Positions 1-64,000 of a stretch of DNA of 64,000 bases are shown one piece after another. The DNA is taken from positions 1 through 64,000 of the forward strand of contig CAZCRK010000004.1 in NCBI GenBank assembly GCA_964501035.1, given 5' to 3'. Each line of letters opens with the position of its first letter. Within the stretch, counting starts at the first letter, position 1. Position numbers and translations under genes: made by a program. The notes beneath the pieces were generated by a model that saw only the letters and a program-made list of their open reading frames with translations, was not told the origin of the DNA and did no database searches.

Positions 1-941
1 AAAATAACAGTTATAGCATCTTGTCCATTTTCAAATTCAGTTCCAATACCATACTCATAATATTCATATAAAAATTGCATAAATAAAGCTGATTTTGCAT
101 AAAATGGTGCAGAGTTTTCACCAGGATCAGCCCAAGCATCTAAACTAATTGTTGTATTTGATAAAAATGGAGAATAGTCTCGTATACCTAAACCTAGGAT
201 TGATGGCATTAAATCGGAAAGTCCTTCATTTAACCACGGGTTATGGCAATTGGTAAAATATCCTTCGCAATTATCAGATGCAAAATGCAATAAATGTTGA
301 TATTCATGCGCTAATGTAAACAATGCTCTTTCAGGATTTGCTGAAGTTAAATTGCCTGGGTATGAATCAATGTAAATGATATCTTTGCAATTACCAACAC
401 ATTCACTGTTAATTTCTTGATCTAATGCGTCAAAATATCCAGCAACATATGATCCACTTCCATTATACCCATCTTGAACATCCAATAGTAATATATTTAC
501 TTTTCCAGTACCATCTACATTCGGAGGATTTCCACTTAGCATTAATTCTTCTGCGTTTTTAATTCCATTTTGATATTCTAATGGAGCGTTAGGTGTATTT
601 TCGGTAAAAGTTGTAAATAATGTTGAAATAGCTGCATCTGATATGTTGCCATTTTCATATTCTGATTTTTCAATATAAATATTAGTAAAATTATCAAATT
701 CTGCTAATATAAACTCTTTGCATTCATAATTAGATTCGACATCACTTGCATCAAAACTATAAATATCCTTCCGGATTAAAAAATGATTATCTTCGCTACA
801 GGTATCTCTATACCGAAAATGATGAGATAGTATTGATTCAGTTAATGATTTAGAAACAACATTAGTACCACATTCATCATGGATTTGTGCAAACAGAAAA
901 GAAAATGATGTAACGACGAGTAAAGTAAAGGGCTTAAACAT
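1..941 (-). CDS. Secreted zinc metallopeptidase (M30/M6-like), truncated by the window edge; not in the ORF track
   Basis: Manual translation: MFKPFTLLVVTSFSFLFAQ (signal peptide) ... TLAHEYQHLLHF ... PWLNEGLSD, i.e. HExxH plus a downstream NEGLS motif, in frame with the ATG at 941. The start overlaps the gpsA stop. Confidence 0.8.
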   Translation of the reverse strand, partial: MFKPFTLLVVTSFSFLFAQIHDECGTNVVSKSLTESILSHHFRYRDTCSEDNHFLIRKDIYSFDASDVESNYECKEFILAEFDNFTNIYIEKSEYENGNISDAAISTLFTTFTENTPNAPLEYQNGIKNAEELMLSGNPPNVDGTGKVNILLLDVQDGYNGSGSYVAGYFDALDQEINSECVGNCKDIIYIDSYPGNLTSANPERALFTLAHEYQHLLHFASDNCEGYFTNCHNPWLNEGLSDLMPSILGLGIRDYSPFLSNTTISLDAWADPGENSAPFYAKSALFMQFLYEYYEYGIGTEFENGQDAITVI

Positions 942-1923
942 GCTCATCAACCAATTTCCTATTCATTAAATCACGAATAGCAATTTGGGGATTTTTGTTT
1001 TCAAACAGAACTTTATGTATTTCTGTTGAAATAGGCATATCTAAATAGTATTTGTTTTTGAGAGCTAAGACTGATTTTGTAGTTAAAACTCCTTCAGCAA
1101 CCATACTCATTGAATTTAATACTTCTTCCAAAGTCATTCCTTGGCCTAGACACTCACCTACATGTCTATTTCTGCTGAATTTACTAAATGATGTAACCAG
1201 TAAATCACCCAACCCACTTAACCCGGAAAATGTGTTTGCTCTACCTCCCATCGCAGTACCAAGTCGTTTAATTTCTTCAAGGCCACGCGTAATTAGGGCA
1301 GCTTGGGTATTATCTCCTAGACCTAACCCAATGCAAATACCTGAAGCAATAGCAATGACGTTTTTGATTGCCCCACCAATTTCAACTCCAATAACATCAT
1401 CACTTGAATATACTCTGAAATAGTCATTTGCAAAAATCTTTTGAACATACCTAGCCTGTTCAATTTGCGTGCAAGCGCAAACAACTGTAGTAACTTTTTT
1501 TTCTACAACCTCTTCAGCATGGCTTGGACCTGATAGTACGATTACATTATTTGGGCTAATATTGGTTGTTTGTTGAATTACTTCATTCATCAATAAGTTT
1601 GTAGAATTTTCAATGCCTTTTGAAACAGATATTATTGGCAAACTAAATTGTTTTAAATTTAATTTTTCTAATACTTCTCTGACAGATTGACTAGGCACAG
1701 CTATTACAATTGAATCGTATGTTTCTAAATCACAAAATTCTGAAGTGAAGGAAATATTTGTAGTCTGTATTCTAGTCTTTAAATTAGGGTGAATTCTTGT
1801 TTGGGATAACTCTTTTACAAAATTTATATTTCTATGCCAAACGTGAACAGTGTGATTATTTGAAGCTAAGACAGTTGCGAGTGCAATACCCCACGTACCA
1901 GCTCCAATGACTAAAACTTGCAT
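934..1923 (-). CDS. gpsA: NAD(P)H-dependent glycerol-3-phosphate dehydrogenase
   Basis: GAGTWG Rossmann motif; SKGIE; GPSHAEEV; KNVIAIA; GLGDL...SRNR. Confidence 0.97.
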   Translation of the reverse strand: MQVLVIGAGTWGIALATVLASNNHTVHVWHRNINFVKELSQTRIHPNLKTRIQTTNISFTSEFCDLETYDSIVIAVPSQSVREVLEKLNLKQFSLPIISVSKGIENSTNLLMNEVIQQTTNISPNNVIVLSGPSHAEEVVEKKVTTVVCACTQIEQARYVQKIFANDYFRVYSSDDVIGVEIGGAIKNVIAIASGICIGLGLGDNTQAALITRGLEEIKRLGTAMGGRANTFSGLSGLGDLLVTSFSKFSRNRHVGECLGQGMTLEEVLNSMSMVAEGVLTTKSVLALKNKYYLDMPISTEIHKVLFENKNPQIAIRDLMNRKLVDEHV

Positions 1924-1925
1924 TC

Positions 1926-2918
1926 CTAAACAACAGTACCTAAATGATAATATGGTTCATTATTAGATTGTAAGTGTTTCTCTAAGTCGCTTACATTTTC
2001 TTTTCTGACAATAATAATCAAACCTATTCCTAAATTCATACTATGTCTCATATCATCAGTAGGAACATTTCCTAAATCTTGTATTAATGAGAATATTGTA
2101 GGCCATTCCCAAGCATCCCAATCAATCGATATATTCTGATTTTCTCCAATAACCCGCATAGTATTATCAACAATTCCACCACCGGTTATATGAGATAAGC
2201 TAATGAGCCAATCTTTCTCTAAAATTGGTTCGATGATTGGCAAGTAGGAACGATGTATAGCCAGTAACGATTCCTGTAAGGTGCATCCAAGTTGATCAAC
2301 ATAATCATCAACATCAAAATGACCAAGTAATACCTTGCGAGCTAAAGAATAGCCATTGGTATGTAGTCCAGTAGACTTTAATCCAATTAAAACATCGCCA
2401 GATTTAGTTTTCCGATTTGGAAGCATATTATTTTTATCAACAACTCCAATAATCGTACCGCTCATGTCATACTCACCAGTTTGATAAAAACCTGGCATTT
2501 CAGCTGTTTCTCCACCAATGAGTGAACATGAATTTTCTATACATGCTTTGGAAAGCCCACTTACAACAGATTCCAATACATCTACTTCTAATTTGGCAGT
2601 TGCAAAATAATCTAAAAAGAACAAGGGTTTTGCTCCAACTGCTAAAATATCATTGGTGCAATGATTCACTAAACATTGCCCAATTGTGTCGTGTTTGTTT
2701 GCTAAAAATGCTATTTTCAACTTAGTACCTATTCCATCAGCACTTGAAACTAATACTGGAGTATCATAATCATTTTTTGGAAATTCGAAACAACCACCGA
2801 ATCCTCCGATTTCTGTTAAAGTATTAGCCGTAAAAGTAGATTTTACTAATTTGCTTATCTTGGAAACTGCCTTAGTTCCAGTTTCGATATCAACACCTGA
2901 TTCTTTATATGTTGTCAC
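1926..2918 (-). CDS. purM: Phosphoribosylformylglycinamidine cyclo-ligase (AIR synthase)
   Basis: YKESGVDI; DGIGTK; GGETAEMP; HTNGYSL; HITGGG. Confidence 0.97.
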   Translation of the reverse strand: MTTYKESGVDIETGTKAVSKISKLVKSTFTANTLTEIGGFGGCFEFPKNDYDTPVLVSSADGIGTKLKIAFLANKHDTIGQCLVNHCTNDILAVGAKPLFFLDYFATAKLEVDVLESVVSGLSKACIENSCSLIGGETAEMPGFYQTGEYDMSGTIIGVVDKNNMLPNRKTKSGDVLIGLKSTGLHTNGYSLARKVLLGHFDVDDYVDQLGCTLQESLLAIHRSYLPIIEPILEKDWLISLSHITGGGIVDNTMRVIGENQNISIDWDAWEWPTIFSLIQDLGNVPTDDMRHSMNLGIGLIIIVRKENVSDLEKHLQSNNEPYYHLGTVV

Positions 2919-4728
2919 TATCTTTATTATCTCCTTGATAAATACTATCTATATCTTCTTTAAAATTTTCTTCTACTACTTTCCTAACAACTTTCAATGT
3001 TGGGGTTAGTTCACCTTTTTCGAGTGTTAATAATCTTGAAATTAAAATGAATTTTTTAATTTTTTCATACTGGGAAAATTTCGACATAGCTTCTTCAATT
3101 ATAGTGGTGAATAATTCTTTAACATCTACATGTTCTACAATTGCTTCGTGACTAGTTACATCTTTACCAATTTCCTTTAAGTAAGCAATTACATTTTCAA
3201 AATTTGGAGCTATAATTGCACATATAAAATTTCGCTTGTCACCGATAGCAACAATTTGTTCAACATACGGAGATGCAACTACAGCATTTTCCAACGGTGC
3301 AGGAGCAATATTTTTTCCACCAGAGGTTACAATAATACTTTTTTTCCTATCGGTTATCTTAAGATATCCATCTTGATCAATTTCACCAATATCGCCTGTA
3401 TAAAACCACCCATCCTTATCAATTACTTCATTAGTAGCTTCCTTATTATTGAAATAGCCCAGCATAATGCTTGGACCTTTAGCTAAAATCTCACCATCAT
3501 TTGCTATCTTAACATCGATGTTATATAAAGGTTTCCCTACACTACCAAATCGTTTATCAACTTCTGTATTACACGTTAACACTGGACTTGTTTCTGTAAG
3601 GCCGTAACCTTCAAGAATGGTTATTCCGACAGATGCAAAAAATTCAGCAATTTCTTGTGATAACGGAGCACCTCCTGATACAAAAAACCTCAATCTTCCA
3701 CCTACCTTGGCACTTATTTTGCTATAAATTATTTTATCTGCTAAATTATATTGCATTTTTAACCCGAATGGAATTGTTTCTCCAGCTAGATTAAGAGTAG
3801 AAACATCACGACCAACTTTTGTAGCCCAAGCGAAAAGCTTTTGTTTTATGTTTGGTGCAGTTTTTAAACCCTCGACAATTTTAGCATGTATTTTTTCATA
3901 CAAACGTGGTACACTTAAAACAATGGTTGGTTTTACCTCTACTAAATTTTCAGGTACTGTTTCTATATTTTCAGCATAATATACAGATGCTCCCACAGAA
4001 AATGCAGAGAAATGTCCGCCCATTCTTTCAAAAACATGACTTAAGGGAAGGAATGATAAAAATGTTTCATCTTCAGTAAATTTGACAGAATTTATTGTAG
4101 CATCAACATTGGACATTAAATTTTTATGACTCAACATAACTCCTTTTGGGTTTCCTGTAGTACCTGATGTATAAATCAGAGTTAATAAATCATCAGGTTT
4201 TGAGGATGAAACAAGGTCCGTTTCAAAAGAAAGTTCGGACTCATTTGCAAAGCTAGTTCCTAGATTTAAAAAATTAGTAAAATTCATGACTGACTTCTCT
4301 TTACCGTTATACGAGTTGTCTAGCACAATAATTTGTCTTAACTCAGGGCACTGGTCTTTAATTTCAAGAATTTTTTCTAATTGTTCATTGTTTTCTACAA
4401 AAATTACTTTAGTTCCAGAATCAAACAGAATATACAAGATTTGTGATGCAATTAATGTTGGATAAATACTTACGGTTGCTGCGCCACTAATAATGGAACC
4501 ATAATCACACATTGCCCATTTTGGTGAGTTATTTGCAAGAATTGAAACTCTATCACCTTTTGTAACACCAAAGGATAATAGTCCAAATGAAATATCTTTA
4601 ACTGTATATTTAATTTCTTGCCCAGTTAAACCAATCCACTTTGATTCACGCTTATAATAGTACAATGGTTTTTTGTCAAATCTTGTTGTTATGTCATTAA
4701 ACATTTGTGATATTGTAGTGAATGCCAT
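2905..4728 (-). CDS. Long-chain fatty acid-CoA ligase (AMP-binding)
   Basis: YTSGTTGNPKG; EGYGLTE; TGDIG; DRKK..GGKNIAP. Confidence 0.93.
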   Translation of the reverse strand: MAFTTISQMFNDITTRFDKKPLYYYKRESKWIGLTGQEIKYTVKDISFGLLSFGVTKGDRVSILANNSPKWAMCDYGSIISGAATVSIYPTLIASQILYILFDSGTKVIFVENNEQLEKILEIKDQCPELRQIIVLDNSYNGKEKSVMNFTNFLNLGTSFANESELSFETDLVSSSKPDDLLTLIYTSGTTGNPKGVMLSHKNLMSNVDATINSVKFTEDETFLSFLPLSHVFERMGGHFSAFSVGASVYYAENIETVPENLVEVKPTIVLSVPRLYEKIHAKIVEGLKTAPNIKQKLFAWATKVGRDVSTLNLAGETIPFGLKMQYNLADKIIYSKISAKVGGRLRFFVSGGAPLSQEIAEFFASVGITILEGYGLTETSPVLTCNTEVDKRFGSVGKPLYNIDVKIANDGEILAKGPSIMLGYFNNKEATNEVIDKDGWFYTGDIGEIDQDGYLKITDRKKSIIVTSGGKNIAPAPLENAVVASPYVEQIVAIGDKRNFICAIIAPNFENVIAYLKEIGKDVTSHEAIVEHVDVKELFTTIIEEAMSKFSQYEKIKKFILISRLLTLEKGELTPTLKVVRKVVEENFKEDIDSIYQGDNKDSDNI

Positions 4729-4880
4729 AAAAAAAGTCCCTTCAGAATTATTAATAATTATGCTTCATTTATATATTAAATCTAAAATGAGTTATGCGAG
4801 GAATAAAAATATTATTATTCACAAAGAAAGATAATTGACCATGTTGCAACTTATGGTTAAATTTTGTGCTCAATTTCTTT

Positions 4881-4964
4881 GCCGAGGTGGTGAAATTGGT
4901 AGACGCGCTGGATTCAAAATCCAGTATCCTTCGGGATGTGTGGGTTCGAGCCCCACCCTCGGTA
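4881..4964 (+). tRNA. tRNA-Leu (anticodon CAA), long variable arm, CCA not encoded
   Basis: Acceptor stem GCCGAGG/CCTCGGT; D-arm GGTGAAATTGGTAGAC; anticodon stem CTGGA/TCCAG with loop TTCAAAA; variable hairpin ATCC-TTCG-GGAT; T-loop GTTCGAG. Confidence 0.97.
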
Positions 4965-5100
4965 CAATAATAAAATTATGTGACCTATGCCTCATTTCCC
5001 CATTTTATATATTTTTGTGACTTAAGTTAAGAATTTCTAGTATGCAAGAATCTTATAATAGTTCATCGTATTACTAAATAACAAAGCAAATGAGGGATAA

Positions 5101-5301
5101 ATGGAAAGTAAAGAAGAAAAAAAACAACAAATATTGTTTATTATTTGGGTCAATTTATTCATAGGTCTATATAACATTTATGTATTTTCTGAAATGAGTT
5201 CAATATTTCATCTTGTCATAGGTGTTTTAAATGTAGGAGTATGGGTGTTCTTTAGAAAAGAATCTGTTAGAATGGCTTTTTTGGAATTTAGAAACAGATG
5301 A
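5101..5301 (+). CDS. Small two-TM hypothetical membrane protein
   Basis: 66-aa ORF with GAGGG RBS and two hydrophobic segments. Confidence 0.7.
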   Translation: MESKEEKKQQILFIIWVNLFIGLYNIYVFSEMSSIFHLVIGVLNVGVWVFFRKESVRMAFLEFRNR

Positions 5302-5310
5302 TTATATTTT

Positions 5311-6087
5311 TTATTCAGTAGAAATTCCATTCTCATCATAAGATTCAACGATTTCCAATAGAACACCGTAATCATATTTTTTCACAAATTTTTGTTGACC
5401 ATTAGGGTACCATTCTTTCGAGTAACCATGAAGCTGGTCATTTAAGTAATACCACTCTGCTTTTAACTTTCCACTATTATACCATTTTTGTTGCAACCCA
5501 TTTAATTTTCCATTTTTATAATTATATAATTGCATTAACTGACCATTCTTGTACCATTTCTTTTGAATTCCATGACGTCTTTCATTTTTAAATTGATATT
5601 CAGTGAATAACTGGCCTTCTTCATACCATTCTCGTAAAACACCATTTTCGGATTCAATTACAGGAATTGACTTCTCAAGGAGTTCTTGAAAAATATCAAC
5701 AAATTTACCTTTAATCCAGAAAACAAATTCACCTGATAATTTTGCTGAACGCTTTGAATCTATTTCAATAAATGGATTTTGTTCATTCACCATAACTGAA
5801 TTATTTATATATTGAATGCTATCACAAATATTAACAGTAATTTTTCCAGCCATCTCAGATAAAATATTAAATTCAAGTTCACATTTTGCTCGTTTTTTGC
5901 TCTTGAAATTAATATCTGAAATATGTTTTAATTCTACAGAATATAAACCATCATCTTGATTAATCAGTTCCATAATGTTGATTGTTTTGGTTTTAGGTAA
6001 TATATCAACTTTATACTCTCTAGTAGTTATGATAGTTTGCGAAAACATTACCGCAAAAGTAGCAATTATTAAAATCAAACATTTCAT
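5311..6087 (-). CDS. Secreted MORN-variant repeat protein (YwqK-like C-terminus)
   Basis: Signal peptide; about four repeats of G....WY.NGQ....Y.NG.L.G. Confidence 0.85.
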   Translation of the reverse strand: MKCLILIIATFAVMFSQTIITTREYKVDILPKTKTINIMELINQDDGLYSVELKHISDINFKSKKRAKCELEFNILSEMAGKITVNICDSIQYINNSVMVNEQNPFIEIDSKRSAKLSGEFVFWIKGKFVDIFQELLEKSIPVIESENGVLREWYEEGQLFTEYQFKNERRHGIQKKWYKNGQLMQLYNYKNGKLNGLQQKWYNSGKLKAEWYYLNDQLHGYSKEWYPNGQQKFVKKYDYGVLLEIVESYDENGISTE

Positions 6088-6089
6088 CT

Positions 6090-6896
6090 TTATCCTTTAT
6101 TTGTATTGCAATTACTTGGTATCCAACTAATAATATAATCTGCAACAGTTTTCCAGTTTTTCTCAAGCATCATATCATGCCCCATATTATCAAACAACTT
6201 TATTGTAGAATTTTGATAAAACTCAGCAGTTTTTTGCACTAAATCTACTGAAATAATTTGATCCATTTCTGATCCCAGCACCAATATTGGGTGTTTGAAT
6301 TTAAGTGGCTTATTTAAACTATTAAATGACATATCATAAAATGCTTTAAAAGACTCATTATATAACATATTAGTAAATTTATTTTTAACATTTGGCTCAA
6401 CATTCTCAGACAAAAACAGCTGAGAGCTCACTTTGCGATTTGATATAAATGGTTTGAGATTCATCGTTGAAAATGATTTAAGAAATTTTAAAGGATGCAA
6501 TTTAAACAACTTAAACAATACAGACTTGATGCCATTAGGAGGTACAGAATTCATTAATATTATTCCAGAAATGTTATTGTTTTGAGCATACTTTTGTGCA
6601 ATAAATCCTCCCATAGAGTGCCCAATCAAAAGAGGTGGCAATGTAAACTTACTAGATACTGATTTTACATCTAACAGAAATTGCTCAATTCCGTTGAAAT
6701 GAATATTCGATCCATTCTTACTTAATCCTCTTCCTGATAAGGTCACAGCAAAAGAATCAAAATTATTTTTTGCAAAATAATCCATAAAATATTCATTCCA
6801 GCAATGCGAATCATGGCAGGCTCCATGAATAAATATCACGGGTGGGTTGCCAGCATTCGTACTGCTCTTTTTCTTTAATATTTCTAATTGAGTCAT
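6090..6896 (-). CDS. Alpha/beta-fold hydrolase (esterase/lipase-like)
   Basis: FIHG oxyanion motif; GHSMGG nucleophile elbow; Asp in SEMDQII; His in GHDMML. Confidence 0.92.
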   Translation of the reverse strand: MTQLEILKKKSSTNAGNPPVIFIHGACHDSHCWNEYFMDYFAKNNFDSFAVTLSGRGLSKNGSNIHFNGIEQFLLDVKSVSSKFTLPPLLIGHSMGGFIAQKYAQNNNISGIILMNSVPPNGIKSVLFKLFKLHPLKFLKSFSTMNLKPFISNRKVSSQLFLSENVEPNVKNKFTNMLYNESFKAFYDMSFNSLNKPLKFKHPILVLGSEMDQIISVDLVQKTAEFYQNSTIKLFDNMGHDMMLEKNWKTVADYIISWIPSNCNTNKG

Positions 6897-6897
6897 T

Positions 6898-8190
6898 TTA
6901 GTTTTGGATTAAATAAAAAGTTTGGTCTTTAATATTTTTACTTTTTGCTTTTATTCTTTCTATGTTTGTTTGAGAAATCCAATGACAAGTTTTAGAAAAT
7001 TTATACAAAGATGTATCCATCAATATTAATGGATTTTGTAAATCTGGCATTTCCCTGTCTGTGCGAATAAACTTTGCTTCTGTTTCTAATCGTTTTGCAG
7101 TTCCAGCTGACTCGCCAGTAATTGTGGTTTTTTTTAATTTTTTAGGACCTTGCAACCCTAGCAATCCTTTCCCACTTGCAATACCGATATCGTAAATTAA
7201 TTTGCTCTCTAACTCTGAATTTACCTTTTCAAAAACTTTTGTAGATAATGAGTTCGCGAATCGTAATGAATTGCTTAACACTTCTTGTTCATTTTCATCG
7301 TCACTAAAAAATATGATAAATAATTCATCTGCTGTCCAATCAGCAAAATAATTTCCTCTGGGAATTATTTTGTCAAGTTCGTCAAAAACAATATCATAGA
7401 AATTTTCAAACAATTTTTCAATATATTCTGGTTTATGTTCTTTTGCTAACTGTTGATAATTTCTCCAGTCTGAACATAAACAGACAGTGTAACGTTCCTG
7501 AGGCACAAAAACATTATCTAAATCTAAATCTGTATCAGAAATGGCAATATGTCTAGCTATGTTTTTTGGAACTAATGATGATGTATGGTAAAATCTTTCA
7601 AACATTGCTAAGATAAATCTTTTTCGTAAAAAAAATGCTAAAGAAAACATAAGAAAATGAAACAAAATTAGATATAGGCAATCATATAAGATATCTTGGC
7701 GTAAGAATGGGATTATTAAAAGTGGGAGTACAGCAAAAAGATGTATAACATATTGCTCTCTCCAAAACTTATAGGCAAACATGGTTGTTATTATTATAGT
7801 AAGAAAATTAGCTAGCAAAACTATTGAATAATGACTGGTTGATGTGCTCAATAAAAAATAAGAATAAACCCAATTATAGAGAAGGCCCGGAAAAAACAAA
7901 TGAAATTGAAGTTTTGCCGAAGTAGAAGAATTGCTAAATGTTTTATTTTTTTCAAAGAAAAACAGATTGAGAAAAAGTAAAAGAATTGAGATTATTCGAA
8001 ATCGAGTAAATATATTACCATCACGAAACAATAAGAAGTCAAAAGGAATAAGACCTGCCATTATTACAATTGCTAGTATATTATAATATTTTACATAAAC
8101 TGCCTTGTTTAAAATGACCCAATTTGAATAAATATTACCAACATCTTTTAGGGTAAAAGGTGATTTATATTCAGCAACTAATTTGCTCAA
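6898..8190 (-). CDS. Multi-pass membrane class III nucleotidyl (adenylate/guanylate) cyclase-like protein
   Basis: About six N-terminal TM helices; C-terminal motifs VCLCSDWRNY, DWTADELFIIF, IGIASG..LLG.QG and TITGESAGTAKRLE align with class III cyclases. TTG start; an in-frame stop lies 18 codons upstream. Confidence 0.82.
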   Translation of the reverse strand: MSKLVAEYKSPFTLKDVGNIYSNWVILNKAVYVKYYNILAIVIMAGLIPFDFLLFRDGNIFTRFRIISILLLFLNLFFFEKNKTFSNSSTSAKLQFHLFFPGLLYNWVYSYFLLSTSTSHYSIVLLANFLTIIITTMFAYKFWREQYVIHLFAVLPLLIIPFLRQDILYDCLYLILFHFLMFSLAFFLRKRFILAMFERFYHTSSLVPKNIARHIAISDTDLDLDNVFVPQERYTVCLCSDWRNYQQLAKEHKPEYIEKLFENFYDIVFDELDKIIPRGNYFADWTADELFIIFFSDDENEQEVLSNSLRFANSLSTKVFEKVNSELESKLIYDIGIASGKGLLGLQGPKKLKKTTITGESAGTAKRLETEAKFIRTDREMPDLQNPLILMDTSLYKFSKTCHWISQTNIERIKAKSKNIKDQTFYLIQN

Positions 8191-8310
8191 TGCGCTGAAA
8201 ACAATGTTATTTTTAATTAAAGATGTTATTTTTTTCTTCCTTTATGATAAAAACATAAAGCAAGAAATTACGGATATATTGAGTATAACTCAAACCTTAT
8301 TAGAAGATAT

Positions 8311-8868
8311 TTATATAATAAATACTGCGGCGTCGGCTTTTATTGTAACAATTCCTTCAATTGTCGAGAAACAGTTCCCAAAGTAAGATTTTTCACCAGT
8401 CTTTCGCAAACTGTTTATTTTTACATGCTGTTTAACATCACGTGTTTTAGTTATCATCTTTGGCATTTCAATTTCTAAATTTGTAGGCCATACTTTTAAT
8501 ACTTCATCTCCGAAAGGATCATAGGTAAATCCAAACTCATCACATAAATAAACATATATTAACTTCTGCAAGTGTACTAAAGCTGTTAGAAATATCAGAT
8601 GATTTGGACTATTTCGCATACTGGTTTCATACTCTCTATCAAATACACCAGTTATTTCACGATGCTTTATCAAATATTCTTTAATATTTAAAGTTTCACA
8701 TACTTGTTTGTTTGGCATGACATTAAACGAAACAATATTTTTACTAGTTTCTTTTATAGTTTTCGAAAATTTACTTATTTTAAGAATACTAGAATCATTT
8801 GCAATATTTGTAGCTTGCTTTTGAATGTTGTTTGAATTTTCTTGATTTAATATAATTGTATCTGCCAT
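8311..8868 (-). CDS. Hypothetical protein, possible single hotdog fold (AfsA/FabZ-like)
   Basis: 185 aa, coupled to the upstream gene (1-bp gap). NHLIFLTALVHLQKLIYVYLCDEFGF forms a central helix followed by beta-rich segments. The CDS is secure; the fold call is tentative. Confidence 0.6.
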   Translation of the reverse strand: MADTIILNQENSNNIQKQATNIANDSSILKISKFSKTIKETSKNIVSFNVMPNKQVCETLNIKEYLIKHREITGVFDREYETSMRNSPNHLIFLTALVHLQKLIYVYLCDEFGFTYDPFGDEVLKVWPTNLEIEMPKMITKTRDVKQHVKINSLRKTGEKSYFGNCFSTIEGIVTIKADAAVFII

Positions 8869-8869
8869 T

Positions 8870-9619
8870 TTAATTCCTGTTTGATTTACCTGTTGAGTTA
8901 TACGAAGGGAAGAACATACCAGTTTGTTTCATATACTGAAGGTACTCAGGAAATATTTTAACCAAGGCATGCTCTTCCCTAATAGCTGATATTTTATAGT
9001 AAGTTGTAAGTAAAACAATATTTATCACAATTAACAGAGAACCAGTTGCAATACAGACACCAATCAATAATAATATATTAGCCGTATAAATTGGATGTCG
9101 AATATGCTTATATAATCCAAGCTGTACAATATCATTAGGTATGTAAGAATTATAACATGGGCTATAATGTGTTCCCAACGTTAATTTAGCAGATACAAAT
9201 AATGCCATGGCTAAAGATACAATAGCCATACCTGTGTACATTATAGCAACACTGTGATGCCATTTAGCTAAAATTGATAAATCTGAAGTAAATGCTAATA
9301 TTGCAATAGATATTGTAGAAAGTTGAATAAATTTATACACAAGCTTGAAAGACCTATTTGACTTTATTGATCCTTGTTTATTAGCTACATCCACTTTATC
9401 ATTTTTGTAAAACCCAGCAGAAATTAATGCAATAGTAATAACAAACATCACTCCTATTAACTGATCTATTGAAATCGAATTTAACCATTCTACAAAAATA
9501 TTTTTATTGAAGGTTAACAGTGGAACAATATTATCAGAAAATACTAACGATAAGTAGAGAGCACACATCATCAATGAAACAATAAAACTATTTTTAATTA
9601 ATTTTGTTAAACTATTCAT
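8870..9619 (-). CDS. ICMT/PEMT-family integral membrane SAM-dependent methyltransferase
   Basis: GLYKHIRHPIY; REE; EYLQYMKQT..FFP. Start placed at 9619 (MNSL), preceded by a GGAGGT RBS. Confidence 0.88.
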   Translation of the reverse strand: MNSLTKLIKNSFIVSLMMCALYLSLVFSDNIVPLLTFNKNIFVEWLNSISIDQLIGVMFVITIALISAGFYKNDKVDVANKQGSIKSNRSFKLVYKFIQLSTISIAILAFTSDLSILAKWHHSVAIMYTGMAIVSLAMALFVSAKLTLGTHYSPCYNSYIPNDIVQLGLYKHIRHPIYTANILLLIGVCIATGSLLIVINIVLLTTYYKISAIREEHALVKIFPEYLQYMKQTGMFFPSYNSTGKSNRN

Positions 9620-9631
9620 AGCTACCTCCAT

Positions 9632-9820
9632 TTATTCAGTTCGAGTTCTATCAACTTCCTCTATATACCCATGCTCTACAAGCCAATCTTCAATTATCAT
9701 TAATATTTGACTATTCATAGTTCTATATCGTCTAGCAGAAGTTCGCTTCAAAAGATTCCAAATTTTATCTGGTAATCGTATTGATTTTATGCTTTGACTC
9801 TCTGAATTCTTCTTAACCAT
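9632..9820 (-). CDS. Arc-family ribbon-helix-helix DNA-binding protein
   Basis: SIRLPDKIWNLLKRTSARRYRTMNSQILMII matches the Arc pattern lRlP..l...l...A....RS.N..i. Start probably at 9820 (MVKK); the ORF track gives 9835. Confidence 0.8.
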   Translation of the reverse strand: MVKKNSESQSIKSIRLPDKIWNLLKRTSARRYRTMNSQILMIIEDWLVEHGYIEEVDRTRTE

Positions 9821-9864
9821 AACATAATGTAACATTATTTAACAATATGTAACAATAATTAATA
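9820..9864. promoter_or_regulatory. Putative operator: TAACA repeated at exact 10-bp spacing with an embedded palindrome
   Basis: TAACA at 9820, 9830, 9840 and 9850, plus TAATA at 9860; inverted repeat ATAATGT-A-ACATTAT at 9824-9838; abuts the start of the RHH gene. Confidence 0.6.
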
Positions 9865-9920
9865 TTGCTGAAGAGAAATCACCAGGAATTACAAAATTTA
9901 ATTAATTTATTTTGAATTAT

Positions 9921-10688
9921 TTAGTTATTGGACCACTTAGGATTTCTTTTTTCAGCAAATGCCTTTAAAGCTTCTTTGCGATCATTTGTTGGGATAGTTT
10001 TTTGGTAAAGTTTTTTTTCAACTTCTAAAGCATTCTTAATCTGCTTGTGCACCCCTTCCTCAATTGCTTGCTTGGCCAATCTAAGAGAAATTGGAGCATT
10101 ATTTATAATTTCATAAGCTAAATCCATAGTAGCTTCAAACAATTCATTTTCTGATGCAATAAAATCAATTGTTCCATCGATAAATGCTTCTTCTGCTGTA
10201 AAAGTTCGTGCTGAATAAATCCAGTACTTAGCTTTAGAAATACCAATAAGTCTTGTCAATCGTTGCGTGCCTCCTGCCCCAGGTATAATTCCAAGGCTGG
10301 TTTCAGGTAATCCAAGTGATGCGGTTTCTGATGCGATTCTAAAGTCTGCACATAAAGCTAATTCTAATCCGCCACCCAATGCAGACCCGTTAATAGATGC
10401 AACAGTTGGAATTTTTAGATTTGCGAAATGATTAAAACAAGTATTTATAGCATCTACTGTATTCAAAACTTGAGTGTCATTCATTTGCTTTCGCTCTATT
10501 AAATCTGCACCAGCACAGAAATGTTTTTGTTTTGAGTTTAATATTAGCAATTTAATATCTGAGCTAGAATCAACCTCAAGTATTACTTTAGCTAAATACT
10601 CTATTGTCTTTGTTGATAGCGCATTAACCTTTGGTCTGTTTAAACTAATTACAGCTAATCCATTGTCTTGAATAGTCAAATCAATCAT
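9921..10688 (-). CDS. Enoyl-CoA hydratase (methylglutaconyl-CoA hydratase-like)
   Basis: FCAGADL; ALGGGLELAL; PETSLGIIPGAGGTQRL. Confidence 0.93.
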   Translation of the reverse strand: MIDLTIQDNGLAVISLNRPKVNALSTKTIEYLAKVILEVDSSSDIKLLILNSKQKHFCAGADLIERKQMNDTQVLNTVDAINTCFNHFANLKIPTVASINGSALGGGLELALCADFRIASETASLGLPETSLGIIPGAGGTQRLTRLIGISKAKYWIYSARTFTAEEAFIDGTIDFIASENELFEATMDLAYEIINNAPISLRLAKQAIEEGVHKQIKNALEVEKKLYQKTIPTNDRKEALKAFAEKRNPKWSNN

Positions 10689-11028
10689 CTAAACTTAACT
10701 CACTTCTCAAATTTTCTGGTATGTCAACTTCCATCAGTAGTAACGCTTGACCGTGTGTTTTACCTTGAGCGTCATTGATAAGAGATTCGCTACCCCCGCC
10801 TCCTAAACTATCACCTAAAATATAGTTTATTGCAAGCAAATTTGGCATTTCATAACGAATTACATTACCTTTTACAATACTCTTAAAGTGTTCTTTAACT
10901 ACAGATGCGGTCAAAGCTTCTATAGCCCAATCATAGATTTTGGCAGAAGTAAATATTAATCCAGCATTAGAACTTTCACCTTTATCTCCTGATCGAGCAA
11001 ATGCAATCTCCTGTAATTTAACTTTCAT
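10681..11028 (-). CDS. AtuA C-terminal-like small protein
   Basis: ARSGDKG; RYEMPNL.A.N; LGGGG..SL..DAQGK. Confidence 0.85.
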   Translation of the reverse strand: MKVKLQEIAFARSGDKGESSNAGLIFTSAKIYDWAIEALTASVVKEHFKSIVKGNVIRYEMPNLLAINYILGDSLGGGGSESLINDAQGKTHGQALLLMEVDIPENLRSELSLDD

Positions 11029-12377
11029 AACACACTCACTTTCGTTTGAATTAAAGATTTAGGTATCAAAGTTGGCCAATAGGCAACTATTTCTTGAGCT
11101 TTGGGGCGACCACCAGCAAAACCAGTAACTCCAGGAGGTCCAGAGGTTATAACAGGTGCAATTTCTTTACCAAATCTATTTACCTTTGCTTTATCAGAAT
11201 CTTTTACGCCAAGACGTAAAACAATTTCGTTAATTTGGCTTGGTACAGAGTTTATTTCTCCATGACACGATGATAAGCCTAAGTATTCAGTGCTTGTTTT
11301 GTCAAAAGTAAAACCAGCTTTTTCAAGTCTTTTCCAAATAATTTCTGCTGTTAACTTTGCCTTTTCAAGAGCATCTGGACCAGAAATAGTAAGCTGACCT
11401 GAAGCCTTGTAACCTGCAAAATAACTCACAGACACCTTAAATGTATCAGTAGCTTCAAATCCTTTAACGTTTGTTACTTCAACCCTGTTGTTCCCTAAAT
11501 CGTTTAAATTAAAACTAGTAAAATCTACACAAACATCTGGAGAAATATATTTTTGTGGGTTACCCATTTCATATAAAATTTGCTCAGCAACCGTTTCACG
11601 ATTAATCAATCCACCTGTGTTTTCATGTTTTGTTACAACAAAATATCCATCTTCATGCATCTCAATTATTGGATATCCAACATTAAATAAATCTGGTACA
11701 TTTCTCCATCCTGAGAAATTACCACCACTACATTGTGCGCCACATTCTGTTATATGCCCAGCTAATGTTCCGGCTGCAATTAAGTCATATTCATTTTTAG
11801 TCCAACCAAACTCATAAATTGAAGGTCCTAGTGCTAAGCCTGGATCTGAAACTCTTCCAGCAAGCACTATTTGAGCATCATTCTTGAGTGCCTCTGCAAT
11901 AGAAAAGCTGTCGATATATACGTTAGAAGAATACATTTTATCTTTTATTTTATCGAAGGACTCGCCAGAATCCATATTTTCAAAAGATATGTTATCATTT
12001 TTGTAAAAGGATTCCATATTACCAAATATATTGTCTCCTTCGATAATTCCTATTTTTATATCATATCCTAATTCATTTGCAACTTTAGATATAGCTTTTT
12101 GACATGCTTGTGGATTAACTCCACCTGCGTTGGTTATTATTTTTATATCTTTTTTAATTATGTCAGGGAGAATTCGTTTAACTAAATCTACAAAATCACG
12201 TGCATACCCAGCGTCTGGACGTTTTAACTTTTGTCGTTGCATAATTGAAAGTGTAACTTCAGCTAAGTAGTCTAAAGTTAAGTAATCAATTCCACCAGCT
12301 TTAACTAAATTAACGGGTGCATCTATAGAATCGCCCCAAAATCCTTGTCCATTTGCAATCTTAATTACGTTACTCAT
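11025..12377 (-). CDS. Acyclic terpene utilization AtuA family protein (DUF1446)
   Basis: GFWGD; LDYLAEVT; TNAGGVNP; AGHITECGAQCSGGN; EQILYE. Confidence 0.92.
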   Translation of the reverse strand: MSNVIKIANGQGFWGDSIDAPVNLVKAGGIDYLTLDYLAEVTLSIMQRQKLKRPDAGYARDFVDLVKRILPDIIKKDIKIITNAGGVNPQACQKAISKVANELGYDIKIGIIEGDNIFGNMESFYKNDNISFENMDSGESFDKIKDKMYSSNVYIDSFSIAEALKNDAQIVLAGRVSDPGLALGPSIYEFGWTKNEYDLIAAGTLAGHITECGAQCSGGNFSGWRNVPDLFNVGYPIIEMHEDGYFVVTKHENTGGLINRETVAEQILYEMGNPQKYISPDVCVDFTSFNLNDLGNNRVEVTNVKGFEATDTFKVSVSYFAGYKASGQLTISGPDALEKAKLTAEIIWKRLEKAGFTFDKTSTEYLGLSSCHGEINSVPSQINEIVLRLGVKDSDKAKVNRFGKEIAPVITSGPPGVTGFAGGRPKAQEIVAYWPTLIPKSLIQTKVSVL

Positions 12378-14020
12378 ACTTGAAGTACTCCAAATTTAGG
12401 TTCAGGTATTTTTGTTTGATGGTTTATTATCTCCAAAGAACGCTCTAACACCTTCCTTGTATCCTCTGGATTTATTATCTCATCTACCCACAATCTTGCC
12501 GCTGCATATCTAGGATCTGATTGCTTATCATAACGCTTTTTTATTTTTTGAAAAAGATCATCCTTTGTTTTTTGATCAACATCACCCATCTTGGCTAATT
12601 TTATTTGGGAAAGCGTTTTTGCAGCTTGTTCACCACCCATTACTGCAATTGAAGCGGATGGCCATGCAAACATAAAGCGAGGATTGTAAGCTCGTCCTGA
12701 CATTGCGTAGTTGCCAGCCCCATAACTACCACCAATCACGAGAGTAATTTTAGGGACAACTGAGTTTGAAACAGCATTTACTAATTTTGCTCCATCCTTT
12801 GCAATTCCACCCCATTCTGCTGTTTTTCCAACCATAAATCCGTTTACATCATGTATAAAAATTATTGGAACCCCATCTTGATTGCAATTCATGACAAATC
12901 GTGCAGCTTTATCTGCTGAATCTGAGTAAACAACACCACCCATTTGCATTTCACCTGTTTCTGTACGTGCAATCTTCCTCTGATTAGCAACAATACCTAC
13001 ATTATATCCACCAATTCTTGCATTTCCGCAAACAAGGGTTTGTCCATAAGATTGTTTGTATTCTATAAATTCGCTTGTATCAACGATTCTACTTATAATT
13101 TCTCTAATATCATATTGAACGTTTTTGGTTGGATTAAATATGCCAAGCAATTCATCGCTTTCAAAATCAGGTTTAACAGAATCGAATTTTTCATATAATC
13201 TATCTTGTGAAATGTTAATATGAGCTATTAAGTCCTTGATTCTATTTAATGCACGCAAATCATCTTTCTCATGATAATCAGTTGTGCCACTAATTGCACT
13301 ATGTGTTTTGGCACCGCCCAACGTTTCTAAATCAATATCTTGCCCAATAGCTGCCTTCACCAATGCTGGTCCAGCTAAAAACATACTTGACCCTTCAACA
13401 ATTACATACTTATCACACATGACTGGCAAGTAAGCTCCCCCTGCAACGCATGGGCCCATAACACATGCAATCTGTGGAACACCTAAGGCAGACAAACGAG
13501 CATTATTGTAGAAGATTTTTCCAAAATGGGGTTCATCTGGAAAAACTTGATCTTGTAAGGGTAAAAATACACCAGCAGAATCAACTAGATAAATGATTGG
13601 TAGGTTATTTTCTAATGCAATTTGTTGGGCGCGAATGGTTTTTTTTAATGTAATTTCAAAATATGCACCAGCTTTAACAGTTGCATCGTTGGCTACAATG
13701 ACACATTCTTGGTCAGAAATTTTACCAATTCCTGTAATCGTGCCCGATGATGCAGGACTTCCATATTCTTCGTACATTTCATACGCTGCAAAAAGTCCTA
13801 GTTCAAAAAAATCTGACCCACTATCTATTAAGCTGTCAATCCTTTCACGAGCTGTCAATCTACCTTTGTTATGTTGTTTTTCAATAGCAACAGTCCCACC
13901 ACCTTGCTTAATATTTGATCTATTTTTATTAAACTCATTTACAAGTTCATTAAATGCAGCATAGTTTTCTGCATATTTTTGACTATTCAAGTCTTTAGTT
14001 GATGTTCCAATTTTATTCAT
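12374..14020 (-). CDS. Acyl-CoA carboxylase carboxyltransferase subunit (methylcrotonyl-/geranyl-CoA carboxylase beta-like)
   Basis: GRLTARERI; ANDATVKAG; CVAGGAY; GSYGAGNYAM. Confidence 0.93.
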   Translation of the reverse strand: MNKIGTSTKDLNSQKYAENYAAFNELVNEFNKNRSNIKQGGGTVAIEKQHNKGRLTARERIDSLIDSGSDFFELGLFAAYEMYEEYGSPASSGTITGIGKISDQECVIVANDATVKAGAYFEITLKKTIRAQQIALENNLPIIYLVDSAGVFLPLQDQVFPDEPHFGKIFYNNARLSALGVPQIACVMGPCVAGGAYLPVMCDKYVIVEGSSMFLAGPALVKAAIGQDIDLETLGGAKTHSAISGTTDYHEKDDLRALNRIKDLIAHINISQDRLYEKFDSVKPDFESDELLGIFNPTKNVQYDIREIISRIVDTSEFIEYKQSYGQTLVCGNARIGGYNVGIVANQRKIARTETGEMQMGGVVYSDSADKAARFVMNCNQDGVPIIFIHDVNGFMVGKTAEWGGIAKDGAKLVNAVSNSVVPKITLVIGGSYGAGNYAMSGRAYNPRFMFAWPSASIAVMGGEQAAKTLSQIKLAKMGDVDQKTKDDLFQKIKKRYDKQSDPRYAAARLWVDEIINPEDTRKVLERSLEIINHQTKIPEPKFGVLQV

Positions 14021-14981
14021 TTGCTAAAATTTCCCAACGTCCCATTTGTTCAAATTTTTCTGTGCGTTCATCAATTAATTTTTCAGCAGTTAAAGTTGAT
14101 AGATAGTGATATTCTTTTAAAACATACTCTTTTACAACCTGTGCAGTTTTATCTTGATCAATATGTGCTCCGCCATTAGGTTCAGGAATTATTGAATCAG
14201 CAATTCCAAGATCTAATAAATCTTTAGCAGTTACTTTCATAGAGTTAGCTGCCTCTTCTGCTCTATTTGAATCTCTAAACAAAATTGATGCACATCCTTC
14301 TGGAGAAATAACAGAATACCATGTATTTTCAAGACACATTATCCTATCACAGACCCCAATACCTAAAGCACCACCAGAAGCACCTTCACCGATTACAACT
14401 GCAATTAAAGGAATTCTTAATGTTGACATTTCAAATAAGTTTTTTGCAATAGCTTCAGCTTGACCCCTTTCTTCTGCTCCTAAACCTGGGTATGCGCCAA
14501 TCGTATCTATTAATGTTAAAACTGGGATTTTAAATTTTTCAGCAAGTTTCATTAAACGAATAGCTTTTCTATAACCTTCTGGACGCGGCATTCCAAAATT
14601 TCTGTTTAACTTATCTTTAGTTCCTCTACCCTTTTCTTGACCGATGATCATAAATCTTTGGGAGTCTAGTTTGCCTATCCCTGCTACAATTGCTGCATCA
14701 TCTGAGTAATATCTGTCGCCATGTAGTTCCATCCAATCAGTTGTCATTAATTTGATAAAATCAATTGAATGCGGACGCTTTGGATGCCGTGCTAATTGAA
14801 CTCGTTGCCATCGAGTTAAATGAGAATATAATTTTTCACCTTTTTCAGATAGTTCATTCTCAAGTTGTCTTATACCATCGGAAACATCAATTCCAGTTTG
14901 AATTGAAGTTGATTTGAGATTTTCAATCTTCAACTCAATTTCATGCAAAGGTGCTTCAAAGTCTAAAATATATTTTGACAT
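14013..14981 (-). CDS. accA: Acetyl-CoA carboxylase carboxyltransferase alpha subunit
   Basis: WQRVQLARHPKRP; NFGMPRPEGYRKA; AEERGQAEAIA. Confidence 0.97.
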   Translation of the reverse strand: MSKYILDFEAPLHEIELKIENLKSTSIQTGIDVSDGIRQLENELSEKGEKLYSHLTRWQRVQLARHPKRPHSIDFIKLMTTDWMELHGDRYYSDDAAIVAGIGKLDSQRFMIIGQEKGRGTKDKLNRNFGMPRPEGYRKAIRLMKLAEKFKIPVLTLIDTIGAYPGLGAEERGQAEAIAKNLFEMSTLRIPLIAVVIGEGASGGALGIGVCDRIMCLENTWYSVISPEGCASILFRDSNRAEEAANSMKVTAKDLLDLGIADSIIPEPNGGAHIDQDKTAQVVKEYVLKEYHYLSTLTAEKLIDERTEKFEQMGRWEILANE

Positions 14982-17032
14982 TATACCCTTAATATAGATT
15001 TAAAAATAATTTCAATATCATACATAAATGATTGATTCTGTATATAGTAGTGATCAAAGATAGTTGATTCTTCTTGATTTATTTCTGATTCTTTTATTTG
15101 TGCTAAACCAGTTAGCCCAGGTTTTATCAATACCTTTGGGTTTGGAAAAGAGCTCTTGAATATTTGACTTCCTACAAACGATAAATCACCTTTTAAAATA
15201 TGAATCAAATATGGGATACGTTTAAACATTTTACTTTTTGAGTTTAAGTAAGTTAGGGTCATTTTAGAATCATTAGTCGTCCATACTTGAAATGTAGAAA
15301 CCCTGTTCATCATAAAATAGATAAAATAAACTGGTAATGTTGGGATTATAAGTAATATTGCAAACATTATGTCAAACATCCTTTTTGCATGAAGATGAAA
15401 TGTATCTAACATTGGCAAATCCAAATCAATCAAAGGAATCCCAGAAATATTTTCAATCACTCCTTTACCTATAAACATGTCAGTTCCATTTGGAACTATT
15501 TTTAAGTTAACATTTAAATTTGAAATATTTTCAAGTAAATGAATCATATCTTCAAAATACATTTCATTTTCAGGTATAATAATTTCATTAATCTTCAGAT
15601 TTTCAATTACACCTTTTAAATCATCTAATCTTCCTAATTTATTTATATCAGATGATTCTAAAATCTTGTCTGCTACATTTCCTACTAAATTGAAATCATT
15701 ATGAGGAGAATGTTTTAGAGCATTTCCTATCCTAATTGCTTCAACAGAAGAACCTATAATAACAGCATTCCTTTTGAATAAGGATTTATTGAAAATTAAA
15801 GATTTATTTTCTAGTGCAAAAAAGTGGATAATAATTCGCCATAATGCTGTAAACAAAAGAATAAGAATAGTTGAAAATATTAGCACAATTCTTGAATAGG
15901 CAAAAAATGACATCAAATAAGTCAGAGTTGCAGAAATTAAAAACATTACACCAGAAGAAACAGCGCTTCTAGGATATGAAAGCAAGTTTTTGCTATACAG
16001 TTTTGTGATTTTAGAAGCTACCAGCCATGAAAATATAATTGCTACTAAAAGAAGCAAATGATTATATATTAAACTAAATGATGGTTCTTTCTGATATTTT
16101 ACATTAAACCATACTAACAAAACAGCTGAAAAGGATGATGATATAAATACAATGTCGGTAACTAAAGCTAGAATTTTGTCTTTCATCAAAGACAATTTAA
16201 ACAATAGTCTTTTTATGATTTTTGCTACTGGAAGTAACAAACTAATAAAATTCCAAAAAATAAATTCTTTTTTATGTTTCATATAAAAGATTGTCATTGA
16301 TTCTAAAAATATTTTATGAACATTAAAAGTAGCTTTTACATGTGATTCACCTTTGTAATGAATAATACTTGTCTGTGGAGTATAAACTACGTTTAAACCT
16401 AGTTTTTTTGCTCGATAACAAAAATCTGTATCTTCGAAGTACAAAAAAAATGCTTCATCAAATCCATTTAATCTATCAAAAATATCTCGCTTAAACATTA
16501 AACATGCACCATTGACAGCATCAACATTTTGAATTTTATTTTTAGACCTGTACGAGTAATTATATTGTCCAAAATATTTAGACTTTGGAAACAATGTGTT
16601 CAATCCAATAGCTTTACAAAAAGAAACCCAAAATGATGGAAACTTACGTCTTGATGCAATTTGAAAGGTGCCATCAGAATTGAGCACCTTACATCCAATA
16701 ATATCAGCATTTTCATTTTCTTTTAAATGCCTAGATAAAACTTCAAAGGTATCTTGTTTGACAAGTGTATCAGGGTTGAGTAAGCAAATAAATTTTCCAC
16801 TTGATTTTTCAACACCTAAATTTACGGCTTTACTGTATCCTAAATTGTTTTTAGATGTAAACATCTTTACAAATGGATATTTATCCTTGACAGTTTTAAC
16901 AGAATTATCAAAAGAATTATTGTCTATTACAATTATTTCAAAATCCAGATAGTTCGGTATTTGCTTTATACTATTTAAACATTGCTTTAAATGTTCTTCA
17001 ACATTATAGTTTACAATTATTATACTAATCAT
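14981..17032 (-). CDS. GT2 glycosyltransferase fused to a TM/Rossmann region and a degenerate sugar-transferase (PGT) domain
   Basis: N-terminal SIIIVNYN..DN.S.D..LNPD..FLYFEDTD; C-terminal KRMFDI..GDLSFVG..KPGLTGLAQ. Confidence 0.9.
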   Translation of the reverse strand: MISIIIVNYNVEEHLKQCLNSIKQIPNYLDFEIIVIDNNSFDNSVKTVKDKYPFVKMFTSKNNLGYSKAVNLGVEKSSGKFICLLNPDTLVKQDTFEVLSRHLKENENADIIGCKVLNSDGTFQIASRRKFPSFWVSFCKAIGLNTLFPKSKYFGQYNYSYRSKNKIQNVDAVNGACLMFKRDIFDRLNGFDEAFFLYFEDTDFCYRAKKLGLNVVYTPQTSIIHYKGESHVKATFNVHKIFLESMTIFYMKHKKEFIFWNFISLLLPVAKIIKRLLFKLSLMKDKILALVTDIVFISSSFSAVLLVWFNVKYQKEPSFSLIYNHLLLLVAIIFSWLVASKITKLYSKNLLSYPRSAVSSGVMFLISATLTYLMSFFAYSRIVLIFSTILILLFTALWRIIIHFFALENKSLIFNKSLFKRNAVIIGSSVEAIRIGNALKHSPHNDFNLVGNVADKILESSDINKLGRLDDLKGVIENLKINEIIIPENEMYFEDMIHLLENISNLNVNLKIVPNGTDMFIGKGVIENISGIPLIDLDLPMLDTFHLHAKRMFDIMFAILLIIPTLPVYFIYFMMNRVSTFQVWTTNDSKMTLTYLNSKSKMFKRIPYLIHILKGDLSFVGSQIFKSSFPNPKVLIKPGLTGLAQIKESEINQEESTIFDHYYIQNQSFMYDIEIIFKSILRV

Positions 17033-17742
17033 AACATTTTAAACAATTTTTTTAATTTAAGTTTTGGTACCATCCAAACAGCTTCAATAATTATTTTCCT
17101 AGACATTTTTGATTCACCTACGGTTCTATCAAAAAATATAACAGGTAACTCTTTTATTTTAAACTTTTTAACCCAAGCAAAAAAGTTAATTTCAATTTGA
17201 AACGAATATCCCTCTGATTTTATTTTCTCAAATGGAATTGATTCTAAAACTGATCTGTCGAAGCATTTATAACCAGCTGTTGCATCTTTTATAGGCAGTC
17301 CAGTTATCATACGTGCATATAAATTTGCCATATAACTAAGAATTAATCGTCGAAGTGGCCAATTAACTACATTTATTCCTGTGACATATCTGCTACCGAT
17401 CACCAGCTGGTTATCTTTTGATGCTTCAAGTAATCTAGGGATGTCCTTTGGATCGTGTGACATATCAGCATCTATTTGAATTATTTTATCATAACCGTTT
17501 TCAATTGCCCACTTAAAGCCTGTAATATATGCTGTGCCTAGTCCTAACTTGCCTGCACGCTCAATAAGATGTATGTTATTTAAGCTATCTTGCTGTTCTT
17601 TGACTAAATCTGCAGTTCCATCAGGAGAATTATCGTCAATTATTAGTACATGAATATCATCCACTTCTTTCTTTATTGCAAATATTAGTTCTTTAACATT
17701 TTTTCGTTCATTATATGTAGGAGAAATGGCTAATACTTTCAT
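17029..17742 (-). CDS. Polyprenol monophosphomannose synthase (DPM1-like GT2)
   Basis: PTYNE; DDNSPDGT; GLGTAY; DADMSH; GSRY. Confidence 0.93.
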   Translation of the reverse strand: MKVLAISPTYNERKNVKELIFAIKKEVDDIHVLIIDDNSPDGTADLVKEQQDSLNNIHLIERAGKLGLGTAYITGFKWAIENGYDKIIQIDADMSHDPKDIPRLLEASKDNQLVIGSRYVTGINVVNWPLRRLILSYMANLYARMITGLPIKDATAGYKCFDRSVLESIPFEKIKSEGYSFQIEINFFAWVKKFKIKELPVIFFDRTVGESKMSRKIIIEAVWMVPKLKLKKLFKML

Positions 17743-18617
17743 CAGCTTACCATATTATCTTTGATTTGATTTAAAACAAATTCAGAATTATACACTTGTA
17801 GATCAAGTTGTTTTTCAATTTTGTTTGTGGACAAACCGCTGTTATTAGGTCTTCTAGCTTTTTGTTTCAAACTATCTGAAGTGATAGGTTGAATTAAATC
17901 TTTGTTTAGATTAAACGTTTTTGCTATTAAGACAGCAAAATCATATCTCGACAACACATCTTCGCTACCAAAATGAAAAATACCTTCGGTTTGAAGTAAA
18001 ATACATTGGACTATTGCATTAGCTAAAAAAGTAGTATTAGTTGGATTACTAATTTGATCAGTAACCACATTGATTTTTAAATTTTCTTGAAGGGAATTAT
18101 AAACCCAAGATACAAAGTTACTGTGTATATCAAATTTTGAACTATATACAACATTAGCTCTTATAATAAGGAATTTTGAATGAAAACCACGTAAAATATT
18201 TTCTGCTTCTAGTTTAGTCTTTCCATAATAATTAATTGGGTTAGGCTGATCTGTTTCATCATAGGGACCATTTTTTCCGTCAAATATATAATCACTTGAA
18301 ATTTGTATTATTCTCGTATTTTTAGAACAAGCTTTAACAATGTTTTGTAAACCTCCTACATTCACATCATGTGCTTGTTTTTTGTTGGTTTCACAATTAT
18401 CTACATGAGTATAAGCTGCAGTATTTATGATTACATCTGGGTTAAAACGATTGCAAACCGATTCAACTTCCTGAAATTTAGTTATATCCAATGCATGTGG
18501 CATTGTTTTTGTTTTTTTAAGTGTAGTTGATAATACATTAAAATATTTTGGTAGAATTTCGGTTAATTCATTTCCTAATTGCCCTCCTCCTCCTGTAATT
18601 AAAACTTTGGTTTTCAC
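17742..18617 (-). CDS. rfbD: dTDP-4-dehydrorhamnose reductase
   Basis: GGGGQLG; AAYTHVD; SSDYIFDG; YGKTK. Confidence 0.9.
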   Translation of the reverse strand: MKTKVLITGGGGQLGNELTEILPKYFNVLSTTLKKTKTMPHALDITKFQEVESVCNRFNPDVIINTAAYTHVDNCETNKKQAHDVNVGGLQNIVKACSKNTRIIQISSDYIFDGKNGPYDETDQPNPINYYGKTKLEAENILRGFHSKFLIIRANVVYSSKFDIHSNFVSWVYNSLQENLKINVVTDQISNPTNTTFLANAIVQCILLQTEGIFHFGSEDVLSRYDFAVLIAKTFNLNKDLIQPITSDSLKQKARRPNNSGLSTNKIEKQLDLQVYNSEFVLNQIKDNMVS

Positions 18618-19076
18618 TTACAATTTAGAACCTAGTTTCTTAAACTCATCTAATTTATCAACTAACTTTGAATCATTTAAGGATAAAATTTCTACAGCTA
18701 AAATTGCAGCATTTATTGCCCCAGCTTTTCCTACAGCCATTGTAGCAACTGGAACCCCTTTAGGCATTTGAACTGTTGATAACAATGCATCTAAACCGTC
18801 TTGTATTCCACCAGCTAACGGAACTCCAATTACCGGTAATGTTGAGTTAGCTTTTATTGCACCTGCTAAATGTGCTGCCATTCCTGCTGCACCCACTATA
18901 ACTGAATACCCATTACTTCGTGCATTTTTTGCAAACTCTTCTACTTCAGAAGGATTTCTATGGGCAGACATAACATGTAATTCCATATCAATATCAAAAA
19001 AATCATAGTATTTTTTTGCGGAATTCATCGTTTCCCTATCTGTTTCACTACCAATTAGCACAGCCACTTTATTCAT
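18618..19076 (-). CDS. purE: N5-carboxyaminoimidazole ribonucleotide mutase
   Basis: SAHR; AGMAAHLAG; DALLSTVQMPKGVPVAT. Confidence 0.96.
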   Translation of the reverse strand: MNKVAVLIGSETDRETMNSAKKYYDFFDIDMELHVMSAHRNPSEVEEFAKNARSNGYSVIVGAAGMAAHLAGAIKANSTLPVIGVPLAGGIQDGLDALLSTVQMPKGVPVATMAVGKAGAINAAILAVEILSLNDSKLVDKLDEFKKLGSKL

Positions 19077-20067
19077 TTTTCCTACTTTCTTCTAATGAAG
19101 TTTTTACAATAACTTCAAGTTGTCTTAATAAAAAATACTTATCATGTCCTGGATAGTTTACAAATCCAGATGCTAAAATTACTTCTTCTTTTTCATTTGT
19201 TTCAATTATATAAACAAAGAATGGCCCCCCACTTTCACTTTTTTGATGCTCATATAGGCCACGTAATAGTTTTATTTTTTTTGATTGGATTTCAACCAGC
19301 TCAAATTCTTTGTAAAATTCTCCAATTTTAATATCAGGTAACGTTAGTGAAAATAGAGAATCAAGACTTAACCAACTTGCATGAGGGGATTCAAACATTG
19401 CTTTATTACTTTTATGAAATGTTAACCATCTATACGGATACCCTCGGCCAATCCAAAGAAAGGAATCTTTATCTTCCTTTAAAATTTCAAAATCTTCTTG
19501 TACTTCAAAGTTTTCAAGATATTCATTACCAATTTTTTGAGTCAATGTTTTGTTGATACCCTGTTCCAAAACATATTCTAATACATTTTTGTCAATTGAA
19601 GTATTATATTGCTCTAGAATCCATTTTTGATTTTGAATAACAATGTCAGAAAAATGAATTGCATCTTTTGCATGTAATACTATTAAATGTTGGTTATTTG
19701 CATATCCATCTTTGATAGAAAACAATTCTTGGGATTGATCATTTTTTTCGAGGAACTTTTGTGTCAACAAATCTCCAGTTGAATCTGCTGGGTTGTCAAT
19801 ACCTAAAATAAATATATTATATTTATTTTGTACTTCATCTAAATCCCATGCATTTTTCCATATAACATTTATTTCATTTTCTTCTATTGGAGTATGGATT
19901 ATTTTAGAAAATAGTTTATCTATAATTGGTTCAATGTATTCCTTATCTTCCGGAGATGAAACAACAAACAGATCATTAATATTTCCATCTGCATCTTGTT
20001 TTAAGCTGCATCCAGAAAATAAAATACACAATACTAACGTAGATATTACTTTTGTTTGCATACACAT
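19069..20067 (-). CDS. Lipoprotein, DUF4837-like
   Basis: Lipobox LFSGC; C-terminal GGPF..Y..GFV.YPG..K...LRQLE. Confidence 0.75.
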   Translation of the reverse strand: MCMQTKVISTLVLCILFSGCSLKQDADGNINDLFVVSSPEDKEYIEPIIDKLFSKIIHTPIEENEINVIWKNAWDLDEVQNKYNIFILGIDNPADSTGDLLTQKFLEKNDQSQELFSIKDGYANNQHLIVLHAKDAIHFSDIVIQNQKWILEQYNTSIDKNVLEYVLEQGINKTLTQKIGNEYLENFEVQEDFEILKEDKDSFLWIGRGYPYRWLTFHKSNKAMFESPHASWLSLDSLFSLTLPDIKIGEFYKEFELVEIQSKKIKLLRGLYEHQKSESGGPFFVYIIETNEKEEVILASGFVNYPGHDKYFLLRQLEVIVKTSLEESRKNE

Positions 20068-20669
20068 AAAAGAGTTGAAGATTTTTGCTTGTTAAAAAAG
20101 GACACAATGAATGTAGTTAAAGTAATAACAATAAATTTTACAATTTTCATTATAAAATTACCTTTTAAGCTTAACATAACATTATATGCAGTATCTTGTA
20201 GCATTTTATGGGTGTTAACAATTTTATAATCATGTCCATTTAATAGATCAGCTAATGATTGCTTAGTAAAATGATACAAATGTCTTGGTGTATCATAGGC
20301 TATCCAATCTTCTTTAAATATTTTTTGTTCAAATGCTCCNNNNNNNNNNNNNNNNNNNNNNNNNNNNNNNNNNNNNNNNNNNNNNNNNNNNNNNNNNNNN
20401 NNNNNNNNNNNNNNNNNNNNNNNNNNNNNNNNNNNNNNNAAGTTAAAGATAGAACTTGAATTATTATTATGTGGATTATAGTTTGTGTTTGCATAAAATA
20501 AAGGAATACTGTCTTCAACAGGCCTTGGGTTAAGGTATACAAATTTACATGCGCATGAAACCAAAGTGTACAAATCTGATTTTCCAGAGGAGTTAAATCT
20601 ATCTGAAAGTTCCATATATTTGGTAAAATTACTTGAACTACAAATAGGACACTTAATAGTCTCAAACAT
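20046..20669 (-). CDS. Probable class I SAM-dependent methyltransferase with N-terminal Zn-ribbon; interrupted by the assembly gap
   Basis: CPIC...C.C..YLNPRP at the N-terminus and W..YDTPRHLYHF at the C-terminus; the core falls in the N-run. Start MFETI overlaps the lgt stop. Confidence 0.7.
   Translation of the reverse strand: MFETIKCPICSSSNFTKYMELSDRFNSSGKSDLYTLVSCACKFVYLNPRPVEDSIPLFYANTNYNPHNNNSSSIFNXXXXXXXXXXXXXXXXXXXXXXXXXXXXXXXXXXGAFEQKIFKEDWIAYDTPRHLYHFTKQSLADLLNGHDYKIVNTHKMLQDTAYNVMLSLKGNFIMKIVKFIVITLTTFIVSFFNKQKSSTLLCVCKQK
20340..20439. other. Assembly gap (100 N placeholder)
   Basis: Run of N. Confidence 1.
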
Positions 20670-21528
20670 GTTTTTTGCGTAATTTCCACATAAAATATGT
20701 TCCAATACACATCATTACTCCAGAGATTATTTGAGCTCCAGAAAGTCCAAGAATATATCTTGGATTTAATCGAATAAACTCAACCATAAAGCGTGCAAAA
20801 CCTGCTAAAAATAAATACTCAAAAAATAATTGACCATGGAACTCTTGATATTTCTTCCGAAATCGTAATGCTAGAAAAATGGCAAAATATAAAAACATTT
20901 CATATAGTTGTGTTGGGTGAACAGATAAAATTTCAGAATTTAAAACATCATTTGAAATAGTACATCCCATAGATCTCAAATTGCCTGCAGATGAAATTGG
21001 CAACCCGTTTGGAAATGATATTGCCCATGGTAACTCAGAGGGTTTTCCGTAATCATCACCTACTAGAAAACAACCTATTCGACCAATTCCATGTCCAAGT
21101 ACTAACAACGGTGCAACCCAATCTGCGACTACAAACCATTTTAGATTATGTTTTCTAATAAAAAGTGTAACAGAAATTAAACCTCCAATAAATCCACCCA
21201 GAAATACCATGCCTGCACCAAAATTTTGAATACCTCCCGCAATTAATGAACCATTCAAGGTAAATATGCCTGCAAAAATATCATACAGGCCAGATAGATT
21301 ACCGGAAGCACCACCATTTGGGATATTTTCAATTAAATAATAAATTTTAGCTCCAAGGATACCACCCAAAGCAGCCCTAAATGTTAAGTCATCTGCGAGA
21401 TTTGGATCTGATCCTATGGATTTCAAATCCTTTCGCAATAAATAATTTGTTGTCAAAAATGCAACGACCATCATAAACCCAAATGATGAAATTACAAAAT
21501 CGCCAATTTTTATTAATTCTGGATACAT
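20662..21528 (-). CDS. lgt: Prolipoprotein diacylglyceryl transferase
   Basis: GRIGCFLVGDDYG; HPTQLYE; RFMVEFIR. Confidence 0.94.
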   Translation of the reverse strand: MYPELIKIGDFVISSFGFMMVVAFLTTNYLLRKDLKSIGSDPNLADDLTFRAALGGILGAKIYYLIENIPNGGASGNLSGLYDIFAGIFTLNGSLIAGGIQNFGAGMVFLGGFIGGLISVTLFIRKHNLKWFVVADWVAPLLVLGHGIGRIGCFLVGDDYGKPSELPWAISFPNGLPISSAGNLRSMGCTISNDVLNSEILSVHPTQLYEMFLYFAIFLALRFRKKYQEFHGQLFFEYLFLAGFARFMVEFIRLNPRYILGLSGAQIISGVMMCIGTYFMWKLRKKHV

Positions 21529-21538
21529 TCAAACTCCT

Positions 21539-22267
21539 TTAAATTAATGGTAGTGATAGTAAAATGATATCATACAAAATATGAGTATAAACTGTGATTC
21601 CAAACCCTCTAATTAGATATAAAGTTCCCAAAAATCCACCAGCTAAAGTACGATAGATAAAACTTGAATACGTAAATGTATCACCGTACACCCCAACATA
21701 ATGAAATAATGAAAAAATAATGGATGAAATTATTATGGAAAACGTCACTGAAAAATAATAATTGTAGTTTAAAATATTGTTAAAAAGAAATTGTACCGAA
21801 GAGAATAAAATTAAACGAAACAATATTTCCTCCCAAATTCCAGCACCAATTGATAAATAAAATTGTTCAAATACAGAATTTCCACCATGTACAGCCAACA
21901 ACTTAGTGGACAATAATTTGAACAGAATAAACATGCAAACCGACCAAAATATACTTTCTAAAATCATAAGTAGAAGAAATTTGAGCTGAATTGTTTCTTC
22001 TAAAATAATATCTTTATTTTTAAATGCAATTATAAAAAAAATAAGAAGTAACGTGCTCACATATAATATTTGGGCATATTCTCCGAAATTTGTAAAGAAT
22101 TCTCTAATAATTACATCAGCACCATTTCGGATTTCAAAATTAAAATTGTAATTATACAGGTAACAAAGTACTTCATATAAGAATAACATTGGGAAAACAA
22201 ACACAATTCCATAGTATAAATTCTTTGTACAAGAAGTATAAGAGAGTTTAATGTACTTGCTACTCAT
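21539..22267 (-). CDS. CPBP/Abi-family intramembrane glutamic endopeptidase
   Basis: WEEILFR; FSLFH; THILYD; multiple TM helices. Confidence 0.87.
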   Translation of the reverse strand: MSSKYIKLSYTSCTKNLYYGIVFVFPMLFLYEVLCYLYNYNFNFEIRNGADVIIREFFTNFGEYAQILYVSTLLLIFFIIAFKNKDIILEETIQLKFLLLMILESIFWSVCMFILFKLLSTKLLAVHGGNSVFEQFYLSIGAGIWEEILFRLILFSSVQFLFNNILNYNYYFSVTFSIIISSIIFSLFHYVGVYGDTFTYSSFIYRTLAGGFLGTLYLIRGFGITVYTHILYDIILLSLPLI

Positions 22268-24059
22268 CCAATTTTAATACAGCTAGGAATGCTTCCTGTG
22301 GAAGTTCAACATTACCTATCTGTTTCATTCTTTTTTTACCTTTTTTTTGTTTTTCAAGTAGTTTACGTTTTCTTGAAATATCACCACCATAACATTTTGC
22401 AGTCACATTTTTACGTAATGCTTTTACTGTTTCGCGAGCTATAACTTTATGTCCAACTGCAGCTTGAATTGCTATTTCAAATTGGTGACGATTTATTTCT
22501 TTTTTAAGCTTCTTACAAAGGATGGAGCCGTGTTTATATGCATTGTCTTGATGTACTATTATGCTCAATGCATCCACAATTTCACCGCTTATTCTAACAT
22601 CTAGCTTTTGAAGTTTACCTGGTCTGTCGTCAATTAACTCATAGTCAAAGGAAGCATAACCTCGAGTTGCAGATTTTAACTTTTCAAAAAATTCATAAAT
22701 CACTTCACCCAATGGCATTTCAAATAAAAGTTGAACCTTATCTTTTGTTAAGTAATTGGTTGCTAAGTATGTACCTCTTCTCTCAATGCAAATGCGCATT
22801 ACTGCGCCAATATATTCTGATGGAGTAATAATTTCAGCTTTAATATAGGGTTCAAATACAGTAGCAATATCACCTGATACTGGCATGTCAGAAGGATTAT
22901 TTACCGTTAGTTCAGTTTTATTGGACTTAATCACTTTATAGCGTACATTCGGTGATGTAGTAATTAAATTCATGTTAAATTCACGCTCAAGTCTTTCTTG
23001 CACGATTTCCATATGCAATGGCCCCAAAAAACCACATCTAAACCCGAAACCGAGTGCAACAGAAGTATTGGGTTCAAACGTTAATGCCGAATCATTTAAC
23101 TTTAATTTTTCCAAACTAGTTCTCAAATCTTCATAGTCTTTGGAATCAATTGGATACATTCCACTAAACACCATAGGTTTAATTGGTTTGTAGCCCGGTA
23201 ATGGGTTTTCAGCTTTGTTTTCTTTAACTGTTAAAGTGTCTCCAACATTTATCTCTGAAACATCTTTAATACTTGTTATAATGTATCCAACATCTCCAGC
23301 TTCTAGACGTTTTACAGGTACTCGATCTAGTTTTAAAATACCAACTTCAGTAATTTCGTGTTTTGAAGGTAAGGCAAAATACTCGGCTGTCATTCCCTTT
23401 TCAATATACCCGTCAAATATTCGCACATACGGTACTACTCCTCGAAATTGATCGAATGAAGAATCAAAAATCAATGCTCTAGTTCCTTTTGCTTCGGATT
23501 TTTCAGGTGCTGGGATTTTTCGTATTATTGAATCAAATATTCCTTCAATACCAATTCCATTTTTGGCTGATATTTTTACAATATCTTTTTCATCGCAACC
23601 CAACAATTCAACTAACTGTTCACTTGCAGATACAACATCTGCATTGTCCATATCAATTTTATTAATCACAGGTATTATTTCAAGATCAGCATCAATTGCT
23701 AAATAGGCGTTACTAACAGTTTGCGCTTCTACACCTTGTGCCGCATCAACTAATAATAATGCACCCTCACATGCAGCTAAACTACGAGACACTTCATAAG
23801 TAAAGTCAACATGCCCAGGTGTATCGATTAAATTGAAAATATATTCAATATCATCTGAGTGTTTATACTCCATTCGAATAGGATGAGATTTAATAGTAAT
23901 CCCTCTTTCGCGTTCGAGATCCATATCGTCAAGTACTTGACTCTGCATTTCTTTAGCAGTTAATGTATGTGTTTCTTCTAACAATCTATCAGCCAGAGTT
24001 GATTTACCATGGTCAATATGTGCAATAATGCAAAAATTTCTTATATTATCTTTTTTCAC
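22260..24059 (-). CDS. lepA: Translation elongation factor 4
   Basis: IRNFCIIAHIDHGKSTLADR; CYGGDISRKRKLL; GTG start. Confidence 0.98.
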   Translation of the reverse strand: MKKDNIRNFCIIAHIDHGKSTLADRLLEETHTLTAKEMQSQVLDDMDLERERGITIKSHPIRMEYKHSDDIEYIFNLIDTPGHVDFTYEVSRSLAACEGALLLVDAAQGVEAQTVSNAYLAIDADLEIIPVINKIDMDNADVVSASEQLVELLGCDEKDIVKISAKNGIGIEGIFDSIIRKIPAPEKSEAKGTRALIFDSSFDQFRGVVPYVRIFDGYIEKGMTAEYFALPSKHEITEVGILKLDRVPVKRLEAGDVGYIITSIKDVSEINVGDTLTVKENKAENPLPGYKPIKPMVFSGMYPIDSKDYEDLRTSLEKLKLNDSALTFEPNTSVALGFGFRCGFLGPLHMEIVQERLEREFNMNLITTSPNVRYKVIKSNKTELTVNNPSDMPVSGDIATVFEPYIKAEIITPSEYIGAVMRICIERRGTYLATNYLTKDKVQLLFEMPLGEVIYEFFEKLKSATRGYASFDYELIDDRPGKLQKLDVRISGEIVDALSIIVHQDNAYKHGSILCKKLKKEINRHQFEIAIQAAVGHKVIARETVKALRKNVTAKCYGGDISRKRKLLEKQKKGKKRMKQIGNVELPQEAFLAVLKLDE

Positions 24060-24193
24060 GGGGAAAATTTACTTTAACTAATACTTCAATTCATATCAGT
24101 TAGATAATTAAAATTCTAAATAATATGACGAATAGTTGAAGTTTAAAATAAACAATCATTTGTAATTTTACCTAGTCTAAAACAGGTTATTTT

Positions 24194-25498
24194 ATGAACA
24201 AATATTCAGATTTAAAGTTTGTATCCCCTGAAGATGCAACTTCGATTATCAAATCAGGTGACAATGTGTTTCTTGGTGCTGGAGCAGTCGTACCAAAAGT
24301 ACTTATTAATGCAATGACAAAAAGGCATGCACAATTACAAGACGTTAAAATTCACCATATACTCACCTTAGGAAGCACTGAAGAAACTGCACCCTATACA
24401 TTACCTGGAATGGAAAATTCATTTACGCATTATGCGTTGTTTACTGGAACGAATACCCGACATGCTGTGAATGATGGTCGTGCATATTTCTTACCAATAT
24501 TTTTATCTGAAGTGCCACAATATTTAGAAAATTTGCAACCTGATGTTGCCTTAGTACAAGTAAGTCCACCAGATGAAAGAGGTTTTTGTAGTTTAGGAAC
24601 CAGTGTAGATGTAACTAGATCTGGGTATTTAAACTCTAATCATATAATAGCTGAAGTCAATCCCAATGTACCCAGAACACAGGGATATAGTTTTATTCAT
24701 GTAGATGAAATTAATTCATTTGTTGAAGTGGATTATCCCCTATTCGAAATTCCAGAAATTAAAATTGGTGATACTAGTAAAAAAATAGGAGAAAATATTG
24801 CTAGTTTAATACCCGATGGAGCTTGTTTGCAGGTAGGAATAGGCAAAATTCCGGATGCAACACTTGCATTGTTAGATAATCATAAACATATAGGAGTTCA
24901 TTCTGAACTAATATCTGATGGAATAATGAAACTGGTTGAAAAAGGAGTTATAGATAACTCTAAAAAAACTCTTAATGTTGGAAAAGTTGTTACTGGAATA
25001 ATTATGGGTACAAATACACTTTATAAATGGTCGTATCAAAATCCCATGATTGAAATGAGACCTAGTGACTATACCAATGATATTTTTAATATTTCTCGCA
25101 ACGATAATGTTGTAGCAATAAATACAGCATTGTCAATTGATTTGAAGGGGCAAGTTTGTGCAGATTCGCTCGGAAAACGATTTTACAGTGGAATTGGTGG
25201 TCAAGTAGATTTCATACGTGGAGCTTCTAGATCTAAGGGTGGTAAGCCAATTATTGCACTCCCATCAACAGCTAGCCATAAAGATAGAAGAATATCACGT
25301 ATATCACCATTTTTGAGTCAAGGGTCAGGTGTCGTTACCAGCGAAGGAGATGTGCATTATGTTGTAACTGAATATGGAATCGCTGAGTTGCATCATAAAG
25401 GTGTTGGAGAAAGAGCAAGACAACTCATAAACATTGCTCATCCAGATTTCCGTGATGAATTAGAAAAATATGCTTATGAATCAGGATTTAAATTATAA
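24194..25498 (+). CDS. Acetyl-CoA hydrolase/4-hydroxybutyrate CoA-transferase family
   Basis: LQVGIGKIP; HSE; SGIGGQVDFIRGA; VTEYGIA. Confidence 0.93.
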   Translation: MNKYSDLKFVSPEDATSIIKSGDNVFLGAGAVVPKVLINAMTKRHAQLQDVKIHHILTLGSTEETAPYTLPGMENSFTHYALFTGTNTRHAVNDGRAYFLPIFLSEVPQYLENLQPDVALVQVSPPDERGFCSLGTSVDVTRSGYLNSNHIIAEVNPNVPRTQGYSFIHVDEINSFVEVDYPLFEIPEIKIGDTSKKIGENIASLIPDGACLQVGIGKIPDATLALLDNHKHIGVHSELISDGIMKLVEKGVIDNSKKTLNVGKVVTGIIMGTNTLYKWSYQNPMIEMRPSDYTNDIFNISRNDNVVAINTALSIDLKGQVCADSLGKRFYSGIGGQVDFIRGASRSKGGKPIIALPSTASHKDRRISRISPFLSQGSGVVTSEGDVHYVVTEYGIAELHHKGVGERARQLINIAHPDFRDELEKYAYESGFKL

Positions 25499-25914
25499 AT
25501 AAACTGTTTTATTATTAGCTTAACTTCTTCCATATTTTGATAATTTTTAACAGTAATGTTTTGATTACCGCTTACCATGGCTGACAATCTGTTTTGTGAG
25601 TTTTTGTTAAATAGGCAAAGTACTGGAATTTTAAGTGCTTGAGCTTGACCAATTTCATATCCGACACCTAGAGAGGGATTTGTAACTTCAGCAATCAACG
25701 CATCAGCTTCATTGATCCAATCCATATCTCTGTTATATATCCAAGTATCATTACGATTATCTTCCCCACAACCTGATAAGCTTTCCAATCCAACATGTTC
25801 GGTTAGTACAGTCACATATTTTTGGAGATAATCGATTATATCTTTATAAACATTTGCATCATCTCTCCCACCTCTAATTGATCCAGCGAAATAAATTTTA
25901 AATTTATGATGCAA
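25474..25914 (-). CDS. Nucleoside 2-deoxyribosyltransferase family (DNPH1/RCL-like N-hydrolase)
   Basis: IYFAGSIRGGR; SLGVGYEIG; LSAM. Confidence 0.9.
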   Translation of the reverse strand: MHHKFKIYFAGSIRGGRDDANVYKDIIDYLQKYVTVLTEHVGLESLSGCGEDNRNDTWIYNRDMDWINEADALIAEVTNPSLGVGYEIGQAQALKIPVLCLFNKNSQNRLSAMVSGNQNITVKNYQNMEEVKLIIKQFIYNLNPDS

Positions 25915-28900
25915 ATTTCAACTCTTCATTATCTTTAAATTTTACTGAAACTATTTTTGAAACCCCTTCTTCTTCTTGTGTTACACCATAAAGATAGTCT
26001 GCTTTTTCCATTGTGAGTTTATTATGTGTAACTACGATAAATTGTGTTTTATTCTCAAACTTTTTTAACACATTTGTAAATTTATTTATATTACTATCAT
26101 CTAAAGGTGCATCAATTTCATCTAATATACAAAAGGGGCTTGGTTTAACTAAATAAATTGCAAACAATAGTGAAATTGCCGTCAACGCTTTTTCACCTGC
26201 TGATAGCATTCGGATAGTTTGAGCACGTTTCCCGGGTGGTCTAGCAATAATTTCAATATCTGCTTCAAGTGGATCATCATCACCTATCAATCTTAAGAAT
26301 GCTTCCCCTCCTTCAAAAAACATTGTATAAGTTTCTTTAAAGTGTTTACTAATCTTTTCAAATGTATTTATAAAGCGTTGTCTTGCCTCAGAATCTAGCT
26401 TTTGAATTGTTTCTTTTAATGTTTTTTCAGAGGAAGTTAAATCATCAAATTGTTCTTTTAAAAATGTATACCTTTCTGATTCTTTATCAAACTCATCCTG
26501 TACTGCTAGATTTACAGGACCGATTTTAGAAATAGATTTATCAATAGAATCTGCTTGTTTGCGAAGTTCATCAATATCAATTTCTGTTAAATCGATTTTA
26601 TTTGTGGGAATTTTTTGTTTATATAAATCTTTAATTTTGTGTCGTATTATTTCTTTTTTATTATTCATTTCAGATAATTGAAGTTGAATATTTTGAACAA
26701 CCTCCATTTGAATATCTTTCGCCTTTTGACGATTTCTAACTTCTTTTTGTAACTCTTGCCGTTCTTGATACAATGAATTTGCAGAATTCTCTAATTCATT
26801 CTTTAATGCTTGAAGCTTAGATTGATTTTCTAACAATTCATTTTTCAAAGTTTCATGTTTAGTAACTTCAGAAATGTTACATTGAATCAGATTTTTTAAA
26901 TCAAAATTTTCTTTGTTAAATCTATCATTTTGTTTATTTAGGTCTAATATGTTATCAGTAAATGTTTTTAATCTAAATTCTAAACCTTCTAGCTCCTTTT
27001 CTTTCTCTACAAGGCAAACACGTGCATCTAACATTGTTTGTTGCAATGCATTTCTATTTTTTAATATATCTTGAATTGAAGCGTTTAGCTCTTCTTTCTT
27101 TTGCTTGGCTTGTTCGACTTCATTTTGTGAGTGTTGTAATGTAGTTTTAAGTGTTAGAATGTTAGAATTAATTTTCTTTAAATTTTCTTTTACACTTTCC
27201 TTTTGCTTCTTTAATTCTGTAAATAAATTATCATGTTGAGTTAATCGTAACTCATGTTTTTGTAATTTATTTTCCAATGCGTAACATTTGCTGATTTCTT
27301 TATCTACAGATTCGGACAAAATCTTACATTTTTCAAAACAAGAATTTGCTTCCTTCTTTAAAGTAGTTATTTCACTTTCCAACAATCTTTTATTTTCTAA
27401 TTTCTTTGCAATTCTTTTTTCAATATTTAGGAGTTGCTTTTTTCTTCCAATAACAGATGAAGTAGAATGTTTTTGTACAGATTTTAGAATAATACTACCA
27501 TCAAAATATTCACCAGAGAGTGTTACCCAAATAGCATTTTGAAACTCAGTTTGTGGCAAAGAATCAACTTCCTTTGCAGTATTAAGTACAAAAGTATTTT
27601 TAAGCAAATAATCAAATAGTTTATTGTACTTAAATTTCGTTTTAATGCACGATTTTGCACTTCTGTGATTTCCCTGCACTACACTCGTTGTTTTTGGTAA
27701 AGCATCAAGTGGAATTATACTAATTTGCAGGTTACCAATCTTTTTAATTATTTCTATTATTTGACGTGCATTTTTTCGTGTATCAACAACCAACATAGAT
27801 GATAAGTCTCCGAGGGCAACATCAATTGCAGAACGATATTTTTCAGATGTATCAATTAAATCTGAGACTACGCCTTCGACACCTTTAAATTTTTGTGGTT
27901 TCGCTAAAATATATTGAACCCCCGAAGACATTCCATCATTTTTTTCTAAAATCTCATTATAAAATTCATATTTTGATTTAAGGGATGTAATGTCATTCTT
28001 AAGCAGATTTAGTTTATTATTTTTATTCAATAATATTTCTTCTAATTCTGAATGTTTACTTTGAGAAGTTTCTAAATTTGAATTTAATTCACCTTTATTT
28101 TTCTCTAATTCAACAACTTGAATTTGTTGAATATTTATATCTGCTTCTATATGTTTGCGATAATTAGAATTTTCAGTAATCTTTTGTTCAATTTCGTTAA
28201 TTGCTGTATTTGCTTCAGAGAATTGTAATTTCGCTAACTTTAAATTAAATTCATTATTTTGGTATTCATTTACAACACTATCTGTTTGTTTTTTTGAAGC
28301 AAGCAACTCATTGTTAGCTGTTTTATATTTTTTGTCGTAAGATTGAAAATTATTATTTGCTTTTTGATAATTTTCCTTAAATTCTTCTATCACTGGATAA
28401 AATGATTTTATTTTAGATTTAATCTTTAATATTTGATTGTTAAATGTTTCAATACGTGTTGTAGAATGTGTGATTTCATCATTATTGTGTAAAATTAAAT
28501 TTTCACTATTTCGTCTTTGTTCAGTATTTATTAAAATTGTGTTATTAACTGAAGATAAGTCATTATTTATATTTTCTAACTTCAAACGACTATCATCTAA
28601 TTTCACCTTACATACTTCATATCGTTGATCAACTTGTTTAATCAACTCTTCATCTAAACTTGTTTGACCTGATAAACTATCTTGTTTGCCTTTAACATCA
28701 CTCAACTTTTCAATAAGAGGGCTTATTTTATTATCAATCAATTGTATTTCAATTTGTGCTAGTAAAATTTGTGACGATTCAAGCTTTTCTGATAGTTTTT
28801 TATGTCTTTCAAACCGTTTTAGTTGACGTTTAAAACTATTTACATTTTTTTCAACTTCAAACAAGATATCTTTCACTCGGTCTAAGTCAGACATTGTGCT

Positions 28901-29470
28901 GTCTAACTTTCTAAATGTAGATTGACGCTGTTTTTTATAATGATTAATACCAGAAGCTTCTTCAAACATTTTTCTTCTATCAGAAGCATTGTGAGATAAT
29001 ATGGAATCAACCATTCGTAACTCAATCACTGAGTAGGCATCAGAACTCATACCGGTGTCAACAAACAACTCGAACACATCTTTTAACCTACAGGGAGAAT
29101 TATTCAATAAATACTCACTTTCACCAGTTCTAAAGAGACGACGAGTTATTTTCACATCGTTGAATTCTATAGGTAGCATACCTCGGTTATTGTGAATGGT
29201 TAGAGATGCTTCACAAAATCCAATTGGTTTTCTATTTTTGGTTCCATTAAAGATAACATCTTCCATTTTGGTTGAACGCAAAATGGATGTTTTTTGCTCA
29301 CCGAGAATCCAACGGATAGCATCTACTATATTTGTTTTGCCACATCCGTTAGGTCCGACAACTACAGTAATACCTTTACCAAACTCTAAATCAGTTTTAT
29401 GCAGGAAGGATTTAAATCCATTTAGATGTAATTTAGAAATATACAAGTTTCTATTTAACCTGGTGGCCAA
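25904..29470 (-). CDS. smc: Chromosome segregation protein SMC
   Basis: GPNGCGKT Walker A; coiled coils; hinge; LSAGEK; CILDEIDAPLD. Confidence 0.96.
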   Translation of the reverse strand: MATRLNRNLYISKLHLNGFKSFLHKTDLEFGKGITVVVGPNGCGKTNIVDAIRWILGEQKTSILRSTKMEDVIFNGTKNRKPIGFCEASLTIHNNRGMLPIEFNDVKITRRLFRTGESEYLLNNSPCRLKDVFELFVDTGMSSDAYSVIELRMVDSILSHNASDRRKMFEEASGINHYKKQRQSTFRKLDSTMSDLDRVKDILFEVEKNVNSFKRQLKRFERHKKLSEKLESSQILLAQIEIQLIDNKISPLIEKLSDVKGKQDSLSGQTSLDEELIKQVDQRYEVCKVKLDDSRLKLENINNDLSSVNNTILINTEQRRNSENLILHNNDEITHSTTRIETFNNQILKIKSKIKSFYPVIEEFKENYQKANNNFQSYDKKYKTANNELLASKKQTDSVVNEYQNNEFNLKLAKLQFSEANTAINEIEQKITENSNYRKHIEADINIQQIQVVELEKNKGELNSNLETSQSKHSELEEILLNKNNKLNLLKNDITSLKSKYEFYNEILEKNDGMSSGVQYILAKPQKFKGVEGVVSDLIDTSEKYRSAIDVALGDLSSMLVVDTRKNARQIIEIIKKIGNLQISIIPLDALPKTTSVVQGNHRSAKSCIKTKFKYNKLFDYLLKNTFVLNTAKEVDSLPQTEFQNAIWVTLSGEYFDGSIILKSVQKHSTSSVIGRKKQLLNIEKRIAKKLENKRLLESEITTLKKEANSCFEKCKILSESVDKEISKCYALENKLQKHELRLTQHDNLFTELKKQKESVKENLKKINSNILTLKTTLQHSQNEVEQAKQKKEELNASIQDILKNRNALQQTMLDARVCLVEKEKELEGLEFRLKTFTDNILDLNKQNDRFNKENFDLKNLIQCNISEVTKHETLKNELLENQSKLQALKNELENSANSLYQERQELQKEVRNRQKAKDIQMEVVQNIQLQLSEMNNKKEIIRHKIKDLYKQKIPTNKIDLTEIDIDELRKQADSIDKSISKIGPVNLAVQDEFDKESERYTFLKEQFDDLTSSEKTLKETIQKLDSEARQRFINTFEKISKHFKETYTMFFEGGEAFLRLIGDDDPLEADIEIIARPPGKRAQTIRMLSAGEKALTAISLLFAIYLVKPSPFCILDEIDAPLDDSNINKFTNVLKKFENKTQFIVVTHNKLTMEKADYLYGVTQEEEGVSKIVSVKFKDNEELKFAS

Positions 29471-29799
29471 TTAAGAGTACGTCCGCCTAAAAGGTGTAAA
29501 TGCAAATGAAAAACAGTCTGTCCTCCATCTTTACCCGTATTAACCACCCAGCGAAACCCATCATTTTGAATATTTTCAGTTTTAACAATTCTTTGAGCTA
29601 GCTCAGTCATTGCAAGGAAATATTTTGAATTTGATGTATCTAGATCTAATGTAGATGCTATATGAGTTTTAGGAATAACTAAGATATGTGTAGGTGCTTT
29701 CGGGTCAATATCCCTAAATGCTAAAGCAAAATCGTTTTCTGCAACAATTTCAGATGGTATTTTTCCATCAATGATTGAACAAAATAAACAGTTTTCCAT
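29455..29799 (-). CDS. Histidine triad (HIT/HinT) nucleotide-binding protein
   Basis: CLFC; GQTVFHLHLHLLGG. Confidence 0.95.
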   Translation of the reverse strand: MENCLFCSIIDGKIPSEIVAENDFALAFRDIDPKAPTHILVIPKTHIASTLDLDTSNSKYFLAMTELAQRIVKTENIQNDGFRWVVNTGKDGGQTVFHLHLHLLGGRTLNWPPG

Positions 29800-29891
29800 T
29801 AAATATTCCTTTATAAATTCATATTGTTGATGAATTGTCCTTTTTTTATAAAACGCCTATTTATCGAAGATGAGAATATTTTAAACATTAT

Positions 29892-30212
29892 TCACTTCGC
29901 AAAATTCTTACACTTCAAACGATCGATAATACTATTCTTTTTGATGCTTTTTTCTATAATTATTTTAACATCACTTTTTGTTACATTTTCATACCAAATT
30001 CCATTAGGATAAATAACAACCACTGGTCCTCTTGCACATAAATCTAAACAACCAGTCTTATTTGCTCTTACTTTATTATGTAATCCATTTCTTCTAAGTT
30101 CTTTTACAAATTCAAACCGTAAATCAGTTTCTTTGCTTGCACATGAACCCTTTGGATTCTTTGTGTCTCTTTGATTTGTACAAACAAAAATGTGCTTTTC
30201 ATATCTACTCAT
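29892..30212 (-). CDS. Thioredoxin-like [2Fe-2S] ferredoxin
   Basis: HIFVCTN..GSC...GCLDLC..GP.VVIYP.G.WY. Confidence 0.92.
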   Translation of the reverse strand: MSRYEKHIFVCTNQRDTKNPKGSCASKETDLRFEFVKELRRNGLHNKVRANKTGCLDLCARGPVVVIYPNGIWYENVTKSDVKIIIEKSIKKNSIIDRLKCKNFAK

Positions 30213-31237
30213 GGCACTAAAACAATTTTTCCGATTTGTTGTCGATTTTCAATTCGTTTATGTGCTTCTTGTATATCTGACATTTTAAAAATTGAATCCA
30301 TAAAGGGAAAATACTTTTTTTCATGTATCTTTTTCATCATGGCATTAAAACTATTTAAATCTGACATTGTTGACCCTAATATTGATTGTTGTTTCATGAA
30401 AATATGACGTAAATCAATTTTTACATTTGGTCCAGTTGTTGCTCCACATGTTACTAATCTACCCCCTTTAGCAAGCAATCGCATTGAATTATTCCATGTT
30501 GCTGGGCCTATATGTTCGAATATTACATTAACTTTAACTTTGTTTAAATGGAGTATAACTTGTCTAGTCCAGTCTGTTTTTGAATGTAAAACTACGTAAT
30601 CTGCACCCATTTTTTCAGCATGTTGAATTTTATCTTTACTGCCTACTGTTGTTATAACATGAGCACCTTGGTCTTTTGCAATTTGAATTCCAGCAGATCC
30701 AACTCCTGATGTAGCACCATATATTAAAACTGTTTCACCTTTTTGCAGTTTAGCTCGTGTCATGAGCATTTGATATGCTGTCATGAACACAAGTGGCATG
30801 GAAGATACTTCATTAAAACTCAAGTGAGAGGGTTTAAGTGCAATATTTTCTACAGGTAAAACGATATACTCAGCCTGAGTTCCATTTTCAGTTTCACCTA
30901 ATATACCATACTTTTTACAGTAATTTTGAAGGCCAATGTTGCAATGAGTGCATTGGTTACAAAAAGTACCAGGTTGGACAACTATCTCATCACCAATTTT
31001 AAATTGCTCTACATGGTTTCCTATTTCGACAATTTCACCTGCACCGTCAGAACCCATTATCAGTGGAAGAGGAATTTTGATCCCGGGTAGCCCTTTCCTA
31101 ACCCAAATATCTAAGTGGTTAATAGATGATGCTTTAATCTTAACTTTTACAGAATTTGGTGTACAAACTGGATCAGGGTATTCACTCCATTCTAATACAT
31201 TTCTATCACCATGAGACTTAATCAGAACTGCCTTCAA
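30209..31237 (-). CDS. Zinc-binding alcohol dehydrogenase/MDR-family oxidoreductase
   Basis: GSDGAG; CxxCxxC(x7)C structural Zn site; GATSGVG. Confidence 0.92.
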   Translation of the reverse strand: MKAVLIKSHGDRNVLEWSEYPDPVCTPNSVKVKIKASSINHLDIWVRKGLPGIKIPLPLIMGSDGAGEIVEIGNHVEQFKIGDEIVVQPGTFCNQCTHCNIGLQNYCKKYGILGETENGTQAEYIVLPVENIALKPSHLSFNEVSSMPLVFMTAYQMLMTRAKLQKGETVLIYGATSGVGSAGIQIAKDQGAHVITTVGSKDKIQHAEKMGADYVVLHSKTDWTRQVILHLNKVKVNVIFEHIGPATWNNSMRLLAKGGRLVTCGATTGPNVKIDLRHIFMKQQSILGSTMSDLNSFNAMMKKIHEKKYFPFMDSIFKMSDIQEAHKRIENRQQIGKIVLVP

Positions 31238-31398
31238 TCGATATCCTCAAATTCTGCATCTTTAATATCTAAACCATCTTTTCGAGAACTTTTATTTATA
31301 TGTGATTTTACATTATTTTTTGGATTTTTGACTATTAGTTGAGTTAATTTTCGAAAAATCCAAAATAGTACAATCCATATTGCGATTGTTTTAATCAT
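31234..31398 (-). CDS. 54-aa single-TM protein with acidic C-terminal motif; not in the ORF track
   Basis: Manual translation MIKTIAIWIVLFWIFRKL...DIKDAEFEDID*; overlaps both neighbours and fills the gap exactly. Confidence 0.8.
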   Translation of the reverse strand: MIKTIAIWIVLFWIFRKLTQLIVKNPKNNVKSHINKSSRKDGLDIKDAEFEDID

Positions 31399-32038
31399 TT
31401 GATCTTTTTAGTGGATTGAAATAACGTGTGCCTTGTGACGGTGTTTGAATGAAGTTCATAATTTCTTCTAGATCTCTATCATTATTCACAAAGTCGATAT
31501 CATTTGTATTTATTATCAACAAAGGACTTTTATCATACCTAAAGAAGTATTCATTATACAGTTGATTTAAAGCATCAATATATTTCCAATCTATATTTAG
31601 CTCATAATCTCTACCTCGAGATTTAATATTCTGAAGTAATCGTTCTGTATCAGATTGCAAAAATATGACCAAATCGGGATAAGCTACATTTTTTTCTAAT
31701 AAACGCGCAACTGAATCATATAATGACATTTCTTTATCATTTAAATTTAGTGCAGCAAATAACCTATCCTTTACAAACATATAATCTGAAACAATTGCAT
31801 TTGTAAATAAATCAGTTTGTTGTAAATCTAGTTGTTGTTTGTAACGAGAAAGTAAGAAAAATAACTGAACTTGAAAAGCAAATCGTTCAGGTTCTTTGTA
31901 AAATTCAGTTAAAAATGGATTTTCTTCAAATTCTTCTAACACCAACCTGCCGTTCAGACGTTCAACCAAAATTTTAGCTAAACTTGTTTTACCTACACCA
32001 ATAGTACCTTCAATTGCAATATGATACGCTGATTTCAC
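31391..32038 (-). CDS. Deoxynucleoside kinase
   Basis: IEGTIGVGKT; NPFL..FY; QLFFLLSR; RGRDYE. Confidence 0.93.
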   Translation of the reverse strand: MKSAYHIAIEGTIGVGKTSLAKILVERLNGRLVLEEFEENPFLTEFYKEPERFAFQVQLFFLLSRYKQQLDLQQTDLFTNAIVSDYMFVKDRLFAALNLNDKEMSLYDSVARLLEKNVAYPDLVIFLQSDTERLLQNIKSRGRDYELNIDWKYIDALNQLYNEYFFRYDKSPLLIINTNDIDFVNNDRDLEEIMNFIQTPSQGTRYFNPLKRSND

Positions 32039-32541
32039 TATATTTCTGCCATTTCCTTTTTGAATAGTATGACTGTTGAATTATCCGTTGATGATTTCAA
32101 AAGTTCATAAACTGAAACATTTCCCCCTGGCAATATATAATCTTTAGCTATGTCTGACCAAGGCTGTAGAACAAATTTTCTTTCTTTTACTTTTGAATGA
32201 GGAATAGTTAAATTTGGTTCATTAACAATTAAATCCCCATAGGTTAAGATATCAATATCAATAATTCTAGGGCCATATCTTTTTGATGTCAATTTTCGTC
32301 CGGACGTTTTTTCAATATTTTTTATTGTTTTTAATAACTGTCTATATGAAAGTTTTGTTTTTATTTGTATTACTATATTTAGGAACTTGTTTTGATTTAA
32401 AACATAAAGCGGTTCCGTTTCATAAATAGGAGATACTAATATAACTTTCACACCATTTGAAGTTGCTAGAGATTTGATTCCTTGTGACAAGTTTTCCTCC
32501 CTATTTGAAATATTTGAACCTAAAGATAAAAATACTTTCAT
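32038..32541 (-). CDS. folK: 2-amino-4-hydroxy-6-hydroxymethyldihydropteridine diphosphokinase
   Basis: LGSN; YETEP; GPRIIDIDIL; IPH..ERKFVL. Confidence 0.95.
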   Translation of the reverse strand: MKVFLSLGSNISNREENLSQGIKSLATSNGVKVILVSPIYETEPLYVLNQNKFLNIVIQIKTKLSYRQLLKTIKNIEKTSGRKLTSKRYGPRIIDIDILTYGDLIVNEPNLTIPHSKVKERKFVLQPWSDIAKDYILPGGNVSVYELLKSSTDNSTVILFKKEMAEI

Positions 32542-32897
32542 AAATTTTCTTTATTTAAATGTATTTCCACTTCAACACTATGGCAAGGAAAATTTAAAGG
32601 GGCATTCGGTTTTCGTAATAAAATATGAACAGAATCAACATCATAGTGCTTGAGAATACTAGTTCCAATTTTATGTGCAACAGTTTCAATTAAATCCATT
32701 GAGATTTCAGTAAACTTTTCAACTACAAAATCTATAACCTCTGAGTAATTGACTGTACAACTTATATCATCATTTAACTCAAGATGAGGTATTGTCATTG
32801 TGATGTCAATTTCAAACATTTGCCCTGTTTCTTTTTCTTCAGGTAAAACACCATGATATGCTAATATTTGGAGATTATTTATTCTTATCTTAGTCAT
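32538..32897 (-). CDS. folB: Dihydroneopterin aldolase
   Basis: YHGVLPEE; TVNY; LIETVA; RKP. Confidence 0.92.
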   Translation of the reverse strand: MTKIRINNLQILAYHGVLPEEKETGQMFEIDITMTIPHLELNDDISCTVNYSEVIDFVVEKFTEISMDLIETVAHKIGTSILKHYDVDSVHILLRKPNAPLNFPCHSVEVEIHLNKENL

Positions 32898-33507
32898 CTA
32901 GCTTCACCATTTCGACAAAAATTTCATTTCCTTTTCGGGGCAGTATTGATTCATCTGGAAAATGTTTTGAAACTAACTCAAATTTTGATTCAAAAAGTGG
33001 AAGGGTTTTTTCTAACTGAACAGCAAATGGTGGACCTCCTTCATCTTCCTTTTTGTTGATTGGAAATAGAAAACCAACAAATTTTCCACCTGGTTTTAAA
33101 ATATTAAATACTACATCAATATATTCTGAACGTCTTGTTGGATTGATTGCACAAAAACATGTTTGTTCCACAACAATATCGTAAGAGCTTTTGTAAGATT
33201 TAGGTAGATTGAAAATATCTTCTTGAATAACATTTAAAGTTAGATCTTTCTCTTTTGCTACTTGTTTCATACACTGTACTGGTAATTTTGCAAAATCAAC
33301 TGCAGAAACTATATGGCCTTTCGAGCAAAAGTGTAACGCATCATATCCATTACCAGCTCCCAAAATACAGATATGTTGACTTGGCTTTTGTGTTTCTATC
33401 CATGAAGAAAAAAAAGGTGTTGGTCCGCCTAAATCCCAACCAATATCATTTAATTTATACTTCTGATTCCAAAATTCAGAGTCAGAAACCAACTTATTTT
33501 CAGCCAT
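32890..33507 (-). CDS. TPMT/thiol-halide S-methyltransferase family
   Basis: FW..Y..GWDLG.PTP; GAGNGYD; EQTCFCAI; GGPPF. Confidence 0.88.
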   Translation of the reverse strand: MAENKLVSDSEFWNQKYKLNDIGWDLGGPTPFFSSWIETQKPSQHICILGAGNGYDALHFCSKGHIVSAVDFAKLPVQCMKQVAKEKDLTLNVIQEDIFNLPKSYKSSYDIVVEQTCFCAINPTRRSEYIDVVFNILKPGGKFVGFLFPINKKEDEGGPPFAVQLEKTLPLFESKFELVSKHFPDESILPRKGNEIFVEMVKLDD

Positions 33508-33547
33508 AATTCGTTAAAACATCCAAATATATTGGTTGTAAAATAAT

Positions 33548-33594
33548 AAATTCCCCTCAGGCAATAAAATCAATAATTGCTATGAGGGGAATTT
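33548..33594 (-). terminator. Rho-independent terminator of the ECF sigma operon
   Basis: AAATTCCCCTCA...TGAGGGGAATTT inverted repeat followed by a T-rich tract on the minus strand. Confidence 0.75.
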
Positions 33595-33614
33595 TAAGGA
33601 TTAAATTTAATCAA

Positions 33615-34079
33615 TTAAAACCGGCGATTCAACCTTCCTTGCCTTCCCTTAAGATTTTTTAATTTATTTTTCATTTGCTTTTTAAATTTTCTTTCGAATG
33701 TCAAATATTTTACTTTTTGTTTGCTAGATAAAATATCATCACAATTTTTAAAATGATTTTGCTTTAGAGATATTATGTCTTCATCAAGTTCATAGAGTGA
33801 GTCAATAATATCATTTATTTCTGAAGATTTTATACTTTCGTCTTCTAACATGTTTTCAAGTTTTTCAAAATATTCTTTCTTTTGCGCCTGTATTGATTTT
33901 AGATCTTTTTCAAATGACCGCAATCTTGGAAAAAACTTTTCTGCTTGGTCTTCCTCCAATTCTAAGTACTCTATTAATTTCCACTTTCGTATCATTTCAA
34001 TATCATCTTTTTCAGGTCTATGAAGGGGTTGTGAAAACAATAGTGAATAAGTAAATATTGCAAAAATTATGTATCTCAT
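33615..34079 (-). CDS. Secreted helical protein, Spy/CpxP-like
   Basis: Signal peptide; LEL.EDQ..KF and IL.SKQ motifs (LTxEQ-like); third gene of the ECF cassette. Confidence 0.7.
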   Translation of the reverse strand: MRYIIFAIFTYSLLFSQPLHRPEKDDIEMIRKWKLIEYLELEEDQAEKFFPRLRSFEKDLKSIQAQKKEYFEKLENMLEDESIKSSEINDIIDSLYELDEDIISLKQNHFKNCDDILSSKQKVKYLTFERKFKKQMKNKLKNLKGRQGRLNRRF

Positions 34080-34082
34080 GTA

Positions 34083-34415
34083 TTATCCTTTCATTTTATC
34101 TATTTTATTCAATTCAATTTCATTTAAAGTCTCTTTGAATTCTAAAAATACTTCATACAATTCCATATCTTCAATTACATAAGAAAATGCTTGATAGTCC
34201 TCAATATCAACTATTTCTTCCCATATATAATATTCTGATTCACTTCTGCTATATTCAACCCAAGCTTTTTCATAATGTGAATTTAGGATTAACAGGGCAG
34301 ATTGAATGCTTATTAAACTTGTAAAACCAACTAAGAGTACTAAATTTCTAAGTCCATTTATTTTTTTCTTTTTAGAAATCTTTTTATGTACACTATTTAG
34401 AAAATTGTTATTCAT
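34083..34415 (-). CDS. Single-TM protein, probable anti-sigma factor
   Basis: One TM helix; overlaps the ECF sigma stop codon. Confidence 0.6.
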   Translation of the reverse strand: MNNNFLNSVHKKISKKKKINGLRNLVLLVGFTSLISIQSALLILNSHYEKAWVEYSRSESEYYIWEEIVDIEDYQAFSYVIEDMELYEVFLEFKETLNEIELNKIDKMKG

Positions 34416-34926
34416 TAATGTACCCTTTTAAATTTATTTTCGCCTTATGAAATGATACTTTAGCAGAGTTTTCAGAAATTGATAAAATTTGCGAAATTTG
34501 TTTAAATGACATGTCTTGATAAATTCTTAATAAAACAATATTTCGTTGCACTTTAGGTAATTTTTTTGATGCTATGAGTAAAGCAGATTTCAGTTCAACA
34601 TCAAAAGAATATTTAGTTGAATCTTCTGTTTCAGTTTTCAACTCAAAACCAAACCAGGATAATAATTTTTGTTTTCTAAAATAGTTATTTGTCTGATTCA
34701 TCACAATCCTATAAAGCCAGGTTTTAAACTCTGATTCAAATCTAAAAGTTGGTAACTTAAAATATAATTTTACAAAAATATCTTGCGAAATATCTTCTGA
34801 ATCTTCAGCATGTTTTACCATACTTCTTACAAAATCAGTAACCCAGGCTTGATGACGCTTCACCAATTCGTTAAAAGCATTTTCATCACCTGCAATGAAA
34901 TATTCTATTAATTCTACATCATTCAT
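34408..34926 (-). CDS. ECF-family RNA polymerase sigma factor
   Basis: GDENAFNELV; EDISQD.F; FKTWLYRI..N; region-4 HTH. Confidence 0.95.
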   Translation of the reverse strand: MNDVELIEYFIAGDENAFNELVKRHQAWVTDFVRSMVKHAEDSEDISQDIFVKLYFKLPTFRFESEFKTWLYRIVMNQTNNYFRKQKLLSWFGFELKTETEDSTKYSFDVELKSALLIASKKLPKVQRNIVLLRIYQDMSFKQISQILSISENSAKVSFHKAKINLKGYINE

Positions 34927-34943
34927 GCGTCATCATAGATTAG

Positions 34944-34969
34944 GACAATGGGAATTATAATAGGTTAAC
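34944..34969 (-). promoter_or_regulatory. Putative ECF autoregulatory promoter
   Basis: Minus strand GTTAAC-N17-GTC, ending 17 nt before the ATG; matches the generic ECF AAC...GTC layout. Confidence 0.5.
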
Positions 34970-35037
34970 TGTTTATTTTTGTACTTTATCTAAAAGTATT
35001 GCAATTTTAATATGACAAAGTTTATGAAGAAATTTCA

Positions 35038-35232
35038 TTAAATCAATGACACGTTTTCAGCTTCATCACCACGTTGACCTTGGAAGACATCAAATTTTAC
35101 ATGTGCACCAATTTTTAGTTTCTGACCCTTGCGAACATTACTGATATTTATAAAATAATCATAACCATCTTCATCTTCAATAAAACCCCAACCTTTACTA
35201 GCATCCCAATTTTTAACAATACCAGTAATCAT
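35038..35232 (-). CDS. Cold-shock domain protein
   Basis: GIVKNWD..KGWGFI..DYF. Confidence 0.92.
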   Translation of the reverse strand: MITGIVKNWDASKGWGFIEDEDGYDYFINISNVRKGQKLKIGAHVKFDVFQGQRGDEAENVSLI

Positions 35233-35586
35233 CTAATCATCCTCTTTGTTTGAAAACTTAAAACCAATTTCTTTTTCAAATTCACTGGGGAAGTCATATC
35301 CTTCTCTTTCTGGATAATGCATAATAGTGTTAACATGATCCCAAGGAATTAAAAAGTTGGTGGGTATTTGTTCTGTGCTTTGCTTGTCTACTGGCAGAGG
35401 TTTTCCTTTTTCATCTTCAGCATGAGTAAGAAATAATCCCGGGTGTTCTACCCATAAACCTAAATGGTCATGGCCTTGAATTAAAAAATGTCCAGCTTTA
35501 ACTTGAATACCAATATCTTTAAATCTACTTTCGTCAACAAAAGACAAATACACAATATCCCCAATAATTTGATCAACATTAAACAT
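35233..35586 (-). CDS. Hypothetical protein (possible Sm/LSm-like fold)
   Basis: 117-aa ORF tightly packed between the M16 protease and the CSP gene; fold call tentative. Confidence 0.7.
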   Translation of the reverse strand: MFNVDQIIGDIVYLSFVDESRFKDIGIQVKAGHFLIQGHDHLGLWVEHPGLFLTHAEDEKGKPLPVDKQSTEQIPTNFLIPWDHVNTIMHYPEREGYDFPSEFEKEIGFKFSNKEDD

Positions 35587-35588
35587 GT

Positions 35589-38384
35589 TTATTCTCCATT
35601 TTTAGGATATAAAGTTATTTTAGAATATCTATACTTTGGAAAATGTTTCTTAGCTAACTTTTGTATGTTGGCAGTTGTAAGCGATTCAATCCTCTTATTT
35701 CGATAAAGAATATCATTTGGATGTACTTCATGTATAAAACAACTTGAGATTGCATTTAGCCAATATGTATTAGTTTGGAGATTTATTTCTCTTTGATTTA
35801 AATCCTTTTCAATAATATTTTGAATTTCACTATTTGTTGGCCCTTCTTTTTTAAAACTCTTTATTGCATTAAAAATAGCATCAGTCATCAAATCTACATT
35901 ATCAGGAGCACTGCTAAAAGAAATTGTTGTTGTTGCATAAGTGTCTCCAGGAGCTGAATTAAAATTCCTAACTCCAACATGATACGTTGCACTCATCTCT
36001 TCTCTTAAAAGTTTTCGTAAACGTATATTCAATATTTTTGTCATAGCGTAGAGTTGATATTGCGTATTAAAATCAAAATATCCTGGCTTAAAGAAGGTGA
36101 TTTTTGTTTTACTTTTCTCTTCGGAACCCATATAGATATTTTCTTTTTTTGGAAAGAAAGGAAATTTAAAATTCAATTTTTTGATTTCAGTTATTTTATT
36201 GGTTTGCTGTGGAATACTACCCAGATACAATTTGGCATATTCTTGTAATATGTTCATATTTACATTTCCAACAATTACAACCTTAAAATTCGAAGGATTA
36301 CTAAATCTTTGCTTGTAAATTTCTAAAGATTTATTTAAATCTACTTTATCTAACAAATCTGTGCTAAATGGTTGTTTTGCATAATGATTTGAAAAATTTA
36401 CTTTGGTTACCAAATCACCCCATTGTGATTCAGGGTCATTACTTTTGTTCTCAATAAATGCTTTATATCTATTCACCATACTTTCAAATTGTTCAGGATC
36501 AGAGTTTGGTTGTGTAAAATATAAATAAATGAGTTGAAATGCTGTTTCCAAATCTTTTGGAGTTGATTTTGCGTTGATTCCATGAAAATATTGTTGAAAA
36601 TATGGAGTTACAGTAACTTCTTTCCCTGATAATAATTTTTCAAGCTGAGTTGACGTAAAACCTCCTACTCCTGAATAATTAACAATATCACACGCTAACA
36701 TAACTGATGGATAATCGTCCACAGGTGTTAGAGAGTTCCCTCCTTTTGCGAAAATATTTATTAATATTTCATCATTTTTAAAATTGGTTGGTTTTATATT
36801 TACTTCAAATCCATTGGATAAAACAAATGTATGCATATCAAGTTCTGTATTTACAAATTCAGATATAATATGACCATTTTGTGCAATATTTTCTACGAGT
36901 GGTTGGTCAGAATCATCATCCAGATATGGATCTAGCTGCAATTTAGCAACATGTTCTACAATCTCGAGTATTTCAGCCTCGGTTGGAGTTAAAACATTTT
37001 CTAATTCTGGTGCAGAAACTTGGATCACTTTGTTATTATCAGTAAAATATTCCTGAGACAAACTATTCACTTCATCTAGTTTGATTTCCTGTAGGAGTAA
37101 TTGTGAAGTTTTGTATTCCCATTCAATTCCCGGCAATGGTTCAGCATCTAAATAATAATCAATAATACCATTCACTAATCGTTTGCTTTCTGTTTTTTCA
37201 CGTTCATTATATTGCTTTTCAAGAGCGGAATGCGAACGGCTAATAGCCCTATTTAACTCTGATTGTAAAAAACCATGTTGTTTTAATCGTTCAACTTCCG
37301 ACAATGCAGATTTTAAACCATTTTCCAATTTATCATTCATGGTATATACACCTACTGTTGTCAGTTCCTTTGTTTGTACGAATGACCCCATCCATGAATA
37401 TGCCTGAACAAATGGTGCTTCACTGCTATGAGATAGTTCGGCAAATCTCTGATTTAACATATCAAAATATAAGTTTTGAATTAAAGATTCTCTATAATTT
37501 TGAACATTAGTAATATCAACAACTTCGTGTTTATATGTTATGTTTGCAGAAGTCATACGTGCCTCTGGATCCGTAGATATCACAACACGAGTTTCATCAT
37601 GGCTTGGCACATCATAAGTTGAAGGATTTATATTAGAATTATTTTTTATTCTACCGAAATATCTTTTAATATATTTTTCAACAGTTTCAACATCAAAATC
37701 ACCAACAGCAATGAAGGACATCAAGTCTGGTCTATACCAGGTATTGTAAAATTCCCGAACTCGATCTGTTGAAACATTTTCAATGACCTCAACCTTGCCT
37801 ATAGGCAATCTATTTGCATACTTAGATCCTTCAAATAAAACTGGAAATTGCTCATTAAAGACACGCGTACTTGCTCCTTGCCTTAATCTCCATTCTTCAA
37901 TAACAACACCACGTTCTTTCTCTATTTCTTCATCTTCAAATGTAACATAGCTTGCCCATTCACTTAATATTTCAATTCCTGAAATAAATTTAACCGAATC
38001 ATCAGTTGGTATTTGTAACATATATACAGTTCTATCAAAAGTAGTATATGCATTTAAATCAGGACCAAATTGCATACCAATTGATTCTAAATAATCGACT
38101 AACTCATTTTTGGGATACTTTTCTGTACCATTAAAGCACATATGTTCCACTAAATGTGCAACACCCTGTTGGTCATCATCTTCATCTACAGATCCAATAT
38201 TAACAGCAAGTCGTAACTCAGCTCTGTTTTCAGGTTTTGAATTTTGTTTTATGTAATAGGTAAAACCATTTTCCAGTCTACCTTCACGTACTGAACTATC
38301 AAATGGAATATTCTCTGTTAAGTTTATTTGACTAAATAGAAACCAAGGTATAAATAGAAAATATTTTACAAATTTAATAAACAT
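35589..38384 (-). CDS. Secreted M16 (insulinase/PqqL-like) zinc protease
   Basis: HLVEHMCFNGT inverted Zn motif; NAYTTFDRT; ERGVVIEEWR. Confidence 0.95.
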   Translation of the reverse strand: MFIKFVKYFLFIPWFLFSQINLTENIPFDSSVREGRLENGFTYYIKQNSKPENRAELRLAVNIGSVDEDDDQQGVAHLVEHMCFNGTEKYPKNELVDYLESIGMQFGPDLNAYTTFDRTVYMLQIPTDDSVKFISGIEILSEWASYVTFEDEEIEKERGVVIEEWRLRQGASTRVFNEQFPVLFEGSKYANRLPIGKVEVIENVSTDRVREFYNTWYRPDLMSFIAVGDFDVETVEKYIKRYFGRIKNNSNINPSTYDVPSHDETRVVISTDPEARMTSANITYKHEVVDITNVQNYRESLIQNLYFDMLNQRFAELSHSSEAPFVQAYSWMGSFVQTKELTTVGVYTMNDKLENGLKSALSEVERLKQHGFLQSELNRAISRSHSALEKQYNEREKTESKRLVNGIIDYYLDAEPLPGIEWEYKTSQLLLQEIKLDEVNSLSQEYFTDNNKVIQVSAPELENVLTPTEAEILEIVEHVAKLQLDPYLDDDSDQPLVENIAQNGHIISEFVNTELDMHTFVLSNGFEVNIKPTNFKNDEILINIFAKGGNSLTPVDDYPSVMLACDIVNYSGVGGFTSTQLEKLLSGKEVTVTPYFQQYFHGINAKSTPKDLETAFQLIYLYFTQPNSDPEQFESMVNRYKAFIENKSNDPESQWGDLVTKVNFSNHYAKQPFSTDLLDKVDLNKSLEIYKQRFSNPSNFKVVIVGNVNMNILQEYAKLYLGSIPQQTNKITEIKKLNFKFPFFPKKENIYMGSEEKSKTKITFFKPGYFDFNTQYQLYAMTKILNIRLRKLLREEMSATYHVGVRNFNSAPGDTYATTTISFSSAPDNVDLMTDAIFNAIKSFKKEGPTNSEIQNIIEKDLNQREINLQTNTYWLNAISSCFIHEVHPNDILYRNKRIESLTTANIQKLAKKHFPKYRYSKITLYPKNGE

Positions 38385-38408
38385 TATTTGCTCCTTTTTG
38401 TTTAAACA

Positions 38409-38434
38409 GAAAAAGGGGAATATTCCCCTTTTTC
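38409..38434. terminator. Perfect 26-bp palindrome, likely intrinsic terminator
   Basis: GAAAAAGGGGAATATTCCCCTTTTTC. Confidence 0.8.
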
Positions 38435-38458
38435 AACAAAATTCTTTTGATATAAGTA

Positions 38459-38953
38459 CTACTTTTTCTTTTCAGGATGTTCTGTTTCAACTTTAAGTTT
38501 TAAATTTTCAAAGTCATCACGCATAGTACTAATATCATTTTTGATGTTTCGTAAATCTCTATCTGTTTTGCGTTTATACGAGTCGAATGCATCGCTAACA
38601 TTTCTAACATCATCCTTTACACGATCAATTTTTGAAATTAAAACTTCTTCAAGCTGGTCAATTGAAAATTTAATTTCTTCAAAAACAAGATTAATTGAGT
38701 CCATTTTTTCTGCATAAGCTTTATAATGTGCCTGTGTTTCTAGTTGCAATGTTTGTACATGTTTTGATGTTCCAATCCATTTCTTTTCTAACCTATTATA
38801 CACTTCAATAGTTGAATTTACATCACCAGACAATTCTGTATCGTTTTCATGTAAGCTTGCCATAGTGTTTGTTCGTTCTTGATCAATAACTAACCAATAA
38901 TACGAACCAGCTACAATTATTAAAAATGTTACAATTCCAATTACCCTTTGCAT
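38459..38953 (-). CDS. Membrane-anchored coiled-coil hypothetical protein
   Basis: N-terminal TM helix; heptad-rich remainder; followed by a terminator. Confidence 0.75.
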   Translation of the reverse strand: MQRVIGIVTFLIIVAGSYYWLVIDQERTNTMASLHENDTELSGDVNSTIEVYNRLEKKWIGTSKHVQTLQLETQAHYKAYAEKMDSINLVFEEIKFSIDQLEEVLISKIDRVKDDVRNVSDAFDSYKRKTDRDLRNIKNDISTMRDDFENLKLKVETEHPEKKK

Positions 38954-38955
38954 AC

Positions 38956-39276
38956 TTATCCTTTACTACTTTGTTCAATATTTTCTAGTTTACGTTCCCA
39001 CTCAGATACATTATTTTCAGTTCTTTTCTTTAATGAAGATGTCTTGTCGGAACGTATCATTTTAAGCATATTTTGACGTTCCTCTTCCCTAACTTTTAAC
39101 TGACTAAACATGGCATTCATTTCGGTATTGAATTCATTGATTGTCACCTCAATTCTGCCCATAAGTTCATCCATTAAGACGCTACCATATGTATCATTAA
39201 TTCCTTCAAGTAAATCACCTAAGGTGTCACTTAAGTACTTTTTTCTTCCATCTTTACTATTTAAATCGTTTCCCAA
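38956..39276 (-). CDS. Helical hypothetical protein
   Basis: 106-aa ORF, TTG start, coupled to the downstream gene. Confidence 0.7.
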   Translation of the reverse strand: MGNDLNSKDGRKKYLSDTLGDLLEGINDTYGSVLMDELMGRIEVTINEFNTEMNAMFSQLKVREEERQNMLKMIRSDKTSSLKKRTENNVSEWERKLENIEQSSKG

Positions 39277-39366
39277 TTATAACCTTGATTTAGTTAATAT
39301 ATATTCAAAATATTGGTCTAAATTTTTAACATTTTTTTATAAGCTGCAAAGGTAAATTTTAAAAAA

Positions 39367-39792
39367 TTACAAACTAGTTTCATTTTCTGCGTCATTTTTT
39401 GCCTCAAAATGGTTTAACAATTCGCGGCTACTTGTCATCATAAAATAAACCAAAACACATAACACAATTGCATATAGTACAAATCCTGAACCAATTGTAA
39501 TGCCAAGAATGCTAGAAAATATTAAAATCATCCTATCTTCTATACAATTCTTTTTTGTTAGTGAGTTGACTATTACTAAAACAGCGAATGTGGATAATCC
39601 ATAACTAAACCCAATTGATTCACCTGGAAACTGACTCGTTAGAGAAACAATTGAAGCGGACAACACTCCGATGAGTGAAGTGAGCACTACAAATGCTTCA
39701 GTTCTTTCTTCTTTTGATTTAGCATAGCTGACTGCACCACTGATTATGGCGGTAAATATTATTTTAAATGCGAAAGATATAAATCCAAACAT
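39367..39792 (-). CDS. MgtC/SapB-like membrane protein (divergent)
   Basis: Several TM helices; ILGITIGSG resembles the MgtC aiG.a.G.G motif. Confidence 0.55.
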   Translation of the reverse strand: MFGFISFAFKIIFTAIISGAVSYAKSKEERTEAFVVLTSLIGVLSASIVSLTSQFPGESIGFSYGLSTFAVLVIVNSLTKKNCIEDRMILIFSSILGITIGSGFVLYAIVLCVLVYFMMTSSRELLNHFEAKNDAENETSL

Positions 39793-39805
39793 GTTCTTAA
39801 TTTAA

Positions 39806-40843
39806 TTACGAAACAACCTTAAATCTTAACTTAAATTTCATGATATTTATTAAAGAAACTAAAGGTGTTCCTAAAATTTGATTATCTGGAACAAATCCCC
39901 AGTAACGCGAATCATAACTGGCATCTCTATTATCGCCCATGAAAAAATAGTAATCATGAGATAACTTATAAGATTTCAAATCTTTAACAAATCTTCCATT
40001 TATCTTTAAATTCTCGAATATTACATCGTTATCAGACTCTTTAAATGTAAACTCCCATGGGTTATAAATATTATTTTTCCGATTTTCTTTAACTAAATCC
40101 ATTACAAACTCTCTACGGTTTTGTTGCTCCTTAATTTTCATAGAGTTTCCCGAACTGAAATAATTTAATATTTTATACTTGAGAAATCCATGTGTCCGCC
40201 CCACTTCTTGAGGATCAATCACCGTAAACTCTTTATCTCCTAAAGTAACTGTATTACCATCTTGTACTAAAAGCGTAATAATTGATGTCCAATCTTGAAT
40301 CTTCGTAAAGTCAATTTTCATCCCTTTGAAAGGAACCACAAATTCTGAAATATTATCACGATTTCCATTAAATTGTGGATATAGATTTTCAATTCGTTGG
40401 GGTTTAAAAATATTACCCTTAATATATTTACCTTCTGAAGGAAATTGCATTTTGGTATTATTTATAAATATATCTGCTTGATTAATACGTATAGTATCAC
40501 CAGCGGTCCCAATACACCGTTTTACATATTTCTGAAATGGATCTCTAGGAAATTCAAAAATTGTCACATCACCAGATTCTACTTTTTTAAATTCAGGTAA
40601 TCTAAACCAAGGAATATCAAATCCAATTCTTGAATACGGTAACCCGACCCATGTTGGTGTTCGCATTCCATAAATAAATTTATTTCCGATAAGCATATCA
40701 CCCGTTAAAATAGTATCTTCCATTGAACCTGTTGGTACAACATATACCTCAATTAACGTAGCTTTAACAGTAAATGCTACCACTACCAAAATGAATAATA
40801 TTTTTAATTCTTTTAGAAATTTTCTTTGTTTAGCAGAAATCAA
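39806..40843 (-). CDS. lepB: Signal peptidase I
   Basis: VPTGSME; YVKRCIG; GDNRDASYDSRYWGFVP. Confidence 0.95.
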   Translation of the reverse strand: MISAKQRKFLKELKILFILVVVAFTVKATLIEVYVVPTGSMEDTILTGDMLIGNKFIYGMRTPTWVGLPYSRIGFDIPWFRLPEFKKVESGDVTIFEFPRDPFQKYVKRCIGTAGDTIRINQADIFINNTKMQFPSEGKYIKGNIFKPQRIENLYPQFNGNRDNISEFVVPFKGMKIDFTKIQDWTSIITLLVQDGNTVTLGDKEFTVIDPQEVGRTHGFLKYKILNYFSSGNSMKIKEQQNRREFVMDLVKENRKNNIYNPWEFTFKESDNDVIFENLKINGRFVKDLKSYKLSHDYYFFMGDNRDASYDSRYWGFVPDNQILGTPLVSLINIMKFKLRFKVVS

Positions 40844-40854
40844 TATATTACCTC

Positions 40855-42552
40855 TTAAAATCCTCTTGCAATTGCACCACGACGACTATCTCCACTACCA
40901 AATAACAAACCAGATTTACTATCTATTTGAATACAATTAGCTTCACCAATTGAAGATCTCAGTTTTATTTGGTGTCCCATTTCTGACAATACATTTAATG
41001 TTTCTTTTGAGTATCCAATAGGTTCAATTTGAATAACATCTGGTAACCACTGATGATGAAACCTAGGCTGTTCTACAGCTTCTTCTATATTCATGTTGAA
41101 ATCAATGACATTTGAAATTACTTGAGCTACAGTTGTTATTATTGTAGAGCCACCAGGTGAACCTACTACTAAAAACAGGTCACCATGTGAATCTTCAACA
41201 ATAGTAGGTGTCATAGAACTTAACATCCGTTTATTGGGTTCGATTGCATTAGCAGAATTTCCAACCAAGCCATATTTATTCGGTGAACCAGGTTTCGAAG
41301 AAAAATCGTCCATTTCATTATTTAACAAAAAACCTGCTCCATCTACAACAATTCCATTTCCAAACCAACCATTCACTGTAGTGGTAACACTTACAGCATT
41401 TCCCCATTTATCAACAACGGAATAATGGGTTGTTTCTTCTGATTCATTATCCATGAACTGTATATTACCATGACTTATTTCTAAACTATTTGAAGCTAAT
41501 GAAAAATCAATCGTTTCCCATCTATCATCTGCATATTTTTGAGAAACCATTTCCTCAATAGGCACAGGTACAAAATCGATATCACCTAAAAATTCAGCTC
41601 TATCTGCATACACTCTTCTTTCGATTTCAGAAAGTAAGTGAATATGTTCTGAGCTGTGAAATGATATTTGAGAAAAATCTACATTTTCTAATTGATTTAG
41701 AATTCCAGCTATAGCTACTCCGCCAGATGAAGCTGGTGGCATAGAATATACTGTAAATCCACGATAGTCAAATTCTATAGGATTTCGTTCAATAGCTGAA
41801 TAGTTAGCTAAATCTTGCATTGAAATCAAACCATTTGTTCTTTCCATACATTCTATAATTAAACCTGCAGTTTTACCTTTATAAAATTCATCTGCACCTT
41901 GGTATGCAATTCGACGCAATGTACTAGCAAGATTTCGTTGTATAAAATTTTCACCTATTTTAAATGGTTCTTCTTTAGTGAATATTTTTTTGGTTTCAAA
42001 GTCGTTTGACAAAAATTGTTTATAATAGGGTGAGTTCAAATAACTAACATTTAACAATTCTAGTTTAAAACCATGTTGAGCTAATTTTGCAGAAGGCATT
42101 ACTAATTGACTCCATGAAACTTTGCCGTATTTTTGGTGGGCCATTCCAAATCCAGCAACTGATCCGGGGACACCTGATGCCCATGACGTATTCCAACTTT
42201 TATTAGGTATTAAATTTAAACTATCATCTAAAAACATATCACGTGTTGCTAAAACAGGTGCAGTTTCACGAAAGTCAATAGTGGTTACAGAACCGTCCGT
42301 TAAACGAATAACCATAAACCCACCTCCACCTATATTACCAGCTCCTGGATGTACAACAGCAAGTGCAAAACCAACCGCTATAGCTGCATCTACAGCATTG
42401 CCACCTTTTTTAAGTACATCAATACCCACATCTGTTGCATATTGATTTGATGAAACTACCATGCCATCTTTTCCAATTGCATCAGGAATACGAGCAAATG
42501 GAATTTGGATGATTAGTACTATTAAAACAATATATTTATATACTTTTCCCAC
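40855..42552 (-). CDS. ggt: Gamma-glutamyltransferase
   Basis: GGNAVDAA; IDFRETAP; ETTHYSVVD; LSSMTPT; GSPGG. Confidence 0.96.
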   Translation of the reverse strand: MGKVYKYIVLIVLIIQIPFARIPDAIGKDGMVVSSNQYATDVGIDVLKKGGNAVDAAIAVGFALAVVHPGAGNIGGGGFMVIRLTDGSVTTIDFRETAPVLATRDMFLDDSLNLIPNKSWNTSWASGVPGSVAGFGMAHQKYGKVSWSQLVMPSAKLAQHGFKLELLNVSYLNSPYYKQFLSNDFETKKIFTKEEPFKIGENFIQRNLASTLRRIAYQGADEFYKGKTAGLIIECMERTNGLISMQDLANYSAIERNPIEFDYRGFTVYSMPPASSGGVAIAGILNQLENVDFSQISFHSSEHIHLLSEIERRVYADRAEFLGDIDFVPVPIEEMVSQKYADDRWETIDFSLASNSLEISHGNIQFMDNESEETTHYSVVDKWGNAVSVTTTVNGWFGNGIVVDGAGFLLNNEMDDFSSKPGSPNKYGLVGNSANAIEPNKRMLSSMTPTIVEDSHGDLFLVVGSPGGSTIITTVAQVISNVIDFNMNIEEAVEQPRFHHQWLPDVIQIEPIGYSKETLNVLSEMGHQIKLRSSIGEANCIQIDSKSGLLFGSGDSRRGAIARGF

Positions 42553-42622
42553 AATATTCCTTTAAATACATGGCTGTTATACTACAGTTTTTAAACTACG
42601 CAAACCAATTAAGAATAATATT

Positions 42623-43600
42623 TTAATATCCAGATAATCCGCCTTTTATAATTTCAATTTTAGGTTTTCCATCACCTATAACTACTTCAGCAATATCAAA
42701 TCTAATTTCGCAATCTATATCGTTCTCTTCTAAATATACTTGAGCAGTTTGCATGATTTTGTCACGTTTTATTTCGTCAATTTTATCCTTGGGATTATTT
42801 GCCCATTTTGATGAAGCCAATTGAGTTTTTACTTCGGTAAATACAATACAATTTTCTTCAGAATGTATAATATCTATCTCACCCACTTTTGGAATTAAGT
42901 AATTCATTTCCAATACTTGATATCCATAATTGATAAGCTGTACAGCAACTAACTGTTCACCTAACTCCCCTAATCGATTAGAATCGTTATAATGTTTTAC
43001 TCGTGGCAAAAAAGTAAATACTGGTTTAAAAGATTGGCGATGTATTGGTGTTGCATACAATTCTTGAATAGCTTGTAAATGTTGTTTTGTTCCATACCCC
43101 TTATGTTTTGCAAAACCATATTTTGGGAATACAATATCATACATCTTCATTAATCTATCTCTAGTAACTTTTGCAATGATGGATGCAGATGCTATTGACA
43201 GTGATAAAGAGTCACCTTTAATAATATTTTCTTGTGTAAATTGAGCTAGTTTTAAATGAGGACCATCAATAAGTAAGATTTCTGGTTTTATGTTTAAACT
43301 ACCAACTGCTTTTTTCATTGCAAGCTCAGTAGCTTTTAAAATATTTAGTGAATCAATATCATTTGCATGCACAATACCTACACCTACGGTCAGGGCATTT
43401 TGAAATATTTTTACGTATAACTTCTCACGTTTTCTTTCACTGAGTTTTTTAGAATCCTGTACTTCAGGTAAGTTTATATTGTTTGGTAAAATTACAGCTG
43501 AAGCAACTACTGGTCCTGCTAGTGGACCACGACCAGCTTCATCGATTCCTGCAATATGTTCTATTCCATTATTCCAGTGCTTCTTTTCAAAAGCTAACAT
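42623..43600 (-). CDS. rnhB: Ribonuclease HII fused to a C-terminal YraN (UPF0102)-like domain
   Basis: GIDEAGRGPLAGPV; DSKKL; AKVTRD; HKGYGT; then GELGE..NY..GEIDII..FTEVKT..RFD. Confidence 0.93.
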   Translation of the reverse strand: MLAFEKKHWNNGIEHIAGIDEAGRGPLAGPVVASAVILPNNINLPEVQDSKKLSERKREKLYVKIFQNALTVGVGIVHANDIDSLNILKATELAMKKAVGSLNIKPEILLIDGPHLKLAQFTQENIIKGDSLSLSIASASIIAKVTRDRLMKMYDIVFPKYGFAKHKGYGTKQHLQAIQELYATPIHRQSFKPVFTFLPRVKHYNDSNRLGELGEQLVAVQLINYGYQVLEMNYLIPKVGEIDIIHSEENCIVFTEVKTQLASSKWANNPKDKIDEIKRDKIMQTAQVYLEENDIDCEIRFDIAEVVIGDGKPKIEIIKGGLSGY

Positions 43601-43608
43601 GGGTTTAA

Positions 43609-44100
43609 TTAATCAATAATATCATTAAGACGATGACTTGTTCTTTTGTTAAAGGATAACTCATACATGGATTTTTCTTCATCTAAAATTTTTATACGTA
43701 ATTGATCATCCGGCATTAATGGACCATTAACTGAAAACCATTGACGTAAACCTTGAGTAAAATAACCATTTGAATTTAAATGAGATTGAATATTGCCAAC
43801 ATTAGTTACAAGAATGAAACTGTTATCATTTATTGGGAAGAAAAACCTATATTTTTCAGGTACGTAAATTCTATTATACATATTCATCGTATGAATATCT
43901 TCAGAAATATTAAACACAACTTCTTTTAAATCTTCTGGATGTACTCCCCAGAATTCTTCTTGTTGATTTATTTGTCTATGAACTATAGTAATCTCAATAT
44001 CATCACCATCTTTTAGTTGATGGTTTTTAACAATTAAATCAGGAATTTTAGCGTATATATGGTTTTTAATATTGGTTAAATGTACGCGAATTTTTTTCAT
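43609..44100 (-). CDS. Hypothetical protein, putative two-domain DNA-binding protein (AbrB-like plus pseudobarrel-like)
   Basis: IPDLIVKNHQLKDGDDIEI; IYVPEKYRFFFP...GLRQWF...LMPDDQLRI. Confidence 0.6.
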   Translation of the reverse strand: MKKIRVHLTNIKNHIYAKIPDLIVKNHQLKDGDDIEITIVHRQINQQEEFWGVHPEDLKEVVFNISEDIHTMNMYNRIYVPEKYRFFFPINDNSFILVTNVGNIQSHLNSNGYFTQGLRQWFSVNGPLMPDDQLRIKILDEEKSMYELSFNKRTSHRLNDIID

Positions 44101-44263
44101 CTTATTGACTAATTTTATATAGAATATAAATTTGAAGACATAATATTATAAATGCCATCAGTGTCCTTAGCATTTCCATTGTATGATTATGTCTATCCAA
44201 AAATTGTTCTAATTTATTTTGTCTATTACCAGTCAATTAATAATCCTTCATAGTTATAATTTA

Positions 44264-46888
44264 TTAAAATAATGTTAGATTATCAGAATTATTATTTTTG
44301 GTTTCATCTTTTTCAACAGGAAGATTATGTTTCGTATTTTCTTCTTTATTAACATCCGATAATGAATTATCTATTTCAATATCTGCTCCCTGTTCGCATT
44401 TAAACCCACTCATTCGTAGGTAGTTTCCTAATTTGTTACCAATTGACTTCCAACCCTTTATATCAACAATATCCAAAAGAGCAATCATTTTGTTTTTTTT
44501 ATCACCAGATTTTGTTCTGTAGTTAAAAGAAATAATTGGATTAGAAAATGACGTAGCTAAAATAATTTTAGATCCCCGCTCTTCTGTAATAAAATTGAAT
44601 TTTTTTCCGATTGTAGTAGTTTCAATTTTAAATCGTTTAACATAATAGATTCGTTGTTTTCCATCATAATGTACTGCAGAAATATTTGAAATAGGATTAA
44701 ATTTCTCAATTAGTAGTATTTCTGCAGACTTATACCTGTTTGAAAAATCAAATGTTGTCAATTCATACGATCCATCTGTATAAATTACTAAAATTTTATC
44801 ATCAGTGTTAAAACTACCTAAAAATTCTCCTCTTTCCTCAGAATTTAATCGTCCAATCGTCGTATCAAGCCAAATATCACGTCCACCTAAAGTTGAATCA
44901 CCAATTGATTTTTGAACTATTTTTCGAACCGTGTATTTCGATAAAATGTTTCCCTTTGCACCACGACCTTTAATTGCAAGATCCGCAAAATCGTAATCAA
45001 ACACTTTTATTCGGGCTTTAGCTCTTGAATGTAAATGAATTGTAACGGTTTCAGATTCACTATTTGGATTTGCTGTAAAATAAAAAACTTTGGATTTTTC
45101 AGTACCAAGCGTGACATCATATTCTCTGTCTTTTACGATTGATGTCACAGAAAATCTTTTCACATATGTGACTCCAGTTTTACCATCTTTATATGCAAGA
45201 TTATATACTAAATGTTCATCATTTTTCTTCCATACAGCTACATGAATTACATCTTTACCAACAAATTTTTTGCTATCGACAGAAGTTACCATATATTTTC
45301 CATCACGACGAAAAACAATCACATTATCAATATCAGAACAATTTCCAACCAATTCGTCTTTCTTTAAAGCAGTACCAATAAATCCATCTTTACGATTTAC
45401 GAACAATTTTTGATTGGCAACTGCAACACGTCTTGCAGCAATTACATCAAAGGTGGAGATTTCAGTTTTTCGCTCTCTACCTTTACCATATTGCTTTAAT
45501 AGAGATTCAAAGTATCGAATACTATATTCAGTCAAATGTGTAAGGTTATTTATAACTTCTTCTAAATCAGCTTCATATTTTTGGATTTGTTCATCTGCTT
45601 TCAGAGTATCATATTTTGAAATACGCTTTATCTTAATTTCTGTTAGTTTTACAATATCTTCTTCAGTTACTTCTCTTTTTAATGTGGGTTTGAATGCGTC
45701 TAACCCTATATCAATTGTTTTTATCACTGATTCCCATGTTTCACACTCTTCAATATCTCTATAAATTCTATTTTCAATAAAAATTTTCTCAAGCGAAGAT
45801 AAATGCCATTTTTCCTCAAGTTTAGATTTTAGTAATTCTAGTTCTTTTCTTAAAATGTTTACAGTATTTTCTGTTGAATATTTTAATAGTTGATTTACTG
45901 AAATAAATTGTGGTTTTTCATCAATTATTACACAACAATTAGGCGATATTGAGATTTCGCATTGTGTAAAAGCATATAAAGCATCTAAAGTTACTTCAGG
46001 AGATACACCCTGAGTTAAATGAACTATAATTTCCACATTTTGAGACGTATTATCTTCGACTTTACGTATTTTTATTTTACCATTATCATTGGCTTTTATT
46101 ATGGAATCAATCAAACTGGTTGTTGTAACACCATAAGGAACATTTTTAATTGCTAATGTTTTTTTATCTTCAATAGTAATGGTTGATCTAACACGAATCC
46201 TACTACCTTTTTTTCCTTGATTATAGTTTGTAAAATCAGCTACGCCCCCGTTTGGGAAATCAGGTAATATTTTAAATGGTTTATCTTGTAATATTTGGAT
46301 TGATGCTTTTATGAGTTCAACAAAATTATGGGGCATTATTTTTGTCGATAGTCCAACTGCAATACCTTCTACCCCTTGAACCAATAACAGTGGAAATTTA
46401 ATTGGTAAAAACACGGGTTCATTATTCCTACCATCATATGATAACTGCCAAGTTGTGATATCTTTATTAAACGAAACATCCAGTGCAAATTTGGATAAAC
46501 GTGCTTCAATATATCGTGGAGCGGCTGATTTATCACCTGTCCTGTTATCGCCCCAATTTCCTTGTGTTTCTATAAGTAAGTTTTTTTGTCCAATATGTAC
46601 AAGTGCATCACCAATTGCTGCATCACCATGAGGATGATATTGCATAGTTTGTCCAATAATATTTGCAACTTTGTGAAATCGACCATCATCCATTAATTTC
46701 ATAGCATGCAAAATTCTACGTTGAACAGGTTTTAAACCATCAATTCCTCTAGGAATAGCACGTTCTAAAATAACATATGAAGCATAATCAAGAAACCAAT
46801 CCTTTACCATGCCTGTTAATACATGTTTGCCTTGAGTTGATGCTAATTGTGTTTTTGTAGACTTAGTTATATCTTTTTTTTTCGACAT
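44264..46888 (-). CDS. parC: DNA topoisomerase IV subunit A (Bacteroidota-type)
   Basis: DGLKPVQRRIL; YHPHGD; AAPRYIEARL catalytic Tyr. Confidence 0.9.
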   Translation of the reverse strand: MSKKKDITKSTKTQLASTQGKHVLTGMVKDWFLDYASYVILERAIPRGIDGLKPVQRRILHAMKLMDDGRFHKVANIIGQTMQYHPHGDAAIGDALVHIGQKNLLIETQGNWGDNRTGDKSAAPRYIEARLSKFALDVSFNKDITTWQLSYDGRNNEPVFLPIKFPLLLVQGVEGIAVGLSTKIMPHNFVELIKASIQILQDKPFKILPDFPNGGVADFTNYNQGKKGSRIRVRSTITIEDKKTLAIKNVPYGVTTTSLIDSIIKANDNGKIKIRKVEDNTSQNVEIIVHLTQGVSPEVTLDALYAFTQCEISISPNCCVIIDEKPQFISVNQLLKYSTENTVNILRKELELLKSKLEEKWHLSSLEKIFIENRIYRDIEECETWESVIKTIDIGLDAFKPTLKREVTEEDIVKLTEIKIKRISKYDTLKADEQIQKYEADLEEVINNLTHLTEYSIRYFESLLKQYGKGRERKTEISTFDVIAARRVAVANQKLFVNRKDGFIGTALKKDELVGNCSDIDNVIVFRRDGKYMVTSVDSKKFVGKDVIHVAVWKKNDEHLVYNLAYKDGKTGVTYVKRFSVTSIVKDREYDVTLGTEKSKVFYFTANPNSESETVTIHLHSRAKARIKVFDYDFADLAIKGRGAKGNILSKYTVRKIVQKSIGDSTLGGRDIWLDTTIGRLNSEERGEFLGSFNTDDKILVIYTDGSYELTTFDFSNRYKSAEILLIEKFNPISNISAVHYDGKQRIYYVKRFKIETTTIGKKFNFITEERGSKIILATSFSNPIISFNYRTKSGDKKNKMIALLDIVDIKGWKSIGNKLGNYLRMSGFKCEQGADIEIDNSLSDVNKEENTKHNLPVEKDETKNNNSDNLTLF

Positions 46889-48741
46889 TAACTTTCTGCA
46901 AGCTCCTCTTCAAGACGTAAATTTTCAATTATAAATTCTTGACGTTCCTGTGTGTTTTTGCCCATGTAATATGTAAGTACATTTTTGATTGATGTATCAT
47001 CTCGTAAAATAATAGGATCTAATTGAATATCTTTACCAATAAACTCTCCAAACTCTTCTGGTGAGATTTCACCTAATCCTTTAAAACGAGTAATTTCACA
47101 AGTTTTACCTAAATGACTTATGGCGTTCATTTTTTCTACTTCATCATATGCATATACTGTTTCTTTTTTATTACGAACTCGAAAAAGTGGTGTTTCTAAT
47201 ACATAAACATGGCCATTTCTGACTAAGTCTGGAAAAAACTGCAAGAAGAATGTCAAAATAAGTAAACGAATGTGCATACCATCAACATCAGCATCTGTTG
47301 CAATTACAACTTGATTGTATCTCAAGCCATCTAAACCATCTTCGATATTAAGGGCATGTTGGAGCAAATTAAATTCTTCATTTTCATATACAATTTTCTT
47401 CTTAAGACCAAATGAATTCAGAGGTTTTCCACGAAGACTAAAAACAGCTTGTGTATCTACATTTCTTGATTTAGTAATAGAACCACTAGCAGAATCTCCT
47501 TCAGTAATAAACAAAGTAGTTTCAAGTCTTTTTTCTTCATTTTGTTTTGAATCATTTAAATGAATTTTGCAATCACGTAACTTTTTATTATGTAGATTTG
47601 CCTTTTTTGCACGTTTATTAGCAAGTTTTTTAATTCCTGCCATATCCTTACGTTCTTTTTCAGATTGTAATATTCTACTTAATAGTATTTCAGCAGTTTC
47701 ATTATGTTTATGAAGAAAATCGTCAAGATGTTTTTTAATAAAATCGTTAATAAAAATCCGAACAGTTGGACCATCGGGTCCCATATCCAACGAACCTAGT
47801 TTAGTTTTAGTTTGGGATTCAAATATTGGATTTTGTATCCGAACTGCAATGGATGCAATTATGGATGCACGAATATCAACAGCATCAAAATCTTTTCCAT
47901 AGAATTCTCTAATCGTCTTTACAATTGCTTCACGAAATGCAGTTAAATGAGTTCCACCTTGTGTTGTATATTGACCATTAACAAATGAATAATATTCTTC
48001 ACCATATTGATTTCCATGTGTTAAAGCAAGTTCAATATCATTCCCTTTTAAGTGAATGATTGGATATCTAGCTTTTTCTGTATTGGTTTTACGTTCAAGT
48101 AAATCTTTTAATCCATTTTCTGAAAAATATTTTTCACCATTTAGCTGTATTGTGAGACCTGAATTCAAATACACATAATTCCATATTTGATTTACAAAAT
48201 ATTCAGGTATAAAATTATATCTTCGAAATATAGAATCATCTGGTTGAAATGTAACTTTGGTTCCATTTCTTAAACGTGTGCTTTCAATTTTGCTTTCATG
48301 AGTTAAAATACCCTGTTTGTACTCAGCAAGTTTTGTTTCACCATCTCGAATCGATTGTACTTTGAAATAATCAGATAAAGCATTCACTGCTTTAGTACCT
48401 ACCCCATTTAAACCGACTGATTTTTGAAATGCTGAAGAATCGTATTTTCCACCAGTATTTATTTTTGAAACACAATCTAATACTTTACCAATTGGTATTC
48501 CTCTACCATAATCACGGACTGAAGCTTTATCATCTCCCACTTTCACTTCAATAGTTTTTCCAAATCCCATTACGAATTCATCAATACTATTGTCAATTAT
48601 CTCTTTTAAAAGAACATAAATACCATCGTCTGGAGATGAACCGTCCCCCAATTTACCAATATACATGCCAGGGCGTAGTCGAATATGCTCTTTCCAATCG
48701 AGAGATTTAATACTGCTTTCATCATATTTAGGTGTAACCAT
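46888..48741 (-). CDS. parE: DNA topoisomerase IV subunit B
   Basis: [39 protein letters not shown]. Confidence 0.92.
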
Positions 48742-48848
48742 TACACTCCGTTTTGAATATTTCTATTTGGTAAAAGTGATAAATAAAATAAAGAGCAAAG
48801 TTATGTAATATTCATAATTTTACTCAAGTGAGAAAATTTTTAAATGTA

Positions 48849-50063
48849 TTAAAATTGATCCCAAAATTCTTTAAGCTTAAGAATTCCCTCATTAATATTT
48901 GATTCTGAAATACCAGAATAAGCAAATCTTATAAATTCTTTATTCTCATTTTCTAGAGGGGTTCCAAAATGCTCACGCGTACAAAAAGAAACACCACTTC
49001 CTTCGAGCGTTTTAGTTCTAAACTCTTCATAGGTTTCGCAGCCCATTTTGTGAAATATTTCTGTTATTTCAGGATACAGGTAAAATGTAGTATTAGGTTT
49101 CACTATATGTACACCATCTATCGAATTTAATAGGTTAAACAATGTATCTCTTCTGTTTTTTAAAATTTCTAATATATTCAACACATTTGTTTGATCACCT
49201 TGAATAGCCTCAATGCCTGCATATTGAATAAAATGATTTGTACAAGATTCATCATTTACACTTAGCTTTCCGATAATGTCTATAATTGGTTTAGGTCCAA
49301 TTGCTGCACCTAATCTCCACCCAGTCATTGCATATGTTTTTGAAAATGTATGTAAAATGACAGTCCGTTCTTGCATACCAGGAATTGTAACAATACTTTC
49401 ACTTTTTCCTGAGTAACGAATATTAAAATAGGCTTCATCTGAAAGCACCCATAGATCGTGTTTAATAGCTAAATCAGCAACCCAATGCATTTCTTCTTCA
49501 TTTGATTCAGCTCCGATTGGATTTTGAAAATTATTATAAATAAATATTTTTGTAGTATCATCAATTTGACTTTCTACTAATTCTCTATCAATTGAAAAAC
49601 CATCATCAGTTTGAATATAACCGTACGGTATAGGCTTACCACCATGATAGTTAATTTGTGACTCATAAATAGGATACCCAGGGTTTGGGTATAATACTCC
49701 ATCACCAGGATTCATTACTGCCTGAATAAATTTACCAATAACTGGTTTACCACCCGGTTGAATACAAGCATTATCAGAGTTATAATGCACTGCTCGTCCA
49801 AGTCCTATTTCTTCAGCCAAAACAGCTCTTAAAGCAGGTATCCCAAAGGATGGATTATATCCAGTATATCCATCATGCATTGCCTTGTTGGCAGCCTCAA
49901 TTATATTAGGTGGTGTGTTTATATCCATATCCCCTAAATGAAATGGATACACTTTTTTGCCACTACGGTTTGCAAAGGCAGTTGCGTCTGCCGAAACTGC
50001 AAAAGCGGTTTCAGTACCTAACTTTTCTAATTTACTTGCATATTTTCTCATTAATATTTCCAT
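48849..50063 (-). CDS. PLP-dependent aminotransferase class I/II
   Basis: NP; SDEAY; FSKTYAMTGWRLG. Confidence 0.93.
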   Translation of the reverse strand: MEILMRKYASKLEKLGTETAFAVSADATAFANRSGKKVYPFHLGDMDINTPPNIIEAANKAMHDGYTGYNPSFGIPALRAVLAEEIGLGRAVHYNSDNACIQPGGKPVIGKFIQAVMNPGDGVLYPNPGYPIYESQINYHGGKPIPYGYIQTDDGFSIDRELVESQIDDTTKIFIYNNFQNPIGAESNEEEMHWVADLAIKHDLWVLSDEAYFNIRYSGKSESIVTIPGMQERTVILHTFSKTYAMTGWRLGAAIGPKPIIDIIGKLSVNDESCTNHFIQYAGIEAIQGDQTNVLNILEILKNRRDTLFNLLNSIDGVHIVKPNTTFYLYPEITEIFHKMGCETYEEFRTKTLEGSGVSFCTREHFGTPLENENKEFIRFAYSGISESNINEGILKLKEFWDQF

Positions 50064-50065
50064 TT

Positions 50066-52408
50066 TTACTCCAAAATATTTTCAATTAACTCAACTGGAA
50101 CAGTTTTTCGAATTGAATTAATTCGCATTTCTCTTTCATTAGCAAATTTATTGATAGCTTCCTGTTGCCATTTAGCAGATAAATGAGCTTCATCAATAAC
50201 TTCGTCCAATGATCCACCACTTCTCCATCTATTATCCCAATCAGCAGATAATGAATAATCTCTTACTATCGAATGTTTTATCCAATGGTTCATCGTATTT
50301 AAAGATGTGTTTGTGATTACCATAGCATCTAACCATTCTGATTCTGATATTATACTATCCTGATAAAATTTTGATTGATTTTCAAACAGACCCCATGACA
50401 ACCCAGCTACTATTTTAACATTTGGGCCATTCTCTTTTATTTCATGTAACACTTTAACTAAATGACTTATCACACTTGTTCCGCGCACTATTACAACACC
50501 TTCTTTCGGTTTTTCATTATCATAATCTTTTATCAAATAAGCACCCTTAGAAGCTTCAAAATGATGAGCAATTTTAAGTTTAGCTCTATCAGGGATTTCA
50601 ACAGGAGGGCGAGTTAAATGAAGAGCAATAATTGGAAAATTTCCCTTCAACGCTTCAGCCACCATTACAGGTACTTCGTTGTATTCCCATGGATGTAAAT
50701 TTACAATATGACCTTCAGGAAACAATTGCGTTACACCAGGGGCAAAAATTCCAAAATGAGTTCGGCTATCTTCTGCAGTTTCAGGGCCTGAATGTCCCGC
50801 TACCCAAATGGTTTTACCAAGACTAAACTGAGAATCCTGTGCCATTTGGCTATATAATCTCATAATTCCATATTTTAAATACGAAAATGAACCGTAGGTA
50901 CTGGATGCAGTAATAAAGCCATTAAATGGTTGAAATGAGTCTATATTGAAATTCACAGATGAAATTCCACACATAATACCAGCATTTGCAAATTCTGTAA
51001 TACCTTGGGGTAATAAAGTGCCCTTTGCATTTTTATCTCTATTGAACATGCCAAAGTCTTTAGATCCTTGCCATCCTTTTGAAAATCCAGCAATATTTGT
51101 AGAACCTGCTAAATCTGCTGAACTCACAATTGCAATAGGCCGTCCATACTTTTCTTGACAATATGAATTCAGCCATGACCCATAATCACCAAACCCAGCT
51201 CTGTTAGGCGCATTTTCACCTGGTTTTTTATACAATGTTTCTGGGAAATTTTCAAAATCTGTTAAAACAGGGTCGTCAAGTGGATTTTCGCTAAAAGTTT
51301 GTTGTATTTCTGCATGCTCTGGGACACTGTTTCCAAGCTCAACTAATCTATCAGCCAAGTAATCTGTTAGACCTGGATACGAATCAAACAATGACATAAC
51401 TGTTTCCATAACAATTGTCATTTCTTTATAATCAGCCTTAAAATCATTAACACTCGCATTATCCATATTGGTGAAAGTTAAATTATACTTTTCTGCAAAT
51501 TCACGTTTGGTTGCCCAAAATTCAGACGAATTTCTTTTATGTGGCGCACCATGACTTGCATTGTCATATTTTTTATAGCCACGTCCTTTGCGCATTTTCA
51601 GCCATAATGCTTTAGGTTGGTTGATATCTTCATTATTAAACAATTCAGAATAAGCATTTATTATTTGTTCCCAGTTTTCACCATCTTCAGCACCAGCTAC
51701 TTTCCATCCATATGGCTCAAACCAATCTTTTGGGTTACCAGCCATTATATCACTAAATGGTCTATCATCTATTCCAAAATCATTCCAATCAACCACATAC
51801 ACTAGGTTTCCTAATCCTAAACCGTATGCAGAATTTTTTGTTTCATGGGTTACACCAGTAGTCAAACCACCTTCTCCCTCAAAAGCGAACACTTTTACAT
51901 CAGAAGCTCCTGCATATTTTAATGCAAATGCCTGTCCGGCAGCAATTGGTGAGCCATGTCCAGATGGACCTGTATTGCATTTAAAGAATAAGGTTTTACC
52001 TTCCATTTCCGCATGCCCTGGCAAACCACCACGTTTACGTAATGTTAATAAATCCTCCCAGTAAAGCGTGTATTTATCACCAAGTTTGCTAACATATTTC
52101 TCATCGCCAGTTTGTTTGTATTTACGACGTAATGCTTCATTAAATACAGCTAAAGTAGCATATACTACCGGGTTAGCATGTCCAGCAACTAAAACAAATC
52201 TATCGCCAAATGTTTTTTCCGGAGCAAATATATCCCATTTCATTACTCCAGAGAGCAAAGTAGCGACCATTGCATGCACTTTTGAGCGAGAGCCTCCAGG
52301 ATGCCCGCTTTGGCTAAGATTAAGCATAACATCAATAGATTGATCAATTTGATCCGCAATAACGTCCCAATATTTAAAATTACTTCTTAACTCATTAATA
52401 GAATTCAT
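50066..52408 (-). CDS. Transketolase-like ThDP enzyme (divergent, 780 aa)
   Basis: SGHPGGS; DRFVLVAGH; PGHAE; TGPSGHG; ADLAGST; GITEF. Confidence 0.85.
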   Translation of the reverse strand: MNSINELRSNFKYWDVIADQIDQSIDVMLNLSQSGHPGGSRSKVHAMVATLLSGVMKWDIFAPEKTFGDRFVLVAGHANPVVYATLAVFNEALRRKYKQTGDEKYVSKLGDKYTLYWEDLLTLRKRGGLPGHAEMEGKTLFFKCNTGPSGHGSPIAAGQAFALKYAGASDVKVFAFEGEGGLTTGVTHETKNSAYGLGLGNLVYVVDWNDFGIDDRPFSDIMAGNPKDWFEPYGWKVAGAEDGENWEQIINAYSELFNNEDINQPKALWLKMRKGRGYKKYDNASHGAPHKRNSSEFWATKREFAEKYNLTFTNMDNASVNDFKADYKEMTIVMETVMSLFDSYPGLTDYLADRLVELGNSVPEHAEIQQTFSENPLDDPVLTDFENFPETLYKKPGENAPNRAGFGDYGSWLNSYCQEKYGRPIAIVSSADLAGSTNIAGFSKGWQGSKDFGMFNRDKNAKGTLLPQGITEFANAGIMCGISSVNFNIDSFQPFNGFITASSTYGSFSYLKYGIMRLYSQMAQDSQFSLGKTIWVAGHSGPETAEDSRTHFGIFAPGVTQLFPEGHIVNLHPWEYNEVPVMVAEALKGNFPIIALHLTRPPVEIPDRAKLKIAHHFEASKGAYLIKDYDNEKPKEGVVIVRGTSVISHLVKVLHEIKENGPNVKIVAGLSWGLFENQSKFYQDSIISESEWLDAMVITNTSLNTMNHWIKHSIVRDYSLSADWDNRWRSGGSLDEVIDEAHLSAKWQQEAINKFANEREMRINSIRKTVPVELIENILE

Positions 52409-52410
52409 AG

Positions 52411-54090
52411 TTACCTCGATAATAGTTGTGTTTCAAGTTCGAAAATTGGAACTGGTCCTAATTTTAGTAGTTCATTCATAAATTTATTTGGAGAATAATT
52501 TTCTCTCTTAACAGCAAGAGCATTATACAATCTATCAAATTCTACACCGGAAACATATTTAAAAGAATTTGCAAAATTATTATGTTTTATTTTTCCCACT
52601 AATTTCTCTGCATCTACATCAGACATAAATCCAGTTGTTTTTACCCAGTTGACTCTTTCAGACAGTGAAATGTTTGAAACAAAATATTCGTATTCTAGAA
52701 CAAACATCATTTGGTCAATTAATTTTTGTCGAAGTTGCACCACTTTTAGGTTTGACTCTGTATGTAACTCATTTACCAAAATACCTTCACAAAATGCTTG
52801 CCAACCTGATAAGGTAGTTGAACTTGGAAACAAGCTAACCAAGTCTGAGCTTGTTTTTTGTGACTCTAGATACCATTTGCCTGGAAAAAACTCACCAAAA
52901 ATTTTCAAATCAAGTAAATATGGGTTAAAGTATAGCAATAGATTTGTTTTTTTTATTTCATCAACACTAACCAATAATTTTGGATTTTTATTTTTTGAAT
53001 ACAATCTAAGGTCTAGCAACGGATAACTACTATGGTAGCTTTCTTTAAGATCAACATCTATTTTAATTGATTGTGAAAAACTATAATTTGCATTTTTAAG
53101 ATATGAATTTGTCCTATTGATAGATGCATATATCTCTGACAATATACTTCCGTGAGATGGATGGTTTTCAAAGATTGAGTCCAGAGTCCATTGTATAACC
53201 TTCAAGGAATCGTCTCTATCAATCCAAATTGGTTCATCATTGGTTTTTAAATAATGTGGCAATGCATTTTTAAACATAGAATTTTGGAGCACATAAATAT
53301 TTTGTTTTGCAAATTCTATGGTTTCATCTAGCTCGTAAATTCCCATAAAATGCATTGTAAAATACTCTCTATAAAGTTGTGAATTTTGCAGTTGTTCTGA
53401 TTGAGGGAAATTTACAACTGTCTTATTTAACCAATTTTTATGACTTAATAAAACATTTGAATTTTGTATAATTAATGAATCTACTTTATCTAGTAAATTA
53501 TGTTCAGCATAAATCAGTAATGGAAGCTGTTCAAATAAATTTAAAATATTTTGTATATTTTCAATTGCTAGGTCAATATGAAACTGTGAACTATATTGTA
53601 AGTTGTTTTGTTGGATTTCAATCAAGGTAGGCAATTTTTCTAATCGAGAAATAATACTTTTAACTCGATGTGTCATTTCACATTGTTCCCTATCTGTTAT
53701 AACAAGTAACCCATCATAAATATTTGATATTATAAGGTTGGGATTCCAAATTGTGGGTTGCACTTTATTCCATTTAAACGATAATAGATGTAAGCCATGT
53801 TCGAGTACTTTATATTCAAGAAAATCAACTGACTTTAATTTTGTTTCATCAATTTGTGAAAGTTCTATTTTAAAACGATTTAAATCTGCTATATATTCAC
53901 TTATTTCACTATCTGAATAATTTCTGTACAATCCATCAAATTCCTGAATTCCATCCATACTTGCTTCCACAGGATGTGATTTAGAATACCAATTTAAAAA
54001 TGCATCGGATAGGTCATTAAATGATTGTTTTTGTGAATTTCGGCATGAAAAACAAAGTAGTGTTAATATGATTAAGAAAATATATCGCAT
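52411..54090 (-). CDS. DUF885-like lipoprotein (degenerate)
   Basis: Lipobox CFSC; P..AS..G...D N-terminal motif; E.FPG; GW..FCE; LKLGPVP. Confidence 0.7.
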   Translation of the reverse strand: MRYIFLIILTLLCFSCRNSQKQSFNDLSDAFLNWYSKSHPVEASMDGIQEFDGLYRNYSDSEISEYIADLNRFKIELSQIDETKLKSVDFLEYKVLEHGLHLLSFKWNKVQPTIWNPNLIISNIYDGLLVITDREQCEMTHRVKSIISRLEKLPTLIEIQQNNLQYSSQFHIDLAIENIQNILNLFEQLPLLIYAEHNLLDKVDSLIIQNSNVLLSHKNWLNKTVVNFPQSEQLQNSQLYREYFTMHFMGIYELDETIEFAKQNIYVLQNSMFKNALPHYLKTNDEPIWIDRDDSLKVIQWTLDSIFENHPSHGSILSEIYASINRTNSYLKNANYSFSQSIKIDVDLKESYHSSYPLLDLRLYSKNKNPKLLVSVDEIKKTNLLLYFNPYLLDLKIFGEFFPGKWYLESQKTSSDLVSLFPSSTTLSGWQAFCEGILVNELHTESNLKVVQLRQKLIDQMMFVLEYEYFVSNISLSERVNWVKTTGFMSDVDAEKLVGKIKHNNFANSFKYVSGVEFDRLYNALAVKRENYSPNKFMNELLKLGPVPIFELETQLLSR

Positions 54091-54156
54091 TTCCGAAGGG
54101 AAATTTACACATATTTTTAGTATCTAAACATGTTATTGATTATCTAAAATATTAAT

Positions 54157-55044
54157 TTATTTATCTAATATTTTATAAAGATTACCATTTGTATGTTGCA
54201 GTAAATCATCAGCAACACTAAAATCACATTTTTTAGCATACATTACCAGAGCAATTTTCACACTACCATTGGCTGTTTTTAAAATTTTTTTGGATTGAGA
54301 GTAGCTTTTCTTGGTAAAATGTTGAATTATGCGTGTCCCTCTATCCCAAAGTTTTTGATTGACTGCTTTTAAATCTACCATTATATTTTGATAGGTCTTA
54401 TTTAGTTTTACCATTGTTGTAGTAGAAATCATATTCAGTATCATCTTTGTAGCAGTTCCAGATTTTAGCCTTGTAGAACCTGAAAGAATTTCAGGTCCAA
54501 CAATTGCGGAAATAATGAAATCAATAAATTTATTATCGCTAGGAACATTACACAGTATTAGCCCTGTAGTTGAATTGTGATACTTAGCAAATTCAAGTGT
54601 ACCCAAAACATAAGGTGCGGTTCCACTTGCAGAAATACCAACAACTGAATCAAATTCTGTTAGATTATAATTTTTTATATCGGAAATTCCATTTTCTTTA
54701 CTATCCTCAGCTCCTTCAATTGAAACTTTGAGTGCATCATCACCACCTGCAATTATACCTTGAACTAAATCTGGTTCTGTGCTAAATGTTGGTGGACATT
54801 CCGAAGCATCTAACACCCCTAATCTACCACTCGTACCTGCACCTACATAAAAAAGTCTCCCACCATTTTTCATATTTTCAGTTATTGTATCAACAAGTTT
54901 TGAAATTATAGGAATACATTTTTCTACAGCATGTGCTACTTTTTTATCTTCGGAATTCATAATTTGCAATATATCACGGGTTGATTTTGCACCTATTGAC
55001 ATACTCTTTTCATTTTGTTGTTCCGTTATTCGAGAATCTAACAT
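54157..55044 (-). CDS. murQ: N-acetylmuramic acid 6-phosphate etherase
   Basis: GAGTSGRLGVLDASECPPTF; GSTRLKSGTA.K; MVD..N.KL. Confidence 0.96.
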   Translation of the reverse strand: MLDSRITEQQNEKSMSIGAKSTRDILQIMNSEDKKVAHAVEKCIPIISKLVDTITENMKNGGRLFYVGAGTSGRLGVLDASECPPTFSTEPDLVQGIIAGGDDALKVSIEGAEDSKENGISDIKNYNLTEFDSVVGISASGTAPYVLGTLEFAKYHNSTTGLILCNVPSDNKFIDFIISAIVGPEILSGSTRLKSGTATKMILNMISTTTMVKLNKTYQNIMVDLKAVNQKLWDRGTRIIQHFTKKSYSQSKKILKTANGSVKIALVMYAKKCDFSVADDLLQHTNGNLYKILDK

Positions 55045-55110
55045 CTGAATCCTTTGTTTTATGTATTAAAAAGATATAATTTTGAATACTTGTGAGCAAA
55101 TTTAAATACA

Positions 55111-56319
55111 ATGTTTGATTTAATCTTAGCAATAATAGGACTTGTACTGTCTATTTTCTATTCTAGTTCAGAAATAGCACTTATATCTGCCAATCCTCTG
55201 CAAATTCAAGTGTGGGCAAAACAACGAAAAAAGTTAGGTGAAATCACACAATCTATTATGGAGTCTCAGGAGCAATATTTAACTGTTATATTGATTGGTA
55301 CCAATTTAGCAAATATTCTTACAACTTCATTTGCAACCGTATATATTTTAAAACTAAATATACTCCCACATTCTCTGATTGTAATACCCATTGCGATTAT
55401 AATACTTTTATTTGGAGAAATTTTACCCAAAAGCGTTATTCGAGGATTTTCGAATTTTGGGCTCATGTCGCTATCTCCTTTTCTATATATATCTAACATA
55501 ATATTTGCACCTGTTGTATGGTTAATCAAATCCGTTGGATGGCTTGATATTTCTGGTAGGTTAAGTACAGCAGAACAATTGGCTGAAAAACGTGATGATT
55601 TACAACATATGTATGAGCAAGTTGATGATTCAGATGCAATGGAAAAAGACCAACAAGAGATGATTTCCAAACTGTTTGATTACAGTCAAAGTACTGTATA
55701 TGAAGCAATGACACCTCGTACTGAAATTTCGGCTGTTTCTATTGATGCAAAACTTGAAGATGTCTTACACACTTTCATTGATTCTGGACATTCTAAATTG
55801 CCCGTGTATCGTAAAAATTTAGATAATATTATAGGTGTAGTGTTTTTATATGATTTATTTACATCCCCTGAAAAACTACAAGATGTCATAAAGGATGTAC
55901 TACACGTTCCTGCAACCAAATCTGTTATGGAAGTTATGGCAGAGTTTAAAACAGCCCACCACGCACTTGCTATCGTTTTAGACGAACATGGTGGAACATC
56001 TGGAATTATAACAGCAGAAGATATATTTGAAGAGTTATTTGGTGAATTTGAAGATGAATTTGATGATGAATATGCGGATTCTATCGAACAAGAAGATGGC
56101 TCCATTCTAGCAAGTGCTAAAATAGATTGGGAAGATTTCAACTCAAAACATGGACCTTTAATTCCAGATGGTGATTACGAAACTGTGGGTGGATTTATCA
56201 TTTCAGAAATTGGTCGTATCCCCAACAAAAATGAACGCCTATTTTTAACTATTGGTCAGGTCGTTATTTTAAAATCAACTGCCAGACGCATTGAGCAAAT
56301 TCAAATATATCCTAAATAA
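55111..56319 (+). CDS. CNNM/hemolysin C family transporter (DUF21-CBS-CorC)
   Basis: SSEIA; FGEILPK; MTPR; CBS pair; YETVGG. Confidence 0.93.
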   Translation: MFDLILAIIGLVLSIFYSSSEIALISANPLQIQVWAKQRKKLGEITQSIMESQEQYLTVILIGTNLANILTTSFATVYILKLNILPHSLIVIPIAIIILLFGEILPKSVIRGFSNFGLMSLSPFLYISNIIFAPVVWLIKSVGWLDISGRLSTAEQLAEKRDDLQHMYEQVDDSDAMEKDQQEMISKLFDYSQSTVYEAMTPRTEISAVSIDAKLEDVLHTFIDSGHSKLPVYRKNLDNIIGVVFLYDLFTSPEKLQDVIKDVLHVPATKSVMEVMAEFKTAHHALAIVLDEHGGTSGIITAEDIFEELFGEFEDEFDDEYADSIEQEDGSILASAKIDWEDFNSKHGPLIPDGDYETVGGFIISEIGRIPNKNERLFLTIGQVVILKSTARRIEQIQIYPK

Positions 56320-56352
56320 ACTAAATAGTTTTTTAACAACCTAACGTAATTT

Positions 56353-58623
56353 TCAATTTTCTAATTGTGAGTGAAAATATTCTCGTAAATCACGTAAATA
56401 TACAACTAACTCATCATGGTTTGGAATACTGCTATAAAATTCAAACGTGACTCTTTTGGTAATATCTTCATGTGATATTTCTATCCACTCAGAGCCCCCA
56501 TCAGCACAATCTGGGCATCCATATACATCATCTAAAAGTTGAAAATAATCAAAGTTAAACGCATTTAATATTTCCTCTAACTCAAATTCAGATAATGTTT
56601 CTTCTAATAAAAGTTCTGGAAAATCTGGGTGATCATTCCATGAATATTCACGATAGGTAGCCTGAGTACTATTTATTTCTAATTCGCTAATACAATACCC
56701 CCAGCAAAAACCAAATGAAGTTCCAGTATTTATTATATATGAAGATTCGATGGGGTTCAGTATCCAATCAACAATAATAACAATATCAAGTATATTTATG
56801 ATTTCATCTGCATTTACATCTAGTATGCACATTTCATCGAAAGATGGTTCTTCAAAGGATAAAATTATTGTAATGGTTTGCACTATATCTAATACATTGA
56901 CAACTTCATCTTGATTAATATCACCAGTTCCTTGAAACTCTGGATCACAATCATCTATTGCAATACATTCACCATTTATAAATGTTAAACCACAATCCTC
57001 ACCATCACAATCAAATTCTGGGCATGTAAAATCAGCCCCAAAGCCACCATCATCACATAGTCCATCATCTACCCAGTCTTCAATCAAATTGGTTTCCCAG
57101 CACTCCAAATCACATTCCAAATAACCAGGTTCTAAAATTCCATTAAAATCATCTGCAATACAAATATCACCGATGTCACCATCGTCTGCAATACATGTGC
57201 CTCCATTGCAATCATCTGTGCACATCCATTGACCTGTTTCTGTGTCACAGTCACAAAATCCTGATACACAAAATCCGGGAGCATCCGAGTTTCCAAAATC
57301 AACACAGGTATGTCCATCCTCACAATCATTTTGGAAGCACCCAGCAGGGTTTTCGCCCAGACAAGATGTTTCAGCACAAAATCCTAATCCAAATGGGTCA
57401 GTTCCGTCCCATTCACCTGAGGACGTACAATCTCCACAGTCATGCCCCCATTCAGAACAATATAATTGAGGCCCTTGCCATCCATTGTCATCACACAAAC
57501 CATCTTCCAACAAATTTTCAAAAATAGGAATTGGGAAACATGTATATTCACAATCTAAATATCCAACATAACCAAAACTGTCGACACATTCATCCCCAAT
57601 TTGTGGATCTAAATTATTAAAATCCTCACATTCAGGAATACCTTCCCAACTAGGTTGAGCAGTGCCATCAATTTCGTTCCCGTTTTCATCAACACACCAA
57701 CACCAACCTGTTGAACCACTACACTGTACAGGCTCAAAATTGCAATCATGTGTACAAGATGGAATAAAACACCCAGGCATTCCTCCGCATTCCTCAATTG
57801 CATCTTCAGCAACATCACAACAGTTAAACGATTCGCATTCTCCAAAATAATTCACTCCTGAAAATGACATATAATTTGCCTCGCATGGGTTCGAATAATT
57901 ATTTCCATCACATCCACACACAGGGATATTGTTTTCTTCACATAAATAATCTGCTTGTTCTATACAAAATCCCGGTGATTCTGTCATGTCACAATCCCCA
58001 ATTTCTGCAACACAGAGTGAATTATTGGGGCAATCTTCATTTTCATAACATATTGCAGGTTCATTGCAATTTACTCTTAAGCCATCAACAAAATACTCTG
58101 CAAAACATCCACCACAATAATCAGCAGTACATTCTGCATCCGGATAGTTACTACATGTACTTACTTCACACGGGTCAACTACACATTCAACTGAATACAA
58201 ACAATTGCAAGAATTGGTGCCTAAACATGGAATCGGATCGTAGTTGCAAGATTCAGGATCATCACAAGATGGTGGATAAACAGATATTTGTAATTCTATC
58301 ACTTCAGAAAGCACTGTGGTATCTGCCCAAAAATTAAAATCAACAATACCAACGGTAACTTGATAATTACCACCCCAGTCAGGTACGCCTGATAAAATAA
58401 CATCATTGGCCCAAAATTCATTCAACACAAAATCAACTGTAATCCATTCTGGTGAATCAATGAGTATAATACTTTGTTCATCTCCTCCTGCACCCGTGAA
58501 AACATTTTCTTCATAATAAACATGATGATACGCATTTGGACATTGAATAGTTGTTGTTGGTATTTGCGGTAAAGCAAATTGGATTAAGGTGAATAATAAA
58601 ACTGTTTGGATAGATATTTTCAT
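56353..58623 (-). CDS. Secreted Cys/Asp-rich multidomain protein (Kazal, thyroglobulin type-1, two LNR-like repeats, dockerin)
   Basis: Signal peptide; PVCGCDG.NYSN.C; QCSGSTGWCWCVD..G.EI.GT; DGLCDD twice; GDINQD..VNVLDIV / DVNAD..INILDIV. Confidence 0.85.
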   Translation of the reverse strand: MKISIQTVLLFTLIQFALPQIPTTTIQCPNAYHHVYYEENVFTGAGGDEQSIILIDSPEWITVDFVLNEFWANDVILSGVPDWGGNYQVTVGIVDFNFWADTTVLSEVIELQISVYPPSCDDPESCNYDPIPCLGTNSCNCLYSVECVVDPCEVSTCSNYPDAECTADYCGGCFAEYFVDGLRVNCNEPAICYENEDCPNNSLCVAEIGDCDMTESPGFCIEQADYLCEENNIPVCGCDGNNYSNPCEANYMSFSGVNYFGECESFNCCDVAEDAIEECGGMPGCFIPSCTHDCNFEPVQCSGSTGWCWCVDENGNEIDGTAQPSWEGIPECEDFNNLDPQIGDECVDSFGYVGYLDCEYTCFPIPIFENLLEDGLCDDNGWQGPQLYCSEWGHDCGDCTSSGEWDGTDPFGLGFCAETSCLGENPAGCFQNDCEDGHTCVDFGNSDAPGFCVSGFCDCDTETGQWMCTDDCNGGTCIADDGDIGDICIADDFNGILEPGYLECDLECWETNLIEDWVDDGLCDDGGFGADFTCPEFDCDGEDCGLTFINGECIAIDDCDPEFQGTGDINQDEVVNVLDIVQTITIILSFEEPSFDEMCILDVNADEIINILDIVIIVDWILNPIESSYIINTGTSFGFCWGYCISELEINSTQATYREYSWNDHPDFPELLLEETLSEFELEEILNAFNFDYFQLLDDVYGCPDCADGGSEWIEISHEDITKRVTFEFYSSIPNHDELVVYLRDLREYFHSQLEN

Positions 58624-58792
58624 AAATTACTTCCCAATTTCTATTAATAATTTACATACTTTATTCAGATTATTATGTGTCAATATGTAAAAATAAAACG
58701 TAAAAAGTAAATTTTACTAAAGTCATATTTTTATTTCTGTTTAATTTAATGACTATTGATTATTAATTGAAATTATCTCTAAATGAGGGAAT

Positions 58793-59230
58793 ATGAAATT
58801 ATTCATTAAAACACATAATGATACTGCAAACGAGTTTTATACTCACCACGGTCATTTTCATGACGGAGATGCGGGTTTAGATGTATATGTATTAGAAGAT
58901 ATTGAATTTAAAGCTGGTGAAACAAAGAAAATTAAACTAGGAATTTCCTGCGAACCTGAGGATGGTCAAGCATATTATCTATTTCCACGTTCCAGTATTT
59001 CTAAAACTCCACTTCGAATGGCAAACTCTATTGGACTTATTGATGGTGGATATCGTGGCGAAATAATGGCAGTTTGTGACAATATAAAAGATTTTACATA
59101 TACTGCAGAAAAAGGTCAGAGATTGTTTCAGTTGGTTGCAACTGATAGCTCCCCTATTCATTATGAGTTGGTTGATAGCTTAAGTGATACGTCACGTGGC
59201 AAAGGTGGCTTTGGAAGTACGGGAAAATGA
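58793..59230 (+). CDS. dut: dUTP diphosphatase (trimeric)
   Basis: AGLD; PRSS; GLIDGGYRGE; RGKGGFGSTG. Confidence 0.96.
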   Translation: MKLFIKTHNDTANEFYTHHGHFHDGDAGLDVYVLEDIEFKAGETKKIKLGISCEPEDGQAYYLFPRSSISKTPLRMANSIGLIDGGYRGEIMAVCDNIKDFTYTAEKGQRLFQLVATDSSPIHYELVDSLSDTSRGKGGFGSTGK

Positions 59231-59282
59231 TTTAAAGTTTGAAGTTGGAAGTTTGAAATGGGAATAAAGTTTGATTAATAGA

Positions 59283-60152
59283 TTAGCGAACTTTTCCAGA
59301 CCACCCCATTTTCGTATGTAATGTGTTAAAATATGTATTAAATGGTAATTTAACTAGTTTTGCAATTTTGTGTGATTTTTGAATACTGATTGAATCAGTA
59401 TGATTTATAGGTACATATACCTGCCCATCTGTCGTAAAAGCAATACCAACATGTTCTTCGGGAAAGCGAAGCTTAATACTGGTATCACCATCTAAAACTA
59501 TTGGACGAGCAGATAAACTATGTGGAGAAATTGGGGTTATAGTGACCGTGTTTAAACTTGGATGAATAATGGGTCCACCAGCTGATAAAGAATATGCAGT
59601 TGATCCAATGGGGGTTGCAAAAATAACCCCATCACTTTCATACGTATTTACATATTTATCCGACACTGATACTTCTGTCTTTAAAATTCGAGCTGAATTT
59701 CCATGATCTACAACAAAATCGTTCATAGCTGTATAAGATTGCGTATTTCCTTTCAAATCTGAAACGTTCGCATCCAATAACATATGCTCTGATATTTCAT
59801 ATTTTCCATCAACGATATATTGTAGACTATCACGCAGATTATCTATAGTACATTCTGCTAGAAAACCAAGTCCACCAATATGTATTCCTAAAATTGGTAT
59901 AGAGTGACCATTCAATTTTCTCACTGTAGATAGAATTGTACCATCGCCACCAATTGATAACATTATATCACATGTAGTTGCGATAGTATCTAAATCGAAT
60001 ATTTTAATTTCAGGTGCAAGCAAGTTAGAATTTACCAACACATCCGATGCTAGCTGCATCTCATGGCCTAACTTTGTCAATTCATCCTGGACAATATTTA
60101 CAATGTTTACAAATTCTGGTTTTGTATAGTTTCCTGTACAACCAAATTTCAT
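59283..60152 (-). CDS. nadK: NAD kinase
   Basis: GGDGT; GLGFL; ND; TPIGSTAYSLSAGGP. Confidence 0.95.
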   Translation of the reverse strand: MKFGCTGNYTKPEFVNIVNIVQDELTKLGHEMQLASDVLVNSNLLAPEIKIFDLDTIATTCDIMLSIGGDGTILSTVRKLNGHSIPILGIHIGGLGFLAECTIDNLRDSLQYIVDGKYEISEHMLLDANVSDLKGNTQSYTAMNDFVVDHGNSARILKTEVSVSDKYVNTYESDGVIFATPIGSTAYSLSAGGPIIHPSLNTVTITPISPHSLSARPIVLDGDTSIKLRFPEEHVGIAFTTDGQVYVPINHTDSISIQKSHKIAKLVKLPFNTYFNTLHTKMGWSGKVR

Positions 60153-60379
60153 TATTCTACACCCGGAGTAGTTTCTAATCCATCATGTGTTCGAATTAAT
60201 GTCGATATTCGTTCCTCAGCATCTTGTAATTGCTCTTTGCAGAACTTACTCAATTTCATTCCTTCTTCAAATACGTTCATCATTTGATCAAGTGGAAGAT
60301 TATCTTCTTCCAGCATTTTCATAATAGAATTTAATCGTTCTAATGCGCTTTCAAATGTTTGTTTTTTATTGCTTGTCAT
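60152..60379 (-). CDS. xseB: Exodeoxyribonuclease VII small subunit
   Basis: FESAL.RL..I...LE...PL...FEEG..L...C...L..AE. Confidence 0.93.
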   Translation of the reverse strand: MTSNKKQTFESALERLNSIMKMLEEDNLPLDQMMNVFEEGMKLSKFCKEQLQDAEERISTLIRTHDGLETTPGVE

Positions 60380-61586
60380 TGGATTCTCCAGCTGAAATTA
60401 CTTCGGTTTGAATATTGCCATCAAGAATTTGTATATCTAATTTATCCTTTACTTTAACATTATGAATGGATGAAAGAATATTACCTTTGGAATCGGTAAC
60501 CATGGCATACCCACGTTTAAACACTTCTTTGGGATTTAAATTCATTAAATTTCGTAAAAATGATTGAACTTTATCATTATTAAAATCAAGATACTTCTGT
60601 ATGGTTGAAATATACATGCGTTCAAGGTAATCTATGGTTTCAATTTGGGATTGTAAAAATAAATTTGGTTGATGAAATCCATGACGATGCAACAGGTTTT
60701 CGATTATTTCAAACCGTTTAAAAATGTATGTATTTGAAAATGCTTGAAATTTATCTTCTATTTCATCTAAATATTGTATTAATTCATGCTTTTGTGGGAC
60801 AGCAATTTCAGCACCCGCTGATGGGGTTGGAGCCCTATGGTCTGAAACAAAATCTGCTATCGTAAAATCTGTTTCATGTCCTACTGCAGAAATTACAGGG
60901 ATATTTGATTCAAAAATTGTTCGTGCTAATAATTCATCATTAAAACACCATAAATCCTCCATTGAACCACCACCACGTCCAACAATAATTGTATCGACTT
61001 TATCATAATCGTTCAAAGCTTTAATTGCACTCACAATTTCTGCTGAGGCATCCACTCCCTGTACAGATGTTGGACTTAAAACAAGCTCAACATGAGGTGC
61101 TCTACGAGAGCATACATGAATAATATCTCTTAATACAGATCCACTTGATGAAGTGACTATCCCTATTTTTTTAGGAAATTTTGGAATTATTTTTTTATGT
61201 GATAAGTCAAATAATCCCTCAGCTTCTAATTTTTCTTTCAATTTATTGAATTTTAGCCAAAGTTCACCTTCACCAACAGGGTACATATTTTCAACATTAA
61301 TTTGATAATTTCCTCGAGGAACATAGATGGATATACACCCATGGATAATAACTTTTTTACCTGTGGATGGAATGAAATTTAAATTCTTTGAATTAAAATT
61401 GAGCATTACTGCTGAAATTTGACTTGCATTATCTTTCAAAGTAAAATAAATATGACCTGATGGATATTTCTTAAATCCAGAAATTTCACCTTCAATCCAA
61501 ACATGTGAAAACTGGCTATCAAGTTTATGTTTTACTTGGTTGTTAATTTGAGAAACAGAAAGTATGTTGGGTTTAATACTATTCAT
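60366..61586 (-). CDS. xseA: Exodeoxyribonuclease VII large subunit
   Basis: GEIS..SGHIYFTLKD; GRGGGS.EDL..FN; GHETD; APTPS. Confidence 0.96.
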   Translation of the reverse strand: MNSIKPNILSVSQINNQVKHKLDSQFSHVWIEGEISGFKKYPSGHIYFTLKDNASQISAVMLNFNSKNLNFIPSTGKKVIIHGCISIYVPRGNYQINVENMYPVGEGELWLKFNKLKEKLEAEGLFDLSHKKIIPKFPKKIGIVTSSSGSVLRDIIHVCSRRAPHVELVLSPTSVQGVDASAEIVSAIKALNDYDKVDTIIVGRGGGSMEDLWCFNDELLARTIFESNIPVISAVGHETDFTIADFVSDHRAPTPSAGAEIAVPQKHELIQYLDEIEDKFQAFSNTYIFKRFEIIENLLHRHGFHQPNLFLQSQIETIDYLERMYISTIQKYLDFNNDKVQSFLRNLMNLNPKEVFKRGYAMVTDSKGNILSSIHNVKVKDKLDIQILDGNIQTEVISAGESNDKQ

Positions 61587-61601
61587 AGATAGAAAAGAAT
61601 A

Positions 61602-61631
61602 TAGCCGTACATTACTGGGAATATACGGCTA
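61602..61631 (-). terminator. Intrinsic terminator after the HU/bS22-like genes
   Basis: TAGCCGTA...TACGGCTA stem followed by TATTCTTTTCT on the minus strand. Confidence 0.65.
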
Positions 61632-61669
61632 AATTTCGACTATATTTCATCGGATTTACCGACTAAAAT

Positions 61670-61765
61670 TTATTTATTTTTTTTCTTATGACGATTTGCA
61701 CGTAAACGTTTTTTTCGTTTATGTGTATTCATCTTTCTTTTTTTGCGTTTTTTCCCGCAGGGCAT
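61670..61765 (-). CDS. 31-aa basic peptide, 30S ribosomal protein bS22/AURKAIP1-COX24-like; not in the ORF track
   Basis: Manual translation MPCGKKRKKRKMNTHKRKKRLRANRHKKKNK; AGGAG RBS upstream. Confidence 0.88.
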   Translation of the reverse strand: MPCGKKRKKRKMNTHKRKKRLRANRHKKKNK

Positions 61766-61775
61766 ATAGCTCTCC

Positions 61776-62069
61776 TTAAAATCCTCTTAATAATGATTTG
61801 TTTACAACTTCTTTCAATAATTTTGATACCTTAAAACTAGGGACAAATCGTTCTTTCAATCTAACTACTTCACGAGTAGCAGGGTTTCGAGCGTCGCGTG
61901 CTGGTTTTTGCTTAACACTAAAACTTCCAAATCCTCTAATATCAACTCTTTCACCACGCTTTAGAGCATCTACAATACTTTGTAAAATACCTTCTAGCAC
62001 AGCTTCAGTTTCTACTTTAGTCAAACCTGTTGCAGTTGACACTTGATTTATAATATCAGCTTTTGTCAT
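61776..62069 (-). CDS. HU/IHF-family DNA-binding protein
   Basis: MTKADII; RGFGSF; ARNPAT; true start at 62069 rather than 62153. Confidence 0.95.
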   Translation of the reverse strand: MTKADIINQVSTATGLTKVETEAVLEGILQSIVDALKRGERVDIRGFGSFSVKQKPARDARNPATREVVRLKERFVPSFKVSKLLKEVVNKSLLRGF

Positions 62070-62070
62070 A

Positions 62071-62943
62071 TTATTTACCCGCGTAATATAATCTAAATTG
62101 GGGTATTGGATATAACAGGAAATTTGAAAAAGATGTTGATAGTTCTGAATCACCCAAAAAGTACTTGAGTAAGCCTGAATCAGGTTCTTCTGGGTATATT
62201 AGTTTTGGAACATCATAAATGTTTGCCATTTTCTTAATCATTTCAATGGCATCTTCAAAAGTACCAATACCATCTATCAATTTGTTTTGAACTGCCATTT
62301 CTCCAGTAAATATCTCACCGGTTGCTAAGCGTTTTACATAATCAATATCTAAATTTCGTTCGACTGCAACTGTCTGTATGAATTGGTCATACATGTTATC
62401 AACAACAGCTTGAAAGTATTCTGTATCTTCTTTAGTTGTTTCTCTAAATGTGGATCCTGCATCTTTTAATGCTCCACTCTTAATCGTTTCATATTGTAAA
62501 CCAATTTTGTCTATCAAATCTTTTGCAACAGGATAACTCATAACTACACCAATAGAGCCAGTAATAGAACCTGAATTCGCAATAATTGAATCTGCACCAA
62601 TAGCAATATAATAGCCACCTGAGGCAGCGACCCCTCCAATTGATGCAACTACAGGAATTTTAAACTGATTTCTTACTGATTTAACCTTTTCAAAAATCTC
62701 TTGACTGGCTGCCACACCCCCACCAGGAGTATTTAAACGAACAATTAAAGCATTAACTTCTTTCTCTTTCACTAAATAGTTGATATCTTCTATAATTGTT
62801 TTAGATTCCATAATTGGCATAGAAATTTCAATAACACCTATTGAAGATGATGTATTTAAGAATCCAAATGAAGAAATCTTGGTCGCTAGTATTATAACAA
62901 CGAGGATTCCTAAAATAATATACGATTTATTTCGTTTATGCAT
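62071..62943 (-). CDS. sppA: Signal peptide peptidase (36K type)
   Basis: NTPGG; AASGGYY; TGSIGV; KSG..KD. Confidence 0.93.
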   Translation of the reverse strand: MHKRNKSYIILGILVVIILATKISSFGFLNTSSSIGVIEISMPIMESKTIIEDINYLVKEKEVNALIVRLNTPGGGVAASQEIFEKVKSVRNQFKIPVVASIGGVAASGGYYIAIGADSIIANSGSITGSIGVVMSYPVAKDLIDKIGLQYETIKSGALKDAGSTFRETTKEDTEYFQAVVDNMYDQFIQTVAVERNLDIDYVKRLATGEIFTGEMAVQNKLIDGIGTFEDAIEMIKKMANIYDVPKLIYPEEPDSGLLKYFLGDSELSTSFSNFLLYPIPQFRLYYAGK

Positions 62944-64000
62944 TTGTCCAAATTTTTAATTTTTGCCCTACATATATCCTATTACCACGAAGTCCATTCC
63001 ACTTTTTAACTTTTGAAACTGATGTTCTATATTTCATTGCAATTTCACTTAATGTATCTCCATATTTAACCGTGTGGTAAATTTTTTGAGCTTGAGAATT
63101 TGTCATAGATGATTTTCTATATTGCGCATACCCTTCAGTAGGTATTTTCAGTTTTTGACCTGGCCGAATATACCGTGCATTGTTTAATTTATTAATACTC
63201 ACAATATCTTTAACGCGAACTCCATATTTTTGGGCAATTAACCAAAGACTTTCACCCCGTCTTACTCTATGGTCAACAAAAATAATTTCTTCAACTTTTT
63301 CTACTTCAATATTTTGATATAATGAATCAAATAGTGGACTTGCAGTTGTTGGTAGCCTAAAAGCATAGGTTTCATTTTCTTTTAAGGGTGGTAGTGTACC
63401 CTGTCTAAGTTCGGGATTGAATTGTTGTAATTCTTTAATCTTTACTCCTGAAATTTGCGAAATAGTTTCCAAACTTACAGCTTTATCTAAATTCTTAACT
63501 TCCCATTTCATTTGTGGTTCAGAGATAACACCAAATCCATATTTTGCAGGATTTGTTGCTATAAATATTGCAGCCATGATATTCGGAACATAGTTCCTTG
63601 TCTGTGCTGGCAATCTAGTCAACTTCCAGTAATCACGTGTCCCCTGCCGTTTAATGACACGCCTTACTCTACCTTCACCACAATTATAAGCGGCAAATGC
63701 TAAATACCAATCATCAAACTCTTTATACAAATCTTTTAAATATCGTGCTGCAGATCTTGTAGATTTTTCAAAGTCACATCGTTCGTCAACCCACCAATTT
63801 TTCTTCAAACCATAATTTTTTCCTGTAGATGAAATAAATTGCCAAAGCCCAGAAGCATGTGCATACGAATATGCATTTGGATTCAATCCACTCTCTATCA
63901 TGGCTAGATAAAATAACTCAGGAGGAACACCTTCATCTTCAAGTATTGGTAATACAATGGCTTTATATTTATCCATCCTTCGAATCCAATTTTCGACACT
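62936..64000 (-). CDS. MltD-like lytic transglycosylase with two LysM domains (5' end outside the window)
   Basis: IES; GLWQF; AAYNCGEG; HRVRRGESLW and HTVKYGDTL LysM motifs. Confidence 0.92.
   Translation of the reverse strand, partial: SVENWIRRMDKYKAIVLPILEDEGVPPELFYLAMIESGLNPNAYSYAHASGLWQFISSTGKNYGLKKNWWVDERCDFEKSTRSAARYLKDLYKEFDDWYLAFAAYNCGEGRVRRVIKRQGTRDYWKLTRLPAQTRNYVPNIMAAIFIATNPAKYGFGVISEPQMKWEVKNLDKAVSLETISQISGVKIKELQQFNPELRQGTLPPLKENETYAFRLPTTASPLFDSLYQNIEVEKVEEIIFVDHRVRRGESLWLIAQKYGVRVKDIVSINKLNNARYIRPGQKLKIPTEGYAQYRKSSMTNSQAQKIYHTVKYGDTLSEIAMKYRTSVSKVKKWNGLRGNRIYVGQKLKIWTNA

Follow-up and report, generated by a model that had tools for sequence, protein, structure and literature searches.

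The window, a 64-kb stretch of DNA, carries a cassette of two lipid-processing enzymes and a membrane sensor that is conserved in uncultured marine bacteria and looks like an undescribed chemical signalling system. One of the enzymes, the 185-residue protein P185, is, judging by its structural model, the founding member of a new and unnamed hotdog-fold family; the other is a polytopic membrane methyltransferase. Our preferred, still tentative reading is that these enzymes form a lipid signal synthase whose product is perceived by a membrane receptor encoded next to it, giving a quorum-sensing-like or autocrine circuit. The notion of a methylated lipid-like product that is sensed in the membrane fits the data. 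The features of the locus are as follows:

9820-9853, minus strand: operator-like element of four GTTA units in 10-bp phase
9632-9835, minus strand: RHH regulator, Arc/MetJ-type ribbon-helix-helix protein (Pfam Arc)
8870-9631, minus strand: polytopic membrane SAM-dependent methyltransferase of the ICMT/PEMT superfamily
8311-8868, minus strand: P185, 185-aa protein with a predicted hotdog fold
8191-8310, minus strand: 120-bp spacer between P185 and the sensor gene, read from the sequence
6898-8190, minus strand: TM-cyclase (sensor) gene, an ORF comprising a membrane domain and a cyclase-like domain
7546-8190, minus strand: sensor membrane domain, aa 1-215, six helices in the AF2 model
6898-7545, minus strand: class III cyclase-like output domain, aa 216-430, assigned by Foldseek
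6090-6896, minus strand: alpha/beta hydrolase (Hydrolase_4) with a GHSMGG nucleophile motif
5311-6087, minus strand: MORN-repeat protein (MORN_2)
4881-4965, plus strand: tRNA-Leu(caa), located by ARAGORN

The first-pass annotation had described six closely spaced minus-strand genes between a tRNA-Leu and metabolic genes, and the ORF positions agree with this: from the RHH gene to the MORN gene the intergenic gaps amount to 0 bp (12 bp from a later ATG), 1, 120, 1 and 2 bp, and ARAGORN and the ORF list place the cluster between the tRNA and co-oriented, metabolic-looking ORFs on the other flank. Because contigs of other runs bridge the junctions (X4 record 29, 6476-9382; X3 record 24, 7906-10100; X1 record 7, 4939-7695), the gene arrangement is no assembly chimera. 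Among the runs recorded as RNA, none contains this stretch. The tRNA-Leu(caa) is a conserved landmark and not an integration site: a comparison of the tRNA locus found it in the same place in four related contigs, and no integrase or mobility gene is present among the ORFs listed for 3500-12500. In the 120-bp spacer before the sensor gene no phased GTTA array was found; a single ATAACAT unit is retained there in a genome of the same genus. Judged from the sequence, the sensor gene may be transcribed either separately or by read-through from the P185 block.

The earlier description of P185 as hotdog-like is upheld by its AF2 model (pLDDT 85.5) and by the structural matches of this model, with a VIA Z of 11.6 to Rv0098 and FabZ and of 11.3 to SAV606. 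P185 itself matched no family in Pfam or NCBIfam; its own family comprises 123 clusters at 50% identity, and 0 of 59 members match the Pfam hotdog families, including FcoT, AfsA and AvrD. Three proteins are adenylation-ACP-P185 fusions and three cases are ACP-P185 fusions. Since P185 is fused behind an adenylation domain and a carrier protein, it probably acts on acyl-carrier-protein thioesters. It is also fused once to an LCM-type carboxyl methyltransferase, the fold of which is unlike that of the cassette methyltransferase, and this association with a second type of carboxyl methyltransferase suggests that the product of P185 is probably methylated. At one locus an asparagine-synthase-type amidotransferase replaces the methyltransferase, which also points to the capping of a carboxylate.

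The best structural matches of P185 belong to the FcoT/ScoD/CmiS1 hotdogs of isonitrile-lipopeptide and macrolactam pathways, to which Rv0098 and SAV606 belong and whose domain logic the adenylation-ACP-P185 fusions follow. Rv0098 and SAV606 are described as using acyl-ACP substrates loaded by an acyl-ACP ligase, with hydrolytic release as well (10.1101/121228). However, this likeness has no counterpart at the sequence level, as the Pfam FcoT result shows, and the cassette has no ScoE-type oxidase or NRPS nearby, its partner being a methyltransferase. Among hotdog enzymes, AfsA and AvrD produce small signalling lipids (gamma-butyrolactone and syringolide) from acyl-ACP. Both are language-model neighbours of P185 at 0.92-0.94, which we treat as a lead only; AfsA consists of two hotdog repeats, whereas P185 has a single hotdog domain, and neither Pfam family is matched by the P185 members.

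The methyltransferase matches Pfam PEMT (E 8.6e-9, 36.2 bits against a cut-off of 25) and, just above the cut-off of 24, Pfam ICMT (E 3.2e-5, 24.7 bits). It thus shares Pfam membership and the polytopic membrane layout with lipid methyltransferases such as prenylcysteine ICMT and Leptospira LmtA, but scores far under both NCBIfam equivalog cut-offs: identity with the isopcys_mtase equivalog (59 bits against 160) and with the LmtA equivalog (30.6 bits against 325, E 2.6e-7) was ruled out. Targeted literature searches found no fixed pairing of an ICMT/PEMT-type methyltransferase with a hotdog enzyme.

The coupling of the two enzymes, proposed from this one locus, recurs widely: the methyltransferase adjoins P185 in 42 of 52 non-redundant loci and the sensor domain does so in 28 of 52, the sensor being present in 10 of the 15 P185 loci that have at least 1.5 kb on both sides. 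Linkage is kept through different gene orders (MT-P185-sensor, P185-MT-sensor, sensor-P185-MT, P185-sensor-MT and divergent) and also in loci titled as other phyla, with changed flanks; a check of neighbourhood conservation confirmed that methyltransferase, P185 and sensor domain co-occur in other lineages. In a sample of 401 genomes of the phylum, 14 encode P185 and 19 the sensor domain; 13 encode both, against about 0.7 expected if they were independent, related genomes being non-independent samples. These 13 genomes belong to 7 families, and 10 of them have P185 and sensor side by side on a single contig. In six genomes of the sample the sensor domain occurs but P185 does not: in four the sensor gene lies at a contig edge, one match is weak, and one has 1.5 kb of upstream sequence without P185. 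Conversely, three large genomes whose titles give Planctomycetota or no assignment contain the P185-methyltransferase pair and none of them the sensor domain, which indicates that the pair serves a function by itself. In two genomes of a single genus the trio and the cyclase are on separate contigs, the sensor there adjoining the hydrolase and an acyl-CoA ligase. A scan of neighbouring ORFs turned up neither a response regulator nor a cNMP effector or exporter. Gene adjacency is just as compatible with the opposite direction of control, from sensor to enzymes.

In the AF2 model the membrane domain of the sensor consists of helices 14-54, 59-81, 96-115, 118-139, 143-163 and 165-204, with outer loops of only 1-4 residues; translation may start instead at a GTG at ~8136. 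The domain has no match in Pfam. It shares 35-40% identity with the N-termini of four histidine and hybrid kinases and 36-39% with two stand-alone TM proteins. What these homologous TM domains carry varies: a cyclase-like domain, HisKA+HATPase, a hybrid kinase, PAS-PAS-GAF-kinase or no output at all. The polar or aromatic residues D51, R65, Y109, E145 and R189 are common to the different output types. Because the output domains swap while the TM domain stays, the latter behaves as a sensor module, in line with the role suggested for it by the first-pass annotation; it is linked to P185 and the methyltransferase across lineages.

The output domain is, according to its model, a divergent class III nucleotidyl-cyclase-like domain, with Foldseek matching it to Cya2 (2w01, E 9e-10) and a superposition on CyaC (1wc1) giving a TM of 0.80 at an rmsd of 2.7 A. 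In its family the metal-binding aspartates D241 and D288 never vary and R367 hardly does; the position of the catalytic Asn is occupied by Gly363, and the specificity Lys is missing. Sequence searches with the domain matched no solved cyclase; the window cyclase reaches 14.6 bits for Guanylate_cyc, under the cut-off of 21.9, and only 8 of 49 family members reach this Pfam family at E<=0.1. The cyclic-nucleotide output originally proposed is rendered uncertain by the lack of catalytic Asn and specificity Lys, and the domain may be inactive or make another product. The genome contains at least four cNMP-binding genes.

The RHH protein matches Pfam Arc (E 3e-4, 21.0 bits against a cut-off of 20.4), and its gene is present in 21 of the 52 non-redundant P185 loci. 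Its true start is probably the ATG at 9820 (MVKK...), given that homologs align from residue 6 and that no in-frame ATG precedes it in the copy of the same-genus genome. The GTTA array lies directly upstream of this probable start codon and overlaps it. Four units at an exact 10-bp phase occur once in the 64-kb window (0.03 expected by chance); the array is nearly identical in a genome of the same genus, and most of the RHH-bearing loci inspected have GTTA-type tandem repeats, spaced at ~10-11 bp, upstream of the RHH gene. The cluster thus does possess a repeat-rich upstream element of its own, as had been noted.

The six genes do not hold together as one unit: the conserved core consists of the methyltransferase, P185 and the six-helix membrane domain. 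The hydrolase (Pfam Hydrolase_4, E 2e-20), initially cast as a circuit component, has orthologs in 7 of the 401 genomes; in four of these, from two genera, the cassette is present and the hydrolase adjoins the sensor, and the other three have neither P185 nor sensor. It is at most a lineage-specific accessory. The MORN protein (Pfam MORN_2, E 7e-15), the N-terminus of which is predicted to be hydrophobic and signal-peptide-like, comes after the sensor in 7 of 56 loci, each with the same synteny type as the window, and is probably the mere lineage-specific neighbour that the annotation had suspected. Of what was originally proposed, the hotdog fold, the methyltransferase coupling and the membrane domain as a sensor stand; the six-gene unit, the membership of hydrolase and MORN, and a role in defence do not.

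In the circuit that we infer, P185 would take a fatty-acyl chain off an acyl carrier protein, perhaps modify it, and release a free carboxylic acid. The ICMT-type methyltransferase, translationally coupled to P185, would cap this acid in the membrane, yielding a neutral methyl ester as a small lipophilic product, which might leave the cell. The six-helix domain, which is almost devoid of outer loops, would bind the product inside the bilayer, and its long sixth helix would pass the signal to the output domain, here a divergent class III cyclase-like domain and in sister lineages a histidine or hybrid kinase. By binding the phased GTTA array that overlaps its start codon, the RHH protein would set the level of the synthase operon; the hydrolase could at most be an accessory, for example a signal-removing esterase, with MORN a neighbour.

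It is less probable, and in our view somewhat unlikely, that the enzymes tailor the envelope under sensor control, modifying the cell's own membrane or outer-membrane lipid as LmtA does lipid A, with the six-helix sensor reading membrane state or that lipid for homeostasis and no signal passing between cells. The weak LmtA match, the three genomes with the sensorless enzyme pair, the missing outer domain of the sensor and a patatin-Omp85 gene adjoining one locus are compatible with this, and adjacency does not give the direction of the arrow; yet the LmtA score lies far under its cut-off, the adenylation-ACP-P185 fusions resemble small-molecule assembly rather than bulk lipid remodelling, and a dedicated RHH protein with a putative operator, like a sensor 35-40% identical to kinase-type copies, suits a specific ligand. 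The same fusions are typical of biosynthetic clusters and, together with the lipopeptide-pathway neighbours Rv0098 and SAV606 and the language-model leads AvrD and AfsA, would suit a small natural-product pathway for a bioactive lipid (antimicrobial or metal-binding), whose production sensor and RHH protein merely tune. We consider this improbable: there are only two conserved enzymes, no NRPS, PKS, oxidase or transporter recurs nearby, the host genomes are small (1.1-3.7 Mb), and the linkage of the sensor is no looser than one would expect of an enzyme.

That two unrelated modules are neighbours by inherited synteny only is very improbable, since their linkage outlasts shuffled orders, changed flanks, 7 families and loci titled as other phyla, and both genes occur together in 13 genomes where about 0.7 would be expected; the 120-bp spacer between the blocks and the two genomes of one genus in which trio and cyclase are unlinked, with the order cyclase-hydrolase-ligase kept, speak for it. 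Scarcely to be credited is the Pycsar/CBASS-like anti-phage module with the hydrolase as effector that the first-pass annotation had offered as an alternative. PADLOC returned a single weak PycC match for the cyclase (E 4e-4) and none for the other six proteins scanned, and the GC content of the cluster is slightly below that of its flanks; however, no cNMP-binding effector lies next door, the hydrolase is missing from 9 of the 13 cassette genomes, kinases replace the cyclase in sister lineages, and related contigs keep the locus at the same place among co-oriented, metabolic-looking ORFs, with no mobility gene among the ORFs listed.

The signalling circuit that we favour has a close parallel in the Phc system of Ralstonia, a textbook case in which the synthase and sensor genes are neighbours and the methyltransferase PhcB is soluble and differs in fold. 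The cassette would follow the same logic (PhcB making methyl 3-hydroxymyristate for the histidine kinase PhcS), but has a polytopic ICMT/PEMT-type enzyme with a hotdog partner in place of PhcB, and its output can be a cyclase-like domain instead of a kinase. In Phc, SAM-dependent methylation makes a fatty-acid methyl ester, which is read by a membrane sensor kinase (PMC8578825, PMC11960443). With Rv1625c/Cya, mammalian ACs and CqsA/CqsS the cassette shares the layout of a six-helix, minimal-loop sensor from which a helix leads into a class III cyclase fold, and the full-length sensor model aligns to Rv1625c (7yzk) and AC9, although its catalytic domain has diverged much further than that of Rv1625c. 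The Vibrio CqsS anchor grafted onto Rv1625c yields a ligand-regulated cyclase (PMC4821796), and mammalian AC membrane domains have been proposed as lipid receptors (PMC11606603). The likeness to CqsS/Rv1625c is one of architecture, and that graft is artificial, whereas in the cassette nature itself puts one TM module on cyclase-like and kinase outputs, next to candidate ligand-making genes.

The cluster comprises six minus-strand ORFs separated, from the regulator to the MORN gene, by 0 (or 12), 1, 120, 1, and 2 bp, as the first-pass annotation had described, and a tRNA-Leu gene lies on the opposite strand:

9632-9835, minus strand: ribbon-helix-helix (RHH) regulator
8870-9631, minus strand: ICMT/PEMT-type membrane methyltransferase (MT)
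8311-8868, minus strand: 185-aa protein (P185)
6898-8190, minus strand: 430-aa membrane protein (sensor), with a six-helix domain (aa 1-215) and a class III cyclase-like output domain (aa 216-430)
6090-6896, minus strand: alpha/beta hydrolase
5311-6087, minus strand: MORN-repeat protein
4881-4965, strand opposite to the six genes: tRNA-Leu(caa)

Pfam profiles agree with the labels Arc-type RHH, PEMT/ICMT methyltransferase, alpha/beta hydrolase, and MORN, give the 430-aa membrane protein a sub-threshold Guanylate_cyc score, and match nothing in P185.

The GC content of the cluster is ~0.27-0.31 vs 0.32-0.39 across most of the flanks. The layout is real, because contigs assembled from two other seawater runs bridge its junctions: One spans 6476-9382 and joins the hydrolase, cyclase, P185, and MT genes (run X4), the other spans 7906-10100 and joins the cyclase, P185, MT, and RHH genes (run X3). 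Among the runs listed as containing this stretch, none was recorded as RNA. Comparison of the tRNA locus among relatives, a check proposed with the initial annotation, showed the tRNA-Leu gene in the same position in four related contigs. A mobile island at the tRNA was rejected, since related contigs share both the tRNA-Leu gene and its flanks, and the ORFs listed include no integrase.

The six genes had been presented as one candidate signalling system in which the hydrolase destroys the signal; that they form one unit is not borne out by comparative genomics. In a same-genus genome all six are present in unchanged order; in another family (two genomes of one genus) RHH-MT-P185 are located on one contig and cyclase-hydrolase-acyl-CoA ligase on another, and related marine contigs carry sensor-MORN without the hydrolase. 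A survey of 401 genomes of the phylum detected hydrolase orthologs (E≤1e-30) in seven: four contain the cassette (MT, P185, and the six-helix sensor domain, with RHH in front), belong to two genera, and always have the hydrolase next to the cyclase, and three lack both P185 and the sensor. With an ortholog missing from 9 of the 13 genomes that carry the cassette, this phyletic pattern rules out the hydrolase as a core part, and its membership in the circuit falls away. The same holds for the MORN protein, which had itself been allowed to be a mere neighbor: Of 56 loci, only 7 have it after the sensor, every one of the window's own synteny type.

The linkage of MT, P185, and the sensor recurs over seven families in shuffled orders, which answers the earlier call to examine neighborhood conservation across taxa. 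An alignment scan for P185 relatives yielded 19 loci from genomes and 37 from metagenomes (52 non-redundant), which we searched with HMMs built from our own alignments. MT adjoins P185 in 42 of the 52 non-redundant loci, and in eight of the ten exceptions a contig ends close to P185. An RHH gene was found in 21 of the 52, and the N-terminal membrane domain or the catalytic domain of the sensor in 28. Where at least 1.5 kb is available on both sides of P185, the sensor is present in 10 of 15 loci; two of the five sensor-less loci belong to a genus whose sensor sits elsewhere in the genome, and the other three belong to large genomes (two titled Planctomycetota, one unassigned), in none of which a genome-wide search found the six-helix domain (0/3). 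The gene orders observed are MT-P185-sensor, P185-MT-sensor, sensor-P185-MT, P185-TM-only-sensor-MT, and divergent arrangements; as the order is variable, the linkage has outlived rearrangement.

Co-occurrence points in the same direction: P185 is present in 14 and the sensor domain in 19 of the 401 genomes, and both in 13 vs ~0.7 expected by chance, a figure to be read with the relatedness of the genomes, which are not independent. These 13 genomes represent seven families, and in 10 of them the pair is adjacent on one contig. Only one genome has P185 without the sensor; its completeness is 61%, and its P185 gene abuts a contig end. Four of the six sensor-only genomes have the 5′ side of the gene at a contig edge, one contains a weak match, and the last shows no P185 in the 1.5 kb upstream. 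The signalling core proposed at the outset, in which MT and P185 would make a methylated lipid-like signal for the sensor, draws its support from comparative genomics, the chemistry being putative. In seven drafts (G283, G044, G210, G388, G196, G023, and G394), contigs end beside P185 or the sensor, between them, or inside the sensor; such breaks could reflect strain-variable sequence or an assembly-breaking repeat.

The description of P185 as hotdog-like was confirmed by its AF2 model (pLDDT 85.5), in which a five-/six-stranded sheet (strands within residues 43-82 and 124-184) surrounds a long central helix (93-112). At Z≥8, VIA matched 47 chains, led by the hotdog enzymes Rv0098, FabZ, and YhdA; nearly all rows listed are thioesterases or dehydratases, and Z amounts to 11.6 for Rv0098 and FabZ and 11.3 for SAV606. 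Foldseek likewise retrieved thioesterases and FabZ at E ~2e-4. At the sequence level, 59 diverse P185 members gave no match at E≤1 to the 4HBT, FabZ/FabA, MaoC, FcoT, AfsA, and AvrD profiles, and the P185 profile found no hotdog protein among solved structures at E≤10; its ESM Atlas neighbors AvrD, AfsA, and FcoT serve as leads only. Judged by sequence, P185 belongs to no named hotdog family and represents an unnamed one. E58, R78, Y80, P88, H90, Q101, Y105, E122, K125, and W127 are nearly invariant, and H90 is placed just before the central helix, the site at which FabZ-type enzymes keep their catalytic histidine.

Fusion proteins connect P185 to acyl carriers and carboxyl methylation. Three proteins combine an adenylation module (AMP-binding and DIP2-like), a carrier protein, and P185; carrier protein and P185 are fused in three cases, in one of which the MT gene comes next. 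Another protein fuses P185 to an LCM-type carboxyl methyltransferase, whose fold is other than that of MT. MT itself exceeds the Pfam cut-offs for PEMT (36.2 vs 25) and ICMT (24.7 vs 24) and remains below the equivalogs for isoprenylcysteine O-methyltransferase (NF040696, 59.2 bits vs 160) and LmtA (TIGR04571, 30.6 bits vs 325). For enzymes of the Rv0098/ScoD type, the available text of one study describes an acyl-ACP substrate loaded by an acyl-ACP ligase, to which glycine is added and whose chain is also hydrolytically released (10.1101/121228). We read P185 as an enzyme that would work on an acyl-carrier thioester and free a carboxylate, which would later be capped.

Several loci depart from this arrangement. 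At L033 (10431-12389, titled Bradymonadales), no ICMT-type gene is present; the place expected for MT, between the P185 and TM-cyclase genes, is taken by an asparagine-synthase-type amidotransferase, which may convert the same carboxylate into an amide cap. At L031 (11806-14463) and L036 (3787-6699), the gene after P185-MT encodes a fusion of a Ser/Thr protein kinase with an FGE-sulfatase-type domain; their genomes (one titled Planctomycetota, one an unassigned MAG) are without the six-helix sensor, and the fusion may constitute a different read-out. On one metagenome contig (L044, 3423-5000), an unusual 525-aa fusion protein has SF1-helicase-type AAA domains before the P185 domain.

The six-helix domain itself behaves, as far as its sequence relatives indicate, as a swappable sensor module. 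In four loci the similarity of the ORF that follows P185 to the window's sensor is confined to residues 13-198 of the latter (39-44% identity by BLASTP, 35-40% in the domain alignment), and the ORF continues into another output: two HisKA+HATPase kinases and two hybrid kinases with a receiver domain. In one genome the domain is attached to an 883-aa PAS-PAS-GAF kinase. Across all output types D51, Y109, and F192 are invariant, and W24, F50, F55, R65, L98, P101, V124, E145, and R189 nearly so. In the AF2 model of the sensor (pLDDT 89.6), the sixth of the six helices is continuous into the output domain, and the outer loops comprise 1-4 residues; anything sensed must therefore sit in or at the bilayer. 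Residues 1-215 gave no match at E≤0.1 to Pfam, including its MASE-type sensor domains, and Pfam searches with 49 relatives returned scattered single-member matches only. MASE2/7/8 are ESM Atlas neighbors at 0.87-0.88 (leads only). Stand-alone six-helix copies of 217-222 aa directly precede a full-length cyclase-type copy in two lineages (L022, 10563-11228; L026, 2000-2650) and, by pairing with the sensor, could regulate it.

The output domain is best described from sequence and model as divergent class III cyclase-like, with putative nucleotide-cyclizing activity. Of five class III features it shows the fold and the metal-binding aspartates and lacks the Pfam score, the Asn-Arg pair, and the specificity lysine. 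Its fold is evident from Foldseek matches to 2w01 (E 9e-10) and 1wc1 (TM 0.80, rmsd 2.7 Å; same model), and the full-length model also aligns to Rv1625c (7yzk) and AC9. A cyclase-family profile found no cyclase among solved structures by sequence. The score against Guanylate_cyc (PF00211) is 14.6 bits, below the cut-off of 21.9; 8 of 49 family members match this profile at E≤0.1 (best 4.2e-4), and a PF00211 scan of the window's genome returned five other cyclases and not the sensor gene. D241 and D288 do not vary among 49 family sequences. In pairwise alignments of the sensor with two canonical cyclases from a relative, D241 falls on the first canonical metal Asp each time, and D288 falls on the second in the gapped alignment only. 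R367 of the Asn-Arg pair is kept, and the catalytic Asn position is occupied by Gly363, a glycine nearly invariant in the family. Before the second metal Asp, where the specificity Lys/Glu is expected, the aligned stretch offers Tyr281 or Asp284 and a 3-residue insertion; Thr356 occupies the Asp/Thr position. The window's own genome (1.87 Mb, 167 contigs) encodes five canonical class III cyclases and at least four cNMP-binding genes (contigs C42, C105, C32, C102, C57, C66, C55, C10, and C77), so cyclic-nucleotide signalling exists in the host cell, and by gene content this repertoire is rich for the genome's size.

Arc/MetJ-type repressors bind cooperatively to their own promoter. The RHH protein, which scores marginally against Pfam Arc (21.0 bits vs 20.4), presents both the domain and the tandem repeats at its own promoter that mark such repressors: Four GTTA units in 10-bp phase overlap its probable start at 9820, the single such site in the window (0.03 expected). 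The stretch is nearly unchanged in the same-genus genome, and GTTA-type repeats with 10-11 bp spacing and up to seven units lie upstream of RHH in most of the RHH-bearing loci displayed. The array fits cooperative binding by RHH and is a candidate operator. No phased GTTA array was found upstream of the sensor gene, where two ATAACAT units occur, one of them kept in the same-genus genome. In three kinase-type loci (L025, 7837-8601; L027, 1610-2479; L035, 7816-8619), a gene for a CvpA (Colicin_V production) membrane protein lies just upstream of RHH.

We tentatively propose, with a confidence a little short of even, that P185 and MT produce a small lipid with a methyl cap, to which the six-helix domain responds in the membrane. 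P185 would free a carboxylate from an acyl-carrier thioester, and the ICMT-type MT would methyl-cap it to yield a small fatty product; the six-helix domain would read this product inside the membrane and pass it to a cyclase-like output here and to a kinase elsewhere, with RHH setting the synthase level. It is possible, though we hold it with some doubt, that this amounts to an undescribed autoinducer-type lipid signalling of uncultured marine bacteria, in which a new hotdog-MT signal meets a new six-helix receptor on two output types. PhcB of Ralstonia, which we take to be a soluble enzyme of another fold, differs from the ICMT/PEMT-type membrane enzyme of the cassette. In overall logic the two appear alike, the cassette being likened from its genes alone: in the PhcB/PhcS system, as described, a membrane kinase responds to the methyl ester of a fatty acid (PMC8578825, PMC11960443). 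A CqsS-type six-helix receptor has been grafted onto a cyclase, which according to the accessible part of that report argues that cyclase anchors are receptors (PMC4821796); the receptor logic seems the same, whereas the output swap is apparently natural in the cassette and engineered in the graft.

The same genes could instead tailor lipids of the cell's own envelope, while the sensor either directs the enzymes or monitors the membrane state: Adjacency cannot set the direction of the arrow between sensor and enzymes, and three genomes have the P185-MT pair without the sensor, yet we regard this as unlikely. The structural neighbors and fusions of P185, typical of biosynthetic clusters, would also suit a locally regulated pathway to a small bioactive natural product, which we judge improbable. 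That the genes are inherited neighbors without a functional link is very improbable, as the linkage outlives rearrangement. A Pycsar/CBASS-like defence module, the alternative raised initially, is hardly credible: PADLOC, run on seven proteins, gave one weak PycC match for the cyclase (E 4e-4, 17.6 bits) and none for any neighbor; no adjacent effector was found among them. Because PycC was matched only weakly, the defence reading was dropped.

The signalling proposal matters for a question that the title of a 2025 review calls a "blind spot", the function of the six-helix membrane domains of adenylate cyclases (PMC12414865), which the available text of two studies approaches by engineered chimeras and serum lipids (PMC4821796, PMC11606603). 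The cassette offers a natural test case, as one six-helix module carries both cyclase-like and kinase outputs and the sensor adjoins two enzymes that plausibly make its ligand; if the proposal is true, it would give a six-helix cyclase membrane anchor a ligand-receptor pairing that occurs in nature and point to chemical signalling in uncultured SAR406-type marine bacteria. Moreover, two nameless protein families are defined, the P185 hotdog family, which forms 123 clusters at 50% identity, and the sensor domain, and a recurring pairing of a hotdog protein with a carboxyl methyltransferase is recorded. Within the open-access literature searched, we found no description of this cassette or of a signalling system native to SAR406-type bacteria.

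Cassette loci occur in genomes of the window's order and class, publicly titled Candidatus Neomarinimicrobiota or Fidelibacterota, the former name being placed by NCBI under the phylum Fidelibacterota. Equating Fidelibacterota with SAR406, as we do here, we infer that the host is a marine SAR406-type bacterium. An assignment to Bacteriovoracales, suggested by what distant matches are called, was discarded in view of these titles. Loci bearing the titles Bacteriovoracaceae, Bradymonadales, and Deltaproteobacteria contain similar cassettes.

The interval that separates tRNA-Leu from the MORN gene contains a 66-aa ORF (5101-5301, plus strand), which has two hydrophobic segments and gave no family match in profile and PADLOC scans; it probably encodes a real small membrane protein, because an ORF at the same place in the same-genus genome is 83% identical (55/66). 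The flanks at 9921-14020 and 2905-4728 (both minus strand) form a co-oriented run of five ORFs of 255, 115, 450, 548, and 607 aa, which by eye resemble an enoyl-CoA hydratase, a two-part AtuA-like protein, an acyl-CoA carboxyltransferase, and a long-chain acyl-CoA ligase. The junction between the hydratase-like ORF and RHH is preserved in several related contigs.
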